The notes under the pieces are model-generated. The model saw only the letters and a list, made by a program, of their open reading frames with translations. It had not been told where the DNA came from and did no database searches. Of a stretch of 54,460 nucleotides of DNA, positions 1 through 54,460 are shown in pieces. The translations under genes were made by a program, and so were the position numbers. Each line of letters opens with the position of its first letter. Within the stretch, counting starts at the first letter, position 1. This DNA comes from Firmicutes bacterium CAG:475. Lineage in GTDB: Bacteria > Bacillota > Clostridia > Christensenellales > CAG-917. The stretch is taken from the NCBI GenBank assembly GCA_000434435.1, contig FR895563.1:1-54460 (forward strand), given 5' to 3'.

Positions 1-221
1 AACAATATCACGCACGAATTCGTGCATATCACTTTCAATGCCGTTGCGGCTTGCACTTCGAATAAGCACATTACGTGTATAAGAACGCCCTGAATGAGTG
101 TTCGTTTATCCGCTTGCGTGCAAAGCACGCAAAACAGCAAGCAGATAATTTGTCGGAACTGCGGCGGGAGTTTTTGTCCGTGTATGAACTGATAGCACAA
201 ATTCTCTGCGCGGTAGGAATG

Positions 222-291
222 TAAAAAACAAGGCAAACAAAAGGAAGACGCACAAAATTGCGCGTCTTCCGTCAAATTGCCTTGTTTTTTA
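222..291. terminator. Nested bidirectional hairpin terminator between convergent genes
   Basis: A perfect 15-bp outer inverted repeat, TAAAAAACAAGGCAA (222-236) / TTGCCTTGTTTTTTA (277-291), encloses a perfect 9-bp inner stem, GGAAGACGC (243-251) / GCGTCTTCC (262-270). There is an A-run on one flank and a T-run on the other. It overlaps the stop codon of the minus-strand gene at 289-291. Confidence 0.7.
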
Positions 292-1374
292 CATGTGTGT
301 CGTCTTATCTTCTCCGATGCCGATCATGCCGTCGACGACGTACTTTTTGCCGTTGGTGTCGGTGACGTAGCCGCTGATCTTGCCGTAGGGAAGCGCATAG
401 TAGCAAAGCAAGGGAATGGGCATATAGAACACTTGATCGATCTCGAACTTTATGTCCACGATGCCTTTGCCCGCTTCGTCCTTGATATACCACGTTTTTG
501 CTTTTTTCTTGCCTTTCTCGTGAGTGAATACGACGGGCGGCATGGGGAAGGACTCGTTGTCAACCCAAATGACGTTTTCGTTGTATTGGTGTTGGTCGAC
601 GGATTGATTGCGAGTGAGGTTAAACGCAAAATATTTTTTCACGCCGTCATCGTCGATTTGTCCCATTGTGGTGAGCCAATCGTAGTGTGCGTTGAAAGGA
701 TAATAGCCTTTGTGGTCGTCGATGATACCAACGGAGCGTTCGTTTGTGGTGTACACTTTGCCGTTGAGGGTTATCGTGCCGCTTGCCTTGAAGAAATCCT
801 TTTCGCTGTACAAAGCGTTTCTGAACGAGCCGTCCTTGTTTCTTGCAAGGGGCATAACCCCGTTGGCAAGAGGGGAAATACGTTCAAAGCGAATATCGAT
901 TGTAAATTCGCCGTTTTTGCCTTTCGTAAAACCTTTTGCGCGCGCTTTGCCGTTGAGGAAATCGTTTTCGATTTTATACTCGCTGGTTTTCGTCTTGCAA
1001 TAGCAACAGTCGTCCACGAGTTGAGATGCCACGTGCGCCTTTTTCTTGGGGACGAGATTTCGCCAGCTGTAAATTTTGTTTTCCTTTTTGTCGTACCAAA
1101 CGAAGATGGAGAAGCCCATCGGACCGGTGCTGTACACCGCACTGATGAGCGCGCCTTCGTCCATATGAACTTCAAACGCCTCCCATTCGACAAGTCTTGA
1201 CGGCTTCATAAAATCGGGCATTTTGTTTCCACACGGTTTCACTGCGTCAAGAAGATTGAGATTTTTGAAAGGCGCGTCGAAAGTGCCGAAATGCACTTTG
1301 CCGTTTTCCACGATAGAATCGGGGGTGGGGGCAGGCATACGCGTCGAACTGATGTAGTCGGGTAAATTGCTCAT
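289..1374 (-). CDS. DUF2804-like hypothetical protein (361 aa)
   Basis: The long ORF has GGGAG about 8 nt upstream of the ATG on the reverse strand and ends in the bidirectional terminator. The translation (…EWEAFEVHMDEGALISAVYSTGPMGFSIFVWYD…) resembles DUF2804-family proteins from memory. Coding status is solid; the family call is not verified. Confidence 0.6.
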   Translation of the reverse strand: MSNLPDYISSTRMPAPTPDSIVENGKVHFGTFDAPFKNLNLLDAVKPCGNKMPDFMKPSRLVEWEAFEVHMDEGALISAVYSTGPMGFSIFVWYDKKENKIYSWRNLVPKKKAHVASQLVDDCCYCKTKTSEYKIENDFLNGKARAKGFTKGKNGEFTIDIRFERISPLANGVMPLARNKDGSFRNALYSEKDFFKASGTITLNGKVYTTNERSVGIIDDHKGYYPFNAHYDWLTTMGQIDDDGVKKYFAFNLTRNQSVDQHQYNENVIWVDNESFPMPPVVFTHEKGKKKAKTWYIKDEAGKGIVDIKFEIDQVFYMPIPLLCYYALPYGKISGYVTDTNGKKYVVDGMIGIGEDKTTHM

Positions 1375-1652
1375 TTTTTTTCTCCCTTAGTATAGTATTC
1401 AAATTGTAACACAATAGTTTTTGGCTTGCAAGATGCCTGCACGATTTTTTTGCACAATCGTACGATATTTTTTTATAAAATGCTACTATTTAGACAAAAC
1501 GTATCATATTTCATCACGTTGTTGTCAACAAAAATCGGCAGCAGGGCTGTTTCGGGCTTTTGAAAGTGCGGCGAAATTGCGTTGAAAACGTCGAAGTTAT
1601 GATTTTTGAAGAATTGGCAACAATAATCAAATCAAAAAAAGGAGATATTATT

Positions 1653-2909
1653 ATGTCATTCAACCCGTTCGAGCAAAAACCCGAAAATATCGAAAAACTG
1701 TTTTGCGACTGGAAAACGATGTATCCGCAAAGCTATTCCAAAAACGACGTAAGTCCGTTCACCAAACTTCGTTGCATACTGACAAACGGAGCGGAGTACG
1801 AAGCGGTGTGGTTTTCGCATCAATTTTTTCGCCATTGCACAAACAACGATTTGAGAAGAGAACTTGCGCTGATCAGAAAAAGCGAGCAAGCGCAACAAAA
1901 AATCGGCGCGTGTTTAAAGCCTAAGGACGAAACCGTGCTGGAAACCACCATAGGATACGAGCAACTTGCCGTCGAGCTCACCGCAATGCTTGCCATGCGC
2001 GAGCCGGATAAAAGAGTGAAAGCCGCTCTCGATTTCGCGCTTTTGGAGGATTTCGACCACCTTTACAGATATGCCGATTTGCTGGATATGGAGCACGGCG
2101 TGCATGCGGAAAACCTTGTCGGAGAACTCACCGAAATCATGCCTGCGCGCCCCACGATAACTCATCATCGCTATCCGAAAGACGAGGTGAAAAAGCCCGT
2201 CGATTTCAAAAAGGCAAGCCCGGTGACGAAGCTCGACGTTGCAATTATCACGGCGGCGGAGCAACAAACGATGAACTACTATATGAACCAGTGCGGATTT
2301 TACGAAACCGACCTCGGCAGACGGTTGTATCAGGAAATCGCAATGGTTGAGGAACAGCACGTGTCGCAATACGGCTCGCTTATGGACGTAAAACAAAGTT
2401 GGCTTGAAGGGTGGCTATGCCACGAGTACACCGAGTGCTACGTCTATTATTCTTGTTTTAAGGACGAAACCGACAAGCACGTCAAAAAGATTTGGGAGAT
2501 GTGCCTATTGCAAGAAATCACGCACTTGCACAAGGCTTGCGAGTGTCTTGAAAAGTACGGGAAAAAGAATTGGCAAGAGGTTATCCCCGACGGCAATTTC
2601 CCCGAACTTCTTGCGTTTAAATCCACAAAGAATTACGTGCGCGACGTCATTGCGAATACGGTGTGCAACACGGCGCACAGAGAGGGCTACGTTTCAATCA
2701 ACGACCTTGACGACAATGCGGAGTTTTTCACCTATCAAAAGATTGTCAACGCAAACGAAAAGATGACGCCGAGCCACAGCGTCATCGACGCGCATATCGA
2801 CAAGGAGGGTAAGGACTATCGCTATGAAAACTCTCCATCGCCCGTTGAAAGTTTGAGATCGAGAACAAAAGACAACACCACGCTCGGAAGAGTGAAGAAT
2901 TGCAAATAA
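1653..2909 (+). CDS. Ferritin-like / di-iron four-helix-bundle protein (418 aa), function unknown
   Basis: The start is moved from the track start (1560) to the ATG at 1653, which follows AAAGGAG (1639-1645). The translation has repeated E...ExxH-type motifs (EDFDH, AAEQQ...EEQH, HEYTE...QEITH) typical of the rubrerythrin/ferritin-like fold. Confidence 0.55.
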   Translation: MSFNPFEQKPENIEKLFCDWKTMYPQSYSKNDVSPFTKLRCILTNGAEYEAVWFSHQFFRHCTNNDLRRELALIRKSEQAQQKIGACLKPKDETVLETTIGYEQLAVELTAMLAMREPDKRVKAALDFALLEDFDHLYRYADLLDMEHGVHAENLVGELTEIMPARPTITHHRYPKDEVKKPVDFKKASPVTKLDVAIITAAEQQTMNYYMNQCGFYETDLGRRLYQEIAMVEEQHVSQYGSLMDVKQSWLEGWLCHEYTECYVYYSCFKDETDKHVKKIWEMCLLQEITHLHKACECLEKYGKKNWQEVIPDGNFPELLAFKSTKNYVRDVIANTVCNTAHREGYVSINDLDDNAEFFTYQKIVNANEKMTPSHSVIDAHIDKEGKDYRYENSPSPVESLRSRTKDNTTLGRVKNCK

Positions 2910-3069
2910 ATCCAAAACGAACAGTTTATATTGCAAAAATACTACAATAAAATATCGATTATGCAAAATATCCAAATCGCTCGCCTGTTGCGGGCGATTG
3001 TATTTTGTGCGGCACAAATTGTGTTGAAAATTGCAAAAAGGTTTGTTATAATAAAAACAAGGAGTGTAT

Positions 3070-3753
3070 ATGAGATACGACGAAAACTATTTTCAAAACG
3101 GCAAAAATCAAGACGAGCCGAAAACCATTCAAAGCGCGCTTTTGGACGGAGAACAGGTCCTTTGGAGCGGCAAACCGCAAAAGAAAGCGTTTGTGCTCAA
3201 CAATGTGTTGAAGATGCTTCCCGTCGCGCTTTTGTGGATTGTGTTCGACACGTTTTTTATCGTTATGCTTACAAGAACCGCAGATATGATCCCGGTGCCG
3301 GCAATCGTATTTTTGTGCGTGTTTTTCTTGTTCCACCTCATGCCCGTGTGGATATGGATTTATAGATGCGTCACCGCAAGCAAACGCCACAAAAACATCG
3401 AATACGCTTTTACCGACAAGCGCATAATCGTGCGCAAAGGCGCGGTTGCCGTTGACTTCAAAAGCATAGATTATAAAGACGTCGTTGCCGTCAATTTGCG
3501 CTACGGCCTTATCGACAAGGCGGCGAAAGTCGGAGATATTTACATCACCTCAACCGGCAAGGCAACCGTCCTCGAAGATCTTGAAAATCCCGCTTCCGTC
3601 GAGCAACTGCTTCAACAAATCGTATCCGACAAAAAGCCGGACGTCGCTTTCACCGACAATGCAAAAGTCACTTACGTCAAGTGTAAGTATTGCGGCAAAA
3701 AGAACGTGTCGAGTGCGAGTACCTGTTCTTCTTGCGGCGCCCCTCTCGATTAA
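3070..3753 (+). CDS. Bacterial PH-domain (YdbS/YdbT-like, DUF304) membrane protein with C-terminal zinc-ribbon
   Basis: The ATG at 3070 lies 5 nt after GGAG (3061-3064). The N-terminal LLDGEQVLWSGKPQKK motif is followed by two hydrophobic helices and a PH-like core. The C-terminus, CKYCGKKN...CSSCGAPLD, is a CxxC...CxxC zinc ribbon. Confidence 0.65.
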   Translation: MRYDENYFQNGKNQDEPKTIQSALLDGEQVLWSGKPQKKAFVLNNVLKMLPVALLWIVFDTFFIVMLTRTADMIPVPAIVFLCVFFLFHLMPVWIWIYRCVTASKRHKNIEYAFTDKRIIVRKGAVAVDFKSIDYKDVVAVNLRYGLIDKAAKVGDIYITSTGKATVLEDLENPASVEQLLQQIVSDKKPDVAFTDNAKVTYVKCKYCGKKNVSSASTCSSCGAPLD

Positions 3754-3874
3754 AGCGCACCAAATAGCGAATAACTGCGTCAACACCCGTCCGCTCCAAA
3801 ATCACGTACTATGTGTACGTTGGGTTTTGTTTCGGACGGGTGTTTCCTTGTTCTTCATCTATTTGGTGCGCTTT
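3752..3874. repeat. 123-nt nested palindromic element directly after the stop codon (possible long-stem terminator or REP/MITE-like element)
   Basis: The outer inverted repeat is a perfect 16 bp: AAAGCGCACCAAATAG (3752-3767) / CTATTTGGTGCGCTTT (3859-3874). The middle stem is a perfect 12 bp: AACACCCGTCCG (3782-3793) / CGGACGGGTGTT (3833-3844). The apical stem is 6 bp: ACGTAC (3804-3809) / GTACGT (3815-3820). A T-rich tail follows the middle stem. Confidence 0.6.
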
Positions 3875-4067
3875 ACAAGCGCATTATTGAGCGAATAACT
3901 GCGGCAGAGTTGCTCTCCCGCCAATTCATTTACGTCTGGCAACTTAGGATTATCGGTCATGCAACTCGTTATTGTTCTTATCTCAATGATACATTTTAAT
4001 AAAAGTCGGAGTAATAACCGTATCGATATCCGTCAGCTCCGAATCGTAAACGCAATCCGAAGTTCAG

Positions 4068-4115
4068 CCGTTTTGTTTAGTTCGCAACATAAAAACAAAA
4101 CGGCGGTTTTATTGT
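4068..4115 (+). terminator. Intrinsic terminator with no obvious upstream gene
   Basis: The stem CCGTTTTGTTT (4068-4078) / AAACAAAACGG (4093-4103) is followed by GGTTTTATTGTTT. Confidence 0.55.
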
Positions 4116-4213
4116 TTGAACGAAAAAGAATTGTTGCGAAAGTGCGGTTTTGGGTATGGACATTTTGTATTTTATTTTATAAAATAGTTTTATAAAGGCA
4201 TAAGAGGTTTGAA

Positions 4214-6751
4214 ATGAGTTTGATTTCCAAAATAGTCAATTTGTTTTCGCCCACGGCGCAAAAGACGGGCGAGGACAACGGAAATAAAACGGGCGTAACT
4301 TCGCGGCGTATGCGCGAGGCGTGTTGCGCTATGGCGGAAGAGGGCGTCGTTTTGCTGAAAAACGACGGTGTTTTGCCCATAAAAGCCGACGACGAAATTG
4401 CGGTTTTCGGACGTACGCAAATCAACTGGTTTTGCGTGGGATACGGCTCGGGCGGCGACGTGAAAGCCCCCTACAAAACGTCTTTTGCAACCGCTTTGAA
4501 AAATCAAAACGAGATAAAAATCAACGGGGACGTAATGTCGGTTTACGAGGATTGGTGCGCAAAGCACGTTCCCGACGAAGGTTTTTGGGGGCACTGGCCG
4601 TATAGTTTCAAGGAGATGCCCGTCACGCTCGATTTTGTCAGAAAGGCAAGAGAAAGCTCGAACGTGGCGTTTGTCGTCATAGGTCGCTCGGCAGGCGAGG
4701 ATAGAGAGCAGAAACTCAAAGACGGAAGTTTTTATCTCACAAAAGACGAGTTGCAACTCATTGACAAAGTCACCGCCGTATTTGAAAAGACGGTGCTTGT
4801 TCTCGACGTCGGCAACGTAATAGACTTTGAAGAAATCGATGAATTTGGCGACAGAATCAGCGCAATCGTGCTTGCATGGCAAGGCGGTATGGAAAGCGGA
4901 CGCGCCCTTTGCAACGTGCTGTCGGGCAAGGTCAATCCGTCGGGCAGACTCACCGACACGATAGCGGTCGATTACGACTTGTACCCGTCGCAAGAGTTTG
5001 GCTTCAAGGACTACAACGTATATCGGGAAGACGTGTTTGTCGGTTATCGCTATTTCGAAACCTTTGCAAAGGAAGAAGTGCTGTATCCGTTCGGCTTCGG
5101 ACTGTCTTACACTTCGTTTGACGTGTCCGCAAGCGTCGAAAAAAAAGAGAACGGTGTGAAAGTTCGAGTAAAAGTCAAAAATATAGGCGAGCGCACGGGC
5201 AAAACCGTTGCGCAGGTGTACGTCAAAAAAGCGGACGGAATGTTGCCGAAGCCTGCAAGAGAACTCGTTGCGTATTTCAAGACCGACGAGCTTGAAAGCG
5301 GTGAAGAGCAGCAGCGCGTTTTCGATATAAGCGAATACGAGCTTTCGAGTTACGACGAGGAAGGCGCGACGGGCTACAAGGCGTGTTGGGTGCTCGAATA
5401 CGGCGATTACGAGTTTTTCGTAGGCGAAAACGTGAGGGACTCAACGAGCGTGGGTAGCGTGCGTTTCGACAAGAAAATCACGAGCGAGTGCCACACGGCT
5501 TGTTCGCCGCAAAAGGATTTGTCCGTTCTGTCGAGATACGATTCGGCAAACTCGCTTTGCGCGGATTTGTCGCAATTTTCGGGTAAAGAAACATTTGCCG
5601 AGTTCAAACAAAAGATGGACGGACTCACCGACGACGAAGTCGAGCGATTTATGCACAATCTTGAATACACGCTTGAAAATTACGGTTGGAAAAACTGTGT
5701 CGTCAAGGCTCAAAGCGGCTATCTCAAAGAACGCATAGAACAGAATATGCCGACCGAGATTGCGCAAAACAAGGACTTAAAAGTGTCGTTTTGCGATGTT
5801 AAAGACGGTGTTGCGACGATAGATGAATTTATATCCATGCTTTCGGACGAGGAACTGGAAACGCTTTGTCACGGCGATTTGCGCATGAACAGTCCTCTGG
5901 GCGCAAAGGGCAACGCAGGCGCGTTCGGGGGAATAAGCGAGAGCTTGCGAGCAAAGGGCGTGCCGAGCGCAATCACCACAGACGGTCCCAGCGGAATAAG
6001 GCTTTGCCAAAAGGCAAGTCTGCTGCCGTGCGGCACGTGTATAGCGTCGTCCTGGAACGAAAAACTTGCCGAAGAGCTCTACTCATGCGTAAGCTCGGAG
6101 ATGGTGGAAAAAGGTTCGGACGTACTTCTCGCGCCGGGAATGAACATACACAGGAATCCGCTTTGCGGTCGCAATTTCGAATACTATTCGGAAGATCCGT
6201 ATCTGACGGGCAAGACGGCAAGCGCGGTCGTGAGGGGCATACAAAAAGAGGGCGTGGCAAGTTGCGTAAAGCACTTTGCTTGCAACAATCAGGAAAGATA
6301 TCGCTATATAAACGACAGCAGATTGAGCGAAAGAGCGTTGAGAGAAATATATCTCAAAGGCTTTGAAATCGCCGTCAAAGAAGGGAATCCGCTTGCGGTT
6401 ATGACGTCGTACAACAAGATAAACGGCGTGTACGCATATCACAACTACGACCTCGTCACCACGATTTTGCGCAGAGAGTGGGGATATGAAAACGTTGTGA
6501 TGACGGATTGGTGGACGAAAAAGGCGAAAAATCCGCTTTTCAAGGGCGTCGACGACAATGCGTACAGAGTGCGTGCCGGCGTTGACGTGCTTATGCCGGG
6601 CGGCTCCAGAGTGCGTGGCAAGTATGACGGCTCAACCCTCAAATCTCTGAACAACGGAGGGCTAAAACGCTCCGAACTGCAACGCACCGCAAGACACGTG
6701 TTGAGTTTCTTGCTGAAAGTTCAAAGCGTGCGCGACAAGATTGAAAAATAA
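4214..6751 (+). CDS. Glycoside hydrolase family 3 beta-glucosidase, domain-permuted (845 aa)
   Basis: AGAGG precedes the ATG. The N-terminal part carries the GH3 alpha/beta-sandwich signature (VVLLKNDGVLPI). Next comes an Fn3-like segment (GFGLSYTSF...NIGERTGKTVAQVYV). The TIM-barrel catalytic domain sits at the C-terminus (GIRL..., KHFACNNQE, VMTSYNKING, nucleophile motif VVMTDWW). Confidence 0.9.
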   Translation: MSLISKIVNLFSPTAQKTGEDNGNKTGVTSRRMREACCAMAEEGVVLLKNDGVLPIKADDEIAVFGRTQINWFCVGYGSGGDVKAPYKTSFATALKNQNEIKINGDVMSVYEDWCAKHVPDEGFWGHWPYSFKEMPVTLDFVRKARESSNVAFVVIGRSAGEDREQKLKDGSFYLTKDELQLIDKVTAVFEKTVLVLDVGNVIDFEEIDEFGDRISAIVLAWQGGMESGRALCNVLSGKVNPSGRLTDTIAVDYDLYPSQEFGFKDYNVYREDVFVGYRYFETFAKEEVLYPFGFGLSYTSFDVSASVEKKENGVKVRVKVKNIGERTGKTVAQVYVKKADGMLPKPARELVAYFKTDELESGEEQQRVFDISEYELSSYDEEGATGYKACWVLEYGDYEFFVGENVRDSTSVGSVRFDKKITSECHTACSPQKDLSVLSRYDSANSLCADLSQFSGKETFAEFKQKMDGLTDDEVERFMHNLEYTLENYGWKNCVVKAQSGYLKERIEQNMPTEIAQNKDLKVSFCDVKDGVATIDEFISMLSDEELETLCHGDLRMNSPLGAKGNAGAFGGISESLRAKGVPSAITTDGPSGIRLCQKASLLPCGTCIASSWNEKLAEELYSCVSSEMVEKGSDVLLAPGMNIHRNPLCGRNFEYYSEDPYLTGKTASAVVRGIQKEGVASCVKHFACNNQERYRYINDSRLSERALREIYLKGFEIAVKEGNPLAVMTSYNKINGVYAYHNYDLVTTILRREWGYENVVMTDWWTKKAKNPLFKGVDDNAYRVRAGVDVLMPGGSRVRGKYDGSTLKSLNNGGLKRSELQRTARHVLSFLLKVQSVRDKIEK

Positions 6752-6787
6752 AGGTTTTGAGCGGATATCCGCTCGAATAGGAAGATT

Positions 6788-8143
6788 ATGAGAAATCTCA
6801 AAAAGATTTTGACAGTACTTTTGACGCTTGTCGTTTTGATGACGGCATGCGCGATTTTGGTTGCTTGCAACGACGATGCCGACAGAACAGAAGTCGTGAC
6901 GTTCGTCAAGGCAAGCGCAAGCGAGGACGGATATGCCACGGTGTATGCCCCCGACGACAGAGATATAAAAATCATGGTGCTGTCCGATCCGCAAGTGGAC
7001 GTGTACGAAAAGTACAAGGTTGTGGGAAGCCCCGGCAACGACAAGACGTATTCGTTCGTCAAAGATTTTGTGACGGCGACCGATCCCGATCTGGTGATAA
7101 TCAACGGCGACCTCGTGATGAACGATATGCCCTTGAAATCCTCAACGTCGTACTTTGACAGATACGCCGAGATTTTCGAGGAGCTGAAAACGCCGTGGAC
7201 GTTTGCTTTCGGTAATCACGATTGCGATTTGAAATGGACTGTCGATTCTGCCGATGTCGACACTGCGAACAGACAGAGTTCAAAAGCAAAACTTATTGCG
7301 TATCTTGACGAAAAATATCCGCATTGTCTGATGAATTCAGACACGACATGTAAAGACGGCGACGGAAATCATTTTGTAAACGTTCGCACGCGCGCAGGCG
7401 AACTTATTTATACGCTTTGCGTTTTCGATTGCACCTTCAACGAACAAAAGGTGTACAACTATACTCCGACCGCAAACCAAGTCGAATGGTATTGCAACAC
7501 CATAAATGCGATTTCCGACAAAACGCTCGGTGCGAACAGGGGCGAAAAAGTCGTAAAAAGCATGATTTTCAATCACGTCGGCATACCTGAATTTAAAGAC
7601 GCGTGGACGAAAGCGTGGAATGACGGCAATCCCACCGAAGATTATTTTTACGGGCATTATTTCGAGGGTAACTACTCCAAAAAATACGGGGATTTGCCCG
7701 AAGAGGACAGGATTTTTCCTGCCGTAAAGGCACTCGGCAGCACCACGGCGATATTTATGTGCCATCATCACGACAACGATTTTTCCGTCAACTACGAGGG
7801 CGTGCGCCTGACTTTCGGACAACACTCGGGCTATTCGCACAACTACCGCACGACGCACGACGAGCACGGCAACGGCCCGACGGATTACGCAAACTGGGCA
7901 GGCGTGAGCTTTGAAAGAGTGGACGATTACGGCGACCAAAGAGGAGGCACTTGCGTTACGATTTCGAAAGAGGGCGAATTTACGATTACGCCGACTTATG
8001 CAAAAGACGTTCTCGCGAATTACGCAACAGAATATTATATCGACTACGACCAAGTTGCCGCGGCTCTTGAAGCCAACCCCAAATTCGAGAGCGGAAAAGG
8101 TCATATCGCACGCGGAACGGACAGAAAATGGAAGTTGAATTAA
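6788..8143 (+). CDS. Lipoprotein metallophosphoesterase (calcineurin-like), 451 aa
   Basis: The signal peptide has the lipobox LVAC-N. Metallophosphoesterase motifs are present: INGDLVMND, GNHD and CHHHDND. Confidence 0.8.
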   Translation: MRNLKKILTVLLTLVVLMTACAILVACNDDADRTEVVTFVKASASEDGYATVYAPDDRDIKIMVLSDPQVDVYEKYKVVGSPGNDKTYSFVKDFVTATDPDLVIINGDLVMNDMPLKSSTSYFDRYAEIFEELKTPWTFAFGNHDCDLKWTVDSADVDTANRQSSKAKLIAYLDEKYPHCLMNSDTTCKDGDGNHFVNVRTRAGELIYTLCVFDCTFNEQKVYNYTPTANQVEWYCNTINAISDKTLGANRGEKVVKSMIFNHVGIPEFKDAWTKAWNDGNPTEDYFYGHYFEGNYSKKYGDLPEEDRIFPAVKALGSTTAIFMCHHHDNDFSVNYEGVRLTFGQHSGYSHNYRTTHDEHGNGPTDYANWAGVSFERVDDYGDQRGGTCVTISKEGEFTITPTYAKDVLANYATEYYIDYDQVAAALEANPKFESGKGHIARGTDRKWKLN

Positions 8144-8236
8144 GCGGTTTTTCTTGCCCGAAACAATAAACGATACACAAACGGCGAATTGTCGATTTTA
8201 TTGATAAAAAAATATTGATATACAACGAAAATATGC

Positions 8237-8265
8237 TTGACAGTATGTGCTTGTTTGGATACAAT
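8237..8265 (+). promoter_or_regulatory. Sigma-A-type promoter for adhE
   Basis: TTGACA (8237-8242), a 17-nt spacer, then TACAAT (8260-8265). It lies about 85 nt upstream of the adhE ATG. Confidence 0.55.
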
Positions 8266-8269
8266 TATA

Positions 8270-8287
8270 TCGATAAATAGTTATCGA
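8270..8287. promoter_or_regulatory. Perfect 7-N4-7 palindrome (operator-like) just downstream of the adhE -10 box
   Basis: TCGATAA (8270-8276), ATAG, TTATCGA (8281-8287). Confidence 0.45.
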
Positions 8288-8349
8288 AATAGTTTTACAT
8301 ACGAAAGATAACTTAAAAAATTTGTAAAATCGCTATAGGAGAAGCAAGC

Positions 8350-10962
8350 ATGGAAGCAAGAAACGTTATCGACAGCGTAGAAAGACTCGAAGAGGCAATT
8401 GCGCGTGTTCGCAAGGCTCAGAAAGAGTTTGCAACTTACACGCAAGAGCAAGTGGACAAAATCTTTTTTGCGGCGGCAGTCGCGGCAAACAAGATGAGAA
8501 TACCTCTTGCAAAACTCGCGGTTGAAGAAACGGGCATGGGCATCGTTGAGGACAAAGTCATCAAAAACCATTATGCGTCCGAGTATATCTACAACGCGTA
8601 CAAGGACACCAAAACCTGCGGAATTATCGACGAGGACAAGGCATATGGCACGATAAAAATTGCCGAGCCTATCGGACTTGTGGCTGCGGTTATCCCCACC
8701 ACAAACCCCACGTCCACCGCAATATTCAAAACGCTTATTTCGCTCAAAACGAGAAACGGCATCATCATCAGCCCTCACCCCAGAGCGAAAAAATCCACGA
8801 TAGCGGCGGCAAAAGTCGTGCTTGACGCGGCGGTTGAAGCGGGCGCACCCGAAGGCATCATCGATTGGATTGATTGCCCCAGCCTCGAAATGACCAACCT
8901 CATCATGAAAGAAGCGGACGTCATTTTGGCAACCGGCGGTCCGGGTATGGTCAAAGCGGCATATTCCAGCGGCAAGCCGGCAATCGGCGTCGGCGCAGGC
9001 AATACTCCCGCAATCATCGACGACACAGCAGACGTTACGCTTGCTGTCAACTCCATCATTCATTCCAAGACGTTTGACAACGGCATGATTTGCGCAAGCG
9101 AACAATCCGTCATCGTTTTGGACAAAGTGTACGAGCAAGCAAAGAAAGAGTTTAAGGACAGAGGTTGCTACTTCCTCGACGAAGAGCAAACGGAAAAGGT
9201 AAGAAAAACCATTCTCATCAACGGTGCGCTCAATGCAAAAATCGTCGGACAAAAGCCGGTTACTATCGCAAAACTTGCGGGCTTTGATGTTCCCGAATCC
9301 ACAAAAATCCTTATCGGTGAAGTGGAAAGCGTGGATTTAAGCGAAGAATTCGCACACGAAAAACTCTCTCCCGTACTTGCAATGTACAGGGCAAAAGATA
9401 TCAGCGACGCATTTGACAAAGCAGAACGTCTTGTCGCAGACGGCGGATACGGACATACGTCCTCCATTTATCTCGACGCAGTGACTCAAAGAGCAAAACT
9501 CGACGAGTTTGCATCCAGAATGAAAACTTGCCGCATCCTCGTCAACACCCCCTCTTCGCAAGGCGGTATCGGCGATTTGTACAACTTCAAACTCCGTCCG
9601 TCCCTCACGCTCGGCTGCGGAAGCTGGGGCGGAAACTCCGTGTCCGAAAACGTCGGAGTCAAGCACCTTATCAACATCAAAACGGTTGCGCAAAGGAGAG
9701 AAAACATGCTTTGGTTCAGAGTGCCTCAAAAGGTCTATATGAAGAAGGGTTGCCTGCCCGTCGCTCTTGACGAACTCAAACACGTCATGGGCAAAAAGAA
9801 GGCGTTTATCGTCACAGACAGTTTCTTGTATAACAACGGATACACCAAGCCCATCACCGACAAACTCGACGAAATGGGCATTCAACACACCACGTTCTTT
9901 GACGTCGCTCCCGACCCGACGCTTGCGTGCGCAAAAGAAGGCGCGGCGCAAATGGCGGCGTTCAAACCCGATTGCATCATCGCGCTCGGCGGCGGCTCCG
10001 CAATGGACGCAGGCAAGATTATGTGGGTGATGTACGAGCATCCCGAAGTCGACTTTATGGACATGGCGATGCGCTTTATGGACATCAGAAAGAGAGTGTA
10101 CACTTTCCCCAAGATGGGCGAAAAGGCATACTTTATCGCAATTCCGACCTCTGCGGGCACCGGCTCGGAAGTCACTCCGTTTGCGGTTATCACCGACGAA
10201 AAGACGGGTGTGAAATATCCGCTTGCGGACTATGAACTTTTGCCGAACATGGCAATCATTGACGCGGACTTCCACATGAGCGCGCCAAAGGGACTCACTG
10301 CGGCGAGCGGTATCGACGCCGTGACGCACGCACTTGAAGCGTACGCTGCAATGCTTGCAACCGATTATACCGATTCGCTCGCGCTCCGTTCGTTGAAGAT
10401 GATTTTCGAGTTCTTGCCCAGAGCTTACGACAACGGCCCGAACGACCCCGTCGCAAGAGAAAAGATGGCAAATGCCGCAACTATGGCAGGTATGGCGTTT
10501 GCAAACGCATTCCTCGGAGTATGTCACTCCATGGCGCACAAACTCGGTGCGTTCCATCACTTGCCCCACGGCGTTGCAAACGCGCTCATGATCGACGAAG
10601 TGCTCCGCTTCAACGCAAGCGAAACGCCTACGAAGATGGGTACGTTCCCGCAATACGCATATCCGCACACACTTGAAAGATACGCAGAAGTTGCCGACTA
10701 TCTCGGAATCAAGGGTAAAAACGACAAAGAAAAACTCAACAACCTCATCAAAGCTATCGACGAACTCAAAGCAAGAGTCGGAATCAAGCCGACAATCAAG
10801 GATTACGTTCCCGACGAAAAAGATTTCCTCGATCGCCTTGACGATATGGTCGAACAAGCGTTTGACGATCAATGCACGGGCGCAAATCCGAGATATCCGC
10901 TCATGAGCGAAATCAAACAAATGTATCTCAACGCATACTATGGCAAACACACCGAGGTTTAA
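8350..10962 (+). CDS. adhE: Bifunctional acetaldehyde-CoA / alcohol dehydrogenase
   Basis: The 870-aa protein has an N-terminal aldehyde dehydrogenase domain and a C-terminal iron-type alcohol dehydrogenase domain (GGGSAMDAGK, metal-binding histidines in CHSMAHKLGAFHHLPHG). AGGAGAAG precedes the ATG. Confidence 0.97.
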   Translation: MEARNVIDSVERLEEAIARVRKAQKEFATYTQEQVDKIFFAAAVAANKMRIPLAKLAVEETGMGIVEDKVIKNHYASEYIYNAYKDTKTCGIIDEDKAYGTIKIAEPIGLVAAVIPTTNPTSTAIFKTLISLKTRNGIIISPHPRAKKSTIAAAKVVLDAAVEAGAPEGIIDWIDCPSLEMTNLIMKEADVILATGGPGMVKAAYSSGKPAIGVGAGNTPAIIDDTADVTLAVNSIIHSKTFDNGMICASEQSVIVLDKVYEQAKKEFKDRGCYFLDEEQTEKVRKTILINGALNAKIVGQKPVTIAKLAGFDVPESTKILIGEVESVDLSEEFAHEKLSPVLAMYRAKDISDAFDKAERLVADGGYGHTSSIYLDAVTQRAKLDEFASRMKTCRILVNTPSSQGGIGDLYNFKLRPSLTLGCGSWGGNSVSENVGVKHLINIKTVAQRRENMLWFRVPQKVYMKKGCLPVALDELKHVMGKKKAFIVTDSFLYNNGYTKPITDKLDEMGIQHTTFFDVAPDPTLACAKEGAAQMAAFKPDCIIALGGGSAMDAGKIMWVMYEHPEVDFMDMAMRFMDIRKRVYTFPKMGEKAYFIAIPTSAGTGSEVTPFAVITDEKTGVKYPLADYELLPNMAIIDADFHMSAPKGLTAASGIDAVTHALEAYAAMLATDYTDSLALRSLKMIFEFLPRAYDNGPNDPVAREKMANAATMAGMAFANAFLGVCHSMAHKLGAFHHLPHGVANALMIDEVLRFNASETPTKMGTFPQYAYPHTLERYAEVADYLGIKGKNDKEKLNNLIKAIDELKARVGIKPTIKDYVPDEKDFLDRLDDMVEQAFDDQCTGANPRYPLMSEIKQMYLNAYYGKHTEV

Positions 10963-10974
10963 TAGGAGGAAAAT

Positions 10975-11724
10975 ATGAATCTTGACAGAATCATTGCCGT
11001 GAGAACAAACAAAACAGTCTATCGCGACGGAGAATATTGCGTCAAAGTTTTCGACGACGATTTCTCCAAGGTGGACGTTCTCAACGAAGCTCTCAACCAA
11101 GCAAGAGTGGAAGAAACGGGACTCAACGTGCCCAAAATCGTCGAAGTGACCAAAATCGATGGCAAGTGGGCAATCGTGTCCGAGTACGTCCCGGGCAAAA
11201 CGCTTGCAAGACTTATGGAAGAAAACCCCGACAAAAAAGACGAATATCTCGAAAAATTCGTCGATTGGCAAATCGAGGTTCAATCCAAAAAGTGCCCCTT
11301 GCTCACCAAACTTCGCGACAAGATGAACAGAAAAATCGACTTGACTAATCTTGACGAAAGTATAAAATATGAATTGCACACAAGGCTTGAGGGCATGCCC
11401 AAACACAACAAGCTCTGCCACGGCGATTTCAACCCGTCCAACATCATTGTGAAAGAGGACGGCACGCCGTACTTCATCGACTGGTCGCACGCAACGCAAG
11501 GCAACGCTTCGGCGGACGTTGCAAGAACGTATATGCTTTTCTGGCTTGCGGGCGATATCGAAGGCGCGGAAAAATATCTCGACCTCTTCTGTCAAAAGAG
11601 CGGAACGGACAAGAGATACGTGCAAAAATGGATGCCTATCGTTGCGGCTTCGCAATCTGTTAAAGGGCATGAAAAAGAAAGAGAATTCCTTATGTCGTGG
11701 ATCGACGTTGCGGAATTTCAATAA
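10975..11724 (+). CDS. Protein-kinase-like phosphotransferase (APH/choline-kinase fold), putative regulatory Ser/Thr kinase
   Basis: TAGGAGG precedes the ATG. The catalytic loop is HGDFNPSNIIV and the metal-binding motif is IDWSHA. It lies 13 nt after adhE and directly upstream of the hydrogenase-sensor genes. Confidence 0.75.
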   Translation: MNLDRIIAVRTNKTVYRDGEYCVKVFDDDFSKVDVLNEALNQARVEETGLNVPKIVEVTKIDGKWAIVSEYVPGKTLARLMEENPDKKDEYLEKFVDWQIEVQSKKCPLLTKLRDKMNRKIDLTNLDESIKYELHTRLEGMPKHNKLCHGDFNPSNIIVKEDGTPYFIDWSHATQGNASADVARTYMLFWLAGDIEGAEKYLDLFCQKSGTDKRYVQKWMPIVAASQSVKGHEKEREFLMSWIDVAEFQ

Positions 11725-11738
11725 TGAGAGGGAAAAAT

Positions 11739-11981
11739 ATGAAAGTCACAGTGTGTATCGGCAGTTCCTGCCATATCAAAGGATCAAGACAAGTCGTAGA
11801 GCAACTTCAATATCTCATTGCCAAGAACAACCTCAAAGAACAAGTGGAACTCGGCGGCACGTTCTGCATGGGCAAGTGCCAACAAGGAGTGTGCGTTACG
11901 GTTGACGACGCGTTCTTCTCGCTCACGCCCGAAACTACCGACGAATTCTTCAAAAAGGAGATTCTTGCAAAGGTAAAATAA
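11739..11981 (+). CDS. Thioredoxin-like [2Fe-2S] ferredoxin (80 aa), HfsA-like
   Basis: The start is moved to the ATG at 11739 (MKVTVCIGSSCHIKGS...). The Cys pattern is C-x4-C...C-x3-C (CIGSSC ... CMGKC). Confidence 0.75.
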   Translation: MKVTVCIGSSCHIKGSRQVVEQLQYLIAKNNLKEQVELGGTFCMGKCQQGVCVTVDDAFFSLTPETTDEFFKKEILAKVK

Positions 11982-12236
11982 ATGATAATCATCAGAATTT
12001 GCGTTGGCAGTTCTTGCCATCTTAAAGGCTCGCAGGAGATAGTCGATATGCTTCGAAGCGAGATCGAACAAAGACATCTCGAAGGCGAAATAGTGCTTTC
12101 GGGAAGTTTTTGTTTTGCCAAGTGTAACAGAGAGGGCGTAACCGTTGCCGTCAACGACGACGTTTATCCCGGTATAACCAAGGACAACTTCAAGGAATTT
12201 TTCCAAACGAAAGTTTTGCCTCTCGTCGAGGCGTAA
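11982..12236 (+). CDS. Thioredoxin-like [2Fe-2S] ferredoxin (84 aa), tandem paralogue
   Basis: The ATG abuts the previous stop codon. The Cys pattern is the same (CVGSSC ... CFAKC) and the length matches its neighbour. Confidence 0.75.
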   Translation: MIIIRICVGSSCHLKGSQEIVDMLRSEIEQRHLEGEIVLSGSFCFAKCNREGVTVAVNDDVYPGITKDNFKEFFQTKVLPLVEA

Positions 12237-12263
12237 ATACGCACGGAAAAATAAAGAGGAAAT

Positions 12264-13934
12264 ATGGATTGTTTAACTCTCAAAAAATCAAACTGCAAAA
12301 ACTGCTATAAGTGCATACGCCATTGCCCCGTAAAAGCCATACGCTTTTCGGGCAATCAGGCGCACATTATCGGCGACGAGTGCATTTTGTGCGGACACTG
12401 CTTCGTCGTGTGTCCTCAAAACGCAAAGGAAATCGTCAACGAAACCGAAAAAGTCAGAGTGCTTTTGCAGTCCTATCCCGTTTACGTGTCGCTTGCGCCG
12501 TCCTTCATCGCAAACTATGAGGGAGTGGGCATCAACGCCATGCGCACCGCGCTCAAAAAGCTCGGTTTTGCGGACGTCGAGGAAACCGCGTTGGGCGCAA
12601 CCGTCGTCAAAAACGAGTATGACAGACTTTTGAGAGAAGAAAAGAGAGATATCGTCATATCCTCTTGCTGCCACTCCGTCAATTTGCTCATACAAAAGTA
12701 TTTCCCCAAAGAGCTTCCGTATCTTGCCGACGTACTTTCGCCTATGCAAGCGCATTGTGCGGATTTGAAACGCCGTCATCCGGGCGCAAAAACCGTGTTT
12801 ATCGGTCCTTGCGTCGCAAAAAAGGACGAGGCGGCCCACTACGACGGAATCGTCGACGCTGTTTTGACCTATGAGGAACTCACCGAATGGCTCAATCACG
12901 AAGGCGTCGTTCTTGAAAAAGAAACGGATTCGCAACAAGAGAGCAGAGCGAGATTTTTCCCGACTACGGGCGGTATTTTGAAAACCATGAACCTTGACGC
13001 TCCCGGCTATCGATATATGGCGATCGACGGCATAGAAAACTGCATATCCGCGCTTAAAGACATCGAAAACGGCAACATTCATCACGCGTTTATCGAGATG
13101 TCCTCGTGCGTGGGAAGCTGCGTTGGCGGACCGGTTATGGAAAAATATCATCCGTCACCCGTGAGAGAATACATTGCGGTTGCGGAGTACGCAGGCGACA
13201 AAGATTTTGTCGTCGAGCAACCCGACAGCAACGATTTGAGAAAGCACTTCTCGCTCATCGAGCGTGAAAACAAGATGCCGAGCGAGTACGAAATCAACGC
13301 CGCACTTCGCCAGATGGGCAAGATGAGCAAGCGCGACGAACTAAATTGCGGCAGCTGCGGCTACAACACTTGCCGCGAAAAAGCGATAGCGATTTGTCAA
13401 GGCAAAGCCGAAGCGTCCATGTGCTTGCCGTATCTCCAAAAGAAAGCGGAGGGCTTTTCGGACAGAATCGTCAACAATACTCCGAACGGCATCATCGTGC
13501 TCAACGACGCATTCGAAGTGCAGCAGATCAACGAAGCCGCCATGGACATCATGCACATTCGTTCCGCAAGCGACGTTCTGGGCGAACAAGTGGTGCGTAT
13601 TATGGACCCCGCTGTTTTCTACGAAGTGCAGAAAAAGAAGTTTAACGTGCACAATCGCAGGGTTTATCTTGCGGAATATAAAAGATACGTCGAACTTACC
13701 GTCGTTTACGACACCGACAATCACCTCTTTATCGGTATCATGCGCGACATCACCGACGAGGAAAAAGAGAGAGAAAAGAAAGAGAGTATTTCAAAGCAAA
13801 CAATCGAAACGGCAGACAAAGTCGTGGACAAGCAAATGCGCATAGTTCAGGAAATCGCGTCTTTGCTCGGCGAAACGGCGGCGGAAACAAAAATCGCGCT
13901 TACAAAACTCAAGGAGTCCATAAAAGATGAATGA
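12264..13934 (+). CDS. hydS: Sensory-type [FeFe]-hydrogenase homologue with C-terminal PAS domain (HydS/HfsB type)
   Basis: There are two N-terminal CxxCxxCxxxCP ferredoxin motifs. H-cluster-like motifs are SSCCHS (12661-12678), GPCVAKKDE and EMSSCVGSCVGGP. An extra Cys cluster, CGSCGYNTC...C, is followed by a PAS-like segment (TPNGIIVLNDAFEVQQINEAAMDIM...). The gene symbol is by analogy only. Confidence 0.85.
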   Translation: MDCLTLKKSNCKNCYKCIRHCPVKAIRFSGNQAHIIGDECILCGHCFVVCPQNAKEIVNETEKVRVLLQSYPVYVSLAPSFIANYEGVGINAMRTALKKLGFADVEETALGATVVKNEYDRLLREEKRDIVISSCCHSVNLLIQKYFPKELPYLADVLSPMQAHCADLKRRHPGAKTVFIGPCVAKKDEAAHYDGIVDAVLTYEELTEWLNHEGVVLEKETDSQQESRARFFPTTGGILKTMNLDAPGYRYMAIDGIENCISALKDIENGNIHHAFIEMSSCVGSCVGGPVMEKYHPSPVREYIAVAEYAGDKDFVVEQPDSNDLRKHFSLIERENKMPSEYEINAALRQMGKMSKRDELNCGSCGYNTCREKAIAICQGKAEASMCLPYLQKKAEGFSDRIVNNTPNGIIVLNDAFEVQQINEAAMDIMHIRSASDVLGEQVVRIMDPAVFYEVQKKKFNVHNRRVYLAEYKRYVELTVVYDTDNHLFIGIMRDITDEEKEREKKESISKQTIETADKVVDKQMRIVQEIASLLGETAAETKIALTKLKESIKDE

Positions 13935-15099
13935 TCTTTGCGCCGATATCGGCTACAAAAGCATAAATCATGTCGGAGAACAACTGTGCGGCGACCACGT
14001 AGACGTCGTTCAGCAGGGTGAAAACTCCACGGTTGTCGTGCTTGCGGACGGACTCGGCAGCGGCGTTAAGGCGAGCATACTCTCAACGCTTACGAGCAAA
14101 ATCATTTCCACCATGATGTCGGAAGGTTTAACTCTCGAAGACTGCGTTGAAACAATTGCCGCAACTTTGCCTATATGCTCCGTAAGAGGCGTTGCCTATT
14201 CGACGTTTACAATCCTCCACCTTGTCGACAATCGTCAGGCGGAGATAATCCAATACGACAATCCCGGCGTAATTTTGTTGCGCGACGGTCAAAACTACGA
14301 TTTCCCCAAAACCGAAATGGTCATCGGCGGAAAGAAAATTTACAAATCCACCCTCGACTTGTGCGAGAACGACATTTTCGTGCTTATGAGCGACGGTTGT
14401 CCGCATGCGGGGTTGGGACTCTCCTACAACTTCGGTTGGAAGAGGGAGGATATAATATCGTTTTTGGAGAGCATAAGTTTTGTGGGCTACACCGCAAAAA
14501 CCATGTCCACCATACTCGTTGACGAGTGCAACAAACTCTACGGCGAAAAACCCGGCGACGACGCCACCGCTTGCGTGATAAAGATAAAAAGACGCGAGCC
14601 TATGAACATCCTTTTCGGGCCGCCGTCCAATCGCGACGATTGCGACAGAATGATGTCGCTCTTCTTCTCGAAAGAGGGCAAACATATCGTTTGCGGCGGC
14701 ACTACGTCGTCAATTGCGGCAAAATATCTCGGGAAAACCGTGCGTACAACGCTCAATTTCGAGGCAAGCGACGTTCCGCCCATATCCGAAATCGAGGGCG
14801 TAGACCTCGTCACCGAGGGCGTCATAACGATGAACAAGGTGCTGACTTACGCAAAAGACTACCTCAAAGACAACGAAAGTTACGAGCAATGGAGTTTCAA
14901 GCGCGACGGTGCGTCGCTTATGGCAAGGCTTCTTTTCGAGGAGGCAACCGACATCAATTTCTTTGTCGGCAGAGCAATAAACCCCGCCCACCAAAACCCC
15001 GATTTGCCCATAAATTTCAGCATAAAAATGAATTTGGTCACCGAACTTTCCGATTGCCTCGTAAAAATGGGCAAAAAAGTCAAAGTGTCATACTTCTGA
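13927..15099 (+). CDS. SpoIIE/PP2C-family Ser/Thr protein phosphatase (HfsC-like)
   Basis: It overlaps hydS by 8 nt, suggesting translational coupling. The N-terminal half, ...CGDHVDVV...VVVLADGLGSGVKASILS..., is typical of the SpoIIE-type PP2C fold. The C-terminal roughly 150 aa is an unassigned domain. Confidence 0.85.
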   Translation: MNDLCADIGYKSINHVGEQLCGDHVDVVQQGENSTVVVLADGLGSGVKASILSTLTSKIISTMMSEGLTLEDCVETIAATLPICSVRGVAYSTFTILHLVDNRQAEIIQYDNPGVILLRDGQNYDFPKTEMVIGGKKIYKSTLDLCENDIFVLMSDGCPHAGLGLSYNFGWKREDIISFLESISFVGYTAKTMSTILVDECNKLYGEKPGDDATACVIKIKRREPMNILFGPPSNRDDCDRMMSLFFSKEGKHIVCGGTTSSIAAKYLGKTVRTTLNFEASDVPPISEIEGVDLVTEGVITMNKVLTYAKDYLKDNESYEQWSFKRDGASLMARLLFEEATDINFFVGRAINPAHQNPDLPINFSIKMNLVTELSDCLVKMGKKVKVSYF

Positions 15100-15147
15100 T
15101 AAGGAGCAAAAATATAAATATTTTTCTCAAAACGAAACAAAATTTTA

Positions 15148-15175
15148 TTGCGCACAAGACGATTTAGTGTATAAT
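15148..15175 (+). promoter_or_regulatory. Possible internal promoter for the downstream hydrogenase
   Basis: TTGCGC (15148-15153), a 16-nt spacer, then TATAAT (15170-15175), preceded by TG. Confidence 0.35.
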
Positions 15176-15209
15176 GTCGCAAGCGTACAATAATTTTAAG
15201 AGGACAAAG

Positions 15210-16628
15210 ATGAGAATATTCGATACAAAAGTTCAACATCTCAAATACAAAGTTCTGCGCGAGGTCGCAAGAGAGGCGTGGGCGGGTACGCTCGACACCA
15301 ACGCCATCGACATCCCCAAGCGTATCGTTCCCGGCAAAGTGCCGACGATGCGTTGTTGCGTGTACAAAGAACGCGCGATTTTGGGTGAACGCGTCAAACT
15401 TGCAATGGGCGGACACAAGGACAATCCCAACGTCATCGAAGTCATCGATATTGCTTGCGACGAGTGTCCGATGGGCGGCTATGAAGTCACGGGCGCATGC
15501 CGAGGCTGTCTTATGCATCGCTGCGAAGACGTGTGCAAGTTCGGCGCAATCACGTTTGACAGTCAGCATGTGGCGCATATCGACAAGTCCAAGTGCAAAG
15601 AGTGTGGCGCATGCGCAAAAGTTTGCCCGTACAGCGCAATCACCAACCATAAACGTCCCTGCGAAATGGCTTGCAAGGTCAAGGCTATCACCATGGACGA
15701 AAACCGCGCGGCAAAAATCGACAATTCCAAGTGTATAGAGTGCGGCGCATGCGTATATCAATGCCCGTGGGGAGCAATCTCGGACAAGTCATACATTCTC
15801 GACGTTATCGACCTCATCAAAAAGAGCGAAAACAACACAAAATACAAGCTCTATGCGGTGGTTGCTCCGTCTATTTCCAGTCAGTTTACTTACGCAAAAC
15901 TCGGACAGGTCATCACCGGCTTGAAAGTTTTGGGATTCCATACGGTGGTCGAAGCGGCTCTCGGCGCAGATATGGTGCTTCTTTCCGAGGCAAGAGAGCT
16001 TGCCGAAAAAGGATTCCTTACAAGCTCCTGCTGTCCTGCGTTCGTATCCTATATCAAAAAGAATTTCCCTCAAATGGTGGAACATATATCCCACAACCTT
16101 TCGCCGATGGCAATGATTTCCAAGTATATCAAGGACACTACGCCCGGCGCAAAAGTTGTGTTCATCGGGCCTTGCACCGCCAAAAAAGCCGAGATTTTGG
16201 ACGAAAAAGTCAAGCCGTACGTCGATTCCGTCCTCACGTTCGAGGAGCTTCAAGCCCTCTTTGACAGCAAGGATATGGAAATCACGTCCCTTGCCGAAGG
16301 CGTTCTCGACAATGCCTCCTATTTCGGACGCATCTTTGCTCGTTGCGGAGGACTCAGCGACTCAATCAAACAATCTCTCAAAGAGCAAAACATCGATTTC
16401 GACCTCAAAGGTTGCGCTTGCGACGGCATCGACGAGTGCCGCATCGCACTCCTCAAAAAGAGCAAAAACCTCTCCGACGTCAACTTCATCGAAGGTATGG
16501 CGTGCACCGGCGGTTGCATCGGTGGTGCCGGCTGTCTTACCCACGGAGAGAAAAACAAGGCAGAAGTTGACAAGTACGGTCGCGAAGCGTTGGAAAAGAC
16601 CATTACCGACGCCGTGTCGTTGCTGTAA
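15210..16628 (+). CDS. hydA: Monomeric [FeFe]-hydrogenase (group B-like; HfsD/HydA2-like)
   Basis: The start is moved to the ATG at 15210, after AAGAGGA. There are several 4Fe-4S ferredoxin Cys motifs. The canonical H-cluster motifs are TSSCCPAF (about 16021), GPCTAKKAE and EGMACTGGCIGGAGC (about 16497). The group assignment is from memory of the N-terminal architecture. Confidence 0.9.
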   Translation: MRIFDTKVQHLKYKVLREVAREAWAGTLDTNAIDIPKRIVPGKVPTMRCCVYKERAILGERVKLAMGGHKDNPNVIEVIDIACDECPMGGYEVTGACRGCLMHRCEDVCKFGAITFDSQHVAHIDKSKCKECGACAKVCPYSAITNHKRPCEMACKVKAITMDENRAAKIDNSKCIECGACVYQCPWGAISDKSYILDVIDLIKKSENNTKYKLYAVVAPSISSQFTYAKLGQVITGLKVLGFHTVVEAALGADMVLLSEARELAEKGFLTSSCCPAFVSYIKKNFPQMVEHISHNLSPMAMISKYIKDTTPGAKVVFIGPCTAKKAEILDEKVKPYVDSVLTFEELQALFDSKDMEITSLAEGVLDNASYFGRIFARCGGLSDSIKQSLKEQNIDFDLKGCACDGIDECRIALLKKSKNLSDVNFIEGMACTGGCIGGAGCLTHGEKNKAEVDKYGREALEKTITDAVSLL

Positions 16629-16660
16629 TATTAAAATCGGTTTTTTGAGAATAGCGTTTA

Positions 16661-16698
16661 AAGCACCCCTTGATTTGATTGTCAAAGGGTGCTTTTTT
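16661..16698 (+). terminator. Intrinsic terminator after the hydrogenase gene
   Basis: The GC-rich stem GCACCC (16663-16668) / GGGTGC (16687-16692) is followed by T6. Confidence 0.7.
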
Positions 16699-16740
16699 AA
16701 CAACACGAGGGCAAGAGAATTTTGTAGTGTCATATTTCTC

Positions 16741-16769
16741 TTGACAAAACGGGGTTTCGGGCTTATAGT
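16741..16769 (+). promoter_or_regulatory. Near-consensus sigma-A promoter for the aromatic amino acid operon leader
   Basis: TTGACA (16741-16746), a 17-nt spacer, then TATAGT (16764-16769). Confidence 0.6.
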
Positions 16770-16802
16770 TTTCTCATCAAACAGGAGGCAGAATCGAAGT
16801 TT

Positions 16803-16949
16803 ATGAACAAAAAAGTCGTTTTGGGCAAATCAAATTCTTTCTCTTCTGCTTTCTCGGCAGTTTCTTTTGCGCGCGCTTCTCGATTTTTCGAGGGCGGATA
16901 CTACTATTATTATTTTAGCGGTAGGGATACTTTTGGCAAAGGACGCTGA
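16803..16949 (+). CDS. Candidate 48-codon leader peptide rich in Tyr/Phe (MNKKVVLGKSNSFSSAFSAVSFARASRFFEGGYYYYYFSGRDTFGKGR)
   Basis: I translated this by hand; it is below the size cutoff of the ORF track. It has five consecutive Tyr codons plus a Phe codon at 16899-16916, and 7 Phe in total. It sits between the promoter and an intrinsic terminator, upstream of pheA...tyrA. AGGAGG (16783-16788) lies 14 nt from the ATG, which is a long spacing. Confidence 0.5.
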   Translation: MNKKVVLGKSNSFSSAFSAVSFARASRFFEGGYYYYYFSGRDTFGKGR

Positions 16950-16972
16950 CGGCTGATATTTCGGATATACGG

Positions 16973-17006
16973 AAAAAAGCGATTCCTTTGCGGAGTCGCT
17001 TTTTTT
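16973..17006 (+). terminator. Intrinsic terminator (attenuator) in the 5' leader of the aro operon
   Basis: The stem AGCGATTCC (16978-16986) / GGAGTCGCT (16992-17000) has one G-U pair and a 5-nt loop. An A-run lies 5' of it and a T7 run 3'. It sits 138 nt before the pheA ATG. Confidence 0.7.
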
Positions 17007-17143
17007 GACGATTGAGTGAATTTTGGACAAATGTGATTGTTTTTCAAAAAATTCGCTCAGAATATTTGAAAAATCGGACGTATTGCAAAAAAATAGGTGG
17101 ATTTATAATCATAATTGATTATAATGGATGCAAAGAGGTAGTT

Positions 17144-18244
17144 ATGCAAGACATCAAAGAATCGAGAAAAATCATCAACGAAGTGGACGAGCAAATGGCG
17201 CGCCTGTTTGAACAACGCATGCAAGCGTGCGAGCAAATCGCTCTCTACAAAAAGGAAAACGGATTGAGCGTGCGCGACAGCGAGAGGGAAGAACAAGTTG
17301 TCGCAAACAACGCAAAACTCATTCAAAATCCCGCGCTCGTGCCCTATTACAAGGACTTTATTCGCTCGACTATGGACGTGTCTTGTCACTATCAAGCGTC
17401 GTTTATGCGCAAAATGAGAGTTGCGTATTGCGGAACGGCAGGCGCGTTTGCACACATTGCGGCAAAAAGGATGTATCCCGACGCCGAATATATCGCTTTT
17501 TCAAACTTTCAGGACGCGTACGACGCCACGCAAAAAGGAGATTGCGATTGCTCTGTGCTTCCGCTCGAAAACAGCTATGCCGGCGAAGTGGGCGAAGTGA
17601 TGGATTTAATTTTTTCGGGCGACCTTCACGTCAATCAAGTCGTCGACGTTGCGATCGCGCACAATCTCATCGCAAAAGCAGGGGCGCAAATCGAGGATAT
17701 AAAAATCGTTGTGAGCCATCCGCAAGCACTTGCGCAATGCGAAGAGTATATCAAAAAACACGGATTTGAAACGAGAGCATACTCCAACACCGCTCTTGCC
17801 GCAAAATACGTTGCAGAGGCGCAAGACGCATCGGTTGCTGCGCTTGCGTCGGATGAAACGGCAAGGATTTTCTCGCTTTCGATCGTGCAATCGCACGTCA
17901 ACGACAATCCAAACAACACCACTCGTTTCGCGGCGTTTTCAAGAGCGGAGAACGTACCCGTGTCCATAGGCAAGAGAGAGGACGAAAACTTCATTTTGGC
18001 ATTTACCGTGCAGAACGAATCGGGCGCGCTTGCAAGTGCGCTCAACATAATCGGCGCGCACAACTTCAACATGCGCACTCTACGCTCGCGCCCGATGAAA
18101 GATCTTCAATGGAACTATTATTTCTATATCGAGGCGGAGGGAAACGTTCGCACCGAAAACGGCAGAGATATGCTTCAGGAGCTTTCCGCGCTCTGTGCAA
18201 AACTCAAACTCGTGGGTAGCTACTTTGCCGACAACGTGAGGTAA
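17144..18244 (+). CDS. pheA: Bifunctional chorismate mutase / prephenate dehydratase (P-protein)
   Basis: The start is moved to the ATG at 17144, after AAAGAGG. It has an N-terminal AroQ-type chorismate mutase helix bundle (IINEVDEQMARLFEQRM), a prephenate dehydratase domain (VAYCGTAGAFAH...LPLENSYAGEV) and a C-terminal ACT domain. Confidence 0.93.
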   Translation: MQDIKESRKIINEVDEQMARLFEQRMQACEQIALYKKENGLSVRDSEREEQVVANNAKLIQNPALVPYYKDFIRSTMDVSCHYQASFMRKMRVAYCGTAGAFAHIAAKRMYPDAEYIAFSNFQDAYDATQKGDCDCSVLPLENSYAGEVGEVMDLIFSGDLHVNQVVDVAIAHNLIAKAGAQIEDIKIVVSHPQALAQCEEYIKKHGFETRAYSNTALAAKYVAEAQDASVAALASDETARIFSLSIVQSHVNDNPNNTTRFAAFSRAENVPVSIGKREDENFILAFTVQNESGALASALNIIGAHNFNMRTLRSRPMKDLQWNYYFYIEAEGNVRTENGRDMLQELSALCAKLKLVGSYFADNVR

Positions 18245-18246
18245 TT

Positions 18247-19248
18247 ATGATTTTGAAACGCAACGCAAAATGCCCCTACGATATAGTCGTTGACAGAGGA
18301 TTGCTCCAAAACATCGGGCAATTGCTCGACCTTGACAGAAAAGCGCTTCTTCTCACCGACGACGGCGTGCCGGAAGAGTATGCCCTCGTTGTTGAAAAAG
18401 CGTGCAAGAATTGTGTTACGGTGCGCTTAAAACAAGGCGAAGCGAGCAAAAATTTCGACAACTTCAAGTATATTTTGAGCGTAATGCTCCAAAACGGTTT
18501 TACGCGCAAAGACTGCGTTGTGGCACTCGGCGGCGGAGTTGTGGGGGATTTGGCGGGATTTGTCGCGTCGTGCTATATGCGCGGAGTTGATTTTTACAAT
18601 ATTCCCACCACGCTTTTGTCCCAGCTCGACTCGTCCATAGGCGGAAAAACCGCAATAGATTTCGAGGGAGTAAAGAACGTCGTGGGCAGTTTTTATCAGC
18701 CTGCAAAAGTGATTATCGACCTCGATACGCTCAAAACTCTTGACGACAGGCAGTTGCACGCAGGGCTTGTCGAGGGTATAAAAATGGCTCTCACGTCAAA
18801 CGGAAAACTGTTTGAATTTATCGAGCAAAGCGATGATTTGCAAAGGGATTTGCTCTGCATAGTGCAAAGTTCGCTCATCATAAAACGCGACGTGGTGGAG
18901 AAAGATCCGAAAGAGCAAGGGCTTCGCAAAGTGCTCAACTTCGGTCATACCCTCGGACATGCAATCGAAAGCGCGCAAGGCGGAAAACTTCTTCACGGCG
19001 AGTGCGTGGGCATAGGTATGCTGCCGATGTGTTCTCAAAAAGTGCGACAAAGACTTGTCAAAGTGCTTGAAAAATACGATTTGCCAACAAGCGCAAATTG
19101 CGATAAGGCGGAACTTTTGAGGCTTATGTCGCACGACAAAAAATCCGAAGGCGACAAAATTTGCGCTGTCGTGGTAGACGCTCCGGGTTCGTTCAGATTT
19201 GTGGAAACGACGGCAAAAGAAATTCTTGAAAGAGAGGAAAATTTATGA
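18247..19248 (+). CDS. aroB: 3-dehydroquinate synthase
   Basis: It has GGGVVGDLAGF and NFGHTLGHAIE motifs and starts 2 nt after pheA. Confidence 0.93.
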   Translation: MILKRNAKCPYDIVVDRGLLQNIGQLLDLDRKALLLTDDGVPEEYALVVEKACKNCVTVRLKQGEASKNFDNFKYILSVMLQNGFTRKDCVVALGGGVVGDLAGFVASCYMRGVDFYNIPTTLLSQLDSSIGGKTAIDFEGVKNVVGSFYQPAKVIIDLDTLKTLDDRQLHAGLVEGIKMALTSNGKLFEFIEQSDDLQRDLLCIVQSSLIIKRDVVEKDPKEQGLRKVLNFGHTLGHAIESAQGGKLLHGECVGIGMLPMCSQKVRQRLVKVLEKYDLPTSANCDKAELLRLMSHDKKSEGDKICAVVVDAPGSFRFVETTAKEILEREENL

Positions 19249-20339
19249 AAAACACGTTTGGACAAAGCATATCTCTCACCGTGTTCGGCGAAAGCCACGG
19301 CGCAGGCGTGGGTGTTGTTCTCGACGGACTTTGTTCGGGACTCGACGTAAACGACGCAAGCATAAAAACCGCGCTTTCTCGTCGCGCGCCCTCTACGTCA
19401 ACGGACACCGCAAGACGAGAAAGAGACGCGTATCAAATCCTCTCGGGCGTGTTCAACGGCAAGACCACGGGCACTCCGATTTGCATTTTCATACCCAACG
19501 AAAACACCGACAGCAAGGCTTACGAGTACGGAATCGCACGACCCTCTCACGCAGATTACGCTGCGTTTTGCAAGTACGGCGGATATGAAGATTATAGAGG
19601 CGGAGGACATTTTTCGGGACGCGTTACGGCAGGTATAGTCGCCACGGGAGCAATCTTGAAAGATGCTTTGAAAGGGCTCGGAATTTCAATCGGCACGCAT
19701 ATCCTCGAATGTGCAAACGTGCGCGATAACGAGTTTAACGATATACAAAACGAGGTTTTAAGTCTTGATTGTGAAAAATTCCCCGTTTTGAACGAAGATA
19801 AAGGAAAGCAAATGATTGCGAAAATCGAGGATGCAAAAGCAAATCTCGACAGCGTGGGAGGAATCACTCAAACGGCAATCGTAGGTTTGCCGGCAGGGGT
19901 TGGCGAGCCTATGTTCGACAGCGTGGAAGGCATGCTTTCGCACGCTATGTTCGCAATAGGCGCAGTCAAAGGTATAGAGTTCGGCAAAGGCTTCGAACTC
20001 GGCAAAATGCTAGGTTCTTCCGCAAACGACGCTTTCGTCATCGAGGACGGAAAAGTTAAGACTTCAACCAACAACAACGGCGGCATAAACGGCGGCATCA
20101 CAAACGGTATGCCCGTGCTTTTCAATTTGGCAATCAAGCCTACGCCGTCAATCGCACAAAAGCAAAATACGGTTGACTTCATAAACGGAAAGCAAACCGA
20201 AATCGAAATCGTCGGCAGACACGACCCGGCAATCGTCAGACGAATTTGCCCCGTCGTCGACAGCGTGAGCGCGCTTGTGGTGTGCGACCTTCTTGCTCAA
20301 AGATACGGCACGGACGTTTTCAAAAAGGGTATAAAATAA
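19245..20339 (+). CDS. aroC: Chorismate synthase
   Basis: FGESHG, SHADYAA and GGGHFSGR motifs are present. It has a 4-nt overlap with aroB. Confidence 0.95.
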   Translation: MKNTFGQSISLTVFGESHGAGVGVVLDGLCSGLDVNDASIKTALSRRAPSTSTDTARRERDAYQILSGVFNGKTTGTPICIFIPNENTDSKAYEYGIARPSHADYAAFCKYGGYEDYRGGGHFSGRVTAGIVATGAILKDALKGLGISIGTHILECANVRDNEFNDIQNEVLSLDCEKFPVLNEDKGKQMIAKIEDAKANLDSVGGITQTAIVGLPAGVGEPMFDSVEGMLSHAMFAIGAVKGIEFGKGFELGKMLGSSANDAFVIEDGKVKTSTNNNGGINGGITNGMPVLFNLAIKPTPSIAQKQNTVDFINGKQTEIEIVGRHDPAIVRRICPVVDSVSALVVCDLLAQRYGTDVFKKGIK

Positions 20340-21583
20340 TGAAGTACGGACTTATCGGCGAAAAACTTGCGCACAGCTATTCGTGCGAAATCCACGCGCT
20401 CATTGCGGATTACGAGTACGAGCTTAAACCGCTTGCCAAAGACGAGGTTGGCGAGTTTTTGAAGCGTAAAGATTTTTGTGCGATAAACGTAACGATACCC
20501 TACAAGGAAACCGTCATACCCTATCTCGACGTTATATCCGAGGAAGCAAGGTCAATCGGCGCGGTCAATACGATTGTCAACAAAAACGGAAAACTTTTCG
20601 GCTACAACACCGATTTTTACGGAATAAAAGCTCTTACGGAAAAGGCAGGCGTTGAAATTGCGGACAAAAACGTGCTTATTCTCGGCACTGGCGGCACGGC
20701 AAAGACGGCAAGCGCGGTTATGCGTACGCTGGGCGCAAAGAGCGTTGTAAAAGTGTCGCGTACAAAAAAGGACGACGCTATCGATTACGAAGAGGCAAAA
20801 ACGAAAAAAGACACGCAAGTGATTTTCAACGCAACCCCCGCGGGCATGTACCCGAGCGACGAGGGTTGCCCGATTGATTTAAGCGTGTTCGACAATCTCG
20901 AAGGCGTGCTCGACGCAATATATCATCCCCTATGCACCAATCTCGTTTTGCAAGCGAGAGAGAAGGGCGCAAAGGCTCTCGGCGGACTTTATATGCTCGT
21001 TGCGCAGGCGGTGTACGCATCGAGGCTGTTCCTCTCAAAAAGCATTGACGACTTAGATAAATACGAAATAGACGATACTTACGAGAAGATTTTGGCGCAA
21101 AAGCAAAACGTCGTGCTTGTGGGTATGCCGTCGTCGGGAAAATCAACAATCGGCAAGCGAGTTGCAAAAATGCTGGGCAGAGAATTTGTCGACACCGACG
21201 ATGAAATCGTCAAAAAAATAAATATGCCCATTGCCGAGTTTTTTGCCAAATACGGCGAGGCGGAGTTCAGAAAAATCGAGAGCGAAATCGTTTGCGAAAT
21301 CTCGAAGAGAAGCGCAATCGTCGTCGCAACCGGCGGCGGCGTAGTGCTTGACAAAAACAACGTGTCCGCACTAAGACGCAACGGCAAAATCGTGTTTTTG
21401 AACAGAAGCGTACAAAATCTCGTAGCGACAAAGTCAAGACCGCTTTCGTCAAACGCGAAAGACTTGAAAAATATGTTTGAACAACGCTATCCGATATACA
21501 AAGCGAGCGCGGATATAGAGATAAACAACGACGAAACCGTCGATATCGCCGTGCGCGAAATCGCAAAGGAGTTTGAAAAATGA
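20339..21583 (+). CDS. aroE/aroK: Fused shikimate dehydrogenase / shikimate kinase
   Basis: The start is moved to the ATG at 20339 (TAATG overlap with the aroC stop). The N-terminal part is AroE (MKYGLIGEKLAHSYS..., GTGGTAKTA). The C-terminal roughly 165 aa is AroK with Walker A GMPSSGKST (about 21125-21150). It is one continuous ORF. Confidence 0.9.
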   Translation: MKYGLIGEKLAHSYSCEIHALIADYEYELKPLAKDEVGEFLKRKDFCAINVTIPYKETVIPYLDVISEEARSIGAVNTIVNKNGKLFGYNTDFYGIKALTEKAGVEIADKNVLILGTGGTAKTASAVMRTLGAKSVVKVSRTKKDDAIDYEEAKTKKDTQVIFNATPAGMYPSDEGCPIDLSVFDNLEGVLDAIYHPLCTNLVLQAREKGAKALGGLYMLVAQAVYASRLFLSKSIDDLDKYEIDDTYEKILAQKQNVVLVGMPSSGKSTIGKRVAKMLGREFVDTDDEIVKKINMPIAEFFAKYGEAEFRKIESEIVCEISKRSAIVVATGGGVVLDKNNVSALRRNGKIVFLNRSVQNLVATKSRPLSSNAKDLKNMFEQRYPIYKASADIEINNDETVDIAVREIAKEFEK

Positions 21584-22014
21584 AAATTTTGGTGCTGAAC
21601 GGACCCAATATAAATATGCTGGGAATACGCGAGCCGCAAATTTACGGCAATCGCACATACAGCGACCTTGTACGGACAATAAAGAATTACTGTGACGAAA
21701 AGGATATAACGGTCGAGTTTTTTCAATCCAACCACGAAGGCGCGCTCATCGACAAAATTCAGGACGCTTACTTTTCAAAGACGGACGGCATCGTGATAAA
21801 TCCGGCAGGCTACACACACACGAGCGTTGCGATTGCCGACGCATTGAAGGGCGTGGATATTCCGTTTGTCGAAGTGCATATCTCGAAAGTCGACGAAAGA
21901 GAGGATTTTCGCAAAATAAGTTTTGTGAGAAATTACGCAACCAAAACGATTTCGGGCAAAGGTTTCGAGGGGTATATCGAGGCGATAGATACGCTTGCAA
22001 ACCTCAAAAAGTGA
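21580..22014 (+). CDS. aroQ: Type II 3-dehydroquinate dehydratase
   Basis: MKILVLNGPNINMLGIREPQIYG...INPAGYTHTSVA is present. It has an ATGA overlap with the previous gene. Confidence 0.95.
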   Translation: MKILVLNGPNINMLGIREPQIYGNRTYSDLVRTIKNYCDEKDITVEFFQSNHEGALIDKIQDAYFSKTDGIVINPAGYTHTSVAIADALKGVDIPFVEVHISKVDEREDFRKISFVRNYATKTISGKGFEGYIEAIDTLANLKK

Positions 22015-22145
22015 GTGAACAAGCATAGAAAACGGCAAAAACATAAGCGTAAAAAGCATGCGAAACACGCAGAAAATCGTATAAAATAACATTCAAAAAC
22101 TGCGAAAAATAATACGCGAAATAAACGGCATAAAAAACAATAGAA

Positions 22146-23396
22146 ATGAGAGTTAAAATCGAAAAATCCAAAGCGGTCGGCACAGCCGTCGCGCCACCGT
22201 CGAAAAGCATTGCGCACAGACTTTTGATTGCGTGCGCCTTGGCAAGCGGAAAAAGCGAAGTGAAGGGCATCTCGGACAGCGAAGATATGCTTGCCACTTT
22301 GGATTGTATAAAAGCTCTCGGAGTCGACGCACAAAAGGACGGCGACGTCGTGAGAATACGCGCAAATGCAAAAGCAAAAAATTGCGAGTGCGAGAGTAGC
22401 GTTTTCAACGATACGAAAAGCGTAAACAATAAGGTGATTTTCGATTGCCGAGAGAGCGGAAGCACGTTGAGATTCTTTATTCCCGTAGCAAGCGTTTTTT
22501 GTGACGAGTGCGAGTTTGTAGGCTCGAAAAGATTGCTCGAAAGAGGTGTGGGAATTTATGAAAAAACGCTGGGTGAAAACGGCGTGAGCGTGCAATCTCA
22601 AAAGGACGAAATCGTCGTGTCGGGCAGGCTTAAAAGCGGCACGTACACGCTTGACGGAAACGTGAGCAGTCAATACGTTTCCGGGCTTATGTTTGCGCTT
22701 CCGCTGCTTGACGGGGACAGCAAAATAATCGTGCGAGAACCCGTTGAAAGTCGGGCGTATATCGACCTTACGACAGACGTTTTGAAAAAGGTCGGAATCG
22801 AGATTGTCGAAGAGCAAAAAAACGTGTTTTCGATAAAAGGCAATCAAAAATACACATGCGGACAATATGCCGTCGAGGGCGATTGGTCAAACGGCGCGAT
22901 GTTGCTTGCGCTTGGCGAAATCGGCGGAAGAGTGGACGTTGTAGGACTTGACGAAAACAGCGTGCAAGGGGACAAAATTTGCAAAGATATTTTCAAAAAA
23001 CTCGACGATAAAAACGTTGTTGTCGATCTTGCGAATTGCCCCGATTTAGCACCGATTGCGTTTGTCGCGGCGGCGGTGAAAAACGGCGCGACTTTTACGG
23101 GAACAAGGCGTTTGAGAATAAAAGAAAGCGACAGAGCGACGGCTATGGCGCAAGAACTTGCAAAATTCGGAATTGTCGTAGATGTGCATGAAAACGACGT
23201 TGTCGTGCACAAAAACGATATAAAAACACCGTGTTGTGACATTTGCGGACACAACGACCATAGAATCGTTATGGCGTGCAGCGTGCTTTTGAGCATGACG
23301 GGCGGATATATAGACGGCGCGGAAGCGGTGAAAAAAAGCTTCCCGAATTTCTTTAATACCATAGGCAGACTCGGAGTGAAATATGAAGTTGAATAA
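22146..23396 (+). CDS. aroA: 3-phosphoshikimate 1-carboxyvinyltransferase (EPSP synthase)
   Basis: PPSKSIAHRLLIACALASG, DCRESGSTLRF and LRIKESDR motifs are present. No SD is visible upstream; the leader is A-rich. Confidence 0.93.
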   Translation: MRVKIEKSKAVGTAVAPPSKSIAHRLLIACALASGKSEVKGISDSEDMLATLDCIKALGVDAQKDGDVVRIRANAKAKNCECESSVFNDTKSVNNKVIFDCRESGSTLRFFIPVASVFCDECEFVGSKRLLERGVGIYEKTLGENGVSVQSQKDEIVVSGRLKSGTYTLDGNVSSQYVSGLMFALPLLDGDSKIIVREPVESRAYIDLTTDVLKKVGIEIVEEQKNVFSIKGNQKYTCGQYAVEGDWSNGAMLLALGEIGGRVDVVGLDENSVQGDKICKDIFKKLDDKNVVVDLANCPDLAPIAFVAAAVKNGATFTGTRRLRIKESDRATAMAQELAKFGIVVDVHENDVVVHKNDIKTPCCDICGHNDHRIVMACSVLLSMTGGYIDGAEAVKKSFPNFFNTIGRLGVKYEVE

Positions 23397-24252
23397 GGAT
23401 ATGAAAATTCTCATAGTCGGGCTCGGTCTTATCGGCGGAAGCTATGCCGAAGCTCTTTCGAAAAAGGGCTATGAAGTGGGGGCTATCGACCAAAAACAAG
23501 AAGCTATCGACTTTGCTTTGCACAAGGGATATATCGCAAGCGGAAAGACGAGCGTCGACAAAGACTACGTAGGAAAATTCGATATAGTCGTGTTTGCGCT
23601 TTATCCGCATGCGTTTGTCGAATGGATTGAAAAATATCAAAACTGCTTGAAATCGGGCGCGATTGTAACCGACGTTACGGGCGTAAAAGGCGGCGTCGTG
23701 TGCGACGTGCAAAACGCGTTGCGCAAGGACGTGGAGTTTATTGCCGCGCATCCCATGGCGGGAAGAGAATGTTCGGGCGTAGAGAACGCGAAAGCGGAGA
23801 TTTTCGAGGGCGCGAATTACATCGTCGTTCCCACCGAGAGAAACACGCAAGAGGCAATCGAATTGTGCAAGGATTTGGGCAGAGAACTGGGCTTTAAACA
23901 TATAAGCGAACTGTCCGTCAAACAGCACGACGAAACGGTGGGATTTCTGTCCCATCTGACGCACTGCATCGCCGTATCGCTGATGGTGTGCAAGGAGAGC
24001 GGACATCTTGCCGATTATACGGGGGATTCCTTCCGCGATCTCACCCGTATCGCAAAGATAAACGACGAGATGTGGAGCGAGCTGTTTCTTTTAAACAAAG
24101 ACGAAATCGTCGAACAAATGAACCTTTTCGAGCAGCATTTCGGCAAGCTCAAAGAGTGTATTCAAAACGACGACAGAGAAGGCATTCGAGAGATGATGCG
24201 CCTTTCGACAAAGCGTCGCAAGGTTTTCGATAAATGCAACGAGGAGAATTAA
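23383..24252 (+). CDS. tyrA: Prephenate dehydrogenase
   Basis: It has the Rossmann motif ILIVGLGLIGGS and the AAHPMAG motif. The ATG at 23383 has GGAG 6 nt upstream; an alternative ATG lies at 23401. Confidence 0.9.
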   Translation: MKLNKDMKILIVGLGLIGGSYAEALSKKGYEVGAIDQKQEAIDFALHKGYIASGKTSVDKDYVGKFDIVVFALYPHAFVEWIEKYQNCLKSGAIVTDVTGVKGGVVCDVQNALRKDVEFIAAHPMAGRECSGVENAKAEIFEGANYIVVPTERNTQEAIELCKDLGRELGFKHISELSVKQHDETVGFLSHLTHCIAVSLMVCKESGHLADYTGDSFRDLTRIAKINDEMWSELFLLNKDEIVEQMNLFEQHFGKLKECIQNDDREGIREMMRLSTKRRKVFDKCNEEN

Positions 24253-24253
24253 A

Positions 24254-25282
24254 ATGAATTTGGAATTCAAAAGAAAACTGCCCACATTGCAAGAGATAAA
24301 GGCAATGTATCCCATAGACGAACAACTCGCGTCGCAAAAAAAAGCGAGAGACGTCGCACTCAAAGACATTTTCGAGGGAAAGGACGACAGACTTGTTTTG
24401 GTGATAGGCCCTTGTTCGGCGGACAGAGAGGACGCCGTTCTGGACTATATTTCGCGGCTTCGCGACGTGCAAGAGAAGGTGAAGGACAAAATCTTTATCG
24501 TTCCGCGTATATATACCAACAAGCCGCGTACCACGGGCGACGGCTACAAGGGTATGTTGCATCAACCCGATCCGCATGCAAGCGAAAACATGCTAAAAGG
24601 GCTTATCGCAATCCGCAAACTGCATATAAAAGCGTTGCGTGAAACGGGCTTTTCCTGCGCGGACGAGATGCTTTATCCCGAAAACCACCTTTATTTGTCC
24701 GACGTGCTGTGCTACGTCGCGGTGGGCGCAAGGTCGGTTGAAAACCAATTCCATCGCCTCACCGCAAGCGGGTTAGATATTCCCGTGGGCATGAAAAACC
24801 CAACCAGCGGCGATTTGTCCGTCATGATGAATTCAATCCGCGCCGCACAACATCCGCATACGTTTGTTTATTCGGGCTGGGAAGTCAACTCAAAAGGCAA
24901 TCCGCTTGCTCACGCAATATTGAGAGGCTCGGTGGACAAAAACGGACAGACGATCCCCAACTATCATTACGAGGACTTGCGCAAACTTGCCGATTTGTAC
25001 GCGCAAAGCGGTCTTGAAAATCCTGCCGTCATCGTGGATACCAATCATTCAAACTCAGCAAAAAGATTTTTCGAGCAACCTCGTATCGCAAAAGAAGTGT
25101 TGCACAGCATGCGCCAATCGCAAGATATAAACGCAATCGTCAAAGGGCTTATGATAGAGTCCTACATCGAAGAAGGCGCGCAATCTTCCGACGGCGGCGT
25201 GTACGGCAAATCCATCACCGATCCGTGCCTTGGCTGGCAAGACACCGAACGACTGATTCTGGAATTGGCAGATCAGCTTTGA
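24254..25282 (+). CDS. 3-deoxy-7-phosphoheptulonate (DAHP) synthase, class I-alpha (AroF/G/H family; isozyme not assignable)
   Basis: LVIGPCS, KPRTT, GARS.E.Q.HR, ASGL..PVGMKN and ILRG motifs run collinear with E. coli AroG as I remember it. Confidence 0.9.
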   Translation: MNLEFKRKLPTLQEIKAMYPIDEQLASQKKARDVALKDIFEGKDDRLVLVIGPCSADREDAVLDYISRLRDVQEKVKDKIFIVPRIYTNKPRTTGDGYKGMLHQPDPHASENMLKGLIAIRKLHIKALRETGFSCADEMLYPENHLYLSDVLCYVAVGARSVENQFHRLTASGLDIPVGMKNPTSGDLSVMMNSIRAAQHPHTFVYSGWEVNSKGNPLAHAILRGSVDKNGQTIPNYHYEDLRKLADLYAQSGLENPAVIVDTNHSNSAKRFFEQPRIAKEVLHSMRQSQDINAIVKGLMIESYIEEGAQSSDGGVYGKSITDPCLGWQDTERLILELADQL

Positions 25283-25300
25283 CGAACAAAGAATATGAAT

Positions 25301-25337
25301 AAAAAAATGCGTTTGGTTTTTCCAGACGCATTTTTTG
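25301..25337 (+). terminator. Intrinsic terminator ending the aro operon
   Basis: An 11-bp stem, AATGCGTTTGG (25306-25316) / CCAGACGCATT (25322-25332), has one G-U pair and runs into a T6 tract. Confidence 0.8.
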
Positions 25338-25452
25338 TGTAATGCACCGAAAACGGTACTACAATTCGATTAAAATTAAAAAAGAAAAAGCCGTATTGAT
25401 ATTTATGTGTTGATATGGTAAAATTTAAAATATTAAAGGTTTAGAGGTGTAT

Positions 25453-27282
25453 ATGGGGATTGAATTGCAAAAATATTCTACAAACAGTTTGCCTGTCAGC
25501 GTATTAATTAGCCAAATTTTGTCAAAACAAATTGCAATTCCTGAGATTCAGCGTCCGTTTGTTTGGAAAGCAAAACAAGTGCGTGATCTAATGGATTCAC
25601 TGTATAAAGGTTATCCCACAGGGTATATTATTATTTGGCAAAACCCAAACATAAAACTAAAAGATGGATCTTTGTCGGTAGGGAAGAAGATTATCATAGA
25701 CGGACAGCAACGTATAACTGCATTGATGACAGCAATTGCAGGTCTTCCAATAGTAAACAGCGATTATAAGAAGTGCAGAATCAAAATTGCGTTCAATCCG
25801 TTTGCGGCATTGTCAGATGACAAGGATGCAGAAATATTTGCTGTTCAAGATTCTAGCCATTTAAAATCTAAAAAATGGATTCCGGATATTGCTGAAATAT
25901 TCCAAACGGGATTTAATATGTTTGGATTTGTCAGAGAGTATTGTACAAACAATCCGGATATGCGCGATAGCGACCTTGGCGAAATTTTGTCAAAACTCTT
26001 AAATATCGGTAATAGACAAATAGGCATAATCGAGCTTTCCGACACATTAGAAATAGATTTGGTTACTGATATTTTTATTCGCATAAATTCAAAGGGCACT
26101 TCTTTGAGTCAAGGCGATTTTGTCATGTCAAAAATAGCGGCAGACGAGAAATTCGGTGGAAATCAATTGCGAAAGGCAATTGACTATTTTAGTCATCTTG
26201 CAATAGAGCCGTCTTTTTATTCGACAATTAAGGAAAACGATGTAGATTTTGCTCGTAGCGATTATTTCCCCAAAATGGAATGGCTTAAGGACGACCTTGA
26301 AACCGTGTTCGACCCCGATTGCGACGATGTGTTAAGAGTCGCATTTATGTACAAATTCAAGAGAGCAAAATTGGCGGATTTGGTTGGCTTGTTGTCCGGA
26401 AGAGATTTTAAGACGAGAGATTACAACGAGAGCATAGTTGAAAATACATACAAAGAGCTTATAGACGGTGTAAAAAATGTCATAAATGAAAACAATTTTA
26501 AACAGTTTATGATAGCAATAAAAGGTGCCGGTTTCGTATCAAATAAACTTGTTACATCCAATATGGCGTTGGACTTTGCCTATACGCTATATTTGATTTT
26601 AAAGAAAAACGAGTCTATTGCCGTTGGTGAGGTTAAAAGGATTGTTCAAAAGTGGTATGTTTTGTCTGTGCTTACAGGCAGGTATTCGTCATCACCTGAA
26701 ACTGCATTTGCGAAAGATTTGAGGCTGATTGATGAAAATGGCGTACAAAAAGTTTTGCAAGACATTGAAGCGGCTACTTTGTCGGATAACTTTTGGAATG
26801 TGAAAGTAGTGCAGGATTTGGAATATACATCGACAAATAATCCAACGTTCTTGGTATTTCTTGCTGCGCAAATCACAAGGAATGATATTTCGCTTTTATC
26901 AAACAATGTTTCTGTGCGCGAACTGGTTTTGCTCGGCGGGGATATACATCATATCTTTCCAAAGGATTATTTGAAAAAACTTGGACATGAAAAGAGTAGT
27001 TACAATCAAGATGCAAACTATGTCTATCTTGATAAGCCTGTCAATCAATCTATAGGCAATAAAGCACCGAATGTTTATTTTGAAGAAGCATTCAATCAAT
27101 GCGATACCAAACAGATTAGAGTTGGCGCAATAGTCGATAAAAAGCAATTGATTGACAACTTGAATATGAATTGTATCCCTGAAAACGTCAGGTATATGGA
27201 TGAGTCCAATTATGCTGAATTTTTGGAGCAGAGAAGAAAAATGATGGCGCAAAAGATAAAAGAATATTATTATTCGCTTTGA
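25453..27282 (+). CDS. GmrSD-like type IV (modification-dependent) restriction endonuclease: DUF262 plus C-terminal His-Me finger (DUF1524-like)
   Basis: The ATG at 25453 lies 5 nt after AGAGG. N-terminal motifs are IPEIQRPFVW and the DGQQR motif (25699-25713). The C-terminal motif is GGDIHHIFPKDYL...N...NQSIGNK (HH at 26947-26952). Local composition is AT-rich. Confidence 0.8.
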   Translation: MGIELQKYSTNSLPVSVLISQILSKQIAIPEIQRPFVWKAKQVRDLMDSLYKGYPTGYIIIWQNPNIKLKDGSLSVGKKIIIDGQQRITALMTAIAGLPIVNSDYKKCRIKIAFNPFAALSDDKDAEIFAVQDSSHLKSKKWIPDIAEIFQTGFNMFGFVREYCTNNPDMRDSDLGEILSKLLNIGNRQIGIIELSDTLEIDLVTDIFIRINSKGTSLSQGDFVMSKIAADEKFGGNQLRKAIDYFSHLAIEPSFYSTIKENDVDFARSDYFPKMEWLKDDLETVFDPDCDDVLRVAFMYKFKRAKLADLVGLLSGRDFKTRDYNESIVENTYKELIDGVKNVINENNFKQFMIAIKGAGFVSNKLVTSNMALDFAYTLYLILKKNESIAVGEVKRIVQKWYVLSVLTGRYSSSPETAFAKDLRLIDENGVQKVLQDIEAATLSDNFWNVKVVQDLEYTSTNNPTFLVFLAAQITRNDISLLSNNVSVRELVLLGGDIHHIFPKDYLKKLGHEKSSYNQDANYVYLDKPVNQSIGNKAPNVYFEEAFNQCDTKQIRVGAIVDKKQLIDNLNMNCIPENVRYMDESNYAEFLEQRRKMMAQKIKEYYYSL

Positions 27283-27291
27283 GGTTGGCGT

Positions 27292-27480
27292 ATGCAAGAT
27301 TTTGAAAAAATGGAAAATACAGTTAAAGCAGAATTGCCCGAATATAAAGAGAAACGCATTCTCAACAAAAAACAATGGAAAGACGGCATAGCACAGATTG
27401 TAATTGTTGACGGCGTAAGCTGGGCGTGTTGCACAAGATGCAGCCATAAACTTGGGAAAATCAACAGTATGAAGCATTGA
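27292..27480 (+). CDS. Small hypothetical protein (62 aa) with a C-terminal Cys/His cluster
   Basis: GAGG lies 7 nt upstream and the gene starts 9 nt after the GmrSD-like gene. It shares the downstream terminator. No family was recognised (…VDGVSWACCTRCSHKLGK…). Confidence 0.35.
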   Translation: MQDFEKMENTVKAELPEYKEKRILNKKQWKDGIAQIVIVDGVSWACCTRCSHKLGKINSMKH

Positions 27481-27604
27481 AAGAGAGCAATTTTAGCATC
27501 GAAATCAAATGCCAATCGTGCAAATGGATAAATACGGTCTCAAAGCGTTCGATTCTATGTGCGGACGTTACCCAGACACCTAACATCAATGAACAAGAAT
27601 AGAC

Positions 27605-27641
27605 AAATATCCCGAGCGACCAGACTCGGGATATTTGCTTT
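27605..27641 (+). terminator. Intrinsic terminator closing the AT-rich islet
   Basis: A perfect 12-bp stem, AAATATCCCGAG (27605-27616) / CTCGGGATATTT (27625-27636), is followed by GCTTTG. Confidence 0.7.
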
Positions 27642-27888
27642 GTAAGAAGATATTTAAGGGAGAAAATCACAATGCTTTGAGCATTGACAATTTGTTTTCG
27701 TGAGCTACTTTGCCTTTGTGCCTTTATTATAAGCATACAATGCGATATAAGTCAATCAAAAATATGAAAAATATTTCACATTATTTTATCGGGCACGGTA
27801 AGCACTGAAAATCGAGAGAAATTTTTATTGACAAACGCCTCACAGGAAAGAAAATAAGCAATCGTTTTCTTAAAGTTGAACAAAACGC

Positions 27889-27917
27889 TTGTCAAACAGT
27901 TGGTTTTAGTGTAAAAT
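27889..27917 (+). promoter_or_regulatory. Promoter for tRNA-Val
   Basis: TTGTCA (27889-27894), a 17-nt spacer, then TAAAAT (27912-27917). It lies 22 nt upstream of the tRNA 5' end. Confidence 0.5.
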
Positions 27918-27939
27918 ATCAAATGTTCACGATGAATGC

Positions 27940-28016
27940 GGAGGCATAGCCCAGTTGGTTAGAGCGCTACGTTGACATCGTAGAGGTCATAAGTTCGAGT
28001 CTTATTGTCTCCACCA
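27940..28016 (+). tRNA. tRNA-Val: tRNA-Val (anticodon GAC), CCA encoded
   Basis: I folded the cloverleaf by hand. The acceptor stem is GGAGGCA/TGTCTCC (one G-U pair). The D arm is GCCC-AGTTGGTTA-GAGC. The anticodon stem is CTACG/CGTAG with loop TTGACAT. The T arm is ATAAG-TTCGAGT-CTTAT. The discriminator is A, followed by CCA; total length is 77 nt. Confidence 0.92.
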
Positions 28017-28054
28017 TACGTGAACAAAAAAGAACTTGCTTTTTTGTAAGAAGA

Positions 28055-28086
28055 AAACCCCGAAATATCGGGGCTTTTTCTTTTCT
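28055..28086 (+). terminator. Intrinsic terminator after tRNA-Val
   Basis: The stem CCCCGA (28058-28063) / TCGGGG (28068-28073) has a 4-nt loop and is followed by CTTTTTCTTTTC. Confidence 0.75.
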
Positions 28087-28228
28087 GTGCGGAAGTTTGC
28101 AAAATGCATATCTTTCGTGTAAGAGCGGTGCGTTTGTTTGTGACAGTGCGGACGGATAAATCGAGGGCATAGCACAATGTTTGTTCGCCTGGCGGAGGTT
28201 TAAACTGTCGTAGGGGAATGAAAAGTGA

Positions 28229-28257
28229 TTGATTTTGCAAATAATCCACGCTATAAT
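28229..28257 (+). promoter_or_regulatory. Promoter placing the transcription start at or next to the ATG at 28264 (possible leaderless mRNA)
   Basis: TTGATT (28229-28234), a 17-nt spacer, then TATAAT (28252-28257). The ATG begins 7 nt after the -10 hexamer. Confidence 0.4.
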
Positions 28258-28263
28258 GGCGGT

Positions 28264-28527
28264 ATGAGCAGAAAAGATAAACGCGACGATTGGGATAACG
28301 GCATGACTATTGCCCCTATGAACGGCGACGAGTTGCCGAAATATAGGCGTGCAATTTATCTCAACAGCGAAAGACGTCCAAAAAACAAGAGAGAAAAAAG
28401 CGACATAACGAGAAAGGAACAGCGCGCAATGATCCGAGCGATGTTTGAGGTTATGCTGCCGCGTGTGCTTATCGTTTTGTTGTGCTTCGGCGTAACCGCG
28501 CTTCTTATTTGGCTGTGGCTCAAATAG
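28264..28527 (+). CDS. Small basic protein with C-terminal transmembrane helix (87 aa; 100 aa if GTG 28225 is used)
   Basis: The ORF ends 34 nt before a bidirectional terminator. It has a charged N-terminal part and a hydrophobic C-terminus (VLIVLLCFGVTALLIWLWL). No family was recognised. Confidence 0.5.
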   Translation: MSRKDKRDDWDNGMTIAPMNGDELPKYRRAIYLNSERRPKNKREKSDITRKEQRAMIRAMFEVMLPRVLIVLLCFGVTALLIWLWLK

Positions 28528-28560
28528 GGCGGAATGAATTGTCGCGAGATTTGAGAATAT

Positions 28561-28593
28561 AAAAAGCGGAACGCAATTTGCGCTCCGCTTTTT
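28561..28593. terminator. Bidirectional terminator between convergent genes
   Basis: AAAAAGCGGAACGCA / TGCGCTCCGCTTTTT forms a hairpin with one mismatch, flanked by an A5 run and a T5 run. Confidence 0.7.
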
Positions 28594-28608
28594 ATAGTGA
28601 TATTTTTT

Positions 28609-31600
28609 TTATTTAGTAGTTGTTACAAAAACAAGCATTTTAAAAACGGTTTTTCCATCTTTGTCGAACGATAATGTCGCATTATCTCCGTAAGTACCGT
28701 ATTCAAAAGTGTAGCATCTTTCTCCGACATAGAATTCGACATAATACGAAAGATGTTGGTTGCTTGAATAATCTGTTATGGTAGCTTTTGTTATCGTTAT
28801 CGGCTCACCACCTTCAAGCGAGAATATGATATTGTGTTCGTTTATCGTTATGCTTGTTCCATCTTCGCTTGTCCAAGTATGTTGAAGGTTTTTTGGCGCA
28901 TTGATATTTGCGCCCAAAGTGAAGTCCACGTCATAGCCGCCGTCAACTTGATACAAGTTGAATTTCTTTGCTTCCGCATCGTAGGTGAAGAAAGTCTTCG
29001 TGCCGTTGAGATCAAACTCGAATTGACCCTTTTCAACGTCATATTCGGCTCTTATCGACACAAATGCAGCGTCGCCGATTTTGAGTTGCAATTTGCCGTT
29101 TTTGTCGATGACCGCGGTTATTTTGGTTGCGCCGTCAGCGCCTTCCCACGTGCCGATAATCTCTTCGGGAACTTTGGTGGAAATCTTCTTGAAAAGAACG
29201 ACCATCAAATCGTTGTCGTCATATAGCGTCATGAAGAAATTTCCGTAGATATTGTAACCTACAAGAATATACTTTGTATAAGGGTCACCTTCAAAGTTTA
29301 CGACATAGCCGTAGTTTTCGTCAAACTGAACGGGGTATGGCTTACCGTTGACAGTGATTGATGTGTCGGTGATTACGATGGTATAGTCGTACGTTGAATC
29401 TTTGTCCGTTGCCCAAGTTCCGATATACTTCGTATTAAATGCGGTTGTGCGTTCAAGCACTTGACCGCCGTTTGCGCTTATGTACAGTTTGTCTTTGTTC
29501 ACCTTACCGAATACGCTGTAGAAAGAAACAACAAACGCGGTATCTGTGCCGTAAGTGCCGACAAAACCGGTTTCGGAACTATAAGACGTAGGCGTGAAGG
29601 GTTGACCGTTTATAGTTATATCGCTATATGTTATCCTAACCTTGAACGTTTCATCCGACGACATATAAAGTCCGACGTAATCGGCAGGTATTTCGATGCC
29701 GGCGGAATCGGTTGTCTTGAATGCGTGGAATTGATCCAACGCCGTTCCGGATCGGTTGTCGATTATCAATACATAGAGAGCGGTTACCGTTTCATTGCCG
29801 TTCTTAACTTGTTGCACCTCAAAATTGTACGTGTAGGAATCAAGTTTTGCGATTATGCCTTCGCTTTCGCTGTACGAAATTACGGTCATCAATGCGCCGT
29901 TGTACTTGATGGTGTAGGTTTGGAAAACAAACGTATCGTCGTAATTGCTGTCTTTATATTTCCATACGCCATGATACTCGTCGGGGATCTTTACGGTGGT
30001 CGTGTCCACTTTGTCCAATATATAGATTATGGAAAGATCATCCGTTGCAACGGATATTTGTTCTTTGCTCAACTTGCTTATCGTGACCGACTTGTTTTCC
30101 CAAGTTCCGACAAAATATTCTGCCGTAATGTCGGTGGATTGGTGATATTCGGTGAGCGCGATTTTTGAACCGTTGAGAGTGAAGCCCGATTTATCAACGG
30201 TAAGGAAGTTGCCTTCGTTGTCTTTGTATTGTCCGATATAATCGTCGAGAACGCTGGTTTTGCTTGCGTTTTCAAAGTCGAGGCCGAGGTCGGTCTTGAC
30301 GTCGAAAGCTGTGTTGAAATCAAACGTCAAAGTGACGGTTTCTTCGATACCGTAGGTCTTGTAGGTGAAAACGACTTGTTTGAGTGCGCCGTCCGCAAGG
30401 ATAAGAGTGAGGTCTTGTGCGTATTTGTAATACGCTTGCTCGTTGCCTATTGCAAAGTAGGGCGCAACGGTCTGAGCCATGCTGTCTTGATGAAGCGTAT
30501 ATTTGTTTTCGTCAACCTTTTTGAACAATGCGACGTCAAAGCCGAGGAGGCTCGGTTGATAATACGCAATGGATTCAACATTTACGGGGTCGCGCAATAC
30601 GACTTGGTTTGAGGATTTGAGATAGTCGAAAGGATAGACGTAACCGTCAAGTGCGACATAGCCGTGTTCTTCGTCCTTGTAGGAGTCGTAAACCATTTGT
30701 TCGTTGACGTACACCTTGTAGTCGGTGTCGCCGTAGCCGGGACGAGTTTCGCCGCCTTCGGGCTCTTTGTAACCGACTTCGTGGCCTTGGTGGCGCACCG
30801 TGTACGCAGCCTTTTCGGATGCGGCTTGAAGTGCCGAAGCGAGAACATCGTGGTCGGCGGTGTGCGGATAAGGTTGAGTGTAGAGTGTGTCAACGCTTGC
30901 CGTGCCGTGTTCGCTGAGGTCGAAATCGTAGGTGGATACGTACGTTTCGGAAGCGGAGGAGGGTTGAATGCGTTCTGTTACGATATGAAGTTTGGTCGCC
31001 AATCCGTTTTCAACGGTGATTGTGAAAGACGCGATGCTTTCCGTCCAGCCCGAAAGCGCGCTTGCCGCTTCTTTTGCTTTTGCGGCGTTGTACATCACGT
31101 ATTCAGTGTCGCTAACCTTTTCAAAATCGCTTGCCGCAAGCAAATCGAATGGGTTGTAATAGGTTTCGAAAAGCTCGTCGGAAGTGAGTTCGACAACGGT
31201 GTTTTTGTTTGTGTGTTGGATAACGGTGATATTGCGGTTGTTTTTGCCGAACACCGATTCAAAATACACCTTGCCAGTTTCGGCGTCGGATTCGATTTGA
31301 GAGATTTGTTTGTCGCCGAACACGGTTTCGATATTGTGAGTGAAATCGTAATCGTCGTCGTCCGCGTCGTAGAAGTAGCAGCCTTTAACTTTCAGTCTGC
31401 CTTGAAGGGTTGCAAAAACGTTTTCTTCCATATGCGCAACGAAATTTACGACGATTTGGGTGTCAACTTTGAGAGTAAGGCTCAAAGAACCGTCTGCGGA
31501 TGCATGGGTTTCCGTACCGTTGACGGTGTAGCTTTTGAGGATATAACCCTCTTTGGCGGTTGCGGTGATTTGCACCGTGGTATTGGGCGCGAAAACCGTG

Positions 31601-32007
31601 CCGACGGGGGATACGACGAACGAACCTTTTTCGTCGTCTGCGGATACCGTGAGAGCGACGTCGGTGGTTTGAATGATTTGAACGCTGATTTTCGTGTTGC
31701 CTTCGACGGTGAAGTTGTATTTTCCGTCTTGACCGCAAGAAAGAGCGGTGCCGTTTGCCGAAACGCTTTCGACCTCATATTTGCTTCCCGGTGCGATTGC
31801 AACCGTGACGTATGCAGTCTCGCCTTTTTGATAGCCTTGCGTATTCGTTGACGGAGATACGGTGATTTGTGCGATGGATTGGTCGACGTTGCACTCCGTA
31901 GAAACGGAATAATATTCGGTTTCGTTGCACGCGCTCAACCCCACTGCGAGAGTGAGTGCAAGCACGAGCGCAAGCGTGATTACGATGCCTTTGAACCCTT
32001 TGTTCAT
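28609..32007 (-). CDS. Large surface lipoprotein (1132 aa) with N-terminal Ig-like/B-repeat-like units and a C-terminal array of aromatic-x-G-T-W modules; function unknown
   Basis: AAGGAG lies 6 nt upstream of the ATG on the reverse strand. The signal peptide has the lipobox LSAC-N. Two tandem roughly 85-aa beta-rich units are followed by an unassigned central region. The C-terminal half has eight or more modules starting YIGQY, FVGTW, YHGVW, YVGLY, FVGTY, YIGTW, IIGTW and LQHTW. Confidence 0.85.
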   Translation of the reverse strand: MNKGFKGIVITLALVLALTLAVGLSACNETEYYSVSTECNVDQSIAQITVSPSTNTQGYQKGETAYVTVAIAPGSKYEVESVSANGTALSCGQDGKYNFTVEGNTKISVQIIQTTDVALTVSADDEKGSFVVSPVGTVFAPNTTVQITATAKEGYILKSYTVNGTETHASADGSLSLTLKVDTQIVVNFVAHMEENVFATLQGRLKVKGCYFYDADDDDYDFTHNIETVFGDKQISQIESDAETGKVYFESVFGKNNRNITVIQHTNKNTVVELTSDELFETYYNPFDLLAASDFEKVSDTEYVMYNAAKAKEAASALSGWTESIASFTITVENGLATKLHIVTERIQPSSASETYVSTYDFDLSEHGTASVDTLYTQPYPHTADHDVLASALQAASEKAAYTVRHQGHEVGYKEPEGGETRPGYGDTDYKVYVNEQMVYDSYKDEEHGYVALDGYVYPFDYLKSSNQVVLRDPVNVESIAYYQPSLLGFDVALFKKVDENKYTLHQDSMAQTVAPYFAIGNEQAYYKYAQDLTLILADGALKQVVFTYKTYGIEETVTLTFDFNTAFDVKTDLGLDFENASKTSVLDDYIGQYKDNEGNFLTVDKSGFTLNGSKIALTEYHQSTDITAEYFVGTWENKSVTISKLSKEQISVATDDLSIIYILDKVDTTTVKIPDEYHGVWKYKDSNYDDTFVFQTYTIKYNGALMTVISYSESEGIIAKLDSYTYNFEVQQVKNGNETVTALYVLIIDNRSGTALDQFHAFKTTDSAGIEIPADYVGLYMSSDETFKVRITYSDITINGQPFTPTSYSSETGFVGTYGTDTAFVVSFYSVFGKVNKDKLYISANGGQVLERTTAFNTKYIGTWATDKDSTYDYTIVITDTSITVNGKPYPVQFDENYGYVVNFEGDPYTKYILVGYNIYGNFFMTLYDDNDLMVVLFKKISTKVPEEIIGTWEGADGATKITAVIDKNGKLQLKIGDAAFVSIRAEYDVEKGQFEFDLNGTKTFFTYDAEAKKFNLYQVDGGYDVDFTLGANINAPKNLQHTWTSEDGTSITINEHNIIFSLEGGEPITITKATITDYSSNQHLSYYVEFYVGERCYTFEYGTYGDNATLSFDKDGKTVFKMLVFVTTTK

Positions 32008-32587
32008 ATATAACTCCTTATAAGGCCTATAATTTTTTTAATACACGCTATCATAGCATCGCGCGAGCGTTTTGTAAACTTAAACAAAGGAAAAAGTCGC
32101 TATTTAATCGACAAAACGCTTATTTCGCGAACCGAAAGCGAAAATGTATAAAAATTTGCATATTATGCATAATTATAAATTTTCAAAAAAGTCTGTATCT
32201 TCTCGTCGGCAACCGCGAAAAACGAGATGTTTGCACACATGTATGTAAAATACACACGTTGTGGATTTTATATTACTTTTTTAATGTTCCTTAAAAAAAG
32301 AAAATTTTGTCAAACAGATGTCGATTTCAAAAATTAGATTGCCGAAAACGTTATGGTTGAAAAATTGAAATATACATTTAGAATATTGAAAACCACGCTT
32401 TTTATCGAAAAATGTCGATTTTTGCAAAATCCGTTTTTTCGTCATAATTTTTCAACAAAAACCGCAAATAAAAATTTTTATGCAAAAAAATGCGTTCGGA
32501 ACGAAGAAAGTTGTTGATTTTTAGGATTACCTTTGCTACAATTTACTCTTGTATTTTATAAATGCGCATATATGCGTGGAGACTTTA

Positions 32588-35500
32588 ATGGACAGAAGAA
32601 CGACAAAAACTACACACTACTCGCTTGTGGCGTTGATATGCGTCCTTATCGTCACGTTCGCTCTCGGAATGGGTGGGGTTGCCACCGCCGGACAAGACGT
32701 GGCGAAAACGGATGCTGTTTCCGGATTTAGCAAAGTCGGCAATTTCGACATGGAAACGCTTCGCCAACAATACTTCAGTCAAACGGCCGTTCAGGAAACG
32801 ACCGCGTCATACAGCGGCAAACGCTGGGTTATAGTAGAGCTCGAAGGCGATTCGCTTTTTACGTCTTACGAAAACAGAGGATATTGGTACGGTGATTTTA
32901 CGACGTATTGCAACAGTGAAGAAGGCAAGTTGCTCAAAGCCGACATCGAGGCGTCACACAAAGATTTCCTCGCAGTACTCGACAACAATCGTATCGACTA
33001 CAAATACAAATATTCATACTCGACGCTCAACAACGGCGTTGCTCTGAAAGTCGATGCAGACACATTCAACGAGATTAAAAAGCTCGACGGTGTAAAGAGT
33101 GTTTATTATTCGGAATCCTATTCGATTCCGACTGTTGCCGTGAGCAACAACGCAAACGTCTATACGACGGGTATTTACGATTCGTCCAACCTCTCTTACA
33201 AGGGCGAAGGTATGGTGGTTGCCGTGCTCGACACCGGTCTTGATTATTCTCACGAGGCGTTTTCTACAATGCCGTCCAACCCTGCTTGGACGAAAGAATA
33301 TGTTGCGGCAAAGATGGCTGCAAGCACGAGATTCAACGCTCAAGCCACCGTTGACGAGGTGTACTACAACTCTAAAGTGCCTTTCGCATACGACTATGCG
33401 GACGACGACGCGGATGTTTATCCGTCCTATTCGACGCACGGCACGCACGTTGCAGGTATCGTCGCAGGTAAATCCGATTACGTCGTGAACAAAGAAACGG
33501 ACGAGACTTTCGTGGGCGTCGCTCCCGAAGCGCAACTTGTTATATGCAAAGTTTTCACCGACAACCTCGACAGCGATTCGTTGGGCGGTGCGGACACCAT
33601 CGACATCATCGCGGCGGTCAGCGACTGCGTTGAACTCGGCGTGGATGTCATCAACATGAGCCTTGGTTCGAGTGCGGGTTTCTCCAATGAAAAGAGCGAC
33701 GAACTCATCAACGAAGTTTATAACAGAGTGAGAGCGGCAGGCATCAGCCTTGTGGTTGCTGCGAGCAACGACTATTCCTCGGGCTTCGGCGGCGGCAACG
33801 GTACGAACCTTGCAAGCAATCCCGACAGCGGTACGGTCGGCTCTCCGTCCACTTACGGTGCGGCGCTTTCGGTTGCGTCCATCAACGGACAAAAGGCAAC
33901 CTTTATTCAAGCAAACAATGATGAAAATCAAGTTGCGTTTATCACCGAATCTTCGGACGCAAACGGCAACGAATACGACTTTGTCGAAAGACTTTACAAC
34001 ATCGCAGGCAAGAGCAAAGGCGATACGCTCAACTTCAAATACGTCGTCGTAGGCGGCGTGGGCAGAGCGACGAACTACACCTCGAAAATCAGAAGAGAAC
34101 TTCAAGACAAAACCGGTTACGACGGAACGATTGCTCTCATCAAGCGCGGCGACACGACTTTTGCGGACAAAGTGCAAACCGCAATGGACAACGGCGCGGA
34201 CGCGGTTATAATCTACAACAACTTGTCGGGTACGATAAGAATGTCGCTCGGCGACGTCAACAACCCCGTGCCTACTTGCTCCATTCCTATGGACGCAGGC
34301 AAGGTGTTCGTCGAAAAAGCGGACAAGGGCGTAGGCTCGGTGCAAATCAACTCCGAGTTCAAAGCGGGTCCGTTTATGTCCGACTTCTCGAGCTGGGGCC
34401 CGACTCCCGACTTGCAACTTAAACCTGAAATCACCGCTCACGGCGGAGAAATCACCAGTGCCGTTCCCGGCGGATACGACGTGTACAGCGGCACGAGTAT
34501 GGCTGCTCCGAACATGTCGGGTGCGATTGCGCTTTTAAGACAACATCTCAAAACCGCAAATCCCACTCTCACGGGCGTTGAGCTCAACGCAAGAGTAAAT
34601 CAAGTGCTTATGAGCACCGCAACGATTGCTCTCAACGACGAAGGAAACCCCTATTCGCCCAGAAAACAAGGCGCGGGACTTGCAGGCATTGCGGACGCTA
34701 TAAACGCGGAAAGCTTTATCACGGTCAAGGACAAAGACGGCAACGTCAGAGATAAGACCAAAGTCGAGCTTTACGACGACAAACAAAAAACCGGCATTTA
34801 CGAGTTTGAGTTTACCATCAACAACATATCGGGCAAAATCGAGCAATACGATCCCACCGTGTACGTTATGACGGAAACTCTTGCGTCGGACAACAAGACG
34901 GTTGCGGAAAAAGCGTATATGCTTTCGGACAGCACCATCGAGTACGTCGTTGACGGTGCGCCTCATACGGGAAGCATCAGTGTCGGCGCGGATATGACGA
35001 CCACCGTCAAGGTGAAAATCACTCTTTCGCAAGCGGCGAGAAATTATCTTGACAAGAGCTTCAAAAACGGTATGTACGTCGAAGGCTTCGTGTCTTTGAA
35101 AGGCGCGGATACGACCAAAGTCACCATTGGATTGCCTTATCTTGCGTTCTACGGCGACTGGACGGACGCTCCGCTCTTCGATTACAGCACCTACGAACTT
35201 GCAGAGAGCCAAAAGGACACCAATGTTCCTGCGGAAGATAAGCTCGTGGCAAGTGCGGCGGACACCAAAGTCATCGGCATGTACTTTGACGACAAATACA
35301 TCCTCCAACTCGGCGCGTACTTGTACGAGATGGACGAAAGCGAAGTGAAAATTTATCCCGAAAAGGAAAAAGCCGCCGTTTCTATGTTCGACAACAGAGG
35401 ACAAAGAACCATCTACGAAGTGTACATGGTTTATGCGGGACTTCTTCGCGGCGCGGCATACATGAACGTTGAAATCAAAGACGCAGCGACGGGACAAGTT

Positions 35501-38500
35501 ATCTACACCGAAAGACAAGAGAATATCAGCAAGTCTTATGCGGCGGGCGGCTCGAACAGGGCGGCGGCGATACAGCTTGAAATCAAGCCTTCCGAATGGA
35601 ACTTGCTCAACAACGGCACTTACTATGTGTCTTTGAAAGGCGAACTCGACTATCCGGGCGGCGAAAACCCCGACAGAAACTCTTTCGACTTCCAATTCAC
35701 AGTAGACTACGAAGCACCGCAAATGCTCGACTACCGCATCAGATATGAATCTTATACGGAAAACAAAAAAGTTAAATATCGTATCTATATGGACGTGGAC
35801 GTCGTCGACAACCAATATGTGCAAGACGTCATGCCCTGCTACGTAAAGACGGAAAGAGGACAACGCACGCTCACGCTTTTGACGGAGCATCCCATTCCCG
35901 TGTACGGCGGACAAGGACAAAAGAGCACGGTGTCTTTCGACATCACGGACATTTACGAGGACTACATCAAGACGGGCAAGATGTACATCGCGGTTGAAGA
36001 CTACGCAATGAATCAATCGACGTATATCATCAACGCCCAAGCAGGCCTAGACTATCCCGAAACGGTGCTTGTAAGCGACGCCGACGGCAGACTTATCGAC
36101 ACCGAAGAAACGGGCAAGAATACGAGCGGTGAAGGAAAGGAATATCCCATTTACGAGCTCGAAATCAAACAAAACGAGTTGTTTACGCCCTCGATAACCA
36201 CTCTTCCCGATGCAACCATGTCGCAAACGCTTTCGTGGTACGTTGACAGCGGAAGCAGATTCGTTGCCGTCAACAAGGAAGAAATCTTCGGTCTGGCGCA
36301 AGGCAGAGCCACGATTTATCTCAAAGACGGAGAGGAAAGCGACAGCTTGATTTACGCAAGAGTCGACGTTATCGTCGGTGAAGAAAGACTTGCAGAACCC
36401 GTTGCGGACAAAATCGTGTTCCCGACGGTGCTCAACGGCAGCGGATATGCCGTGAACGTGGACAAGTCGGATCTCGATCTCAACCCCGGACAAACTTTGC
36501 AAATCGTTGCAAGCATGTCTCCGTGGTACATCCAAAACGTCGAGTTTACATGGACGTCTACAAACCCTGCCGTCGTTGAAATCGACAACCTCGGCAACAT
36601 AACCGCAAAAGCGAAAGGCACTGCGTATATCGAAGCCAAAGCAAGCGGAACGCGTTTGAGCAAAAAACTGAAAATCGTCGTCGGCGACTATTACAGAATC
36701 CTCAACTACACGTTGTACGATTATTACGGCGGCGAAGAGTGCGTGATCCCCGAAGACAAGAACGTCATGTACATCGACGAAGAGTGCTTCTGGAACAACA
36801 CCACTTTGAAGAGAGTCGTGCTTCCCTCAACGCTTACCGAACTTCCCAAGACGGCGTTCAAGGGCTGCACAAATCTTGAAGAAATCGTCATTCCGAGCCA
36901 ATGCATCGTCATCGGTGAGAGCGCGTTCGAGGGTTGTACGAAACTCAAAACGGTCAAATTCGGAATGTTTACGGACAGAGATCACAACGTGTCCGACACG
37001 TACCACGGCGCAATAACGATCGGTCGCAATGCGTTTGCAAACTGCACGTCGCTTACGACGATTGAAAATCCGCAACGTATCACGACTGCCGGCAGCGGAG
37101 CGTTCTCGGGTTGCACGGCGCTTGAAAGCATCGACATTTCCGAGCTTCGCGTCACGGGCAGCGACGTGTTTGCAAACTGCACCAAACTTGCAAGCGTTAC
37201 GACGTCGAAATATACCGATATCGGCACGAATATGTTCTCGGGCTGCACGGCGTTGAAGAACTTCGTATTCAAAGGTTCTTACCTCAAAGAAGGCGCGTTC
37301 TACGGATGTACGGGACTTACGAGCTTCTCGTTCGAGCCGGAAGAGGAATTCCTCGGCATCGGCAACGATGCGCTTGCGGGAGTCAGAATATCCAAAATCG
37401 TACTCCCCGACGGAGAGTATTCGATAGGCGAGAGCGCGTTTGAAGGTTGCTTCAACCTCAGAGAAGTCGTTTTGCGCGCAAACACGAAACTTGTCGGCGG
37501 AAAATCCACTCCGTTTGCAAGTTGCGAGAAATTCGACAAATTCTCAATCAACGGCGAAAACGCAAATTACAGCGTTGGCGACGGCTCGATTGTGAAAGAC
37601 ACCGGCGTACTTTACAACAAAGATAAGACGCAAATCGTAAGCGTCCCGACCGCAAAGAAGGAATTCGAGATGCTTTCAAGCGTCGTTAGCATAGCGGACG
37701 GAGCGTTTGCAGGTTGCAACGCAATCACGACGCCCGACCTTTCCGGCATTTCGGAGATCGGAGCGTATGCGTTTGCAGGCAGTACGATCAAAACGGTGAC
37801 GTTCGGCAGCATAAGCGCACTTCCCGAAGGAATTTTTGCAAACTGCACCAGACTTTCCGAGGTCAACGGCTTGGGCGGCGTGACGTCGGTCGGTGCGTAT
37901 GCGTTTAAGGGAACGACGGTTCTTAAGAGCGTTACCCTTGCAAGCGCAACGAGCATCGGCAATTATGCATTCCAAAACAGCGGAGTGACGGAAGTCGTGG
38001 CAAACAACGTCGAGAGCATAGGAAACAACGCTTTTGCATCTTCCAAACTCACGGCTGCGAACTTTGAAAAAGCAACCAAGATCGGTGACAGAGCGTTTGT
38101 AACGTGCAACAATCTCGAAACCGTCAAACTCGGCGGTGTGACCGAGATGGGCAAGGAAACGTTCTTGTCGTCGCTCGCACTCAAAAACGTAACGTTCGGC
38201 AACGGCACGAAGGTTATCGGCGCATCCGCGTTCTACGCGTCGAGCGCACGCGCAAACCTTATTAGCGTCGTTATCCCCGACGGAATCGAGCAAATCGGCG
38301 AAAACGCGTTCTTCAATTGCTCCGCGCTTACGACCATCAACCTCACCGGCGTAAAGACGATAGGCGATTATGCGTTTTACGGCTGCTCTTCGCTTGAAAA
38401 CGCGGCTCTCGGCACTGCCGAGATCGTCGGCAAGGGTGCGTTTGCAAACACCGCACTCACGAGCGTAGACCTCACAAGCGCAAAAGAAATCGACGCTTAC

Positions 38501-40075
38501 GCGTTTATGAGCGCACCGCTTACAAGCGTAAACTTCGGCGCGGCAGAGTTTATTGGCGACTATGCGTTTGCAAACACTTCGCTTACGACCGTTACGCTTC
38601 CCGCGTCCTTCAACAAGGCGACGTACAAGTACACTTGGACGATTTACGACGAAAAGGGCAGAGTGGAACAAGTCAAATCGCGCAATATTCCGAGTTTCGG
38701 AGCAGGTGCGTTCTCGTCCATAAAGACGCTCACCGCAATCAACGTTGCGTCGGACGGCGAAATCGTGTCTATCGACGGCATACTTTATGCGGTTAGACCG
38801 GACGGCTACGAATTGTTGCAATATCCTGCCGGCAAGAGCGGCAAGTCCTACAAGACCGTTGACTGCACCGTCGCAATCGGCGACAGCGCGTTCGAAGGCG
38901 TTGAAGAGCTTGAAAACATCGAATTTGTCTACACGGTAGGCACGATCGGCAGCTATGCGTTCTATTCCAGCTCGGTGAAGAACTACACGTTCAACAGCGT
39001 CGAAGCCCCGACTTTACTTGCAAAATACGTCGATACGACGGGTATGAGCTCAAACGATATCGTGTACTTGCTCTTCGCTCAAAGCACGACGAGCACCACG
39101 ACGATAGGATCGACGATATACTACGCAAACTTCCTCGACTACGTCGCAAAACGTATCTACAAAGACTACTTCAATAAAGAGTTCTACGATGCGCCCGACT
39201 TCAAGTTGACGATGAACATCCCCAAGAACGGAACTGGTTACGACACGAACGTATGGACGGAGTTCTTCGGCACGATCAACAAGACGAGCAACATTCTTCC
39301 CGACGCGAAGACGCACGAAACCATCGACGCAATCGAAAGCATTGCCGAGATAATGACGGACGATCAAATTGCGGCGGCAACGGATATAACCGCACTCGAC
39401 GCAGTGGCGCAAGCGACGCAAAACGCAAGAAAGGCGTACAACTCTATCAACGATAAAGAGCAAATCGCTCTCCTTGGCGAATACGAACAAAAATTGCTTG
39501 TAACGGAAAAGGCAATAAGAACCGCAAAAGCAAGACTCGGTCAACCCGTTGCGCTTTCTCAATTGAAGATTGCAACCATTCCCAACAAGATCAGATACGT
39601 CGAAGGCGAATCGTTTGACGCAACGGGCATGGTTGTCAAAGCAATCTTTGCAGACCAAAGCGAAATCGTCGTCACCGACTACACGATTGACAAGACGGTA
39701 TTTGCGTACGGTGACGAAAAAGTCGTGGTAACCTATGTTTACGAAGGAAAGACCTACAACGTCGACTTGCTTGTGAACATCGAGCAAAAGACGACTCCCG
39801 TCAATCCCGACGGCCCGAATACCGACGGCAAAGTCGAAAAGGACGACAACAAGGCGGTTGTCATTGCAGTCAGCGTCGTCGTCCCCGTCGTTGTGATTGC
39901 AGGCGTTGCGGCGGCAGTGCTTGTCATCCTCAAAAAGAAGAAAGCAAGCAAGTTGCAAAGCAAAGAAGAGTCCGATGAAAACAACGTCAAATCGGACGAA
40001 AAAGAAACGTCGGACGAAATCGCGCAGGATACGGACGACAAAGAACAATCGGAAGAAAAATCCGACGAAGAATAA
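32588..40075 (+). CDS. Giant cell-envelope S8 subtilisin-like serine protease (2495 aa) with PA domain, Fn3-like and Ig-like domains, long BspA-type LRR array and C-terminal TM anchor
   Basis: The start is moved to the ATG at 32588, 6 nt after GGAG. An N-terminal signal/anchor helix is present. The catalytic triad motifs are VAVLDTG (Asp 33230-33232), HGTHVAG (His 33437-33439) and GTSMAAP (Ser 34496-34498). A PA insert (IALIKRGDTTFADKVQTAMDNGADAVIIYNN) lies between His and Ser. A Big_2-like segment lies at about 36478-36660 and a Big_3-like segment at about 39568-39780. The TM helix is at 39854-39931, followed by an acidic/Lys-rich tail. Confidence 0.93.
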   Translation: MDRRTTKTTHYSLVALICVLIVTFALGMGGVATAGQDVAKTDAVSGFSKVGNFDMETLRQQYFSQTAVQETTASYSGKRWVIVELEGDSLFTSYENRGYWYGDFTTYCNSEEGKLLKADIEASHKDFLAVLDNNRIDYKYKYSYSTLNNGVALKVDADTFNEIKKLDGVKSVYYSESYSIPTVAVSNNANVYTTGIYDSSNLSYKGEGMVVAVLDTGLDYSHEAFSTMPSNPAWTKEYVAAKMAASTRFNAQATVDEVYYNSKVPFAYDYADDDADVYPSYSTHGTHVAGIVAGKSDYVVNKETDETFVGVAPEAQLVICKVFTDNLDSDSLGGADTIDIIAAVSDCVELGVDVINMSLGSSAGFSNEKSDELINEVYNRVRAAGISLVVAASNDYSSGFGGGNGTNLASNPDSGTVGSPSTYGAALSVASINGQKATFIQANNDENQVAFITESSDANGNEYDFVERLYNIAGKSKGDTLNFKYVVVGGVGRATNYTSKIRRELQDKTGYDGTIALIKRGDTTFADKVQTAMDNGADAVIIYNNLSGTIRMSLGDVNNPVPTCSIPMDAGKVFVEKADKGVGSVQINSEFKAGPFMSDFSSWGPTPDLQLKPEITAHGGEITSAVPGGYDVYSGTSMAAPNMSGAIALLRQHLKTANPTLTGVELNARVNQVLMSTATIALNDEGNPYSPRKQGAGLAGIADAINAESFITVKDKDGNVRDKTKVELYDDKQKTGIYEFEFTINNISGKIEQYDPTVYVMTETLASDNKTVAEKAYMLSDSTIEYVVDGAPHTGSISVGADMTTTVKVKITLSQAARNYLDKSFKNGMYVEGFVSLKGADTTKVTIGLPYLAFYGDWTDAPLFDYSTYELAESQKDTNVPAEDKLVASAADTKVIGMYFDDKYILQLGAYLYEMDESEVKIYPEKEKAAVSMFDNRGQRTIYEVYMVYAGLLRGAAYMNVEIKDAATGQVIYTERQENISKSYAAGGSNRAAAIQLEIKPSEWNLLNNGTYYVSLKGELDYPGGENPDRNSFDFQFTVDYEAPQMLDYRIRYESYTENKKVKYRIYMDVDVVDNQYVQDVMPCYVKTERGQRTLTLLTEHPIPVYGGQGQKSTVSFDITDIYEDYIKTGKMYIAVEDYAMNQSTYIINAQAGLDYPETVLVSDADGRLIDTEETGKNTSGEGKEYPIYELEIKQNELFTPSITTLPDATMSQTLSWYVDSGSRFVAVNKEEIFGLAQGRATIYLKDGEESDSLIYARVDVIVGEERLAEPVADKIVFPTVLNGSGYAVNVDKSDLDLNPGQTLQIVASMSPWYIQNVEFTWTSTNPAVVEIDNLGNITAKAKGTAYIEAKASGTRLSKKLKIVVGDYYRILNYTLYDYYGGEECVIPEDKNVMYIDEECFWNNTTLKRVVLPSTLTELPKTAFKGCTNLEEIVIPSQCIVIGESAFEGCTKLKTVKFGMFTDRDHNVSDTYHGAITIGRNAFANCTSLTTIENPQRITTAGSGAFSGCTALESIDISELRVTGSDVFANCTKLASVTTSKYTDIGTNMFSGCTALKNFVFKGSYLKEGAFYGCTGLTSFSFEPEEEFLGIGNDALAGVRISKIVLPDGEYSIGESAFEGCFNLREVVLRANTKLVGGKSTPFASCEKFDKFSINGENANYSVGDGSIVKDTGVLYNKDKTQIVSVPTAKKEFEMLSSVVSIADGAFAGCNAITTPDLSGISEIGAYAFAGSTIKTVTFGSISALPEGIFANCTRLSEVNGLGGVTSVGAYAFKGTTVLKSVTLASATSIGNYAFQNSGVTEVVANNVESIGNNAFASSKLTAANFEKATKIGDRAFVTCNNLETVKLGGVTEMGKETFLSSLALKNVTFGNGTKVIGASAFYASSARANLISVVIPDGIEQIGENAFFNCSALTTINLTGVKTIGDYAFYGCSSLENAALGTAEIVGKGAFANTALTSVDLTSAKEIDAYAFMSAPLTSVNFGAAEFIGDYAFANTSLTTVTLPASFNKATYKYTWTIYDEKGRVEQVKSRNIPSFGAGAFSSIKTLTAINVASDGEIVSIDGILYAVRPDGYELLQYPAGKSGKSYKTVDCTVAIGDSAFEGVEELENIEFVYTVGTIGSYAFYSSSVKNYTFNSVEAPTLLAKYVDTTGMSSNDIVYLLFAQSTTSTTTIGSTIYYANFLDYVAKRIYKDYFNKEFYDAPDFKLTMNIPKNGTGYDTNVWTEFFGTINKTSNILPDAKTHETIDAIESIAEIMTDDQIAAATDITALDAVAQATQNARKAYNSINDKEQIALLGEYEQKLLVTEKAIRTAKARLGQPVALSQLKIATIPNKIRYVEGESFDATGMVVKAIFADQSEIVVTDYTIDKTVFAYGDEKVVVTYVYEGKTYNVDLLVNIEQKTTPVNPDGPNTDGKVEKDDNKAVVIAVSVVVPVVVIAGVAAAVLVILKKKKASKLQSKEESDENNVKSDEKETSDEIAQDTDDKEQSEEKSDEE
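36720..39000 (+). repeat. Coding tandem repeats: BspA-type leucine-rich repeats (about 25-30 units) inside the S8 protease gene
   Basis: Recurrent roughly 22-25-aa units of the form ...I.IP..V..IG..AF..C..L..V... (for example IGESAFEGCTKLKTVKF, IGRNAFANCTSLTTIEN, IGDYAFYGCSSLENAAL) are visible throughout this part of the translation. Confidence 0.8.
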
Positions 40076-40087
40076 CAAAAACACTCC

Positions 40088-40115
40088 CTCGTCCGCGCAA
40101 GCGTGCGCGGACGGG
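40088..40115 (+). other. GC-rich stem-loop after the protease gene, without U-tract
   Basis: A perfect 10-bp stem, CGTCCGCGCA (40090-40099) / TGCGCGGACG (40104-40113), has a 4-nt loop. It is followed by GGCGAGAATAAA, so it is not a canonical intrinsic terminator. Confidence 0.5.
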
Positions 40116-40155
40116 CGAGAATAAATATGGATTATAATCCGAAACGAGTATAAAA

Positions 40156-41259
40156 ATGAAAACAAAAAGAAGTTTACTGTTGGTTTGCGCTCTTGTCGTG
40201 TTGACGCTCTGCGTCACGCTTTGCGCATGCAATACGTCGCAAGCCAAACCCGACTATGACTATCTCGTCACTTTCGACTACAACGTCGGCACGCTCGATG
40301 CGAACTGTCAGACGCAATATCTCGGCGTGAAAGCAAATTCTCTGGTTGGATTGAAGCCCGGCACGAGAGACGATTTCAAGCAATACGAAGCGTCCGGATA
40401 CTATCTCGAAGGCTGGTATCTCCCCGAAAAAGATGCCGACGGCAACGTCGTCGTCGATGCGGATACGCAAATGGTCAAACTTGCGACGAAATGGGATTTT
40501 TCAACGATGAGAGTCAACTCCGACATGACGCTGTACGCAAGATTGCTCCGCGTGCCCACAATGGTTTTCGTCGATAGAGAAACGGGCGAGGAAGTCAAGA
40601 GAGAAACAGGCACTCCCGAATCGAGAAAAGAAAGACCGTCCGCCGTCGTCGAACCCGTAAAGAGCGGTTATACGCTTTATGAATACTACGTCGACGCAAC
40701 AAGCGAAGAAACTTTCGAATGGCCCTACGTTTTCGGGACGGAAGATATAACGGTGTACTGCAAGTATATCCAAGGTTCGTGGACGATCGTCAAGAGTGAA
40801 GATCAACTTCTGGCAGCATTGAGCTCAAACAAGAATATTTACCTCGATTGTGACCTCGACTTTACCGATAAAACCTGGAGATACGGCTCTTTCAACGGCA
40901 AGTTGAACGGCAACGGACACACAATCACAGGCATCAATCTGACGAGAAACTGCAACAAGTATACGCTGGGCGCAGGCATCTTCGGAACGCTCGGTGCAAA
41001 GACGGACATCTACAATCTTACGATCAAAGACGCAGTCGTCAACTTCAACGTTAAACTCGACAACGGCGAATTTGTGGGTGGATTCTTTGCATACGAAGCA
41101 AGAGAAGGCGCAAAAATCACCGACGTCAAGATCGTAAACGGCACGCTCAATTGCGATTTCGGCGACAACAAGACGTCAACGGCGTACGAATGGATTGCAA
41201 AAGACGCATCGACGACGCTGAATTGCGACTATTCCGGCGTTACGATAACGGGAGCGTAA
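40156..41259 (+). CDS. Surface lipoprotein (367 aa) with Listeria-Bacteroides (InlB B-type) repeats and a GLUG-type beta-helix unit
   Basis: The lipobox is LCAC-N. The B-repeat signatures YLVTFDYNVG...GYYLEGWY and SGYTLYEYY are present. The motif GSFNGKLNGNGHTITGINL is followed by GIFGTL...IYNLTIKDAVV and GGFFAY. Confidence 0.8.
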   Translation: MKTKRSLLLVCALVVLTLCVTLCACNTSQAKPDYDYLVTFDYNVGTLDANCQTQYLGVKANSLVGLKPGTRDDFKQYEASGYYLEGWYLPEKDADGNVVVDADTQMVKLATKWDFSTMRVNSDMTLYARLLRVPTMVFVDRETGEEVKRETGTPESRKERPSAVVEPVKSGYTLYEYYVDATSEETFEWPYVFGTEDITVYCKYIQGSWTIVKSEDQLLAALSSNKNIYLDCDLDFTDKTWRYGSFNGKLNGNGHTITGINLTRNCNKYTLGAGIFGTLGAKTDIYNLTIKDAVVNFNVKLDNGEFVGGFFAYEAREGAKITDVKIVNGTLNCDFGDNKTSTAYEWIAKDASTTLNCDYSGVTITGA

Positions 41260-41322
41260 AACAGGCTTTCGAAATATAAAATCGACAAAACAAAAAATAT
41301 TTACTTCATATAAGGAGACAAC

Positions 41323-43899
41323 ATGAAAAACGCAAAGAAAATCACGACAATCGTTCTCATTGCGGCTATGGTTTTGCTCACGACGACTATGCTTGCGGCA
41401 TGCAACGAAACCGGGCAGAGTTACGATCCCGAAACACGTCCTTTCGCAATGAGTATTTCAACTCCGGACGGCGTTTTCAACCCATTTTTCTCAACGTCGG
41501 CATACGACTCTTCAATCGTCGGTATGACTCAAATCGGAATGCTCAGCACAGATTCCAAGGGCAACATCACCTACGGTGACAACGAGCCGACCGTGACGAA
41601 AGACTATATCGTCAAAGAAACCGAAGAGGGCGGAAAGAAATACACCACTTACGAATTTCTTATCAAAAACGGTATCAAATTCTCCGACGGACACGACCTT
41701 ACGATCAAAGACGTTTTGTTCAACCTCTACGTCTATCTCGATCCGTCCTACACGGGTTCCGCAACCGTTTATTCAACGGATATCGTCGGACTTAAAAACT
41801 ATCGTCAACAACAATTCGTAACAAGCGATTCCACGGCATTCGAAGAGCAATTCGTTTCTGACGCAAACGTGCGTATCGACGAGCTTATCGAATATGTAAC
41901 CTTCAAATACACCGGCACGAAAGAGGACGAACGCCCCTCCGATCGTTGGACGGACGAAGAGAAGGCTCAATTCGAAAAAGATTTCAAGTACGTTGCGGAA
42001 ACTTTCCAAAAAGAGCTCACGACGGACTGGAACAGCGTTGACATCGAAACCTACAAGAAAGACAACGATTTCACTGATGCATGGCAAGTGTTTATGCTCA
42101 ACGACGGCGGCATGAACGAACTTTTGCTCGAAGATCCCGTAAATCCCGGTCGCAAGTATAAAGACGCAAACGGCAACTATAAGCTCGACAAAGCGGCTGC
42201 GGACGAGTTCTACAACGATTCCATTTTGCCCTACGTCGAAGCAAGCAGTTTGAGCAGAGAAGACGCAATCAGAGAATACTGCATCAGCAGCGTTTTCACC
42301 GCATACTTCAAGACCACCGCAGACGGACAACTCGACATCACCAAGACGTCGGCATCCAACTTTGAAACCATCGTCAAATATTGGCAAACCGCATCTACGG
42401 TGCTCGACCAATTCACTGCGGAAGCAAAGAGCGACTATTTCAAAGGCAGTACGAAGGTTGTGCCCAACATCGAAGGTATCACCACTCACAAAGTGACCAA
42501 CTTCAACAGCAAGGACCTCGGCGCAGAGCACGACGTGCTTTCTATCAAGATCAACGACGTCGACCCCAAGGCAATCTACAACTTCTCGTTTACGGTTGCT
42601 CCCATGCACTATTATTCGGGCACGTGGCGTGGCAAAGATTACGTTGCGGCATTCAACGGAACGACGGAATTCGGCCTTGAATTCGGTGAAATCCAATTCA
42701 TGAACGAAGTTATCAACGCATCCAACAAAGTCGGTCTCCCCGTCGGCGCAGGCACGTACAAAGCGTCCAACGCAAGCGGCAGCGGCGAAGTGACGAGCGA
42801 CACGTTCTTCAACAACAACATGGTCTACTACGAGCGCAATCCGTATTTCGAAACTCTCGGCAGCGGAATCAGCAACGCAAAGATCAAATACGTGCGTTAC
42901 AAAGTCGTCGAAAGCGACCAAATCATCAACGCGTTGACCAACGGCGATATCGACTTCGGTGAGCCCAGCGCAACGCAACCCAACATTCAAGCTGTCAACA
43001 ATGCAGGTCTCGGACACGTCGAAATCGCAACGAGCGGTTACGGCTACGTCGGGCTAAACCCGAGATTCGTTCCGAACATCAACGTGAGAAGAGCAATCAT
43101 CAAGGCGATGAACACCTCGCTTATCACGCAAAACTATTATCAAGGCGGCCTTGCGGAAATCATCTATCGTCCTATGTCCAAGACGAACTGGGCATACCCA
43201 AAGGACGCGACGATCTATAAACAAGACGACGTCACCTATGCTTACGACAGCACGGGACAAGAAATCAAACAACTCGTCGAAGATGCGGGTTACGTGTTCA
43301 ACGGCACCTGCTACGAAAAGAACATCGACGGATTCGGCGTGGATACGCTCAACTACAAGCTCACAATCGCAGGCGGCTCGACGGATCACCCCGCATACTC
43401 CATGTTCCTCAACGCTGCAAGAATCCTCAACAGCGTCGGATTCGACGTCAAAGTCGTGACTTCGCAAACCGCACTCAGCGATTTGTCGGCAGGTAAACTT
43501 GCAATTTGGGCGGCAGCGTGGTCTTCCACAATCGACCCCGATATGTACCAAGTCTACCACATGGATTCGCAAGCAAGTTCCACAAGCAACTGGGGCTACA
43601 AGCAAATCAAAGCAGGCAAGAACACCGAGGCTTACGCTGAAGAGTATCGAATCATCACCGAGCTTTCCGACCTCATCGACCAAGGTCGTTCCACAACCAA
43701 CCAAAACGAAAGAAAGGGCATCTATGCTCAAGCTCTCGACAAGGTTATGGAATTTGCAGTCGAAATGCCGACTTATCAAAGAAACGATATGTCCGCATAC
43801 AACAAGAACGTGCTTGACGAAGGCACGATGACTCCCGCAAGCGAACGCTCTCCGTACAACGGATTGATTTCCAGAATTTGGGAATTGAATTACAGATAA
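41323..43899 (+). CDS. ABC transporter substrate-binding lipoprotein, family 5 (Opp/Dpp/Nik type), unusually long (858 aa)
   Basis: TAAGGAG precedes the ATG and the lipobox is LAAC-N. The family-5 core (...FNPFF..S.YD..IVGMTQIGML..., IKFSDGHDLTIKDVLFNL) is interrupted by long extra segments. Confidence 0.88.
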   Translation: MKNAKKITTIVLIAAMVLLTTTMLAACNETGQSYDPETRPFAMSISTPDGVFNPFFSTSAYDSSIVGMTQIGMLSTDSKGNITYGDNEPTVTKDYIVKETEEGGKKYTTYEFLIKNGIKFSDGHDLTIKDVLFNLYVYLDPSYTGSATVYSTDIVGLKNYRQQQFVTSDSTAFEEQFVSDANVRIDELIEYVTFKYTGTKEDERPSDRWTDEEKAQFEKDFKYVAETFQKELTTDWNSVDIETYKKDNDFTDAWQVFMLNDGGMNELLLEDPVNPGRKYKDANGNYKLDKAAADEFYNDSILPYVEASSLSREDAIREYCISSVFTAYFKTTADGQLDITKTSASNFETIVKYWQTASTVLDQFTAEAKSDYFKGSTKVVPNIEGITTHKVTNFNSKDLGAEHDVLSIKINDVDPKAIYNFSFTVAPMHYYSGTWRGKDYVAAFNGTTEFGLEFGEIQFMNEVINASNKVGLPVGAGTYKASNASGSGEVTSDTFFNNNMVYYERNPYFETLGSGISNAKIKYVRYKVVESDQIINALTNGDIDFGEPSATQPNIQAVNNAGLGHVEIATSGYGYVGLNPRFVPNINVRRAIIKAMNTSLITQNYYQGGLAEIIYRPMSKTNWAYPKDATIYKQDDVTYAYDSTGQEIKQLVEDAGYVFNGTCYEKNIDGFGVDTLNYKLTIAGGSTDHPAYSMFLNAARILNSVGFDVKVVTSQTALSDLSAGKLAIWAAAWSSTIDPDMYQVYHMDSQASSTSNWGYKQIKAGKNTEAYAEEYRIITELSDLIDQGRSTTNQNERKGIYAQALDKVMEFAVEMPTYQRNDMSAYNKNVLDEGTMTPASERSPYNGLISRIWELNYR

Positions 43900-43950
43900 A
43901 ATCTGAAAACGCGCCTTGCGGCGCAACGAACAAACTCAACTAAACCGATA

Positions 43951-43976
43951 CCGTCGGGTGTGAAAACGCCCGACGG
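43951..43976 (+). other. Intercistronic stem-loop between the binding-protein and permease genes
   Basis: A 10-bp stem, CCGTCGGGTG (43951-43960) / CGCCCGACGG (43967-43976), includes one G-U pair. No U-tract follows. This is the position where SBP/permease stoichiometry hairpins typically occur. Confidence 0.5.
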
Positions 43977-43997
43977 AAAGACAGGAAAATAGTTTTT

Positions 43998-45464
43998 ATG
44001 GATACGTTAAAATACATAGTCAAAAGACTGCTTCTGTCGGTGGTGATTCTATTTGGTGTGTCTATCATTATTTACTCGCTCGCGCGTATGATGCCGACGG
44101 ACTACGTTGACAATCAATACTCGTCTGCGGTGCAACAGGGCACTATGAAACAGGAGGACGTCGACCGAATCAAAGAACTGTACGGTCTTGCCATGCCGGA
44201 TGCGTATTTGCATCTCACGATTGGCGAAAACAGTCAGTTTGCCGGCGAAACGTTCACCAAAAACACGAAAGAAGTCACTTACGACGAAGATATATCCCTC
44301 GGCATCAAGAGCTACAACTCCTGGTACGAAGGCTCTTTTGACGGAAGCAAAAATACCCGCGTTATAATCACTGCGGACACCGACGCCGACGGAAAATATC
44401 TCAACACCGGCACGTTCAGTATCTGCAAGGTTACAAGCCGTGGCGCAAAAGCCGACGAAACGACGAAAGAAGGCGACGAAACCGCCGACGATTCCATGAT
44501 TACGCTTGACGAAATCATCACCCCCGTCGAAAAAGGAACTTACGTCGTCAACGAAACAGAAGGTATGGACACTCGTACAATCCGCAACATGACGTTTACT
44601 CTTTCAAACGGTAGCGTCGTGACGGTGAATATGTCCTACAAAGTCGCAACGGGCGGAGATAAGTTCGTTGCAATCATCAAAGGTTATTTCAACTGGTTGG
44701 GCAACCTCCTCAAAGGCGATTTGGGCATGTCCTTCAAGTATAAGAGACCGGTTTCGGACGTCATCGTTCAAAATATGGGCATTTCGTTTGCAATTGCGTT
44801 TATCGCAACGATTTTGCAATTTGCAATCGCAATTCCGCTCGGCATCAAGGCGGCGACGCACCAATATGGATTTATCGACTATTCCGTCACCGTTTTGGCA
44901 ATGATGGGCATAAGTCTTCCCACGTTCTTCCTTGCGGCTCTTGCAATCCGCTTGTTTGCGGTGCAACTGGGCTGGTTCGAAGTGGGCGGCATAGCGTCTG
45001 CGTCTTTGCCTATGGACGCGTCGTGGATAGTGCGACTCGGAGATACGCTGTGGCATATGGTTTTGCCTATGGCGGTTCTCGTCATTCTTTCCATCGGTTC
45101 GCTTATGCGTTATACGCGTACCAACACCTTGGAAGCTCTCAATGCGGACTACGTTCGCACGGCAAGAGCAAAAGGTCTCAGTGAAAGAAAAGTCGTTTAC
45201 AAACACGTATTCAGAAACACCATGATTCCTCTCGTCACCATGATGGCAGGAATTTTGCCGAGCCTGTTCGGCGGCGCAATGATCACGGAAACCGTGTTCA
45301 GTATTCCCGGTATCGGTAAACTAGCATACGACGCTCTCGTCGTCGCGGATATACCGTTTATCATGGGCTACAACATGTTTATAGCGATACTGACTGTTGT
45401 GGGTACGTTGTTCAGCGATTTGATGTACGCAATAGTCGACCCGCGTGTCAAGATAGGAAAGTAG
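43998..45464 (+). CDS. ABC transporter permease (OppB/DppB type) with a roughly 190-aa extracytoplasmic insertion after TM1
   Basis: TM1 is LLLSVVILFGVSIIIYSL. A long hydrophilic insert (about 44115-44700) is followed by the canonical OppB core, which includes the EAA-like region (YVRTARAKGLSERKVVYKHVFRN). Confidence 0.9.
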   Translation: MDTLKYIVKRLLLSVVILFGVSIIIYSLARMMPTDYVDNQYSSAVQQGTMKQEDVDRIKELYGLAMPDAYLHLTIGENSQFAGETFTKNTKEVTYDEDISLGIKSYNSWYEGSFDGSKNTRVIITADTDADGKYLNTGTFSICKVTSRGAKADETTKEGDETADDSMITLDEIITPVEKGTYVVNETEGMDTRTIRNMTFTLSNGSVVTVNMSYKVATGGDKFVAIIKGYFNWLGNLLKGDLGMSFKYKRPVSDVIVQNMGISFAIAFIATILQFAIAIPLGIKAATHQYGFIDYSVTVLAMMGISLPTFFLAALAIRLFAVQLGWFEVGGIASASLPMDASWIVRLGDTLWHMVLPMAVLVILSIGSLMRYTRTNTLEALNADYVRTARAKGLSERKVVYKHVFRNTMIPLVTMMAGILPSLFGGAMITETVFSIPGIGKLAYDALVVADIPFIMGYNMFIAILTVVGTLFSDLMYAIVDPRVKIGK

Positions 45465-45472
45465 GGGGGGGG
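45464..45472 (+). repeat. Poly-G tract (G9) forming the SD-like region of the second permease gene
   Basis: The sequence reads TAGGGGGGGGGTAAGTATG. The first G is the last base of the TAG stop at 45462-45464, and the ATG is at 45478. Confidence 0.9.
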
Positions 45473-45477
45473 TAAGT

Positions 45478-46665
45478 ATGGACGAAATCAAAGACGAAAT
45501 AATCGTCGGCAATCCGACGGAAACCCTGCTTGACGAACAAAACGACGTTGTCAACAACATCGGCACGGACGCCGACGTTTGCGATATAGAAAACGACGTC
45601 GAAAAAGCGCAGGAAGTCAACAAAGAAAACGAAGAAAACGTAGAAACCGCACAAAGCGACGAAGAGGAGGAAAGCGTCGAGGAGAGAACGTCGAGAACCC
45701 TCAGCCCCGGCAGAATCGTCCTCAAACGCTTCTTCAGATCCAAGTTGTCCATAACGGGACTTGTGATGCTTATCGTGCTGTTTGTGTTTTCTTTCATAGG
45801 CCCGCTCTTTTCCAATCTCCCGTTCATTTGGGGCGAAAGAGAAGCGGACGACAGCAAAAAGGTCAAAGAAACGTATTATACCGAAGTATCTGCGCCAGAT
45901 TTCGGCGAAGATACCGTGTATATCGTCACTTATTCCGAACCGACCAACTATCTCAAACCCTCCAAAGACCACTTGCTCGGCACGGACGACAAGGGATTCG
46001 ATGTGTTCTCGCGTCTTATGTACGGCGGCAGAGTGTCGCTTACGGTGGGCTTTGTCGTTATCATTCTCGAAACGATAATCGGCGTGTTCCTCGGCGGTTT
46101 GGCAGGCTATTTCGGAAAGTGGGTTGACCAAATCATTATGCGTATAGTGGATATCTTCAACTGCGTGCCTACAATGCCTATGCTTATGATCGTGGGCGTC
46201 GCGCTCGACGCGCAAGACGTCACCGGTCCTGCAAAGCTATATATACTGATGGCGATGATGACGCTGTTCGGTTGGGCAGGCACGGCAAGACTCGTAAGGG
46301 GACAGATTTTGTCTTTGAGAGAGCAAGACTTTATGTTGAGCGCAGAGGCAAGCGGTCTTCCGGCAAGCAGAAAGATATTCAAGCACCTTATTCCCAACGT
46401 TATGCCGCAACTCATCGTTTCGATGACGCTCGGCCTTGGCGGTATCATACTTACGGAAGCGACGCTCGGCTATCTTGGCATCGGTCTTCCGGCGGAATAC
46501 GCAACGTGGGGCAACATGATAAACGCAGCCGCAAACAACACTGCGCTCCGTTTGTATCCGAATTTGTGGATTTCACCCGGTATTTGCATAGTACTTGCAG
46601 TGCTTGCGTTCAACTTCGTCGGCGACGGTTTGCGCGACGCGTTCGACCCGAAGGCAAGGAGATAA
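45478..46665 (+). CDS. ABC transporter permease (OppC/DppC type) with a roughly 75-aa acidic N-terminal extension
   Basis: The N-terminal part is Asp/Glu-rich (…SDEEEESVEE…). The canonical OppC core follows (HLLGTDDKGFDVFSRLMYGGRVSL, MLSAEASGLPASRKIFKHLIPN). Confidence 0.9.
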   Translation: MDEIKDEIIVGNPTETLLDEQNDVVNNIGTDADVCDIENDVEKAQEVNKENEENVETAQSDEEEESVEERTSRTLSPGRIVLKRFFRSKLSITGLVMLIVLFVFSFIGPLFSNLPFIWGEREADDSKKVKETYYTEVSAPDFGEDTVYIVTYSEPTNYLKPSKDHLLGTDDKGFDVFSRLMYGGRVSLTVGFVVIILETIIGVFLGGLAGYFGKWVDQIIMRIVDIFNCVPTMPMLMIVGVALDAQDVTGPAKLYILMAMMTLFGWAGTARLVRGQILSLREQDFMLSAEASGLPASRKIFKHLIPNVMPQLIVSMTLGLGGIILTEATLGYLGIGLPAEYATWGNMINAAANNTALRLYPNLWISPGICIVLAVLAFNFVGDGLRDAFDPKARR

Positions 46666-46669
46666 TGTT

Positions 46670-47977
46670 ATGTTTGAAAAGAAAGAAAAAACTACGGATA
46701 AGAACAAGCATTATATAACCGCCAAAGAGTCCCGCAATATCGCAAAGCAAAACCTTCGCACGATAAAGCAACTCAAAAAGAAAAGAGCGGCTTATACCAA
46801 AGACGACTACATCACCGAAATGAAAGACGACAGAAACGTCGTCGAATTCGATGATTTGCACACCTACTTCTTCACGGACAACGGCGTCGTGAAGGCGGTC
46901 AACGGCGTGTCCTTCGACATTCCGCAAGGCTCGACCGTGGGCGTCGTGGGTGAATCGGGTTGCGGAAAATCCGTCACCAGCCTTTCGCTCATGCAACTTG
47001 TTCAAGGACCCATGGGACAAATCGTGGACGGTAGCATTCGTTTCCGCTCGACGCAAAGAAAAGTCGTCGGTACGGAAGAAATCACCGAACCGGTGCTCGA
47101 CGAAAACGGCAATCAGATGCTCGACGAAAACGGCGAACCGATGGTCAAACCCTCGCTTGACAAGCACGGTAAAGTGCGCCACAGAAAGATTTTTGAGGAA
47201 AGCGAAGTCGTCTACGATATTGCAAAAACGCCTATCTCCGAAATGTCGAAAATCAGGGGCAGAGAAATCGCAATGATTTTCCAAGAGCCGATGACGTCGC
47301 TCAACCCCGTTTTCACGATAGGAAACCAACTTGACGAAGTCACCCTTCTTCACGTTGATGGTGCGGACAAGCAAACCGCAAAAGAAAAGAGCATAGAAAT
47401 GCTCAAACTCGTCGGCATAGCGATGCCCGAACATGTTTACAAGTCCTATCCACACGAATTGTCGGGCGGTATGCGTCAAAGAGTTATGATTGCAATGGCT
47501 CTTTGCTGCAATCCAAAACTCATCATCGCAGACGAGCCTACAACCGCTCTTGACGTCACCATTCAGGCGCAAATTCTAGACCTTTTGCGCGACGTCAAAA
47601 ACAAGATAAGCGGCTCGATTATGCTCATAACGCACGACTTGGGCGTCATTGCCGAAATGGTCGACTACGTGGTGGTCATGTACGCGGGCAGAGTCGTGGA
47701 AAAGGGTACGGTGCAAGAGATTTTCAAAAATCCGCTCCATCCTTACACGATCGGCCTCCAAAAGAGCAAGCCCGTCGTCGGAAAAGAAGTAGACAGACTT
47801 TACAGTATTCCCGGCAACGTGCCCAATCCTATCAATATGTTGCAAACGTGCTACTTTAAGGATCGCTGCAATATGAAATGCGACGCTTGCAAAGGCGAAT
47901 ATCCGCCTATGATTCAAGTTTCGCCCACGCACTTCGTGGCGTGCTATCGTTGCATGGACAAAGGAGAAATCGTATGA
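46670..47977 (+). CDS. ABC transporter ATP-binding protein (OppD/DppD type) with N-terminal extension and internal insertion
   Basis: The start is moved to the ATG at 46670, 8 nt after AGGAG. It has Walker A GESGCGKS, signature LSGGMRQR and Walker B IIADEPTTALD. A roughly 55-aa insert (about 47040-47215) lies between Walker A and the Q-loop region. The C-terminal motif is Cys-rich (CYFKDRCNMKCDACK...C..C). Confidence 0.92.
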   Translation: MFEKKEKTTDKNKHYITAKESRNIAKQNLRTIKQLKKKRAAYTKDDYITEMKDDRNVVEFDDLHTYFFTDNGVVKAVNGVSFDIPQGSTVGVVGESGCGKSVTSLSLMQLVQGPMGQIVDGSIRFRSTQRKVVGTEEITEPVLDENGNQMLDENGEPMVKPSLDKHGKVRHRKIFEESEVVYDIAKTPISEMSKIRGREIAMIFQEPMTSLNPVFTIGNQLDEVTLLHVDGADKQTAKEKSIEMLKLVGIAMPEHVYKSYPHELSGGMRQRVMIAMALCCNPKLIIADEPTTALDVTIQAQILDLLRDVKNKISGSIMLITHDLGVIAEMVDYVVVMYAGRVVEKGTVQEIFKNPLHPYTIGLQKSKPVVGKEVDRLYSIPGNVPNPINMLQTCYFKDRCNMKCDACKGEYPPMIQVSPTHFVACYRCMDKGEIV

Positions 47978-49224
47978 CGAATGAAAATATAAGCGTTCAA
48001 AACGACGTTGAAACGATTGAAATTGCAACGACGGATATCGACGTAAAAGAAGAAATCGTTGATACCGAAGTCACGACGAACGTAGAAAACGAGCAAAAGG
48101 CGCAAGACGACGATTATCTTCTTGTCGTCAACGACCTTAAAGAGTACTTTCCTATATCCAAGAGCCTTATAAAGAGCAACACCGTGTACCTCAAAGCGGT
48201 GGACGGCGTTTCTCTCAAACTCAAGGCGGGACACACAATCGGTATAGTGGGCGAATCGGGCTGCGGAAAAACGACTCTCGGCAGAACCATTCTCCGCTTG
48301 TACGAACCGACGGGCGGCGAAGTCATATTCGAAGGCAAGCACATCGAAAAACTCAAAGGCAACGCTTTGAGAAAGATGCGTCCGAACTTCCAAATGATCT
48401 TCCAAGATCCGTATTCGTCGCTTTCTCCGCGTATGACCGTCGGCGAAATTGTGGGCGAAGCGGTGAAGGTGCACCATATAGTACCAAAAGAACAATATAA
48501 GGATTATATCGTCGACATAATGACGAAGTGCGGATTGCAACCGCATTATTTCGACAGATATCCGCACGAATTTTCGGGCGGACAAAGACAACGTATCTGC
48601 ATTGCAAAAGCGCTTGCGCTCAAACCGAAACTCGTCATCTGCGACGAACCGGTTTCTGCTCTCGACGTTTCGATACAGGCGCAAATCATCAACTTGTTCA
48701 AGGATTTGCAAGAGAGCGACAACCTCGCGTACTTGTTTATCTCACACGATTTGTCGGTGGTCGAACACATCTCCGACGAGGTGGGCGTCATGTACCTTGG
48801 CAATATGGTGGAATACGGCTCGAAGCGCGACTTGTTCGACAATCCGCTTCACCCGTACACAAAGGCGTTGTTCTCGGCAGTGCCCGTGCCCGATCCCGAC
48901 AGCAAAATCAACAGGATCGTGCTCCAAGGCGACATTCCGTCACCCGCGAATCCGCCAAAGGGTTGCAAATTCCACACTCGTTGTTCGGATTGCATGAGTG
49001 CATGCAAACTGTTCCAACCCAAGTTTACCGATCTCGGCGGCGGTCACTACGTGGCGTGCCATAAGTACGACCAAAAAGTGCTTGACGAGATGCCGTTCTA
49101 CGATGAACTTTGCAAGCTTGAGGACGCACGCAATGCCGAACTCGACGAGATGAAGGCGCAAAAACAACAAAAGAAAGAGGATGTCGCAAACAAAATCAAA
49201 GATTTGCTTAAAATCAAAAAGTAA
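47974..49224 (+). CDS. ABC transporter ATP-binding protein (OppF/DppF type) with acidic N-terminal and Lys/Glu-rich C-terminal extensions
   Basis: The start is moved to the ATG at 47974 (ATGA overlap with the previous stop). It has Walker A GESGCGKT, signature FSGGQRQR and Walker B VICDEPVSALD. The C-terminal Cys motif is GCKFHTRCSDCMSAC. Confidence 0.92.
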   Translation: MTNENISVQNDVETIEIATTDIDVKEEIVDTEVTTNVENEQKAQDDDYLLVVNDLKEYFPISKSLIKSNTVYLKAVDGVSLKLKAGHTIGIVGESGCGKTTLGRTILRLYEPTGGEVIFEGKHIEKLKGNALRKMRPNFQMIFQDPYSSLSPRMTVGEIVGEAVKVHHIVPKEQYKDYIVDIMTKCGLQPHYFDRYPHEFSGGQRQRICIAKALALKPKLVICDEPVSALDVSIQAQIINLFKDLQESDNLAYLFISHDLSVVEHISDEVGVMYLGNMVEYGSKRDLFDNPLHPYTKALFSAVPVPDPDSKINRIVLQGDIPSPANPPKGCKFHTRCSDCMSACKLFQPKFTDLGGGHYVACHKYDQKVLDEMPFYDELCKLEDARNAELDEMKAQKQQKKEDVANKIKDLLKIKK

Positions 49225-49304
49225 TTTGCGACAAAGCAGGGGAAAATAGAGTGTCGCTCAGGCGATAAGCAAGACCGGGGACGTCTTGCAAGGAGAAAAA
49301 ACAT

Positions 49305-52300
49305 ATGACAACATTGAAGAAAATCGTACCTATATTTGCATTGGCATTGTGCATAGTGCTTTGCTTTGCATTGGCTGCGTGCGACGACACACCCCCGGAA
49401 CCGGAAACGACGCAATATACGGTTACTTTCGTATATGGTGGCGATACGGCAAACGAGATAGTCAAGGTTGATGAAAACTCGCAGGTGACAAAGCCCCAAG
49501 ATCCCGAAAGAGAGGGATACGAATTTGCGGGGTGGAAACAAGAAGGTGCAAGCGTTGCCTTCGATTTCGACACGAAAATCACAAACGATATAACCCTCGT
49601 TGCGCAATGGAACGAGGTTGTGAACACCGCGCGTATAAGATGGTCGGACGACGAGGCCGTTACTTTCGTTTTTGCAGGCACGACGCCCAAGAACGTTGCG
49701 GTAGGCACACTCGTCGAATTCGGTTTGCGCGTGTCTCCCTATTACGTCGGTGAAGTCAAAGTTTACGCAGGCTCGAAAGAGTGCACGCTCGGCGCGAACG
49801 GAAAATACAGCTTCACGGTTGAAAAATCCGTTACGGTCAGCGTTGAAGGTCTTCGTTACGACGATGCAAAGATAAAGGGACTCGGCAACGCAAAAAGCCC
49901 ATATCTCATTTCAAACGCAGCACAACTTAAAGCGTTTGCCGACAGCATCAACGCAGGTGAGGATAAATACGCAAAGGCGTTTGTGGCTCTCACCGCGGAT
50001 ATCGATTTCAACGGCGAAACGATTGAACCGATCGGCGGGCAAAAGACTTATTTCCAAGGCGAATTTGACGGAAGAGGACACGTTGTATCGAATTTCAATC
50101 TCGACGGCGACGAGGGCATTGCCGGATTCTTCGGATATATTGCAACGGCAACGATCAAGAATCTTACAATTGATTCGGATATCGAAGTCGAAGCGATTAA
50201 CAAACAATATAACTACATTCTCGGTGGTATCGTTGCTTACAACATGGGCGGCGACATCGTGAACTGCAACTTCAAAGGCTCGTACACCGTAACGGCGTCT
50301 TTGCCCGACGACAATATCGTTTATCTGGGCGGAATCGTCGGATTTATGCAAGGCTACGGCACGGAATATACCGCAACCGCATCCTTCTGCTCCGTGCAAG
50401 CGGACCTTGTGTCAAACGGTCAATCTTCGCTTTATGCAATCGGCGGTATCGCGGCGGCAACGTACGGCCCGAACAATGCATCTCCGGCATACGTCAACAA
50501 CTGCTCGTTCGTCGGCAACGTCGAAGGCAGAAACAAGTACGCAGGAGGTATCGTTGGATACTTGCGTTCGGATTCGGCTGTGGCAAATTGCTACGTTGAC
50601 GGCAAAATCGAAGCGAGAAGCGGCGGCGATGCCTCTTACGCAGGCGGTATCGTGGGCGCAAGCGACAATGAAGCGGCAATTTCGTCAAGCGTTGCAATCG
50701 GCACTTTGTCCAGTTCGAAACAAATCGGCGAGGACGAAGTGAGCGACATCTCCGGCTTGATTTTCAGAAAAGGATTCAACGAAATCGACACGAGAAAGGC
50801 GGTTTTGTTCAAAGCGTATTACACGCAAGACGGCATCGTCACGGACGGCAAGACGTATTCTGCAAATTCCCTTGCGGATTTGAGCGAATTGCTCGGCTGG
50901 GTCGTTGCCGACTGGAAAGAGGAAGACGGCGCGATTTTGCCCGTATACAGCGATACGGCGACAGGCAACGTCAACGTTAAGTTCGTTTTCGGCAGAAATG
51001 TCACCAAAGAAGACTCGGACGGCAATCCGCTCACGCAAAGCGAGGACACCGTAACCATAACCGACGTCGTGCCTATCTACTACATCTACGGCGGCAGCGG
51101 AATGAACAATTTCGTCGCGGATAAAGAGGGTGCGGACGATACGAAGAACATGGTTTCTTACGGCTACTTCTTCGACGCGGCTTGCACGCAAAGAATTCCG
51201 TCCTCCTTCCTTATCACGTCGGATATAACGGTTTACGTCGGATTTGCGGACTATTCGAAGGTTGAAGGCGACTACTACGCAGTGCTTCAAACTTTGAAAA
51301 ACAACGAAATTTACAATGCGGAATTGCACCTTATCTTTGACAACAACGGCAAGATGACGATGTACTACGACGGCATTATCGCCGATTATATGTACGTTTA
51401 CAACGGAGAAAAACTCCTCGTCAAAGACGCATATTTCGCATATATCGCATATACGACGACAAGCGGTTATTCGTTGCTTGCCGACTACTATGCCGACATT
51501 GACGGCAACGTGTTGAACATTTACGACAACTTGTTCTTTACGAGTGAAAAGAACAACGTCATCGTGGCAAGAAAGCAAAACGCCGCAATGGGTACGTGGT
51601 ACACAAGCGACGGCGCAACGTACACGTTCCTTTCCGACCTTACGGGTTCGAGAACGAACGCAAACGTCACTGAAACGTTCACTTATTCTTGCAACGACAA
51701 CGTGGTTACGATTACGATAGGTTCTACAAGAATCATCGCATCCATCACCTCGGACGGAATGAGCATGAAATCTATAAGCGCGGGACTCGAACTTGAAAAG
51801 CGCGATATTTTCGCAGGCAAATGGGAGTCAAGCTTCAACAGAATCGAAACCATAACCTTTGACGGAAGGGGTGGCGTAACCTATAAAGGCACAACGTACG
51901 AATACGTTTTGGACGGTGAAAAGGCGACTTTCGGTTCAATCGAGGCAACGTTTGACGAAAACGGACTTTTGGTTGTGAAAGATGGTGAAGTGTCCACCAC
52001 TTACGGCAGAGACGGTTCGTTTATCGGAACGTGGACGGATACGCTCCACGATTATACGATAGTTCTTGACGGTATCGATAAAGACGGATACGGCACCGGC
52101 AGAGATTCCAACGGAGTCAGCTTCAATTATGTTGCAGAATACGACGAAACGGGAATGTTGATGGTCAATATGTACTATCGCACGTCGCTTTACGGAATGT
52201 TCAATATTGTAGTCGGAAAAGACGGAAGCGAAATGCTTGAGCTTGCCGGATATTATTTTGAAACAGGCATGATTATAGATGACTTTTATATGTCCTATTA

Positions 52301-53387
52301 CGATCCTTATTACGGAACGTGGAATGGTACGAACGGCGTGACGTACATTTTCAACGGATTCGGTTCGTACAACGTCGATGGATCGACGTCGCAAGGGAAA
52401 TGGCTGGTAAAAGGCTTCGTGACTGTTGAAAAAGACGGAAAGACAAGCGAAGTTGAATACTATTACAACAAAAAGACTGGCGAAGCAACGTTCACGATCG
52501 ACAACGTGACGTACGTCGCAAAACTCGACGGAAACGGAATTTTGGTAAACGAAGTGGTCTTCAAGGCTCCCGATTACGCAAGCCAATACGAATATCATGT
52601 CGGTGACGCAGTGTTGCACCTCAACGGCAAGAGCGCGGTGGGTCTCGGCAAAGCGACGCTCACCACGGCGGACGGCGTTGAAAATTACGATTACACGGTG
52701 GACGGCGATATCGTGACGCTTACGAAAGACGGCGTAACCGTTTACGTCATCACGTTTGCAAACGGGGGCGCAACCATTGAAAAGGACGGAGTGAAGGTTG
52801 ACGATTTCGGTTTGTATCACAAACTCGTCGGCAAAGAATATCTCTTGTCGGACGACAACACCTTCAAGATTACCGCAGCAATGGACATCAACGGCATTAC
52901 GAAGGGCGTTTTTGCAGGAATCGAAGTGGACGTGTACTACGTTGACGCAAACTACGTTTCGCTCTACGTCGACGGTACGTTCTTGTATTACGTAGGATAC
53001 CTTGACGACAACAATGCGGTTATCCTCGACGGCAACAAACAAACGGTGACCGTCATTACGATTGCGGACGAATACGCCGGCACTTATACGGCGGCGGACG
53101 GTTCGACGATCGAGCTTGACGGAAGAAGCAAAGGTTCGGAATACGTGTACGCATATGCGACGCTCACTCTCGTAGAGGACGTTGACGGCGAGCACGAAAC
53201 AACCGAATATATGTATACATACAAAGTAGTCGACGGCGAAATTTATGTGTACGACATCGACAAATCGGGAGAGGAGGACGCACTTGTGCTCAAATACAAA
53301 ATCAGCTTCACCGAAGTTGAGGGCGCAAAAGCGTTCGTAAGCGAGGACGGCAGCGTCACGATATATCTTGTCGAAGCGGGGGAATAA
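49305..53387 (+). CDS. Giant surface lipoprotein (1360 aa): B-repeat, GLUG-type beta-helix region, then an array of aromatic-x-G-T-W modules; function unknown
   Basis: AAGGAG lies upstream and the lipobox is LAAC-D. The B-repeat is YTVTFVYGGD...EGYEFAGWKQEG. The motif SPYLISNAAQLKAFADSIN...FQGEFDGRGHVVSNFNL is followed by repeated GGIVAY/GGIVGF/GGIAAA/GGIVGY/GGIVGA units. The C-terminal half contains AMGTW, FAGKW, FIGTW, YYGTW and YAGTY modules. Confidence 0.88.
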   Translation: MTTLKKIVPIFALALCIVLCFALAACDDTPPEPETTQYTVTFVYGGDTANEIVKVDENSQVTKPQDPEREGYEFAGWKQEGASVAFDFDTKITNDITLVAQWNEVVNTARIRWSDDEAVTFVFAGTTPKNVAVGTLVEFGLRVSPYYVGEVKVYAGSKECTLGANGKYSFTVEKSVTVSVEGLRYDDAKIKGLGNAKSPYLISNAAQLKAFADSINAGEDKYAKAFVALTADIDFNGETIEPIGGQKTYFQGEFDGRGHVVSNFNLDGDEGIAGFFGYIATATIKNLTIDSDIEVEAINKQYNYILGGIVAYNMGGDIVNCNFKGSYTVTASLPDDNIVYLGGIVGFMQGYGTEYTATASFCSVQADLVSNGQSSLYAIGGIAAATYGPNNASPAYVNNCSFVGNVEGRNKYAGGIVGYLRSDSAVANCYVDGKIEARSGGDASYAGGIVGASDNEAAISSSVAIGTLSSSKQIGEDEVSDISGLIFRKGFNEIDTRKAVLFKAYYTQDGIVTDGKTYSANSLADLSELLGWVVADWKEEDGAILPVYSDTATGNVNVKFVFGRNVTKEDSDGNPLTQSEDTVTITDVVPIYYIYGGSGMNNFVADKEGADDTKNMVSYGYFFDAACTQRIPSSFLITSDITVYVGFADYSKVEGDYYAVLQTLKNNEIYNAELHLIFDNNGKMTMYYDGIIADYMYVYNGEKLLVKDAYFAYIAYTTTSGYSLLADYYADIDGNVLNIYDNLFFTSEKNNVIVARKQNAAMGTWYTSDGATYTFLSDLTGSRTNANVTETFTYSCNDNVVTITIGSTRIIASITSDGMSMKSISAGLELEKRDIFAGKWESSFNRIETITFDGRGGVTYKGTTYEYVLDGEKATFGSIEATFDENGLLVVKDGEVSTTYGRDGSFIGTWTDTLHDYTIVLDGIDKDGYGTGRDSNGVSFNYVAEYDETGMLMVNMYYRTSLYGMFNIVVGKDGSEMLELAGYYFETGMIIDDFYMSYYDPYYGTWNGTNGVTYIFNGFGSYNVDGSTSQGKWLVKGFVTVEKDGKTSEVEYYYNKKTGEATFTIDNVTYVAKLDGNGILVNEVVFKAPDYASQYEYHVGDAVLHLNGKSAVGLGKATLTTADGVENYDYTVDGDIVTLTKDGVTVYVITFANGGATIEKDGVKVDDFGLYHKLVGKEYLLSDDNTFKITAAMDINGITKGVFAGIEVDVYYVDANYVSLYVDGTFLYYVGYLDDNNAVILDGNKQTVTVITIADEYAGTYTAADGSTIELDGRSKGSEYVYAYATLTLVEDVDGEHETTEYMYTYKVVDGEIYVYDIDKSGEEDALVLKYKISFTEVEGAKAFVSEDGSVTIYLVEAGE

Positions 53388-53396
53388 GGAGCGCAT

Positions 53397-54460
53397 ATGA
53401 AAAACAAAAGAATTGCATTGAGCATATTGGCGATTGCCCTTGTCGCATGCATAGCGTGCGTGGCCGTTGCTTGCAACGAAAAAGGCAATGATCCAAAGAC
53501 TTATACCGTCACGTTTTCGGGCGAAAGCGTGAGCGGTATCTCCGCGCAGACCGTTGAAGAGGGTGCGTGCGCGCAAAGGCCGCAAGACCCGCAAAGAGAC
53601 GGCTATGAATTCAAAGGATGGGCGGAAGAAGGTCAAAGCACGCTTTTCGACTTTGCAACGCCCATAACGAAGAATACCGCACTCGTTGCGGTTTGGGAAG
53701 AGGTCAAGAAAAACGAACTCGGCAGCAAGAACAATCCGTATCTGATTGCGACTGCCGACGACCTTGCGGACTTTGCAGACAAAGTCAATCATCCCGAAGA
53801 AGATGACAATGAAAAGTATGCGAAATCTTTCTTCAAACTCGTTGCGGACATCGATATGGAAGGAATTCCTTACGTTTCGGCAGGACAACTCGTCACGCTC
53901 AACGAAGGTGAAGAGAACGAAAGAATGGTGTACGGTTTCAGCGGCAGCTTTGACGGCAACGGACACACGATCAGCAATCTCACGATCAAGAGAAATTTGC
54001 GTTCGGGAATGTCATACGTCGGCTTGTTCGGCTATTGCCACAGAGCCACGATCACCAATCTCACGCTTGACAACGTCAGCTATGCGGTGGTCAGCGGCGC
54101 AGATCAAAGCAGCATCGGCGCATACGTCGGCGGCATTGTGGGCTATGGCAATCTCACCAACATCTCCAACGTGAGAGTGTCGGGCGAGTTCAACATGAGC
54201 CTTTGCGCGTCCAACCCGTCACGCATCGGCGGCATTGCGGGCGGACTTGACGTCTACGATTCGGAAATCGCATATATCGCATACGTGAAAAACTGCGTGT
54301 CCGAAGTGAAAGTCGTGGCAAAGAGGTTTGAAGACGACGGAAGTGCGTCAAGTCTCGATTCGGCTGTCAACGGCGGCATCATCGGCGCAACATCAACGGC
54401 GTCCAACGGTGCGCTTGCAGTGATCAACTGCGTGACCACCGCTAATGCGGCAGGGGGAGG
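53397..54460 (+). CDS. Surface lipoprotein, 5' part only (runs off the window): B-repeat plus GLUG-type beta-helix; paralogue of 40156 and 49305
   Basis: This ORF is not in the supplied track because it is open at the window end. I translated it by hand from the ATG at 53397 (5 nt after AAGGAG) and found no stop codon up to 54460. It begins MKNKRIALSILAIALVACIACVAVAC-N (lipobox). It then has TYTVTFSG...DGYEFKGWAEEG, NPYLIATADDLADFADKVN, FSGSFDGNGHTISNLTI and the GGIVGY, GGIAGG and GGIIGA units. Confidence 0.85.
   Translation, partial: MKNKRIALSILAIALVACIACVAVACNEKGNDPKTYTVTFSGESVSGISAQTVEEGACAQRPQDPQRDGYEFKGWAEEGQSTLFDFATPITKNTALVAVWEEVKKNELGSKNNPYLIATADDLADFADKVNHPEEDDNEKYAKSFFKLVADIDMEGIPYVSAGQLVTLNEGEENERMVYGFSGSFDGNGHTISNLTIKRNLRSGMSYVGLFGYCHRATITNLTLDNVSYAVVSGADQSSIGAYVGGIVGYGNLTNISNVRVSGEFNMSLCASNPSRIGGIAGGLDVYDSEIAYIAYVKNCVSEVKVVAKRFEDDGSASSLDSAVNGGIIGATSTASNGALAVINCVTTANAAGG

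Follow-up and report, generated by a model that had tools for sequence, protein, structure and literature searches.

A probable tyrosine/phenylalanine leader-peptide attenuator upstream of the pheA-aro-tyrA operon of uncultured gut Clostridia

How an uncultured gut Clostridium adjusts its phenylalanine and tyrosine biosynthesis genes to the supply of these amino acids is the question raised by the locus analyzed here. Aromatic amino acid genes of Firmicutes are usually under T-box or TRAP control. The window, i.e., the whole stretch of DNA that was analyzed (54,460 nucleotides; contig FR895563.1 of Firmicutes bacterium CAG:475, forward strand), carries an eight-gene operon at 17144-25282 on the plus strand, assigned by Pfam as pheA, aroB, aroC, aroE-aroK, aroQ, aroA, tyrA and a DAHP synthase gene. 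The PheA protein has the domains CM_2, PDT and ACT. In line with the earlier view that the operon makes Phe and Tyr, it encodes PheA, TyrA and the common pathway. A preliminary description of this DNA had proposed that a leader ORF with a run of Tyr and Phe codons attenuates the operon, and had suggested folding of the leader with ribosome-covered segments masked and comparison of the pheA upstream regions of relatives. Both analyses were carried out.

The leader is preceded by a promoter on the plus strand (16741-16769) with a -35 box TTGACA (16741-16746), a 17-nt spacer and a -10 box TATAGT (16764-16769). It matches the consensus at 11 of 12 positions, in agreement with the near-consensus promoter described previously, and TTGACA(AA) together with TATAGT or TATAAT was found at the equivalent position in both clades of relatives. 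Transcription from this promoter would start at about 16776. The Shine-Dalgarno sequence AGGAGG of the leader ORF (16783-16788, plus strand) is located 14 nt upstream of the ATG. This spacing, already pointed out as a caveat, exceeds the optimum and counts against reading the leader as an attenuator. It is kept in the closest relatives and is about 5 nt in loci L013 and L012; a Shine-Dalgarno-like sequence was present 4-20 nt before the start codon in 32 of 39 leaders.

The leader ORF (16803-16949, plus strand) consists of 48 codons plus a TGA stop codon (16947-16949) and encodes MNKKVVLGKSNSFSSAFSAVSFARASRFFEGGYYYYYFSGRDTFGKGR. Codons 33-38 (16899-16916) read TAC TAC TAT TAT TAT TTT, i.e., five Tyr codons and one Phe codon (YYYYYF), and the peptide contains seven Phe residues in total, all as first described. 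Among the intergenic small ORFs of the window it was the only one carrying an amino-acid run; this, and the recurrence of the arrangement in dozens of related genomes, speaks against a chance occurrence. The exact peptide was deposited solely as 'unknown' or 'hypothetical protein', and one variant of it occurred on nearly 900 contigs. In the minimum-free-energy fold of the window, a possible helix sequestering the ribosome-binding site was present (16783-16854, plus strand), in which 16783-16793 (AGGAGGCAGAA) pairs with 16844-16854 (TTCTGCTTTCT, leader codons 14-18). Such a helix would, according to this fold, restrict repeated loading of ribosomes. Comparable helices occur in the relatives at a mean z of -1.1 versus shuffles, which is weak support.

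Downstream of the ORF, an intrinsic terminator was confirmed at 16973-17006 (plus strand), composed of A6 (16973-16978), a stem (16979-16986/16992-16999) with the loop TTTGC, and T7 (17000-17006). Its sequence at 16979-16999 is GCGATTCC-TTTGC-GGAGTCGC, and its end lies 137 nt before the pheA ATG (17144). The fold reached -20.8 kcal/mol (z = -4.8), and none of 200 shuffled sequences was as good. The competing structure starts from segment 2, the antiterminator 5' strand GCAAAGGACGCT (16936-16947, plus strand), which overlaps the final four amino-acid codons of the leader and reaches one base into its stop codon. The complementarity of its core GCAAAGGA (16936-16943) to TCCTTTGC (16984-16991) had been noted correctly, and the antiterminator of 8 bp deduced from it proved too short: 16936-16947 pairs with 16978-16981 and 16984-16991 in 12 bp with a 2-nt bulge, and a small apical hairpin (16953-16975, plus strand) between segments 2 and 3 closes the antiterminator loop. 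Leaders of the L023 type have a hairpin at this position as well. The whole antiterminator structure, which shares segment 3 of the terminator (16978-16991), reached -19.3 kcal/mol (z = -3.9), a value that none of 200 shuffles attained.

From these elements the following mechanism is proposed. After initiation at about 16776, a ribosome would translate the 48-codon leader. Scarcity of Tyr-tRNA or Phe-tRNA would stall this ribosome on 16899-16916, the proposed stall site, leaving about 7-20 nt between the end of its footprint and segment 2. Free segment 2 would pair with 16978-16991 once these had been transcribed; the 5' arm and the loop of the terminator would then be sequestered, and RNA polymerase would read through into pheA. 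With Tyr and Phe plentiful, the ribosome would reach the stop codon at 16947 and cover segment 2, the terminator at 16979-17006 would form, and transcription would end there. Folding with masked ribosome segments gave the switch expected from this stall/stop logic: the modelled occupancy of the terminator 5' arm by upstream RNA in the window was 0.62 when the ribosome was stalled at the run versus 0.09 when it had reached the stop codon. The means over the analyzed loci were 0.71 and 0.25, respectively. Thresholds of at least 0.6 (stalled) and at most 0.4 (at the stop codon) were passed by 21 of 39 loci, with a modest contrast in about half. The stop codon lies on segment 2 or adjoins it, a geometry that fits masking by a terminating ribosome in silico.

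A further segment, segment 1 (TTTCTTTTGC, 16861-16870, plus strand), is able to base-pair with segment 2 when the RNA is not being translated. Pairing of segment 1 with 16936-16943 was present in the minimum-free-energy fold of the window, and the motif is visible in relatives; across the loci, the pairing was not above shuffles. Default termination without a ribosome was not predicted by the equilibrium model (occupancy of the terminator 5' arm 0.64). Pairing of segments 1 and 2 might conceivably provide a default-off state.

The comparison of relatives comprised 39 leader-bearing loci with PheA identities of 57-92%. All have a common layout upstream of pheA, consisting of promoter, ribosome-binding site, an ORF with an in-frame Tyr/Phe run, the GCAAAGGA segment and a terminator; the short ORF with aromatic codons and the terminator described for the window are accordingly conserved in this position. 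In-frame runs of 3-12 Tyr/Phe codons were found in 39 of 39 leaders, and Tyr and Phe together account for 19.5% of the leader residues. Both synonymous codons are used in the runs (TAT 83, TAC 43, TTT 62, TTC 11). In the leader frame, an ATG-started ORF extends across the run at 38 of 39 loci; the two alternative frames have one at 12 and 2 loci. The N-termini are not conserved and the lengths range from 21 to 112 amino acids. The core of segment 2 is located 16-21 nt 3' of the run in most relatives and is read in all three frames, or lies just past the stop codon. Judged from these sequences, conservation of the run is at the amino acid level and that of the antiterminator strand at the RNA level.

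These patterns bear on two other explanations. An attenuator might work independently of translation, with an RNA-binding protein or uncharged tRNA reading the UAY/UUY stretch or the hairpin within the ORF described below (hairpin P), as in TRAP, PyrR or T-box systems. In its favour, T-box and TRAP control is customary for aromatic genes of Firmicutes, hairpin P shows conservation at the RNA level, and the leader ATG of the window is poorly spaced from its ribosome-binding site. We nevertheless regard this explanation as very improbable: the leaders keep a start codon, a ribosome-binding site and an open frame despite highly variable N-terminal sequence and length, the in-frame run keeps coding for Tyr/Phe while its synonymous codons vary, the stop codon sits on or beside segment 2, and neither a T-box nor any other Rfam match was obtained even at E <= 10. 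The second explanation takes the leader peptide itself as the functional product, either an arrest peptide sensing free Tyr or Phe or a small hydrophobic protein. Annotation of the ORF as a protein in public records and the peptide motif A-(V/S)-R-F-(F/Y)-x-x-x-(Y/F)n common to both clades would be in line with this. The motif falls, however, on hairpin P, where the pairs covary even as the encoded residues change. Together with the unconserved N-termini, the length range and the reading of the conserved 3' element in three frames, and with the consideration that arrest at an abundant amino acid would regulate a biosynthetic operon in the wrong sense, this makes a functional peptide hardly credible. 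A TRAP-like protein site and a RiPP or arrest peptide were both rejected as candidates on the basis of ORF-frame conservation and frame-independent conservation of segment 2.

The RNA structures of the ribosome-mediated attenuator were evaluated over the same loci. Terminators of -15 to -22 kcal/mol were present at 39 of 39 loci. The terminator helix was 90% paired across the relatives, with both sides changed in 5 of 13 pairs. Hairpin P and terminator taken together were 88% paired and showed 86 double-change cells versus 28 +/- 4.5 in shuffles (0 of 500 as high). For the antiterminator, 85% of cells were paired versus 32-60% with the partner strand slid. The duplexes of each locus's own segment 2 and terminator summed to -584 kcal/mol versus -530 +/- 13 kcal/mol for permuted combinations; 1 of 10,000 permutations was as good. 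In lineages whose terminator arm differs, segment 2 differs to match it, as in L014 (segment 2 GAAGCCGC with terminator arm GCGGCTTC), L039 (GGAAGTC with GGCTTCC) and L043 (GGAAGTC with GACTTCC). The columns of the antiterminator are too conserved for their covariation to exceed that of the shuffle control. Support for the antiterminator rests on the retained complementarity, the slid controls, the own-versus-permuted energies and the matching lineage variants.

Hairpin P is located within the ORF (16877-16894, plus strand), 5-6 nt upstream of the run; its core CTCGA-TTTT-TCGAG (16879-16892) encodes S-R-F-F-E. The equivalent in the distant clade, GCAGTACGA-N6-TCGTACTGC, was 86% paired, with both sides changed in 5 of 9 pairs; it is directly followed by the U-rich run on its 3' side and scores as terminator-like. 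In most relatives, the covarying hairpin P is directly followed by the Tyr/Phe run, as in the L025- and L014-type leaders; that of the window is weaker and lies 6 nt from the run. Hairpin P may make RNA polymerase pause and so keep it in step with the ribosome. More tentatively, and rather doubtfully, the attenuator could contain two checkpoints, with hairpin P and the U-rich codon run forming a terminator-like or pause signal before the classical decision. If this were true, only a polymerase followed by a close translating ribosome that melts hairpin P would pass, coupling would be enforced ahead of the choice between terminator and antiterminator, and the Tyr/Phe codons would serve as amino-acid sensor and as part of the pause/termination signal.

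The association with pheA was assessed independently of this gene by a genome-wide scan employing the DNA pattern of hairpin P as query. It returned 48 sites, of which one was false and two were at contig ends; all others were located upstream of pheA-containing operons, five of them with a DUF554 gene between leader and pheA. A scan with the scaffold of segment 2 and terminator detected no copies elsewhere in the lineage, including paralogues with other codon runs. Its other matches were rejected as an unrelated repeat in a Bacteroidota metagenome-assembled genome.

Between terminator and pheA, a conserved block (17083-17143, plus strand) comprises the promoter-like sequence TTGCAA-15-TATAAT (17083-17109), a perfect palindrome of 22 bp (TTATAATCA-TAAT-TGATTATAA, 17103-17124) and the ribosome-binding site of pheA. 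The second promoter that had been raised as a caveat is real in this sense, and it belongs to a block that is kept even in close relatives without the leader (L002, L005, L006, L008 and L154). The block is a candidate second promoter and/or operator, through which transcription might circumvent the attenuator; because it persists in the leaderless relatives, some pheA transcription in the window may indeed do so. In a search for a palindrome regulon, the palindrome occurred in the relevant lineage solely upstream of pheA. Other matches were discarded, as they came from unrelated genomes and lacked neighbouring aro, phe or tyr genes.

This block gives some weight to a third explanation, in which the leader forms a small transcription unit in its own right, encoding a small RNA or a small protein and ending in a constitutive terminator, and pheA is driven only from 17083-17125. 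Both the promoter and the terminator of the unit are indeed strong, and the 137-nt gap to pheA holds the promoter-like, palindromic block retained in leaderless close relatives. In L013 and the whole distant clade, by contrast, the block is absent and the terminators end 27-100 nt before pheA; therefore, the leader promoter must drive pheA there. Moreover, the leader unit was never found apart from pheA-containing operons, and an independent unit leaves the aromatic run and an antiterminator at ribosome-footprint distance unexplained. We consider this explanation very improbable.

Ribosome-mediated leader-peptide attenuation, in which the charging of tRNA-Tyr and tRNA-Phe governs expression of the pheA-aro-tyrA operon, is therefore the reading we hold to be very probable on the strength of sequence comparison and modelling. 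In silico, the locus combines a ribosome-binding site and ORF, a cognate codon cluster, a terminator, a mutually exclusive antiterminator and the stall/stop geometry of leader-peptide attenuators. The elements, their conservation and geometry, the near-equal fold energies of the two structures and the association with pheA support the attenuator as proposed in the preliminary description.

The leader was compared to known systems. Searches against Rfam gave no relevant leader match for 16600-17200 at E <= 10 or for the whole window at the gathering threshold; the covariance models of Phe_leader, Leu/Phe-leader and T-box did not match the leader, and no T-box was found upstream of pheA in 20 leaderless relatives. 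A counterpart with identical regulatory logic is E. coli pheL-pheA (Phe_leader; PMC3082878), which likewise has an aromatic run in the leader and alternative hairpins directly upstream of a gene for chorismate mutase-prephenate dehydratase. No sequence or structure homology to it was detectable with Rfam at E <= 10. The E. coli leader peptide is short and has Phe codons only, whereas the leader described here comprises 48 codons with a mainly Tyr run, an extra hairpin within the ORF before the run, and an eight-gene pheA-aro-tyrA operon downstream; the hosts are a gamma-proteobacterium and a Clostridium, respectively.

In Corynebacterium glutamicum, the aroR-aroF attenuator has an AroR peptide with Phe-Tyr-Phe, and a response to limitation of Phe, not of Tyr, was shown experimentally (Neshat et al. 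2014, as reported in PMC11802643). By that description, it resembles the present leader in having mixed Phe/Tyr codons before an operon of the common aromatic pathway, and it differs in its actinobacterial host, in aroF as first gene and in a run of only three aromatic codons. The characterization of a Tyr-run leader as rare was fair, and in view of AroR as reported there a leader containing Tyr codons is not unprecedented. In Acholeplasma, uORFC-13-1 was predicted upstream of aroF; by description it contains 'at least one' Phe codon and lacks a Tyr run (PMC8632094). It is similar in being a predicted uORF with U-rich Phe codons immediately before a terminator and a shikimate-pathway gene in a Firmicutes-related lineage; by description, lineage and regulated gene are different. 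No ORF of this type was found upstream of the chorismate mutase gene at the Acholeplasmatales loci L067 and L068.

In Firmicutes, leader peptides are usually replaced by T-boxes (PMC2965389). Attenuators with His, Leu and Leu/Phe leaders have been described in the B. cereus group, Peptostreptococcaceae, Erysipelotrichales, Streptococcus, Lactococcus and S. aureus (PMC2965389, PMC9413887, PMC5314783, PMC5794164). They have the same architecture as the present leader and occur sporadically in place of T-boxes, but sense other amino acids and belong to other operons and lineages. T-box riboswitches share the conditional termination in a 5' leader in response to tRNA charging; the difference is that charging would be sensed here via a translating ribosome instead of by direct binding of tRNA. 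No description of this pheA leader family was found in the literature, nor any report of a leader-peptide attenuator for the aromatic operon of Oscillospirales-like or Christensenellales-like gut Clostridia. The mechanism is the textbook one and mixed Phe/Tyr leaders are already known; what is described here is a conserved, unannotated family in a group where such switches are uncommon.

The mechanistic understanding of attenuation is unchanged by this finding. It adds a well-supported, hitherto unannotated cis-regulatory family in abundant uncultured Clostridia of human and animal guts and revises the records that list the leader ORFs as 'hypothetical protein'. The compact leader is a candidate Tyr/Phe-responsive switch for engineering. 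By their apparent co-regulation, DUF554 membrane proteins may be linked with aromatic amino-acid metabolism. Most likely, the aromatic operon of this uncultured gut Clostridium is switched on only when Tyr or Phe runs short, and the whole Phe/Tyr pathway of these bacteria would be under classical leader-peptide attenuation instead of the expected T-box or TRAP control.

The leader region upstream of pheA contained every element listed in the preliminary description when positions 16500-17400 were read. A promoter scan returned TTGACA-17-TATAGT at 16741-16769 (11/12 matches), and translation of 16803-16949 yielded the peptide MNKKVVLGKSNSFSSAFSAVSFARASRFFEGGYYYYYFSGRDTFGKGR up to the stop codon, with seven Phe in total and the announced YYYYYF run (five codons for Tyr, then one for Phe) at 16899-16916. 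The 14-nt spacing noted as a caveat was also seen, AGGAGG being located at 16783-16788 upstream of the leader ATG. The proposed terminator, GCGATTCC-TTTGC-GGAGTCGC at 16979-16999, was preceded by six A and followed by seven T, and its folding energy was -20.8 kcal/mol (z = -4.8). A scan of the whole window identified the leader ORF as the sole intergenic small ORF with an amino-acid run. No Rfam family matched the leader region, even at E <= 10, which places it outside the Phe_leader, Leu/Phe leader and T-box families. The database entry of the exact leader peptide reads 'unknown [Firmicutes bacterium CAG:475]' or 'hypothetical protein'.

The hydrogenase gene upstream of the leader ends at 16628, and a terminator-like hairpin of its own, complete with T-run, was recognized by eye at approximately 16657-16699; the leader was therefore regarded as a separate transcription unit. 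The operon downstream was assigned using Pfam and comprises pheA (chorismate mutase, prephenate dehydratase and ACT domains), aroB, aroC, an aroE-aroK fusion, aroQ, aroA, tyrA and a DAHP synthase gene. The fusion is one ORF (20246-21583) encoding the N-terminal domain of shikimate dehydrogenase plus shikimate kinase; as listed, it shares 94 nt with aroC, and its real start is therefore probably located downstream of the listed one. A tRNA-Val gene (anticodon GAC, 27940-28016) was the only RNA gene detected in the window by Rfam or ARAGORN.

Related loci (L-numbers) were collected by a PheA-based search with one genome per species, resulting in 68 loci, nearly all belonging to uncultured Clostridia of the gut or rumen. 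When the pheA upstream regions were compared, as proposed earlier, 39 of the loci examined closely proved to have a short ORF that contains a Tyr/Phe run in frame, and all 39 have a terminator, with energies between -15 and -22 kcal/mol. Alignments covered a close clade, with 77-92% PheA identity, and a distant one (57-65%); both show the same succession of modules: TTGACA/TATAAT promoter, ribosome-binding site, variable N-terminus, in-ORF hairpin, aromatic run, GCAAAGGA-type segment, stop codon and strong terminator, the 5' arm and loop of the latter reading TTCCTTTGC or a variant in the relatives. Only 27-100 nt separate terminator and pheA in L013 and throughout the distant clade, where the leader promoter must be the operon promoter.

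Specificity was assessed independently of pheA, by a scan of every genome for the pattern of the in-ORF hairpin. Of the 48 sites found, one, within a gene, was spurious and two were at contig ends; all others were upstream of a PheA homologue. A scan for the antiterminator 5' strand (segment 2) plus terminator returned nothing but pheA leaders in this lineage. In five of the hairpin-pattern sites a gene for a DUF554 membrane protein lies between terminator and pheA (L071:5491-6198(-), L114:920-1627(+), L091, L106 and L111; probably also L053). Because of this position the gene appears to be co-regulated with Phe/Tyr synthesis, which hints at transport of an aromatic amino acid or precursor by DUF554 proteins. 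Inverted repeats in L208-L227 (Bacteroidota JAYUZN01, metagenome-assembled) were rejected as attenuators; the element matches GCAAAGGACG..CGRTTCCTTTGC, is a repeat family of that genome with >15 copies, and is unrelated to the pheA leader.

The region is very likely an attenuator of the leader-peptide type that responds to how far tRNA-Tyr and tRNA-Phe are charged, and the earlier reading to this effect was judged correct, the feature being real and conserved. A ribosome stalled at 16899-16916 would keep clear of 16936-16947, which could then pair with 16978-16991; a ribosome reaching the stop codon at 16947 would mask 16936-16947 and the terminator would form. Folding with masked ribosome-covered RNA, a check suggested beforehand, was performed as base-pair probabilities of the RNA free to fold at different ribosome positions. 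Modelled occupancy of the terminator 5' arm by upstream RNA shifted from a mean of 0.71 (0.62 in the window) with the ribosome stalled on the run to 0.25 (0.09 in the window) with the ribosome at the stop codon. A strict contrast (>=0.6 stalled and <=0.4 at the stop codon) was obtained for 21/39 loci. Default termination without any ribosome was not predicted by this model (occupancy 0.64). Pairing of segment 1 (16861-16870) with segment 2, a step of the classical model that is only putative here, occurs in the minimum-free-energy fold of the window, and across loci it was no better than in shuffles.

The antiterminator had been described as 8 bp. The pairing of GCAAAGGA (16936-16943) with TCCTTTGC (16984-16991) is present, and the helix extends beyond a 2-nt bulge to a true length of 12 bp (16936-16947 with 16978-16981 and 16984-16991), with a small apical hairpin closing its loop. 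For the stretch 16930-16991 the folding energy is -19.3 kcal/mol (z = -3.9; equalled by 0 shuffles), close to that of the terminator, a near-balance that a switch would be expected to show. In the alignment of relatives 85% of antiterminator cells were paired vs 32-60% with the partner slid; as the columns hardly vary, their covariation did not rise above that of the shuffle control. Per-locus computation gave duplexes of -15 to -24 kcal/mol between segment 2 and terminator in most loci. Duplexes of own partners summed to -584 kcal/mol vs -530 +/- 13 with terminators permuted among loci, a sum matched by 1/10,000 permutations, a figure inflated by relatedness of the loci. Variant terminator arms have a matching segment 2: L014 GAAGCCGC with GCGGCTTC, L039 GGAAGTC with GGCTTCC, and L043 GGAAGTC with GACTTCC.

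An ATG-started ORF crosses the run in the Tyr/Phe frame in 38/39 leaders (the 39th has a GTG start) and in the other two frames in 12/39 and 2/39. SD-like sequences were found in 32/39 leaders. Both synonyms are used in the run (TAT 83, TAC 43, TTT 62, TTC 11), and Tyr and Phe together account for 19.5% of the residues in the leaders; leader length is 21-112 aa and the N-termini are unconserved. The core of segment 2 is found 16-21 nt past the run, at a distance from the stall site of roughly half a ribosome footprint. It occurs in all three reading frames or just beyond the stop codon (GGC AAA GGA CGC, GKGR-stop, in the window; CAA AGG ACG, QRT-stop, in the L023 group) and is thus conserved as RNA. 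Hairpin P (16877-16894, within the leader ORF before the run) and the terminator were 88% paired together, with 38-54% in slid controls, and had 86 double-change cells vs 28 +/- 4.5 in shuffles (0/500).

Several leader variants were recorded. A Trp codon follows the run and one Gly codon (e.g. FYYYGW) in L023, L027, L028, L030, L031, L033, L034 and L036, so that all three aromatic amino acids are represented beside the stall site. L100:4210-4233(-), on the same contig as L022, encodes F-C-C-F vs F-Y-Y-F in relatives (TAY -> TGC) and is possibly a sensor in decay or one that has been re-tuned. Short-form leaders of 21-24 aa (e.g. MKNFVDNKYYYYYFFNNVSIRKGR), upstream of pheA in L062, L176 and L189, lack the N-terminal part and hairpin P and keep run, segment 2 and terminator.

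Hairpin P is probably a pause hairpin. Its counterpart in the distant clade is a helix of 9-12 bp with a U-rich run directly 3' and scores terminator-like. At L025:2804-2833 and L014:2806-2829 the hairpin abuts the Tyr/Phe codons and together with them was scored as an intrinsic terminator; the regulatory codons thus double as U-tract. This arrangement suggests that hairpin P and the adjoining run could form a coupling checkpoint. An 11-bp helix also joins the Shine-Dalgarno region (16783-16793) to leader codons 14-18 (16844-16854). Close relatives show one or two compensatory changes in it and L023-type leaders have an analogous helix, with weak statistics; the helix may limit re-initiation.

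A second promoter downstream of the terminator had been raised as a caveat, and the site (TTGCAA-15-TATAAT) was indeed found within a conserved block at 17083-17143. The block includes a perfect 22-bp palindrome, TTATAATCA-TAAT-TGATTATAA (17103-17124), with TATAAT in each half, 20 nt upstream of the pheA ribosome-binding site. The palindrome is single-copy in the window and was found solely upstream of pheA in the close-clade lineage. The block is kept in the close clade, including the leaderless relatives L002, L005, L006, L008 and L154. It is probably a second (proximal) promoter and/or an operator for a regulator, and part of pheA transcription may therefore escape the attenuator. Another shared block of about 150 nt (..GGGAAAGCCCGAAGGGAAGGGGTGA..ACGCCGTCAAACT..TGTAGAGGAAGAAC) is located upstream of pheA in L002, L005 and L008 and upstream of the leader promoter in L003, L004 and L009; its position relative to the leader varies, and possibly it is a mobile element or a repeat connected with leader loss. 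In L010, insertion of repeated TTGCACGCTTTGCAAACAA-like units (about 200 nt) extends the terminator-pheA spacer to 338 nt.

Literature searches returned no published description of this pheA leader family. In function it corresponds to E. coli pheL (PMC3082878), and among mixed-signal leaders the closest precedent is C. glutamicum aroR (Phe-Tyr-Phe, upstream of aroF; summarised in PMC11802643). In Acholeplasma a Phe upstream-ORF motif, uORFC-13-1, precedes aroF (PMC8632094), and some Firmicutes have His and Leu leaders (PMC2965389, PMC9413887, PMC5314783, PMC5794164). The attenuator mechanism itself is no surprise, the device type being already known. The leader is a useful annotation and a clear case of a leader peptide in place of T-box control in gut Clostridia.
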